A stretch of DNA of 10,273 nt from Sulfolobales archaeon (GTDB taxonomy: Archaea > Thermoproteota > Thermoprotei_A > Sulfolobales > AG1), in NCBI GenBank assembly GCA_038867615.1, contig JAWBYA010000019.1, positions 1 through 10,273 of the forward strand, given 5' to 3'. Positions 1 through 10,273 of the stretch are shown one piece after another; within the stretch, counting starts at the first letter, position 1, and each line of letters opens with the position of its first letter. Under the pieces are notes generated by a model. It was not told the DNA's origin. It saw nothing but the letters and a program-made list of their open reading frames with translations, and did not search any database. Both the position numbers and the translations under genes were made by a program.

Positions 1-2
1 CA

Positions 3-2057
3 AAGGAGTTTGCGGATATACTTAAGATCTATGAGTTCTTCAACGTATTCGACGAGAACTATTGGTGGTACAGCAGGATCTATCGGTTATTCGAGAGAGA
101 GAACCTTTCGCCCGAGTATAAGCAGTTATGGAATATAAAATATGATGTGCTCCCCCGGGGCTCCTTCGAGAATGAGAGGCTTCATGGTCTTACAGGTTTC
201 TTAGTGAAGAACTATAGATATCTCAGATACCTCAATCCTGACTATGGCATTCTCTGGGAGATCCAGTTCCACACCGAGCTGGATCCTAAGGTGGCTTATC
301 TCGAAAAGGTTAATGAGGATTTTAGGAGGAGGACAACATATCTGAGGACACCTGATCCACAGTTCTTCAGGGACTATACGAAGTGTGCAGAGAAGATCTA
401 CATGGAGGTTGCTGGCGACTGCAATATACATGCAGCCTCCTATATATATGATAGGTTTTGCTCGGGGCGTACTATCCTCTGCGGGGCATACTCGGTTCAC
501 TGTATGAGTGATCAGAGGTTTGAGGGTGCTGCATCTTCAGACCCTTCAGTTCTTGTGATGCCTGTTGAGGAGTCAGCTGTAGGGGGTATCCTCGAGAGCT
601 GGCCGATAGGTCTATACAACGACATGGCACTGCTGGGCAACAGGAGTGCTGATCTGATGCCGGCAGTATATATCGAGTTCCCAACCCTCATAGTTAGGAG
701 GGAGATCGCTGATAACGAGATAGACCCTGATAGAAAGCCTGTTAAGAGAAGGTATAGGGCTGTGTACCTCAATGTATATGAGTTCGATGCTGAGATACCA
801 TATGCATATATCCACAGCTACCCGCCTCCGAGGTTTACCGATGGCTTCTTCAGGGAGGATATGGATCCATATCCTTCCCAGGTGTTCACAGCTGACTTCA
901 ACGAGGTTAAGATATACTCTGAGCATATATATGGCTTGAGACCCGTGTACAGCATAGTCAATAGCCTGAGGGCTGGGTATCTAGACCCTGTATCAGCTGC
1001 TGATCTATTCCATGCTGTCGGTATAGTGGCTGTTGCTACGAAGCCGGAGTGTATGGATGCCCTTCTAAGGGGCGAGACATCTAAAGATGTCCTCAGGATC
1101 TGCTGTGAGAACTGCTACAAGCCTGGGAAGGAGTTCCTTCCACACGGTGCTAGGCCGATCTTCAGGGGGAGGGGGATATGGGGTGGGGAGCTACTGACAA
1201 AGCATCTATCAAAGCCCATGTTCACAGCGGATGACTATATAGCTCTATATGCCAGGATTGCATATGCTGCTTCGAAGCACCTCGAGGAGATCACCCGGAG
1301 AACTGCCTCGATAGCCCTTTCAAGGTCTAAGAAGGATCCCAATAGATTTGCAAGCCCGGCGGGTGCATCTCTATTCGCAAGGCATCTAATGGATGTTGTC
1401 CTATCAGCGTATATGCTGACTAGGTGGGACTCGAGCTGCTCAGCAAAGCGTGGCGAGAAGGTCGTGGCTCTCAATGAGGAGAACCTGCTGAGGATCCTGA
1501 GGAGCCTGCCGAGGAACACACCACTAGGGATGCTCCCGTGGGAGGTTAGGAGGGGGCCTATGGCACCTGATGTACCATCGCTGGATGAGCTTGAGAGGAT
1601 ATTCGATGAGAAGATATGGCCGATCGCAAGGCCAGGCGGATATATCATCCCGAGGCCCGAGCTGATGTCCAACCTAGCCACTAGACCGCTCTACAAGGGT
1701 CTAGCAATAGTATCTACCCTTGGAGAGGGGCACGAGGTCTCCAGATTCATACTTAGGAGTATTGGGGAGAGGATAGAGGTGCTGAGGAGGAGGATGGAGG
1801 ATGCACTGAGAGAGGCCGACTCACCGAGCGAGGCCTCGGTTTATGAGGAGCTCAAGAGGATCCCACCAGAGAGGCTGGGAACAGCAATACCGAGCAAAGA
1901 TGCGTTGGGACGGGCTAGGATCGCTGCCTCGAAGAGATACAGGGTCATAGCAGATGAGTATGGAAGAGCACTCAAAGCAATTGGAAAGGCCCTGAAATGG
2001 TTCGGAGTAGCAGAAGATCTACTGGCAAGGATCGAAGAGATCGTCGGAAAAATATGA
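3..2057 (+). CDS. Large hypothetical protein, 5'-partial (at least 684 aa)
   Basis: The frame of the listed 147..2057 ORF is also open from base 3 (KEFADILKIYEFFNVFDENYWWYSRIYRLFERENLSPEYKQLWNIKYDV-LPRG...), so the real start lies upstream of the window. Codon usage matches neighbouring genes. It has a CCENC Cys cluster and a helical, charged C-terminus. No family recognised. Confidence 0.85.
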   Translation, partial: KEFADILKIYEFFNVFDENYWWYSRIYRLFERENLSPEYKQLWNIKYDVLPRGSFENERLHGLTGFLVKNYRYLRYLNPDYGILWEIQFHTELDPKVAYLEKVNEDFRRRTTYLRTPDPQFFRDYTKCAEKIYMEVAGDCNIHAASYIYDRFCSGRTILCGAYSVHCMSDQRFEGAASSDPSVLVMPVEESAVGGILESWPIGLYNDMALLGNRSADLMPAVYIEFPTLIVRREIADNEIDPDRKPVKRRYRAVYLNVYEFDAEIPYAYIHSYPPPRFTDGFFREDMDPYPSQVFTADFNEVKIYSEHIYGLRPVYSIVNSLRAGYLDPVSAADLFHAVGIVAVATKPECMDALLRGETSKDVLRICCENCYKPGKEFLPHGARPIFRGRGIWGGELLTKHLSKPMFTADDYIALYARIAYAASKHLEEITRRTASIALSRSKKDPNRFASPAGASLFARHLMDVVLSAYMLTRWDSSCSAKRGEKVVALNEENLLRILRSLPRNTPLGMLPWEVRRGPMAPDVPSLDELERIFDEKIWPIARPGGYIIPRPELMSNLATRPLYKGLAIVSTLGEGHEVSRFILRSIGERIEVLRRRMEDALREADSPSEASVYEELKRIPPERLGTAIPSKDALGRARIAASKRYRVIADEYGRALKAIGKALKWFGVAEDLLARIEEIVGKI

Positions 2058-2094
2058 TCATCTAACCTCCCAGCCCTAAATTCTGCAACATATA

Positions 2095-2138
<44 letters not shown>

Positions 2139-2185
2139 GGTTATGGAATAGCTTATCCAGGCCACGCCATTGTTTAGGAGGGTGT

Positions 2186-2959
2186 ATGCCGCAGATTAGT
2201 AGATGGACTTTCATGTTCTTCATAATACTGAGCATGATGGTTATAGTGATATTCGCCCAGGCTGGGATATCGCCGCAGACACTACCGTGGCTGACAATCC
2301 TCGTGATATCATATATTGTTGGATCTATCTTCGCATTCTTCGGACATATATTGATACCTAGGCTCGTGAGGATCTATCTTGGTGATGTTAGGATAGAGAA
2401 CGATGTTATAATAGTCTGTGGGAGGGATGGGCAGAGGCCCGAGGATAACTGCACAGCTGCCATGGCATTCAAGCTCCTACCCCTCCAGCCTGTGAGCGAT
2501 ATGCAGGATGAGCAGGTCAAGGCACTCCTAACAAGTGTCGAGGGTGCTGTCTTCGGGATGCCCCTGGGGACTCTATACTGCATACACAAGACAGAGGATC
2601 CACTGATACCCGCTGAGCTCAAGAGGCTCCAGGCCGAGATAAAGGGTGCACAGCTCCAGGCCAACGCACCTAGGAGGACTATATTCTCCGCAGCACAGGC
2701 TGTTAAGCTCGAGAGCCTACAGAGGGAGATGGCCAGGCTTATGAGGAGCAGGGCTGTAGCAGCTATACAGTTCATCATGATACAGGCTAGGGGGAGAACA
2801 GATGTTGAGGCTGTTAGCAGGGTCAAGACAATGGCTCAGCAGGTTGAGAGCATAGCACAGCAGATCGGGTGCACGGCGATAAAGCTGAGCGGGATCAACC
2901 TGAGGAACCTCCTAGAGATCATGCTAATGGATAGAGCTGTGAGGTGGGTAGAGACATGA
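2186..2959 (+). CDS. Membrane protein with two N-terminal TM helices; putative conjugation/T4SS-associated (PrgI / VirB4 N-terminal-like) protein
   Basis: RBS AGGAGGGTG just before the ATG. Two hydrophobic segments in about residues 8-57, a central coiled-coil-like stretch, and a C-terminal pattern 'AVSRVKTMAQQVESIAQQIGCTAIKLSGINLRNLL' resembling the end of VirB4-N/PrgI-type domains. The CDS is solid; the function is pattern recognition only. Confidence 0.55.
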   Translation: MPQISRWTFMFFIILSMMVIVIFAQAGISPQTLPWLTILVISYIVGSIFAFFGHILIPRLVRIYLGDVRIENDVIIVCGRDGQRPEDNCTAAMAFKLLPLQPVSDMQDEQVKALLTSVEGAVFGMPLGTLYCIHKTEDPLIPAELKRLQAEIKGAQLQANAPRRTIFSAAQAVKLESLQREMARLMRSRAVAAIQFIMIQARGRTDVEAVSRVKTMAQQVESIAQQIGCTAIKLSGINLRNLLEIMLMDRAVRWVET

Positions 2960-3378
2960 AGAGGATTAGGGGGATAGGAGAGGTAGTCGGTGCCGTGCTA
3001 CTCATAGGGGTGGCTATGGCTGCGTTCCTCATATTCTACCCAATAGCGTATAACATAATAGCTAGCGGATCCACAGCACAGCCACCAAGAGCATCGATCG
3101 CAGACTTCGCAGTGCTAGCAGATCGGAGGACAGCGGTCGCATATATATCAGCTGTGGGTGGGAGTGTAAGGACAACACTTGTCAAGGTAGACGCATACGT
3201 GGTATGCAGTACAAACGTTTACAGTGCATCATACAGTATAAATGTAGATATAGACCCAGGTGCCTCTAAGGAGTTCACAGCCAAGCTGGACTTCGGGAGC
3301 ACGATAAACTGTGCACAGCCTGTTATAAGGGTTCACACGATCTTCAGAATGCCCGATGGTAGCTATGTTATAACATAG
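2956..3378 (+). CDS. Archaeal type IV pilin-like protein (class III signal peptide)
   Basis: MKRIRG^IGEVVGAVLLIGVAMAAFLIFY: short basic leader, RG cleavage site, hydrophobic N-helix, then a beta-rich domain with two Cys. The ATG at 2956 overlaps the upstream stop (ATGA) and follows GAGGTGGG, so it is preferred over the GTG at 2944. Confidence 0.85.
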   Translation: MKRIRGIGEVVGAVLLIGVAMAAFLIFYPIAYNIIASGSTAQPPRASIADFAVLADRRTAVAYISAVGGSVRTTLVKVDAYVVCSTNVYSASYSINVDIDPGASKEFTAKLDFGSTINCAQPVIRVHTIFRMPDGSYVIT

Positions 3379-3385
3379 CCTTTCC

Positions 3386-4780
3386 CTAGACATCGATCCA
3401 GTTTATACCTGTTAGAAGATCTCTGAACCTCCTATCCATAGCAATGACCCTCGCCCCGGCCCTCGCAGCCCTGCCAATAGCCTGGATAGCCCTTATCCTA
3501 GCTATCTCTCTATAGCCATTCACGCCGAGCACCCTTGATAGAACCTCTACCTCGGGGGACTTGGATGGGTATGGAGCACCGACTAGGATCATGAGATCGT
3601 GTGGAGGTGGTTCCACACCCTCCGTGTATATCCCCCCTGCAACATCCTCCAACACGATCCTCCCCCTGGCATCACCTAGCAAGGGTGATACAGCCTTCAT
3701 AACCTCCCTGCTCTGATAGACTATGAAGACCCTGCTATGTCTCTTCACAAGCTCCTGGATCTCAGAGGCTATCGATCTGTACATCTCATCTCCCCTAGAG
3801 CTATACTCAGTAGTATATCTATCCATGATCTCTACCCTCACAAGGGGTTTAGAGCCTACCTCGATCACCTCAGCCCTTCTGAAGAGACCAAGCCTAACAG
3901 CACTCATATAAACAGATCTATCCATGTCTGTGAATGGGTATCCTCCGACAACAGCGTATATAGATCCCCCGTGTTCGAAGCAGATCTTTCTACACCTCAT
4001 CAGGATCTGGATCTCCTCGGGAGCCCTGCCACCGATCTTCTCGTATATCGCAGATGCTATCTCGGCAAGTGCCGATAGATCCCTCTCCTTCTTAAGACCA
4101 TATGCAAGCCTATACAGCTCGTAGTCAGCGGATTCCCTGGCATGGGATGAAACGATCCTGGAGACCTCTGACAGCCTCTCCCTGGATATAGGCCTCACAG
4201 CCTCCTCATACATAGATATTATAGAGTGGTACTCGTCGAAAACCCTGATCCTGTCCCTGGATATGATCTGTGGGTGGTGGATCGCATACTTATACGTTGC
4301 GACAACCCTCGGAGATGTCTCTACAAGCCTTGCGAGGGATGGGTATAGGCATGCACCTATCTCCCTAGCACGCTCCCTAATAGCCTGTGAACCGCTGAAC
4401 TGGGCACCATATACAGCCCTTATCCTCTGCTCGGTAACAGCTGTATCGCATTTACCAGAGAGCCTCATGATCCTGCAGAACTTCTCAAAAGGGGTGGGAT
4501 CCCCTGGCTCTCTCTTGTAGCAGACCTCATCCATACCATATGCCCTAACAACACTCCCACCGCCGCCCCTCCTATAGTGCTCCAGAAACGTATCAAGCTC
4601 ATTATGTGTCCTAGCGATATACAGAAACCTTGCCTCGGATGCGAGCTCCCTAGCAGCCTGGAGAGTCTTCCCATAGCCAGGGGGTGCCACAACAACAGCA
4701 GATCCACCGCCCCTAGCTATCCTAAAAGCCTCCCTGATCTCCTCCTTCTCAGATAAGAACCTATCGAGGGTTTTTATCAT
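3386..4780 (-). CDS. XPD/Rad3/DinG-family SF2 helicase with Fe-S cluster (compact, 464 aa)
   Basis: Walker A APPGYGKT, motif Ia YIARTHNE, four Cys (DEVC, EKFC, SGKC, GACLY), motif II VFDEYH, III MSA, V TEGVE, VGAPYP, VI QAIGRAAR, terminal MDRRF. The start at 4780 (MIKTLDRF) is preceded by RBS GGTGGGT. Confidence 0.9.
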   Translation of the reverse strand: MIKTLDRFLSEKEEIREAFRIARGGGSAVVVAPPGYGKTLQAARELASEARFLYIARTHNELDTFLEHYRRGGGGSVVRAYGMDEVCYKREPGDPTPFEKFCRIMRLSGKCDTAVTEQRIRAVYGAQFSGSQAIRERAREIGACLYPSLARLVETSPRVVATYKYAIHHPQIISRDRIRVFDEYHSIISMYEEAVRPISRERLSEVSRIVSSHARESADYELYRLAYGLKKERDLSALAEIASAIYEKIGGRAPEEIQILMRCRKICFEHGGSIYAVVGGYPFTDMDRSVYMSAVRLGLFRRAEVIEVGSKPLVRVEIMDRYTTEYSSRGDEMYRSIASEIQELVKRHSRVFIVYQSREVMKAVSPLLGDARGRIVLEDVAGGIYTEGVEPPPHDLMILVGAPYPSKSPEVEVLSRVLGVNGYREIARIRAIQAIGRAARAGARVIAMDRRFRDLLTGINWIDV

Positions 4781-4812
4781 ACCCACCAAAAACCAGCAGG
4801 AAAAAAGCAACC

Positions 4813-4830
4813 ACAAACAGATCTATTTGT
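4813..4830. promoter_or_regulatory. Near-perfect palindrome in helicase/phosphatase divergent intergenic region (candidate operator)
   Basis: ACAAACAGATCTATTTGT: 8 of 9 arm positions are complementary, centred in the 80-bp gap 4781-4860. Confidence 0.45.
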
Positions 4831-4860
4831 CCAAATCAACAAATAATATTGGATGGGAAC

Positions 4861-5451
4861 ATGGAGGTAGCTGATCTCGGATGGTTTGTTGTATATACTC
4901 GATCGAGACCTGCTTCGAGATTTCTAGCTATCTTTGATCTAGACGGTGTTATCTTCGACTCCACAGAGAGGTTTAGAAAATCGCTAGAAGAGGCAGGTGT
5001 TTCCGAGGAGGAGTTTAAAAAAGATCATAGGAAGAGAAGCAGGGTATGGGAGATCTTTCTAAGCAACAAATACCTAGAACTGGATAAGCCAGTGCAGGAC
5101 GCTCTAACATCTATGGAGAGGGCGTATATGCTTGGATTATCGGCTGTGATCCTGAGTGGGAGACCTAAAAGAATGGCAAGCAAAACAATCGAGATGCTGG
5201 ATAGAATAGGAGCCAGATACGACCTATTGATCCTCAGGGGAGATGCCAACAAGGAGAAGGATCATATATACAAGGCAAGGGCAATGAGATGGCTCGTAGA
5301 ACATGAGTACGAGGTTGTGGAGATCCACGACGACTCAGAAGAGGTTCTAAACAAATTAAGGGAATTAGCTCCAGACGCGAAGCTATATCTATGGATCGGC
5401 GGGAGAAAAACAGAGCTGGGAAGCAATAGAAGAACTGCCATCACAGCCTAG
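4861..5451 (+). CDS. HAD-superfamily phosphatase, T4 PNK 3'-phosphatase / class B acid phosphatase-like
   Basis: Motif I IFDLDGVIFD, motif II LSGRP, LILR...DHIYK (motif III Lys), motif IV IHDDSEEV. The start is uncertain (TTG 4849 or ATG 4861). Confidence 0.88.
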   Translation: MEVADLGWFVVYTRSRPASRFLAIFDLDGVIFDSTERFRKSLEEAGVSEEEFKKDHRKRSRVWEIFLSNKYLELDKPVQDALTSMERAYMLGLSAVILSGRPKRMASKTIEMLDRIGARYDLLILRGDANKEKDHIYKARAMRWLVEHEYEVVEIHDDSEEVLNKLRELAPDAKLYLWIGGRKTELGSNRRTAITA

Positions 5452-5704
5452 ATTCTCTGCTCAGCATCAAATATATAAGCATCGTAGCGATAATCACTAT
5501 GAACCCTAAACCACCCGGCATTGGGTGGGGGGAGATTGAAAAGTTGCTCATGATGAATATCGAGACTGTGTTTGAGGAGCACGAGATCGCAAGTTCTCTG
5601 CCAGTTAGATAGAGTATTAGGTGTAGATTTGATGTTCTAAATGGTATCTCCTCTGTGCTAGCTATTCTGCTTACTATTTCTATCATCTCTCTGCATAGAT
5701 CCAT
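5441..5704 (-). CDS. Small hypothetical protein with C-terminal TM anchor
   Basis: The ATG at 5704 is preceded by RBS GGTGA. C-terminal GLGFIVIIATMLIYLML hydrophobic helix followed by basic residues. Overlaps the phosphatase 3' end by 11 nt. Confidence 0.6.
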   Translation of the reverse strand: MDLCREMIEIVSRIASTEEIPFRTSNLHLILYLTGRELAISCSSNTVSIFIMSNFSISPHPMPGGLGFIVIIATMLIYLMLSRESRL

Positions 5705-6044
5705 CGCTATCACCTTCAGAACTTACAGGTATTGGGTCTCTCTCATCTACCTCGATCTCTATGTGATCGCCGACTTGTTTTGCGGATACCGGTGTTCCCG
5801 GGATCTCCTTCTCCTCAACACCTCCCCCGTCTAGAAACACAGCTATCCTTGTGCGTCTAACCTCTATCTGCCTAGCCTTTCCACCACATCTTACCCTGAT
5901 GAATGTCCTGTCACCCCTCCTGATCATGTACATGTCAGAGGCTATCTCTCGAAAGCCATCCTCAACAGCATTGATATACAGCTCAACACCTGCTAGGAAA
6001 GCGAGAGCAACAGATCTGATTTTAGATAGGATTTTCCGCAGCAT
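5658..6044 (-). CDS. Hypothetical protein (128 aa)
   Basis: ATG at 6044, typical codon usage, basic then hydrophobic N-terminus followed by a beta-rich region. Fills the gap divergent from tfb and overlaps the next gene by 47 nt. Confidence 0.65.
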   Translation of the reverse strand: MLRKILSKIRSVALAFLAGVELYINAVEDGFREIASDMYMIRRGDRTFIRVRCGGKARQIEVRRTRIAVFLDGGGVEEKEIPGTPVSAKQVGDHIEIEVDERDPIPVSSEGDSDGSMQRDDRNSKQNS

Positions 6045-6054
6045 AAGAACACCA

Positions 6055-6078
6055 CAATTATTTTTCGAAATTTAATTG
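6055..6078. promoter_or_regulatory. 24-bp AT-rich dyad in the 43-bp divergent gap upstream of tfb
   Basis: CAATTA-TT-TTTCGAAA-TT-TAATTG: 10 of 12 arm positions are complementary. Confidence 0.5.
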
Positions 6079-6087
6079 GGAGGCTGT

Positions 6088-6990
6088 ATGGAGGATAGAT
6101 GCTCAGAGATTATTCATGATAAAAGTAGAGGTCTTGTTATCTGTGCCGATGATGGTCGTGTTATAGAGGAGAGGACTGTTGATTTTGAGTTCGAGCCGAG
6201 GGGATATACATATGAGGAGATGCTTGAGAGGGATAGACTTGGATCTCCGATGCCTCATGGGATGGAGAACATCTATATCTCAACCGATTTCGGGACAAGC
6301 TATACATCAGATGGAAAGAGAATGGATATAGATGATAGGTTCAGGAGCAGGAGGCTTAGAAAGCTGCATATGAGGACGATGGTTGAGGATAGGGATAAGA
6401 GGTATATTCTCAGAGCAAGAAAGGTTATAGATCAAATAGCATCTGCCTTCAACCTGCCAAAGGAGGTTGTGAACCAAGCACTCATAATATATTCAGAAGC
6501 ATATAGAGCTGGACTGCTATCTGGGAGACCGGTTGAGTGTCTAGCGGCTGCAGCTATATACATAGCATGCAGATCAATGGGTATTGCTAGAAGCTCTAGA
6601 GAGATAGAGAATGTGATATCAAAGGAGGTTAAATTCTACAGCTGTCTGAGGGCTATATATGAGAAGATAGATCTTGAGAGGCTCGGTGTAAAACCAGCCG
6701 ATATGGTTAAGCCACTGATATCGAGGATCATAAGCAGCCTGGGATTAGGAGGATATGTTGAGGAGAAGGCATATAAGATCCTGGGGATAGCCAGAGAGAA
6801 AGGAGCAACATCGGGAAGATCACCACCTGTTATAGCGGCTGCATGTGTATATCTAGCATGCACCGCAGCCAAGATCAAGGTCAGTACTAAAGAGATAGCA
6901 GGTGCAGCAGGCGTTAGCGATACAGCAACAAAGACAGTGGCAAGGGAGATAATGAAGATCTTGAAGCAGGGGGCGGTGAACAGGAAATGA
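6088..6990 (+). CDS. tfb: Transcription initiation factor IIB (TFB) paralogue, diverged
   Basis: Zn-ribbon-like IIHDKSRGLVICADDGRVIEE, B-linker RLRKLH, and two cyclin repeats (GRPVECLAAAAIYIACR; GRSPPVIAAACVYLAC) with a terminal HTH. The ATG at 6088 follows RBS GGGAGG. Confidence 0.95.
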   Translation: MEDRCSEIIHDKSRGLVICADDGRVIEERTVDFEFEPRGYTYEEMLERDRLGSPMPHGMENIYISTDFGTSYTSDGKRMDIDDRFRSRRLRKLHMRTMVEDRDKRYILRARKVIDQIASAFNLPKEVVNQALIIYSEAYRAGLLSGRPVECLAAAAIYIACRSMGIARSSREIENVISKEVKFYSCLRAIYEKIDLERLGVKPADMVKPLISRIISSLGLGGYVEEKAYKILGIAREKGATSGRSPPVIAAACVYLACTAAKIKVSTKEIAGAAGVSDTATKTVAREIMKILKQGAVNRK

Positions 6991-7847
6991 GGATCCCCAG
7001 GGTTAGGGTGATATCATATACCGTGGATGGTGAGAGGCTTGTTGCTGCTTCTTCTAAGAGGAGCCTTTCTTCTAGGGATGTCTCGGAGATATTCGAGGCT
7101 ATGGGGGATGATGAGGTTGAGACTTGGATTAGGGAGACTCTTAGGAGGGGTCATCTAAGTCCTTGGGAGCATTCTGTATATACCTTCGAGGTTATATGCT
7201 CCAGGGTTTGTTCCCACCAGCTTGTTAGGCATAGGATTGCTAGCTATACACAGCTTAGCCAGAGGTATAATGAGAGGCTTCTAGAGCCAAGGGATCCCAA
7301 GTACTGGCTTGATATCTCGGATAGGGTTTTGAAGGGGGATCGAGAGGCTATAGAGGTGGTTTCCAGAGCATTCTATCTAGGCGATCCAGACTGGCCGCAG
7401 GATCTTAGGCTACAGATGGCGTCTGAATATGCTAGATCTGTTGCTATGTATTGGGAGCTGCGTGGCAGGGGATTATCTAGAGAGGATGCCAGGTATATCC
7501 TCCCGCAGGCGATCGTAACCAAGGTTGTTGTCACAATGAATGCTAGGGAGATCCTTCACTTCCTCGGGCTGAGGATGTGCACACATGCACAGACCGAGAT
7601 AAGGCTTGTGGCGTGGATGCTGAGGGAAGAGCTAATGAAGATCCACCCAAGGCTATTCAAATACGCAGCACCATACTGCATCCTAGACAACAACCTAGTC
7701 TCGAAAGAACCCACAACCCTAGAAGATATAGTCGAGGGAAGAGCACAACCATCTATAGAAAGATGCAGAGAACTAGTCCCAAGAGAAGGGATAAGAAACT
7801 GTGTACTGCATAGCATGAAACTATATAGAACAACACATGAGGGATAA
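6987..7847 (+). CDS. thyX: FAD-dependent thymidylate synthase ThyX
   Basis: GHLSPWEH, SRVCSHQLVRHRIASYTQLSQRY (RHRx7S signature), EDARYILP, TMNARE, HAQTEIR. ATGA overlap with the tfb stop. Confidence 0.97.
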   Translation: MRIPRVRVISYTVDGERLVAASSKRSLSSRDVSEIFEAMGDDEVETWIRETLRRGHLSPWEHSVYTFEVICSRVCSHQLVRHRIASYTQLSQRYNERLLEPRDPKYWLDISDRVLKGDREAIEVVSRAFYLGDPDWPQDLRLQMASEYARSVAMYWELRGRGLSREDARYILPQAIVTKVVVTMNAREILHFLGLRMCTHAQTEIRLVAWMLREELMKIHPRLFKYAAPYCILDNNLVSKEPTTLEDIVEGRAQPSIERCRELVPREGIRNCVLHSMKLYRTTHEG

Positions 7848-7849
7848 AC

Positions 7850-8329
7850 ATGAAAGAGATAGAGATAGCGAAGAAGATAACTCTACTTAATCCATCAGTG
7901 TTTCTGAGTGTATCAGGTGGAAAAGATTCCGCTGTAGCGGCGCATTACGCTCTAGCACTGCTTGAGAAAGCTGGTTTCGACAGATCAAATATAGTGATGA
8001 TCCACGCGGTTACGCCACTCTCACTGCCAGAGAACCTAGAATATGTGAAGAAGCTAGCTAATTTCATGAATGTGAAACTTGAGATAGCACAATATGATCC
8101 ACGGTACGGCTTAGACTACATTGCGAATGGAGGAGGGTTGCCTTGGATCATGAACAGGTGGTGTATGGATAAGTGGAAGGTTAGACCATTACGATCGATA
8201 ATGAGTAAATATCGATATCCACATGTTGTCACACTTGGGATCAGAACCTCTGAATCATTGAGAAGATTCAACATCTACTCAGACAAAGAACCGCTATACT
8301 TTGAAACGAGGGAGAAAAGATATGTGTGA
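7850..8329 (+). pseudogene. PAPS reductase/DndC-like PP-loop protein, C-terminally truncated
   Basis: SVSGGKDS PP-loop, LPENLEYV, RWCMDKWKVRPL, LGIRTSESLRR. It stops at 159 aa, just before the expected PIxxW and terminal GCxxC motifs. Confidence 0.7.
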
Positions 8330-8826
8330 CATCTATGCTGGTAGCACTGCTGAAATATGGTTTGAAGCTACAGCAAGAACCGGTTGCAGGTGTTCATGTA
8401 GATCATAGATTCTACCACCCAGTAGACGATATAAAGGTGGATGTGATGGTCGATGGATTCAGAGAGGAGGGGAGAATAGTGTGGAACCTAGCACCAGTGC
8501 TAAGAAGATATGGGAGCCTAACACTTGAGCACGCAGTGATCGCAAAACTAGTTAGAAGGGCATTCGATAAAAGAACAGATGCATATGATGTCTCCGTAAG
8601 CATCCCATCCATAGATATTGATAGGTTCACAGAGATATATAGAGAGTTGAGAAATACAAACCAAGAGCTAGCGGAAAGGGTCGAGCCACACCTCAACATA
8701 GTAGAAGAATATATCAGAGAGGACTTTCCAGCCACAGAAGCATCAATAATACTTACAAGGCTAAGAGAGATAAGAAACAGAATCAGAAGCGTGGGGGAGG
8801 CAAAAAGATCTGCCGTGAAAAGCTAG
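8326..8826 (+). CDS. Hypothetical protein resembling the C-terminal part of a pol-beta-type (AbiEii-like) nucleotidyltransferase; possibly 5'-truncated
   Basis: TLEHAVIAKLVRRAFDKRTDAYDV resembles the 'LExLIAxKL...RxxDxYD' motif, and KVDVMV could supply the third Asp. No N-terminal GG..DxD motif is present. GTGA overlap with the upstream stop. Confidence 0.5.
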   Translation: MTSMLVALLKYGLKLQQEPVAGVHVDHRFYHPVDDIKVDVMVDGFREEGRIVWNLAPVLRRYGSLTLEHAVIAKLVRRAFDKRTDAYDVSVSIPSIDIDRFTEIYRELRNTNQELAERVEPHLNIVEEYIREDFPATEASIILTRLREIRNRIRSVGEAKRSAVKS

Positions 8827-8830
8827 ATCT

Positions 8831-9331
8831 TCATAGCACAGCGAATACTTTGATCGAGCCGTCGAAGCTATATATAATGAATGGCCCTTCCTTAGACCCT
8901 GGCATTCCTGGGGATCCCTGTGGCATCCCCGGAAGAGATATTCCCTTGATATTTGGTTTTTCGTTGATGAGCTTCTTAATAGCCTCTGCGGGCACGTGCC
9001 CTACTATTAGATAGCCTTCTACTATTGATACGTGGCATGATCTCAGCTCAACAGGGATTCCCAGCTTATCCATCAACCCATCTATATCATCTATAACTCT
9101 AACCCCTACCTCAGCACCCAAGCTAGAGAGATACCCTGCATATCTAGTGCAGCACACACATGCAGGAGACTTATATAGTGTTATGCTCAACCCACTAAGA
9201 TCAATACTGCGATCTCCAGAACCGCCAATACCAGCCATGTAGATCACAGCAACAACTAATATAGATACCGGGATCAGAAGCAGGGCAGCCCTTCTAAGGA
9301 TAGATCTCCTTCCCCTCGATCTCTTCCCCAT
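8831..9331 (-). CDS. DUF411 family (CopG-like) exported metal-binding protein
   Basis: LYKSPACVCC, LRSCHV, GHVPAEAI and PGMPQGSPGM motifs; Arg-rich N-terminus plus TM/signal helix; RBS GGTGGGG. Confidence 0.92.
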   Translation of the reverse strand: MGKRSRGRRSILRRAALLLIPVSILVVAVIYMAGIGGSGDRSIDLSGLSITLYKSPACVCCTRYAGYLSSLGAEVGVRVIDDIDGLMDKLGIPVELRSCHVSIVEGYLIVGHVPAEAIKKLINEKPNIKGISLPGMPQGSPGMPGSKEGPFIIYSFDGSIKVFAVL

Positions 9332-9349
9332 CAGATCCCCACCAACATG

Positions 9350-9358
9350 TATATATAG
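9350..9358 (-). promoter_or_regulatory. Possible TATA box for the DUF411 gene
   Basis: CTATATATA on the minus strand, 19-27 nt upstream of the ATG at 9331. Confidence 0.3.
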
Positions 9359-9456
9359 AGAAAAATAGGGAGAAGATCAATGCTTTGTCCAGCCAACCCT
9401 TCGAACACAGCTAGCAAGAGACAGAAATATACCATACATATTTGTTGGGGGTGGCA

Positions 9457-9738
9457 TTGGCTGTTGTTGAAAGGGAGAGGAGCAAGAAAGATAGATCAGA
9501 GATATTGAGCGAAGTGATAGCAAACCTCACATTGTAGGATGCATATAGAGAAGAACTATTCAAACTAGCAGAAGAGATGAAAATACCGGCAAGAGAAGAC
9601 ATTATTAGGAACTTCGTAGCAGCATGCCTCGTTATAAGAGGCAAGGCAACAAAATCATTTGTTGATAAAAATATAGCATCTAGTGCCAAGGGACGGAGGC
9701 TTTGGGAGGAAAAGCTGAGAGAGCATCTAAAACTCTGA
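9457..9738 (+). pseudogene. Small gene (about 93 codons) interrupted by one in-frame TAG at 9535-9537
   Basis: Frame 1 reads (M)AVVERERSKKDRSEILSEVIANLTL*DAYREELFKLAEEMKIPAREDIIRNFVAACLVIRGKATKSFVDKNIASSAKGRRLWEEKLREHLKL*. The TTG start follows RBS GGGGGTGG, and composition is coding-like and purine-rich on both sides of the stop. Confidence 0.6.
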
Positions 9739-9774
9739 ACAATATACTATGCAGTGTTCAATCAATCCAGATTC

Positions 9775-9782
9775 TTTTTATC
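9775..9782 (+). promoter_or_regulatory. Possible TATA box for the wHTH gene
   Basis: TTTTTATC, 26-33 nt upstream of the ATG at 9808. Confidence 0.3.
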
Positions 9783-9807
9783 TCTCATCGATATTGTTGG
9801 GAAGCAT

Positions 9808-10273
9808 ATGGCTTCTAAATCTAGGGTTAGGTCTAGGAGGAGGAGCTATTTCCCACCATCTATTGTTGCCAGACTTTGCCCGGAGTCTGGAGAGCCTAGC
9901 TATGAAACCATTGCTCTCAAGATGCTTGTTGAGAGGAGTGGGAAGGATCTTTTGCATGCTAGCGAGGTTGCCAAGGAACTCTCAATAAATGTTGGAAGGG
10001 CATATTATATTCTTTCGAGGCTTGAGAAATTGGGACTTGCGAAGAGCTATAGGGATCCTGATAACGGTAGAGTTGGCTTCACAGTAAATCTAGATAGAAG
10101 GTGGAAGAAGGAACTTGCCTATGCCATTATGACTGGGCTTAGAACAAGATCCCTGGGAGAGCTATGTAGAAGAGTTGTTGAGAATATGAATATGCTTCAA
10201 TACCGGAAAAGCGATGTATCCAAAGAGGTTGGGAGAGCTAAAGAAGAAGTAGCAGAGGAGAAGGAGTCACACA
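9808..10273 (+). CDS. Winged helix-turn-helix DNA-binding protein (TrmB/IclR/MarR-like HTH), 3'-partial
   Basis: Not in the ORF track because it has no stop in the window. MASKSRVRSRRRSYFPPS...LHASEVAKELSINVGRAYYILSRLEKLGLAKSYRDPDNGRVGFTVN... is a classic wHTH with wing, open to the end of the window (155 codons). Confidence 0.85.
   Translation, partial: MASKSRVRSRRRSYFPPSIVARLCPESGEPSYETIALKMLVERSGKDLLHASEVAKELSINVGRAYYILSRLEKLGLAKSYRDPDNGRVGFTVNLDRRWKKELAYAIMTGLRTRSLGELCRRVVENMNMLQYRKSDVSKEVGRAKEEVAEEKESH

What the first reader, a model, noticed from the sequence alone, without database searches (positions are those of the whole stretch)
2186..8826. Candidate self-regulated DNA-transfer/repair module: pilin + T4SS-like membrane protein + XPD helicase + 3'-phosphatase + its own TFB + ThyX
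Seen: these genes lie within 6.7 kb, tightly packed among orphans, and the TFB and helicase deviate from housekeeping consensus. Established: in Sulfolobales an alternative TFB (truncated TFB3) induces Ups type IV pili and the Ced DNA importer after DNA damage, and those genes are not clustered with tfb3 or thyX. Inference: this may be part of a large mobile or integrated element (conjugative megaplasmid, ICE or large virus) of a Thermoproteota host. It would carry its own basal transcription factor, dTMP supply, DNA end-processing and contact apparatus, a combination I do not recognise from described crenarchaeal plasmids or viruses.
Basis: partly seen in the sequence, partly recalled or inferred. 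Interest (0 to 1): 0.8.

Follow-up and report, generated by a model that had tools for sequence, protein, structure and literature searches.

The report
Mobile element fragment carrying own TFB
This contig is a piece of a large, patchwork mobile element from uncultured hot-spring archaea that carries its own very divergent transcription initiation factor joined to a thymidylate synthase gene taken from a host, a theme already known from other archaeal viruses and conjugative elements.

Summary
The genes are real. The window is a whole 10.3-kb contig (C19) of a 28-contig Desulfurococcales MAG. It holds a giant ORFan, a translationally coupled 2-TM protein and type IV pilin-like pair, a divergent DinG/XPD-like helicase, a HAD/PNKP-type phosphatase, and a tight TFB-ThyX-PP-loop-o11 operon. 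"T4SS-like" is not supported for the membrane protein.

The mobile-element inference holds. C19:1-5828 recurs at 99.7% nt in another species of the genus, whose core DNA is only about 65-80% identical. Four other small contigs of this MAG are joined in one 23-kb contig there. A backbone protein occurs in 2 of 201 genomes of the order. The host keeps its own TFB1, XPD and ThyX elsewhere. The element ThyX branches outside the vertical clade, and its 5' end is 97% identical to the other species' chromosomal thyX. The TFB has no relative above 37% identity among 1.84 billion representatives.

The six genes are not a conserved unit; only the membrane-pilin pair is. No VirB4, VirB6 or pilus ATPase lies in the window. 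Element-borne TFBs, ThyX and PNK-like phosphatases are already recorded in crenarchaeal viruses and thaumarchaeal ICEs. Verdict: an undescribed mosaic element family, class unresolved, of moderate interest.

The parts
3..2057 (+). o1: C-terminal 684 aa of a giant ORFan. It is 1061 aa in the G001:C74 copy and is a backbone gene of the element family.
   Evidence: No family in Pfam, NCBIfam, PHROGs or PADLOC. No hit in the phage collection or the ESM Atlas. 29-30% identical homologues lie near o2-o3 in L034-L036. Full length read from G001:C74.
2093..2139 (+). Hairpin repeat that is the 3' tail of PaREP1-family genes. Here it is a solo remnant; the G001 copy has an intact 89-aa PaREP1 gene at this spot.
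   Evidence: 8 copies in G000, all on small contigs. Very many copies across the family's genomes. PaREP1 PF05942 E 4.6e-10 for the inserted gene. Many contigs in all four laid runs end on it.
2186..2959 (+). o2: 257-aa protein with 2 N-terminal TM helices and a roughly 195-aa soluble domain. Function unknown. Always followed by o3.
   Evidence: TM scan. No family. Found only in a narrow family at 55-70% identity: 3 clusters among 5.8 billion proteins, 5 metagenome loci and C18. No longer fused form found. AF2 pLDDT 53.8.
2956..3378 (+). o3: type IV pilin-like protein with a class III signal-peptide-like N-terminus and a beta-sandwich domain. Translationally coupled to o2 by an ATGA overlap.
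3386..4780 (-). o4: divergent DinG/XPD-family SF2 helicase with four conserved Cys (putative 4Fe-4S) and a DEYH box. About 130 aa shorter than the host XPD.
   Evidence: 28% identical paralogue on C11; the host XPD-like gene is on C2.
4861..5451 (+). o5: HAD-superfamily phosphatase of the PNKP phosphatase-domain type. It has no kinase domain.
   Evidence: PF25109 35.6 bits, above cut-off; phrog_415 E 2.9e-25; PDB Pnkp1 4xrp E 1.3e-3. A DLDG motif is visible in the translation. Homologues: 51% identity in L035, 33% in virus SYV2.
5441..5713 (-). o6: doubtful ORF, probably the remnant of a small gene. An indel hotspot lies at 5541/5542.
   Evidence: G001:C74 has 225 extra nt and run X1 has 172 extra nt at 5541/5542. 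The G001 version encodes 109 aa.
5658..6044 (-). o7: 128-aa conserved hypothetical protein, a backbone gene of the element family.
   Evidence: 33-35% identical homologues on C11 and in L034 and L036, each next to a 772-782-aa protein. No family.
6088..6990 (+). o8: full-length but highly divergent TFB. An A/T-rich TATA-like box lies about 22-29 nt upstream of the ATG.
6987..7847 (+). o9: ThyX, a second copy in the genome. Its start overlaps the TFB stop (ATGA).
7850..8329 (+). o10: short (159 aa) PP-loop / PAPS-reductase-like protein with an SGGKDS motif. It covers only profile positions 2-118 of 175.
   Evidence: PF01507 E 1.2e-10; phrog_424 E 2.3e-21; PADLOC SspD E 1.6e-11.
8326..8826 (+). 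o11: 166-aa hypothetical protein, last gene of the TFB operon.
   Evidence: No family. 45% identical to the C-terminal part of a 298-aa wHTH (TrmB) protein on C23.
8831..9331 (-). o12: DUF411 membrane-anchored protein. 94% nt identical to a gene at the end of a chromosomal contig of G001.
   Evidence: PF04214 E 4.4e-24. G001:C8 match. Paralogues on C17 and C4.
9754..10272 (+). o13: winged-helix regulator-like ORF that runs off the contig end.
   Evidence: Only sub-threshold MarR_2/TrmB hits. PADLOC Csa3 E 8.7e-4. In run X9 a contig joins position 10273 to the hairpin repeat, so the contig ends at a repeat.

Best explanation
The window is a fragment of a large (tens of kb, possibly over 50 kb), mosaic, horizontally mobile genetic element. 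The element circulates among uncultured hot-spring Desulfurococcales of one genus. The window is not a dedicated DNA-transfer/repair machine. It joins three kinds of DNA:

1. Backbone genes of the element family: giant ORFan o1, the coupled membrane-protein and type IV pilin-like pair o2-o3, and o7.
2. A DNA-metabolism pair: a DinG/XPD-like FeS helicase and a PNKP-type phosphatase.
3. A variable cargo operon, TFB-ThyX-PP-loop protein-o11, followed by DUF411 and a wHTH gene.

Inferred working:
- The element's TFB keeps both cyclin folds. Its B-reader and the helix that in canonical TFBs reads the BRE are diverged. It would recruit host RNA polymerase, with host TBP or the TBP-like proteins seen in sister elements, to a subset of promoters. 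It would thereby express the co-transcribed ThyX, giving dTMP for element replication.
- Helicase and phosphatase would serve replication or end-repair of the element's DNA.
- The pilin-like protein would have to be processed and assembled by host type IV pilus machinery, because the element contigs carry no assembly ATPase. It would change the cell surface, for adhesion, mating contact or exclusion.

Shown: gene identities, mobility and accessory status, the foreign origin of thyX, and the orphan status of the TFB.
Inferred: every functional step.
For: Mobility:
- C19:1-5828 matches G001:C74 at 98.9-99.7% nt. Core regions of the two species-level genomes match at about 65-80%.
- G001:C27 (23 kb) equals G000 C15-end + C24 + C20 + C27 at 93-99.7%.
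- Pieces of C19, including the TFB, occur with 0 differences in contigs of hot-spring runs from four studies. A contig in run X1 bridges 4679-7052, from the phosphatase to the thyX 5' end.

Accessory status:
- No C19-type TFB in the 40 relatives searched; best match 39%.
- The backbone 900-aa protein is in 2 of 201 genomes of the order.
- Paralogous modules lie on other small contigs.
- The host keeps TFB1 (C13), ThyX (C8) and an XPD-like gene (C2).

ThyX capture:
- The C8 copy is 96-97% identical to congeners.
- The C19 copy is 80-82% identical and branches outside that clade (94/91 support).
- Its first 113 nt are 97% identical to G001's chromosomal thyX.

TFB:
- The next best relative is 37% identical among 1.84 billion representatives.
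- It lies outside the host TFB1 clade.
- GPEWRAF is replaced by EFEPRGY, and the C-terminal TEVTIRNRY-type helix by SDTATKTVA.

Operon structure.

Element context:
- ParA-like, KaiC-like, PLD, PD-(D/E)XK and MoxR-AAA+VWA genes.
- An AAA_10/DUF87 (HerA/VirB4-superfamily) ATPase.
- TBP-like proteins.

Precedents.
Against: - No hallmark of any element class was found on the element contigs. The 3 integrase hits are on C3 and C10. No capsid or relaxase gene was recognised. The only Prim-Pol hit is on C25, which is not linked to the element.
- No att site, tRNA gene or circular junction was found.
- 3 IMG/VR scans found nothing, and the phage collection has no backbone homologue.
- 0 of 137 G000 spacers and 0 of 130 G003 spacers match C19.
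- Both genomes are MAGs. The shared contigs could belong to one host only and be binned into both, or C19 could come from a G001-like strain.
- Coverage relative to the chromosome could not be measured. Logan contigs give one depth figure per contig, and only C19 was laid.
- TFB, KaiC, MoxR and vWA genes are also reported next to chromosomal type IV pilus loci (PMC4858521). Part of this gene content is therefore not diagnostic of mobility.
- All functional statements are inference. No RNA run holds the sequence.
Confidence: 0.7

Rival explanations
1. The element is a virus or provirus, for example a large spindle-shaped or otherwise unclassified crenarchaeal virus. TFB, ThyX, phosphatase and PP-loop protein are takeover and nucleotide-metabolism genes. 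The giant ORFans and the pilin-like protein are virion or surface proteins.
For: - Sulfolobales virus YNP2 (34.8 kb) carries a TFB, a 'polynucleotide kinase' 33% identical to o5, a 155-aa PAPS reductase and giant ORFs.
- ARV2 and ARV3 carry a TFB.
- ThyX is in ATSV, STSV1/2, SMV3, ARV1 and SRV.
- PHROG hits exist for o4, o5, o8, o9 and o10.
- A MoxR-type AAA + VWA pair sits on sister contig C18. My recollection is that Acidianus two-tailed virus has such a pair.
Against: - No capsid or other virion hallmark was recognised.
- No match for the TFB, o2 or the 900-aa family in IMG/VR.
- No match for o1 in the phage collection.
- No CRISPR spacer hit on C19.
- ParA-like and HerA/VirB4-type ATPases fit plasmids as well.
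Confidence: 0.25
2. The element is an integrative-conjugative element or conjugative plasmid. The pilin, the 2-TM protein, the AAA_10/DUF87 ATPase and ParA on linked contigs form a mating apparatus, and the TFB is its regulator, as proposed for thaumarchaeal ICEs.
For: - PMC6563490 (passages): all thaumarchaeal ICEs encode TFIIB, together with pilins, prepilin peptidase and VirB4/VirD4.
- The AAA_10/DUF87 ATPase has a weak TrwB hit and sits next to ParA-like and 887-aa genes on G001:C27 = G000:C20.
- Near-identical copies occur in two species.
Against: - Only one small (463 aa) HerA/VirB4-superfamily ATPase was seen.
- No VirB6/CedA/TedA-like multi-TM protein, VirD4, relaxase or integrase was found on the element contigs.
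- o3 is a type IV pilin type, not the VirB2/CedA1/TedC type.
- No pilus assembly ATPase is on the small contigs.
- The element is only partly assembled, so absence is weak evidence.
Confidence: 0.25
3. It is a non-mobile, hypervariable chromosomal island around a type IV pilus-related locus. Such loci in archaea commonly carry TFIIB, KaiC, MoxR and vWA genes. The near-identity with G001 would reflect recombination between co-occurring relatives, or binning.
For: - PMC4858521 (passages) lists TFIIB (arCOG01981), KaiC, vWA and MoxR as common in archaeal T4P loci.
- C11 joins element-like genes to a CRISPR-cas locus that is 95% identical to a chromosomal locus of G003.
- No integrase or att site was found.
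Against: - 99.7% identity against a background of about 65-80%, over at least 28 kb in two contigs.
- Backbone protein in 2 of 201 genomes.
- Two to three divergent copies of the backbone within one genome.
- A foreign thyX allele.
- No T4P ATPase or TadC nearby.
Confidence: 0.15
4. One reading: the six genes are one co-regulated DNA-transfer/repair module, functionally analogous to TFB3-Ups-Ced of Sulfolobales but clustered and carried on an element.
For: - The genes lie within 6.7 kb.
- TFB, helicase, phosphatase and pilin are the right kinds of parts.
- In Sulfolobales, TFB3 co-regulates the Ups, Ced and HerA operons (PMC9905601, passage).
Against: - The genes lie in at least four transcription units on both strands.
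- Linkage is not conserved beyond the near-identical copy.
- o8 is a full-length TFB, not a truncated TFB3 type.
- No Ced/Ted component is present.
- o2 could not be tied to any T4SS family.
Confidence: 0.07

Closest known systems
Thaumarchaeal integrative-conjugative elements (Krupovic et al. 2019, PMC6563490; passages read)
   Same: Mobile elements of the TACK group that all encode a TFIIB/TFB homologue. They also carry pilins, HerA/VirB4-class ATPases and partition proteins, with non-syntenic, recombining modules.
   Different: - Those ICEs have a VirB4 + VirD4 pair, VirB6, VirB3, TadC, FlaI/PilT, a prepilin peptidase and integrases. Here only one small AAA_10/DUF87 ATPase and a ParA-like gene were found on linked contigs, and no integrase.
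- Different phylum-level host.
- Here the TFB is coupled to ThyX, not to ParB.
Sulfolobales virus YNP2 (NC_028992.1), and rudiviruses ARV2 and ARV3
   Same: Crenarchaeal viruses annotated with a full-length TFB. YNP2 also has a PNK-like HAD phosphatase (33% identity to o5 over 123 aa), a short PAPS-reductase gene and giant ORFs.
   Different: - The TFBs are only 23-28% identical to o8.
- No backbone gene (o1, o2, o3, o7, the 900-aa protein) is shared.
- YNP2 has an integrase and a virion protein; none was found here.
- The YNP2 and ARV3 records annotate no ThyX.
Archaeal type IV pilus loci with associated TFIIB, KaiC and MoxR/vWA genes (Makarova, Koonin, Albers 2016, PMC4858521; passages read)
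   Same: Pilin-like genes co-occur with TFIIB homologues (arCOG01981 type with two cyclin domains), KaiC-family ATPases and MoxR + vWA pairs. All of these are seen on C19 and its sister contigs C12 and C18.
   Different: - Those loci are defined by a secretion ATPase and a TadC membrane platform, which are absent from the element contigs.
- The present genes are on DNA shared at 99.7% between species.
Ced / Ted DNA-import systems (Beltran et al. 2023, PMC9905601; passages read)
   Same: Crenarchaeal DNA exchange tied to repair genes, and in Sulfolobales to an alternative TFB (TFB3).
   Different: Ced and Ted are defined by a VirB4-like ATPase, a 6-7-TM VirB6-like channel and a VirB2-like lipid-binding pilin. 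None is in the window. o3 is a type IV pilin type and o2 has 2 TM helices.

Membership tests
Archaeal TFB / TFIIB | Two cyclin-fold repeats (core domain) | tested here: met
   PF00382, 2 stretches, 104.7 bits against a 23.6 cut-off. Both repeats are also found in the six-frame search.
Archaeal TFB / TFIIB | N-terminal Zn ribbon (four Cys/His ligands) | tested here: inconclusive
   No PF08271 hit. Only 3 Cys in the first 23 residues of the 6076 reading (2 if translation starts at the ATG at 6088). The host's own TFB1 also lacks a canonical CxxC...CxxC.
Archaeal TFB / TFIIB | Conserved B-reader (GPEWRAF-type motif) and an orthologue-level score | tested here: not met
   The motif reads EFEPRGY. 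NF001658 scores 187.9 bits against a 384 cut-off. The protein lies outside the host TFB1 clade. It is therefore a TFB-family member but not a housekeeping TFB1 orthologue.
   o8 is full length with both repeats.
ThyX (flavin-dependent thymidylate synthase) | Thy1 domain above the cut-off, and the RHRxxS signature (signature recalled) | tested here: met
   PF02511 183.4 bits; TIGR02170 155.8 against 87.9. RHRIAS is present in the translation.
XPD/Rad3-DinG FeS helicases | SF2 motifs, a 4-Cys FeS domain, and the DEAD_2 and Helicase_C_2 domains | tested here: inconclusive
   Walker A (PGYGKT), DEYH, four aligned Cys and a QAIGRAAR motif are present. Helicase_C_2 scores 19.6, below its 25.3 cut-off. 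DEAD_2 is not detected at E <= 0.01 in C19. PADLOC typeIV_DinG scores 54.6 bits. 2vl7 XPD matches at E 6e-4.
PNKP-type HAD polynucleotide 3'-phosphatase | HAD_PNKP domain with the DxDG nucleophile motif (motif recalled) | tested here: met
   PF25109 35.6 bits against 27.6. DLDG is in the translation. There is no kinase P-loop domain, and substrate specificity was not tested.
Archaeal type IV pilins | Class III signal peptide followed by a hydrophobic helix; Pilin_N domain; helix plus beta-sandwich fold | tested here: inconclusive
   An N-terminus of the form basic residues, G/A, then I/A-S/G-E-V/I and a hydrophobic stretch is conserved in 7 of 7 homologues. The fold fits and the top hit is 8fk7. 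Pilin_N is below its cut-off (15.5-16.7 against 25.2) and TMq is only 0.36.
T4SS / Ced / Ted DNA-transfer systems | VirB4-like ATPase, VirB6/CedA-like 6-7-TM channel, VirB2-like pilin | tested here: not met
   None is in the window. o2 has 2 TM helices. o3 is of the T4P type. A HerA/VirB4-superfamily ATPase exists only on the linked contigs C20 and C18.
Integrative elements (ICE or provirus) | Integrase and att sites at a chromosomal junction | tested here: not met
   The PF00589 hits are only on C3 and C10. No tRNA gene lies on 14 element or related loci or in the window. The assemblies are fragmented, so this is weak evidence.

The most novel reading that the evidence does not exclude
C19 and its sister contigs represent an undescribed family of large mosaic mobile elements of hot-spring Desulfurococcales. 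The family carries its own set of basal transcription initiation factors: at least two deeply divergent full-length TFB lineages, small TFB-like proteins and single-repeat TBP-like proteins. It would thus be partly autonomous in promoter recognition. It recruits host genes such as thyX directly behind its TFB.
Probability: 0.3. Interest if true: 0.7.

Novelty: new variant of a known kind. Interest (0 to 1): 0.45.

Why it matters
How archaeal viruses and plasmids redirect the host's eukaryote-like transcription machinery is largely unknown. A review I read in passages (PMC5569661) states that archaeal viruses are thought to rely on host TBP and TFB.

This element pairs an orphan TFB, altered exactly in the B-reader and in the helix expected to read the BRE, with a captured ThyX. 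Sister copies carry TBP-like genes. Together these give a concrete, testable case of element-specified promoter selection in Thermoproteota.

The find also marks about 100-200 kb of accessory DNA in these MAGs as shared mobile DNA. That matters for binning, for species delineation and for reading 'extra' TFB paralogues in archaeal genomes.

Tried and rejected
- Structure of o2: the AF2 model with 8 sequences gave pLDDT 53.8 and was not used for fold search.
- ESM Atlas for o2: the nearest clusters are unnamed (0.93). TraC-like/PrgI clusters score 0.79-0.80, which is within the chance range. For o1 there was no usable hit.
- Fused forms of o2: none among 3116 longer candidates.
- IMG/VR scans with o8, o2 and the 900-aa family alignment: no relative found.
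- Genome-contig scan with the o2 alignment: none.
- Phage collection: no hit for o1. Only generic AAA hits for the C18 ATPase.
- Rfam and tRNA scans of the window: nothing.
- CRISPR: 0 of 137 G000 spacers and 0 of 130 G003 spacers match C19 or any element gene. One G000 spacer hits a small repeat (see Noticed in passing).
- Element-specific promoter motif: AGCTTTTT is enriched upstream of element genes (6 of 72 against 4 of 1222). But it sits at -26 to -40 before chromosomal genes too, looks like the host BRE/TATA type, and is absent from C19. Rejected as an element signature.
- Expression: no RNA holder listed.
- Coverage ratio to the chromosome: not obtainable. The runs are Logan contigs, and only one read-laying run was allowed.
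- Complex prediction for o2-o3: not used, because I make no binding claim.
- Literature: six searches surfaced no description of such an element in Desulfurococcales. They were not exhaustive, and supplementary files, which may list arCOG neighbourhoods, were closed.

Full report
WHAT THE WINDOW IS

The window is the whole of contig C19 (10,273 bp) of a 2.22-Mb, 28-contig genome, 94% complete by the tool's figure. Records with close ThyX relatives are titled 'MAG: Desulfurococcales archaeon'. Runs that hold the sequence are hot-spring metagenomes. No flanks exist within the contig. Its right end abuts a dispersed repeat: in run X9 a contig joins position 10273 to the hairpin at 2095.

GENES

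| ORF | Coordinates, strand | Reading |
|---|---|---|
| o1 | 3-2057 + | C-terminal 684 aa of an ORFan that is 1061 aa in a sister copy |
| o2 | 2186-2959 + | 257 aa, two TM helices, no family |
| o3 | 2956-3378 + | pilin-like |
| o4 | 3386-4780 - | DinG/XPD-like helicase |
| o5 | 4861-5451 + | HAD/PNKP-type phosphatase |
| o6 | 5441-5713 - | doubtful ORF |
| o7 | 5658-6044 - | conserved hypothetical |
| o8 | 6088-6990 + | TFB |
| o9 | 6987-7847 + | ThyX |
| o10 | 7850-8329 + | short PP-loop / PAPS-reductase-like protein |
| o11 | 8326-8826 + | hypothetical |
| o12 | 8831-9331 - | DUF411 |
| o13 | 9754-10272 + | wHTH-like, open at the contig end |

Junctions read directly from the DNA: o2/o3 and o8/o9 overlap as ATGA, o9/o10 are 2 nt apart, and o10/o11 overlap as GTGA. 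So o2-o3 is one coupled pair and o8-o11 is one tight operon. An A/T-rich TATA-like box lies about 22-29 nt before the o8 ATG.

CHECK OF THE OBSERVATION

- TFB, ThyX and the phosphatase pass curated thresholds.
- The helicase is only weakly recognisable. Helicase_C_2 is below its cut-off, DEAD_2 is not detected, PADLOC DinG gives E 1.8e-15, and XPD 2vl7 gives E 6e-4. It aligns with the host XPD-like protein and a paralogue on C11 through Walker A, DE(Y/S/A)H, four Cys and the C-terminal motifs.
- The pilin call rests on three things. First, a class III signal-peptide-like N-terminus is conserved in 7 of 7 homologues (consensus recalled). Second, the AF2 model (pLDDT 83.9) is one long helix plus a 7-strand sandwich. 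Third, the top full-length Foldseek hit is the Pyrobaculum calidifontis type IV pilus, at E 2.8e-4 but TMq only 0.36. Pilin_N stays below its cut-off.
- The 'T4SS-like' label for o2 found no support.

ACCESSORY AND MOBILE STATUS

1. The host has its own copies: TFB1 on C13, two further chromosomal TFB paralogues on C1, ThyX on C8 and an XPD-like gene on C2. The five congeners each show three TFB matches. G000 shows five, the extras being on C19 and C12.
2. In the 40 relatives searched, the best match to o8 is 39% identical, and that match is the TFB1 orthologue.
3. A DNA search of the family's 14 genomes found C19:1-5828 in G001, a different species representative of the genus. It lies on contig C74 at 98.9-99.7% identity, with three indels:
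   - an 84-nt difference in o1;
   - an intact PaREP1 gene between o1 and o2;
   - 225 nt at position 5541/5542.
   Chromosomal stretches of the two genomes match at about 65-80%.
4. G001:C27 (23 kb) strings together G000 contigs C15 (end), C24, C20 and C27 at 93-99.7%. So several small contigs of this MAG are one shared element.
5. A 900-aa backbone protein of that element was found in 2 of 201 genomes of the order, namely G000 (two divergent copies) and G001.
6. Contigs of four hot-spring runs from four studies hold pieces of C19. These include TFB pieces with 0 differences. One contig in X1 bridges 4679-7052. The link from the left half through the TFB to thyX is therefore not an artefact of this one assembly, although X1 could be a sample related to the source.

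THYX

The C8 copy is 96-97% identical to congeners G002 and G003. The C19 copy is 80-82% identical and branches outside that clade but inside the family. In G001 the chromosomal thyX, recognised by its conserved left neighbour, breaks off at a contig end after 113 nt. Those 113 nt are 97% identical to C19 and 76% to G000:C8. The DUF411 gene o12 is likewise 94% identical to a gene at the end of a chromosomal G001 contig.

The simplest reading is that the element picked up thyX, and perhaps o12, from a G001-like host. thyX also breaks contigs in G005, and depth doubles over 6861-7546 in X1. Two alleles therefore seem to coexist in those samples. Recombination at thyX between element and chromosome is possible but was not tested.

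TFB

- Among 1.84 billion representatives the next best protein is 37% identical, and only 14 proteins reach E <= 1e-30.
- The word-indexed search of 5.8 billion proteins found only the protein's own cluster and two proteins at 29-30%.
- In a 38-row tree, o8 joins the other extra TFB (C12) outside a tight host TFB1 clade. Both are long branches, and the tool warns that the join may be false.
- The alignment shows the B-reader motif and the last helix of the second cyclin repeat replaced. That this helix reads the BRE is my recollection of TFB structures, not a result here.

THE ELEMENT FAMILY

The o2-o3 pair is the conserved core. It recurs on C18 (57% and 39% identity) and in 5 metagenome loci (55-70%).

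In loci L034-L036 the order is:
- PLD nuclease
- o1-like protein
- a 1250-aa protein
- o2-o3
- a TBP-like protein (PF00352, 26.1 bits against 22.9)
- o7-like protein
- a 782-aa protein
- a 900-aa membrane protein
- a ParA-like ATPase

The G000 homologues of these genes are scattered over C11, C12, C18, C20, C24, C26 and C27 at 35-60% identity. G000 therefore holds two or three divergent versions.

Sister contigs add:
- a KaiC-like ATPase, a second full TFB and small TFB-like proteins (below cut-off);
- a MoxR-type AAA + VWA pair and a PD-(D/E)XK nuclease;
- an AAA_10/DUF87 ATPase;
- TBP-like proteins on C26 and C11.

No type IV pilus assembly ATPase lies on any small contig. Integrases lie only on C3 and C10. 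The helicase, phosphatase, TFB and ThyX are not next to o2-o3 in any locus other than the near-identical G001 copy. L035 has an o5 homologue about 10 kb away.

COMPARISON WITH WHAT IS KNOWN

- Passages of PMC6563490 state that all thaumarchaeal ICEs encode TFIIB, together with VirB4/VirD4, VirB6, pilins and a prepilin peptidase.
- Passages of PMC4858521 list TFIIB (arCOG01981), KaiC, vWA and MoxR as frequent companions of archaeal type IV pilus loci.
- GenBank records annotate a TFB in Sulfolobales virus YNP2 and in rudiviruses ARV2 and ARV3. YNP2 also has a PNK-like phosphatase homologous to o5 and a short PAPS reductase.
- A figure legend of preprint 10.1101/2020.01.16.907410 lists both TFB and ThyX among rudivirus gene functions (one passage).
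- ThyX is in at least seven crenarchaeal virus species in the collection.
- Ced and Ted systems are defined by VirB4, VirB6 and VirB2 homologues (PMC9905601, passages), none of which is here.

An element-borne TFB with nucleotide-metabolism and end-processing genes is therefore a known theme. What looks new is this particular element family. It has no hit in IMG/VR or the phage collection and is restricted to two genomes of 201. It also shows a TFB-ThyX translational coupling and TBP-like genes.

WHAT STAYS OPEN

- The class of the element: virus, conjugative element, plasmid or island.
- Its true host, since both holders are MAGs.
- Whether it is integrated. C11 joins element-like genes to a CRISPR array and cas genes that are 95% identical to a chromosomal locus of G003.
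- All function.

VERDICT

The mobile-element inference is right. The 'single self-regulated transfer/repair module' reading and the claim of an unprecedented combination are not supported. Interest is moderate, at 0.45.

Noticed in passing
window 2093-2139; G001:C74 (L082) 6907-7176: The 45-nt GC hairpin repeat is the 3' tail of PaREP1-family genes. G001 has an intact 89-aa PaREP1 gene where C19 keeps only its last 12 nt plus the hairpin. The repeat occurs in very many copies in all 13 other genomes of the family. In G000 it was found only on small contigs (8 copies, none on C1-C10), often near contig ends.
   Followed up: partly
G001:C27 (L104 12475-12616; L105 about 2810-2960): A roughly 140-nt MITE-like insert flanked by the hairpins is present twice in G001's copy of the element. 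It is absent at the same sites in G000 (C20, C27). Spacer 16 of G000's large CRISPR array (C1:626878-634761) matches it at 37 of 38 and 36 of 38 aligned positions of the 40-nt spacer.
   Followed up: partly
G000:C26:5486-6076; G000:C11:7769-8050; L036:11275-11913: Single-repeat TBP-like proteins (PF00352, 26-30 bits, above the 22.9 cut-off) are encoded on element contigs. In L034-L036 the gene sits directly downstream of the o2-o3 pair.
   Followed up: partly
G001:C68 end; G005:C3 start and C6 end; window 6861-7546: thyX breaks contigs in two congeners, and summed contig depth doubles over thyX in run X1. This suggests that chromosomal and element alleles coexist and perhaps recombine.
   Followed up: partly
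window 2956-3378: Between G000 and G001 the pilin-like o3 has 3 amino-acid changes in 144 residues. o2, o4 and o5 (933 aa together) are identical. Variants at 3185 and 3225 recur in runs X1, X8 and X9.
   Followed up: no
G000:C11:15504-16574 and downstream: A second CRISPR array (17 repeats) with cas-like genes is 95% identical to G003:C5. It lies directly beside about 15 kb of element-like genes, including an XPD-like paralogue, a PD-(D/E)XK nuclease and a TBP-like gene.
   Followed up: partly
G000:C12:17353-18390 and 11931-12503; C27:941-1486: C12 carries a second extra full-length TFB (345 aa, very long branch). Two small Zn-ribbon plus single-cyclin TFB-like ORFs, below Pfam cut-offs, lie on C12 and C27. 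C12 was not found in any of the five congeners.
   Followed up: partly
G000:C5:19428-19469: One G003 CRISPR spacer matches a large G000 contig at 39 of 42 positions, about 2 kb from a DUF87 ATPase gene. This may mark another integrated element.
   Followed up: no
window 275-357, 631 and 5541/5542: Indel hotspots. An 84-nt in-frame segment of o1 is absent in G001. Run X1 has a 12-nt insertion at 631. There are 172-nt (X1) and 225-nt (G001) insertions at 5541/5542 that change the small ORF o6.
   Followed up: no
G000:C10 and C25: C10 (41 kb, GC 48.7%) holds two integrase hits and two DUF87 ATPase hits. C25 holds the genome's only Prim-Pol hit. These are probably further mobile DNA, and no link to C19 was shown.
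   Followed up: no

Follow-up and report, generated by a model that had tools for sequence, protein, structure and literature searches.

The gene at positions 6088 to 6990 encodes an intact full-length TFB paralogue, in which ribbon, B-reader, B-linker, cyclin repeats and HTH are all present, while the two helices through which a TFB meets the template strand and the upstream promoter element carry substitutions at their most conserved positions. We tentatively propose that this protein acts as an alternative initiation factor with an altered or relaxed upstream-element preference and an altered start-site choice or promoter opening, serving the promoters of the accessory island in which its gene lies. 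The window analysed here is the entire contig C19 (10,273 bp) of the 2.22-Mb, 28-contig bin G000, and its features are collected in Table 1.

Results

Identification of a full-length TFB paralogue

The TFB reading frame lies on the + strand and can start at 6076 (TTG) or at 6088 (ATG), ending in both cases at 6990. The sequence GGGAGG precedes the ATG, and the product counted from there is used throughout. A Pfam search recovered two TFIIB repeats (PF00382, E 2.5e-30), corresponding to two cyclin-like repeats, and gave no match to the TFIIB zinc-ribbon domain PF08271 (Zn_Ribbon_TF) at E<=0.01. The NCBIfam TFIIB model NF001658 scored the window TFB at 187 bits, which is under its cut-off of 384 bits, compared with 428 bits, above the cut-off, for the host TFB1 encoded on contig C13 of the same bin. 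Among PDB sequences, phmmer retrieved the P. woesei TFB core (E 2e-22) together with human and yeast TFIIB.

An AlphaFold2 (AF2) model of the window TFB, built from a 111-row alignment, was confident throughout (mean pLDDT 88.2) and displayed a TFB-like layout: three ribbon strands (residues 8–11, 16–19 and 25–28), a short helix (42–48), a B-linker helix (81–98), two five-helix cyclin repeats, and the terminal HTH helices (267–274 and 278–299). The best Foldseek matches of this model were all TFIIB or TFB structures, including 1d3u_B with a TMt of 0.80 and an rmsd of 3.0 over 196 columns. The ORF, the Pfam repeats and the AF2 layout together bear out the full-length TFB paralogue claimed in a first-pass annotation of this DNA, and the strings quoted there (DFEFEPRGY, STKEIAGAAGVSDTATKTVAREI, DRCSE and ICADDG) were all found where it had placed them.

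Table 1. Features of the window, and further TFB-like genes of the same bin
Feature	Position	Strand	Description or basis
Genes farther left in the window			PNK-phosphatase-like HAD gene; XPD/DinG-like helicase gene; pilin-like pair
o6, 128-aa gene divergent from the TFB gene	5658..6044	-	ORF
AT-rich imperfect palindrome, 22 nt	6056..6077	.	18/22 positions self-complementary
Divergent full-length TFB gene	6088..6990	+	300 aa plus stop; Pfam repeats, AF2, Foldseek
N-terminal ribbon, two Cys	6100..6171	+	aa 5-28; first knuckle lacks two residues relative to TFB1
B-reader helix motif DFEFEPRGY (canonical DxGPEWRAF)	6181..6207	+	aa 32-40; column counts
C-terminal HTH with substituted recognition helix	6883..6951	+	aa 266-288, STKEIAGAAGVSDTATKTVAREI; AF2 helices, column counts
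thyX, second copy in the bin	6987..7847	+	Pfam Thy1 4.9e-54, TIGR02170
PAPS-reductase/PP-loop-like gene, 159 aa	7850..8329	+	PF01507 1.2e-10, phrog_424
166-aa gene, last of the operon	8326..8826	+	ORF; overlaps preceding stop
Other divergent TFB-like genes of G000			313 aa (C1); core-only 236 aa (C1); 345 aa (C12)

Substitutions in the B-reader, the recognition helix and the ribbon

Column counts were obtained by aligning the window TFB with 155 other TFBs, comprising its 4 own paralogues from G000 and 151 database matches. In the B-reader, the canonical GPEWRAF is replaced by EFEPRGY. The change of the tryptophan to proline (W37P) is shared with 1 of the 155 other TFBs; 122 of them have W at this position, and the B-reader Trp is absent from the remaining 33. 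The accompanying changes G34E, P35F and A39G recur in 7, 2 and 4 of the other sequences, respectively, and D32, E36 and R38 are unchanged. Retained as well are the downstream B-reader loop (R48-x-R50-x-G52-x-P54), the RLRK of the B-linker (89–92), and the G146-R147 loop of cyclin repeat 1.

The C-terminal HTH of the window TFB deviates from consensus at 10 of 14 conserved columns, and the HTH fold itself is present in the AF2 model. The recognition-helix arginine is replaced by lysine (R282K), a change shared with 2 of the 155 other TFBs; 150 of them have R here, and in 5 the Arg is replaced or absent. Two changes have no counterpart among the 155, namely Q267T, which affects the Gln preceding the HTH (Q in 137), and I/V/L281T. 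The rest are rare: V279T (shared with 8; V in 119), T280A (3; T in 135), R284V (4; R in 117), N283T (8) and Y285A (9). When the protein was aligned to human TFIIB, V283 and R286 of the latter fell opposite T279 and K282 of the window TFB. These two human residues are said, in work by Lagrange in 1998 and by Tsai and Sigler in 2000, to make base-specific contacts with the BRE.

The column counts confirm the altered B-reader helix and BRE-recognition helix described at first pass, the most conserved positions of both being substituted. Substitution at these sites exceeds chance drift, yet its degree is not unique, with two database TFBs deviating at 11 of the 14 HTH columns and two more at 10. 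Over the whole protein, the window TFB is off consensus at 38 of 97 conserved columns (median 22) and keeps the other 59, and further residues unique to it occur at positions 106, 136, 170 and 181. This spread of the deviations over the entire sequence would be expected also under relaxed selection, and counts against the proposal set out below.

In the ribbon, C5 and C19 are the only cysteines present, two in place of the four of a complete zinc-ligand set; they lie in DRCSE (aa 3–7) and ICADDG (aa 18–23). Despite having two Cys, the segment is still predicted by AF2 to adopt a three-stranded ribbon-like fold. The ribbon changes C22D and E16L are each found in none of the 155 other TFBs, and the two-residue gap in the first knuckle is found also in the database TFBs P0006, P0010, P0037, P0061, P0049 and P0085. 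In this lineage a two-Cys ribbon does not exclude membership of the TFB family, because the TFB1 of the host family is built in the same way: all 11 of the family TFB1 sequences recovered from relatives, as well as the host TFB1, have two Cys, the family ribbon reading C-P-(P/S)-..-I-C-x-(E/D)-T-G, and so do the viral TFBs of ARV2 and ARV3. The first-pass annotation had already set the ribbon aside as not novel by itself, and on this comparison its degeneracy is a lineage trait that lies outside any 'rewiring' of the window TFB.

Relatives and phylogeny

A HMMER search of 1.84 billion representatives yielded 3693 matches to the window TFB at E<=1e-3, of which the best non-self match, P0006, has 37% identity. 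The only close sequences are one copy identical at 299 of 300 positions and one fragment; these close copies are near-identical, so that selection is not measurable from them. A comparison with 40 related genomes yielded no orthologue; their best match was in every case TFB1, with 39% identity at most. Bin G000 contains one canonical TFB1 (C13) and four divergent TFB-like genes including that of the window, and the five other species of the genus have TFB1 plus two C1-type copies only.

In a 31-row tree, the window TFB is sister to the C12-type accessory TFBs (90/91, not starred), and this pair falls within a group of long-branch TFBs that has weak support (85/84) and that a 95/90 branch parts from 19 rows that include a tight TFB1 clade. 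A quick 53-row tree agrees with this arrangement. Members of the long-branch group share the loss of two residues from the first knuckle of the ribbon. The terminal branch leading to the window TFB measures 1.0–1.2 changes per site, as against at most 0.04 for the TFB1 of the genus. Clustering with housekeeping TFBs that have the same substitutions, named at first pass as a refutation, was seen in neither tree, the window TFB lying outside the TFB1 clade in both. By these comparisons it is an orphan, and a new member of the accessory TFB paralogues.

The nearest relative, P0006, is encoded on a 45-kb metagenome contig and was not found in genome_contigs. Pfam assigned no family to 11 of its 12 neighbouring ORFs, a viral 'topoisomerase' PHROG was matched by one neighbour, and comparison of the contig with known phages gave no DNA match. 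The neighbourhood hints at a mobile setting. The B-reader and HTH of P0006 are near-canonical.

Operon and neighbouring genes

The TFB gene is the first of a compact four-gene operon, followed by thyX, a PAPS-reductase-like gene and the 166-aa gene. The TFB stop overlaps the thyX start (ATGA), and the PAPS-reductase-like gene begins 2 nt after thyX. There are two thyX genes in G000, of which the other, on C8, is syntenic; the operon copy has 80–82% aa identity to the thyX genes of the genus, which are 95–96% identical among themselves. The PAPS-reductase-like gene matches PADLOC SspD (1.6e-11) and is DndC-like. For the 166-aa gene, searches of the Pfam, PHROG and PADLOC type returned no family, and a paralogue with 45% identity was found on contig C23.

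On the other side of the TFB gene, o6 gave no Pfam family and no usable ESM Atlas lead. On C11, its paralogue (34% identity) lies beside a gene for a PD-(D/E)XK nuclease and is divergent from a neighbouring gene with a single-repeat TBP domain. The palindrome lies within the 43-bp gap between o6 and the TFB gene, directly ahead of GGGAGG (6078–6083), and is a candidate bidirectional promoter or operator. The left of the window also contains the 3' portion of a gene whose 1061-aa product belongs to no recognised family. Some neighbours of the TFB gene bear a weak likeness to defence-type proteins (DinG-like helicase, SspD/DndC-like and TmtA-like).

Genomic setting

Positions 1–5828 of the window are 99–100% identical to a contig of G001, another species-level genome, compared with merely 76–80% identity between the leuB-leuA genes of G000 and G001. 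The matching G001 contig stops short of the TFB gene. The first 113 nt of the G001 thyX are 97% identical to the operon thyX, and that gene comes after leuA and a repeat element, not after a TFB; thyX is found at contig ends in several bins. Insertion polymorphisms are present in the window at about 2095 and at 5541/5542, and several window proteins have paralogues with 28–65% identity on other small contigs of G000. The metagenome depth of the window is comparable to, or lower than, that of chromosomal contigs related to it.

The TFB gene is covered, wholly or in part, by contigs from three metagenome runs. A single amino-acid polymorphism is seen in one of them, and a partial 516-nt piece of the gene from the third run shows zero differences. 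Two of these hot-spring runs, from different studies, span the HAD-o6-TFB-thyX region (X1 record 3 and X3 record 12, the latter beginning at 5542, downstream of the HAD gene). Since independent contigs span o6-TFB-thyX, the junctions are real. The contig may nevertheless have been mis-binned between two co-occurring species, because its left 5.8 kb is ~100% identical to the contig of the other species.

The first-pass annotation had treated the contig as an element. The window is accessory and mosaic DNA and is best described as a strain-variable island that may be mobile; 'element' is plausible, though unproven. The window yielded no capsid, integrase, tRNA or att site, searches of the window together with the 4.9-kb G001 extension returned no viral hallmark gene, and a scan of viral_contigs gave no relative of the window TFB. 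The 130 repeat-spacer units of the G000 CRISPR arrays on C1 and C11 gave only chance matches of 14–16 nt to the window and the G001 extension.

Two further candidates were considered and set aside. A 34-nt match on C3 was ruled out as a CRISPR spacer, as it lies in coding DNA and not in an array. The match of the window TFB to phrog_20431 was rejected as a viral sign, the host TFB1 scoring higher against the same family (243 vs 146 bits).

Promoters and transcripts

Sulfolobus TFB is described as preferring G at -6 and A at -3 in the accessible text of PMC11065993. A TATA-centred matrix was derived from 1065 upstream regions of G000, in which the BRE positions carry at most 0.28 bit each. Matches to this matrix were scattered throughout the coding DNA of the window. 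On the + strand before the TFB gene there was no host-type TATA match scoring >=7, a score reached by 35% of 400 host upstream regions and by 6% of their shuffles. The scan cannot separate host-type from private promoters, because only 35% of host regions reach the cut-off, and the window holds about 6–8 promoters, which are too few for such discrimination. The sole metatranscriptome run, X13 (share of words 0.07), contributed two short contigs, at 3076–3253 and 5679–5831. Both lie off the TFB gene, and contigs of this kind cannot show absence of transcript.

Discussion

Proposed function and alternative explanations

The first-pass annotation had suggested a sigma-like specificity switch by which RNA polymerase would be steered to promoters whose BRE is different or absent, and this is a reasonable, if hypothetical, reading of the sequence. 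In the form that we tentatively favour, the window TFB would still work with the host TBP and RNA polymerase: with the ribbon fold, B-reader loop, B-linker and cyclin core all kept, the factor should be able to sit on TBP-DNA and engage RNAP. Upstream of the TATA box, however, its reading of the DNA would differ from that of TFB1. With Lys in place of Arg, and with no second Arg or Tyr, the recognition helix could lie on DNA, and the base-specific BRE contacts of TFB1 are probably beyond it; a helix changed in this manner would be unable to read the BRE as TFB1 does. As a consequence of losing these contacts, the window TFB might accept promoters without a BRE or prefer another upstream sequence, and the promoters it serves would form a private set, located most probably within the island that carries it. 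Promoter specificity conferred by multiple TFB/TBP combinations is described in the accessible text of PMC7289017 and PMC3261711. For the B-reader, the W44 position in the helix of P. furiosus TFB1 is described, in the part of the source available, as cross-linking to the template strand at -6/-7. The Trp-to-Pro change in this helix of the window TFB probably alters the handling of the template strand, and this would influence where transcription starts or how efficiently the promoter opens.

It is also conceivable, if somewhat unlikely, that the gene is a redundant TFB paralogue, recently acquired or duplicated, that is drifting under relaxed selection and has no private promoter set. Such a protein would be weakly active on ordinary promoters, or heading to loss. 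The protein-wide substitutions and unique residues would fit this explanation, as would the long terminal branch, the confinement of the window TFB to one lineage, and the occurrence of comparably divergent HTHs in other database TFBs. Against it stand the intact ORF with an AF2 model that is confident throughout, the retention of the B-reader loop, B-linker and structural core, a sequence that is essentially invariant in independent metagenomes, and the overlap of the TFB stop with the thyX start within a compact operon.

By analogy with other paralogues, the window TFB could instead be a decoy or inhibitor that occupies TBP-TATA complexes or the RNAP dock and is poorly productive there, damping host transcription during island activity or acting as a defence. 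We consider this unlikely. Parallels would be the TFS4 paralogue, which inhibits RNAP, and the TFB2 of P. furiosus, whose activity is low; TFS4 and the virus-encoded RIP are described as global repressors, borne by a paralogue and by a virus, in the accessible text of PMC7289017. The loss of the B-reader Trp and the unique ribbon changes E16L and C22D affect parts that act in or on RNAP, and the weak defence-type similarities among the neighbours (noted above) point the same way; however, the changed BRE helix has no obvious use in a pure decoy.

A role as a co-activator of the TFB3 type, acting in trans with TFB1 rather than replacing it, is improbable. The Sulfolobales use the TFB paralogue TFB3 in this way (PMC7289017, accessible text), and C12 of G000 carries short TFB-like genes, one ribbon-only and one ribbon-plus-one-repeat, but the window TFB has a complete core and HTH and looks built to sit on TBP-DNA itself.

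Finally, a binning or assembly artefact, by which the gene would be another organism's housekeeping TFB or part of a chimeric contig, would account for the near-identity of positions 1–5828 to a contig of another species-level genome, for the match between the two thyX starts and for the position of thyX at contig ends, but is highly improbable, given that the family as a whole shows strong conservation of housekeeping TFB1, that nothing above 37% identity to the window TFB occurs in the 1.84 billion representatives (itself aside), that its junctions are spanned in two other runs from different studies (X1 and X3), and that mis-binning would alter the name of the host and not the nature of the gene.

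Implications

Promoter choice in archaea is thought to depend mostly on one TBP-TFB pair, and to our knowledge little is known of how the genes of mobile elements and accessory islands are expressed in these organisms. Besides the window TFB, the accessory contigs of G000 carry a second full-length TFB and two short TFB-like genes (C12), and single-repeat TBP-domain genes are present on contigs C11 and C26. That the window TFB, the C12 TFBs and the C11 and C26 TBP-domain proteins form a private, sigma-like promoter-recognition system of the accessory islands is a doubtful extension of our proposal. If true, mobile or defence islands would be transcribed outside the host TFB1/TBP programme, or to its detriment. 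The set of accessory TFB and TBP genes in G000 may merit more attention than the window TFB alone.

At present, the window TFB stands as a further divergent TFB paralogue from a metagenome-assembled genome. It is also a natural probe: with replaced BRE-contacting residues, a replaced B-reader Trp and an otherwise intact factor, it can show the share of these residues in BRE reading and start-site selection. Were it to drive transcription of the island that carries it, it would be the archaeal equivalent of the sigma factors of phages and ICEs.

Comparison with known systems

The domain order and fold of the window TFB are those of TFB1/TFIIB (P. woesei, PDB 1D3U), and the B-reader loop, B-linker and GR loop of TFB1 are conserved in it too. 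In contrast to TFB1, it is not conserved among relatives; it is at most 39% identical to TFB1 and lies outside its clade, and the two differ at 10 of the 14 conserved HTH columns and in the B-reader, where Trp has become Pro.

TFB3 is short, consisting of a ribbon and a coiled coil with no cyclin core, and acts with TFB1. The Sulfolobus protein is described in the accessible text of PMC7289017 as an accessory paralogue with degenerate architecture and a special regulon. The window TFB comes from the same order-level lineage but is full length, with cyclin core and HTH present.

TFB2 of P. furiosus, which has a divergent B-reader, is active but weak in promoter opening according to the accessible text of PMC13502027. 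It is likewise a natural full-length paralogue with a non-canonical B-reader, and serves as a model for the B-reader change described here. Compared with TFB2 as described, the B-reader of the window TFB is changed in the helix motif only, loop and linker being conserved, and the BRE-reading helix is changed in addition.

Lineage-specific TFB expansions, such as the haloarchaeal TfbA-G and the pair of TFBs present in most Thermoprotei, provide extra copies that encode distinct regulatory programmes (PMC3261711 and PMC7289017, accessible text). The 313-aa and 236-aa paralogues of G000, which are common to the genus, resemble these expansions. Unlike them, the window TFB is not conserved within its lineage: it is without an orthologue in the 40 relatives and lies in variable DNA.

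The viral TFBs of Acidianus rod-shaped viruses 2 and 3 (ARV2 and ARV3) and of Sulfolobales virus YNP2 are divergent, full-length, two-Cys proteins like the window TFB. Gene labels on rudivirus genome maps, in the accessible part of the preprint (bioRxiv 10.1101/2020.01.16.907410), include both TFB and ThyX. The window TFB is, however, 23–28% identical to the viral TFBs, which are not its nearest neighbours in the tree, and its setting differs from theirs in having no viral hallmark in the window or the 4.9-kb extension. No functional work on a TFB carried by a virus or an island came up in a literature search.

Lineage TFB expansions, promoter specificity through TFB and TBP, TFB3, the B-reader of TFB2 and virus-annotated TFBs are thus already known. 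What appears from sequence comparison to be new is an orphan accessory TFB in which the BRE helix and the B-reader Trp are both substituted.

Segment shared with another species-level genome

Comparison of the window with a contig of another species-level genome (G001:C74) revealed 99–100% identity over positions 1–5828, whereas the housekeeping genes of the two genomes are only 76–80% identical. Such near-identity means that the segment was either recently transferred or mis-binned. The first ORF of the window is truncated, and reaches 1061 aa on the G001 contig. That contig also supplies a divergent ORF of 1029 aa; no family was found for either of these two ORFs. The contig further carries a GHKL-ATPase fragment (TmtA-like in PADLOC).

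The segment includes a gene pair in which the 144-aa product has a type IV pilin-like N-terminus. A second copy of the pair is located on contig C18 of the same genome bin (9515–10704), with 57% and 39% identity.

Window positions 2093–2139 hold a hairpin-containing repeat of ~45 bp with the core CCTCGCCC-TTTA-GGGCGGGG. Dozens of copies (82–100% identity) are present in genomes of the genus and family, and in metagenome contigs the repeat coincides with a 10- to 40-fold spike in depth and numerous loose ends. G001 is longer by 278 bases at this site. The repeat resembles a terminus of a MITE or of an IS-type element. An insertion polymorphism was also observed at 5541/5542, where G001:C74 has 226 additional bases and one contig from metagenome run X1 has 172; contigs from run X3 are broken at this position.

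Features of the window and of other contigs of the bin
Feature	Location	Remarks
257-aa membrane protein, then 144-aa protein	window 2186–3378	pair
Imperfect palindrome, 22 nt	window 6056–6077	AT-rich; 18/22 positions; centre TTTCGAAA
Full-length TFB, 345 aa	C12, within 9857–18390	tree sister of window TFB
TFB-like, 190 aa	C12, within 9857–18390	ribbon + one weak cyclin repeat
TFB-like, 173 aa	C12, within 9857–18390	ribbon only
TBP-domain protein, 255 aa	C11 7313–8080	single TBP repeat (Pfam; marginal score)
TBP-domain protein, 186 aa	C26 1471–2031	single TBP repeat (Pfam; marginal score)

TFB- and TBP-like genes

The palindrome is located between the TFB gene and the divergent gene for a 128-aa protein, and carries an A>T substitution at position 6057 in two metagenome runs.

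Three TFB-like genes were observed on C12, with neighbours encoding a KaiC/RecA-like ATPase, a PLD-nuclease, and ParA-like and AbiEi-like proteins.

The TBP-domain proteins of C11 and C26 are homologous to each other, the repeat scoring 25–27 bits, barely over the Pfam cut-off. On C11, two genes are arranged divergently to the one for the TBP-domain protein: one encodes a PD-(D/E)XK nuclease, and the other is homologous to the TFB-adjacent 128-aa gene. C11 also carries a DinG/XPD-like helicase with 28% identity to the helicase of the window, and a CRISPR array of 17 repeats.

The closest relative of the window TFB, P0006 (37% identity), is encoded on a metagenome contig where nearly all of the neighbouring ORFs (3000–14000) lack Pfam families. 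A gene adjoining these family-less ORFs matches a viral PHROG labelled 'DNA topoisomerase' (E-value 5e-49), and the contig may be a virus or other mobile element.
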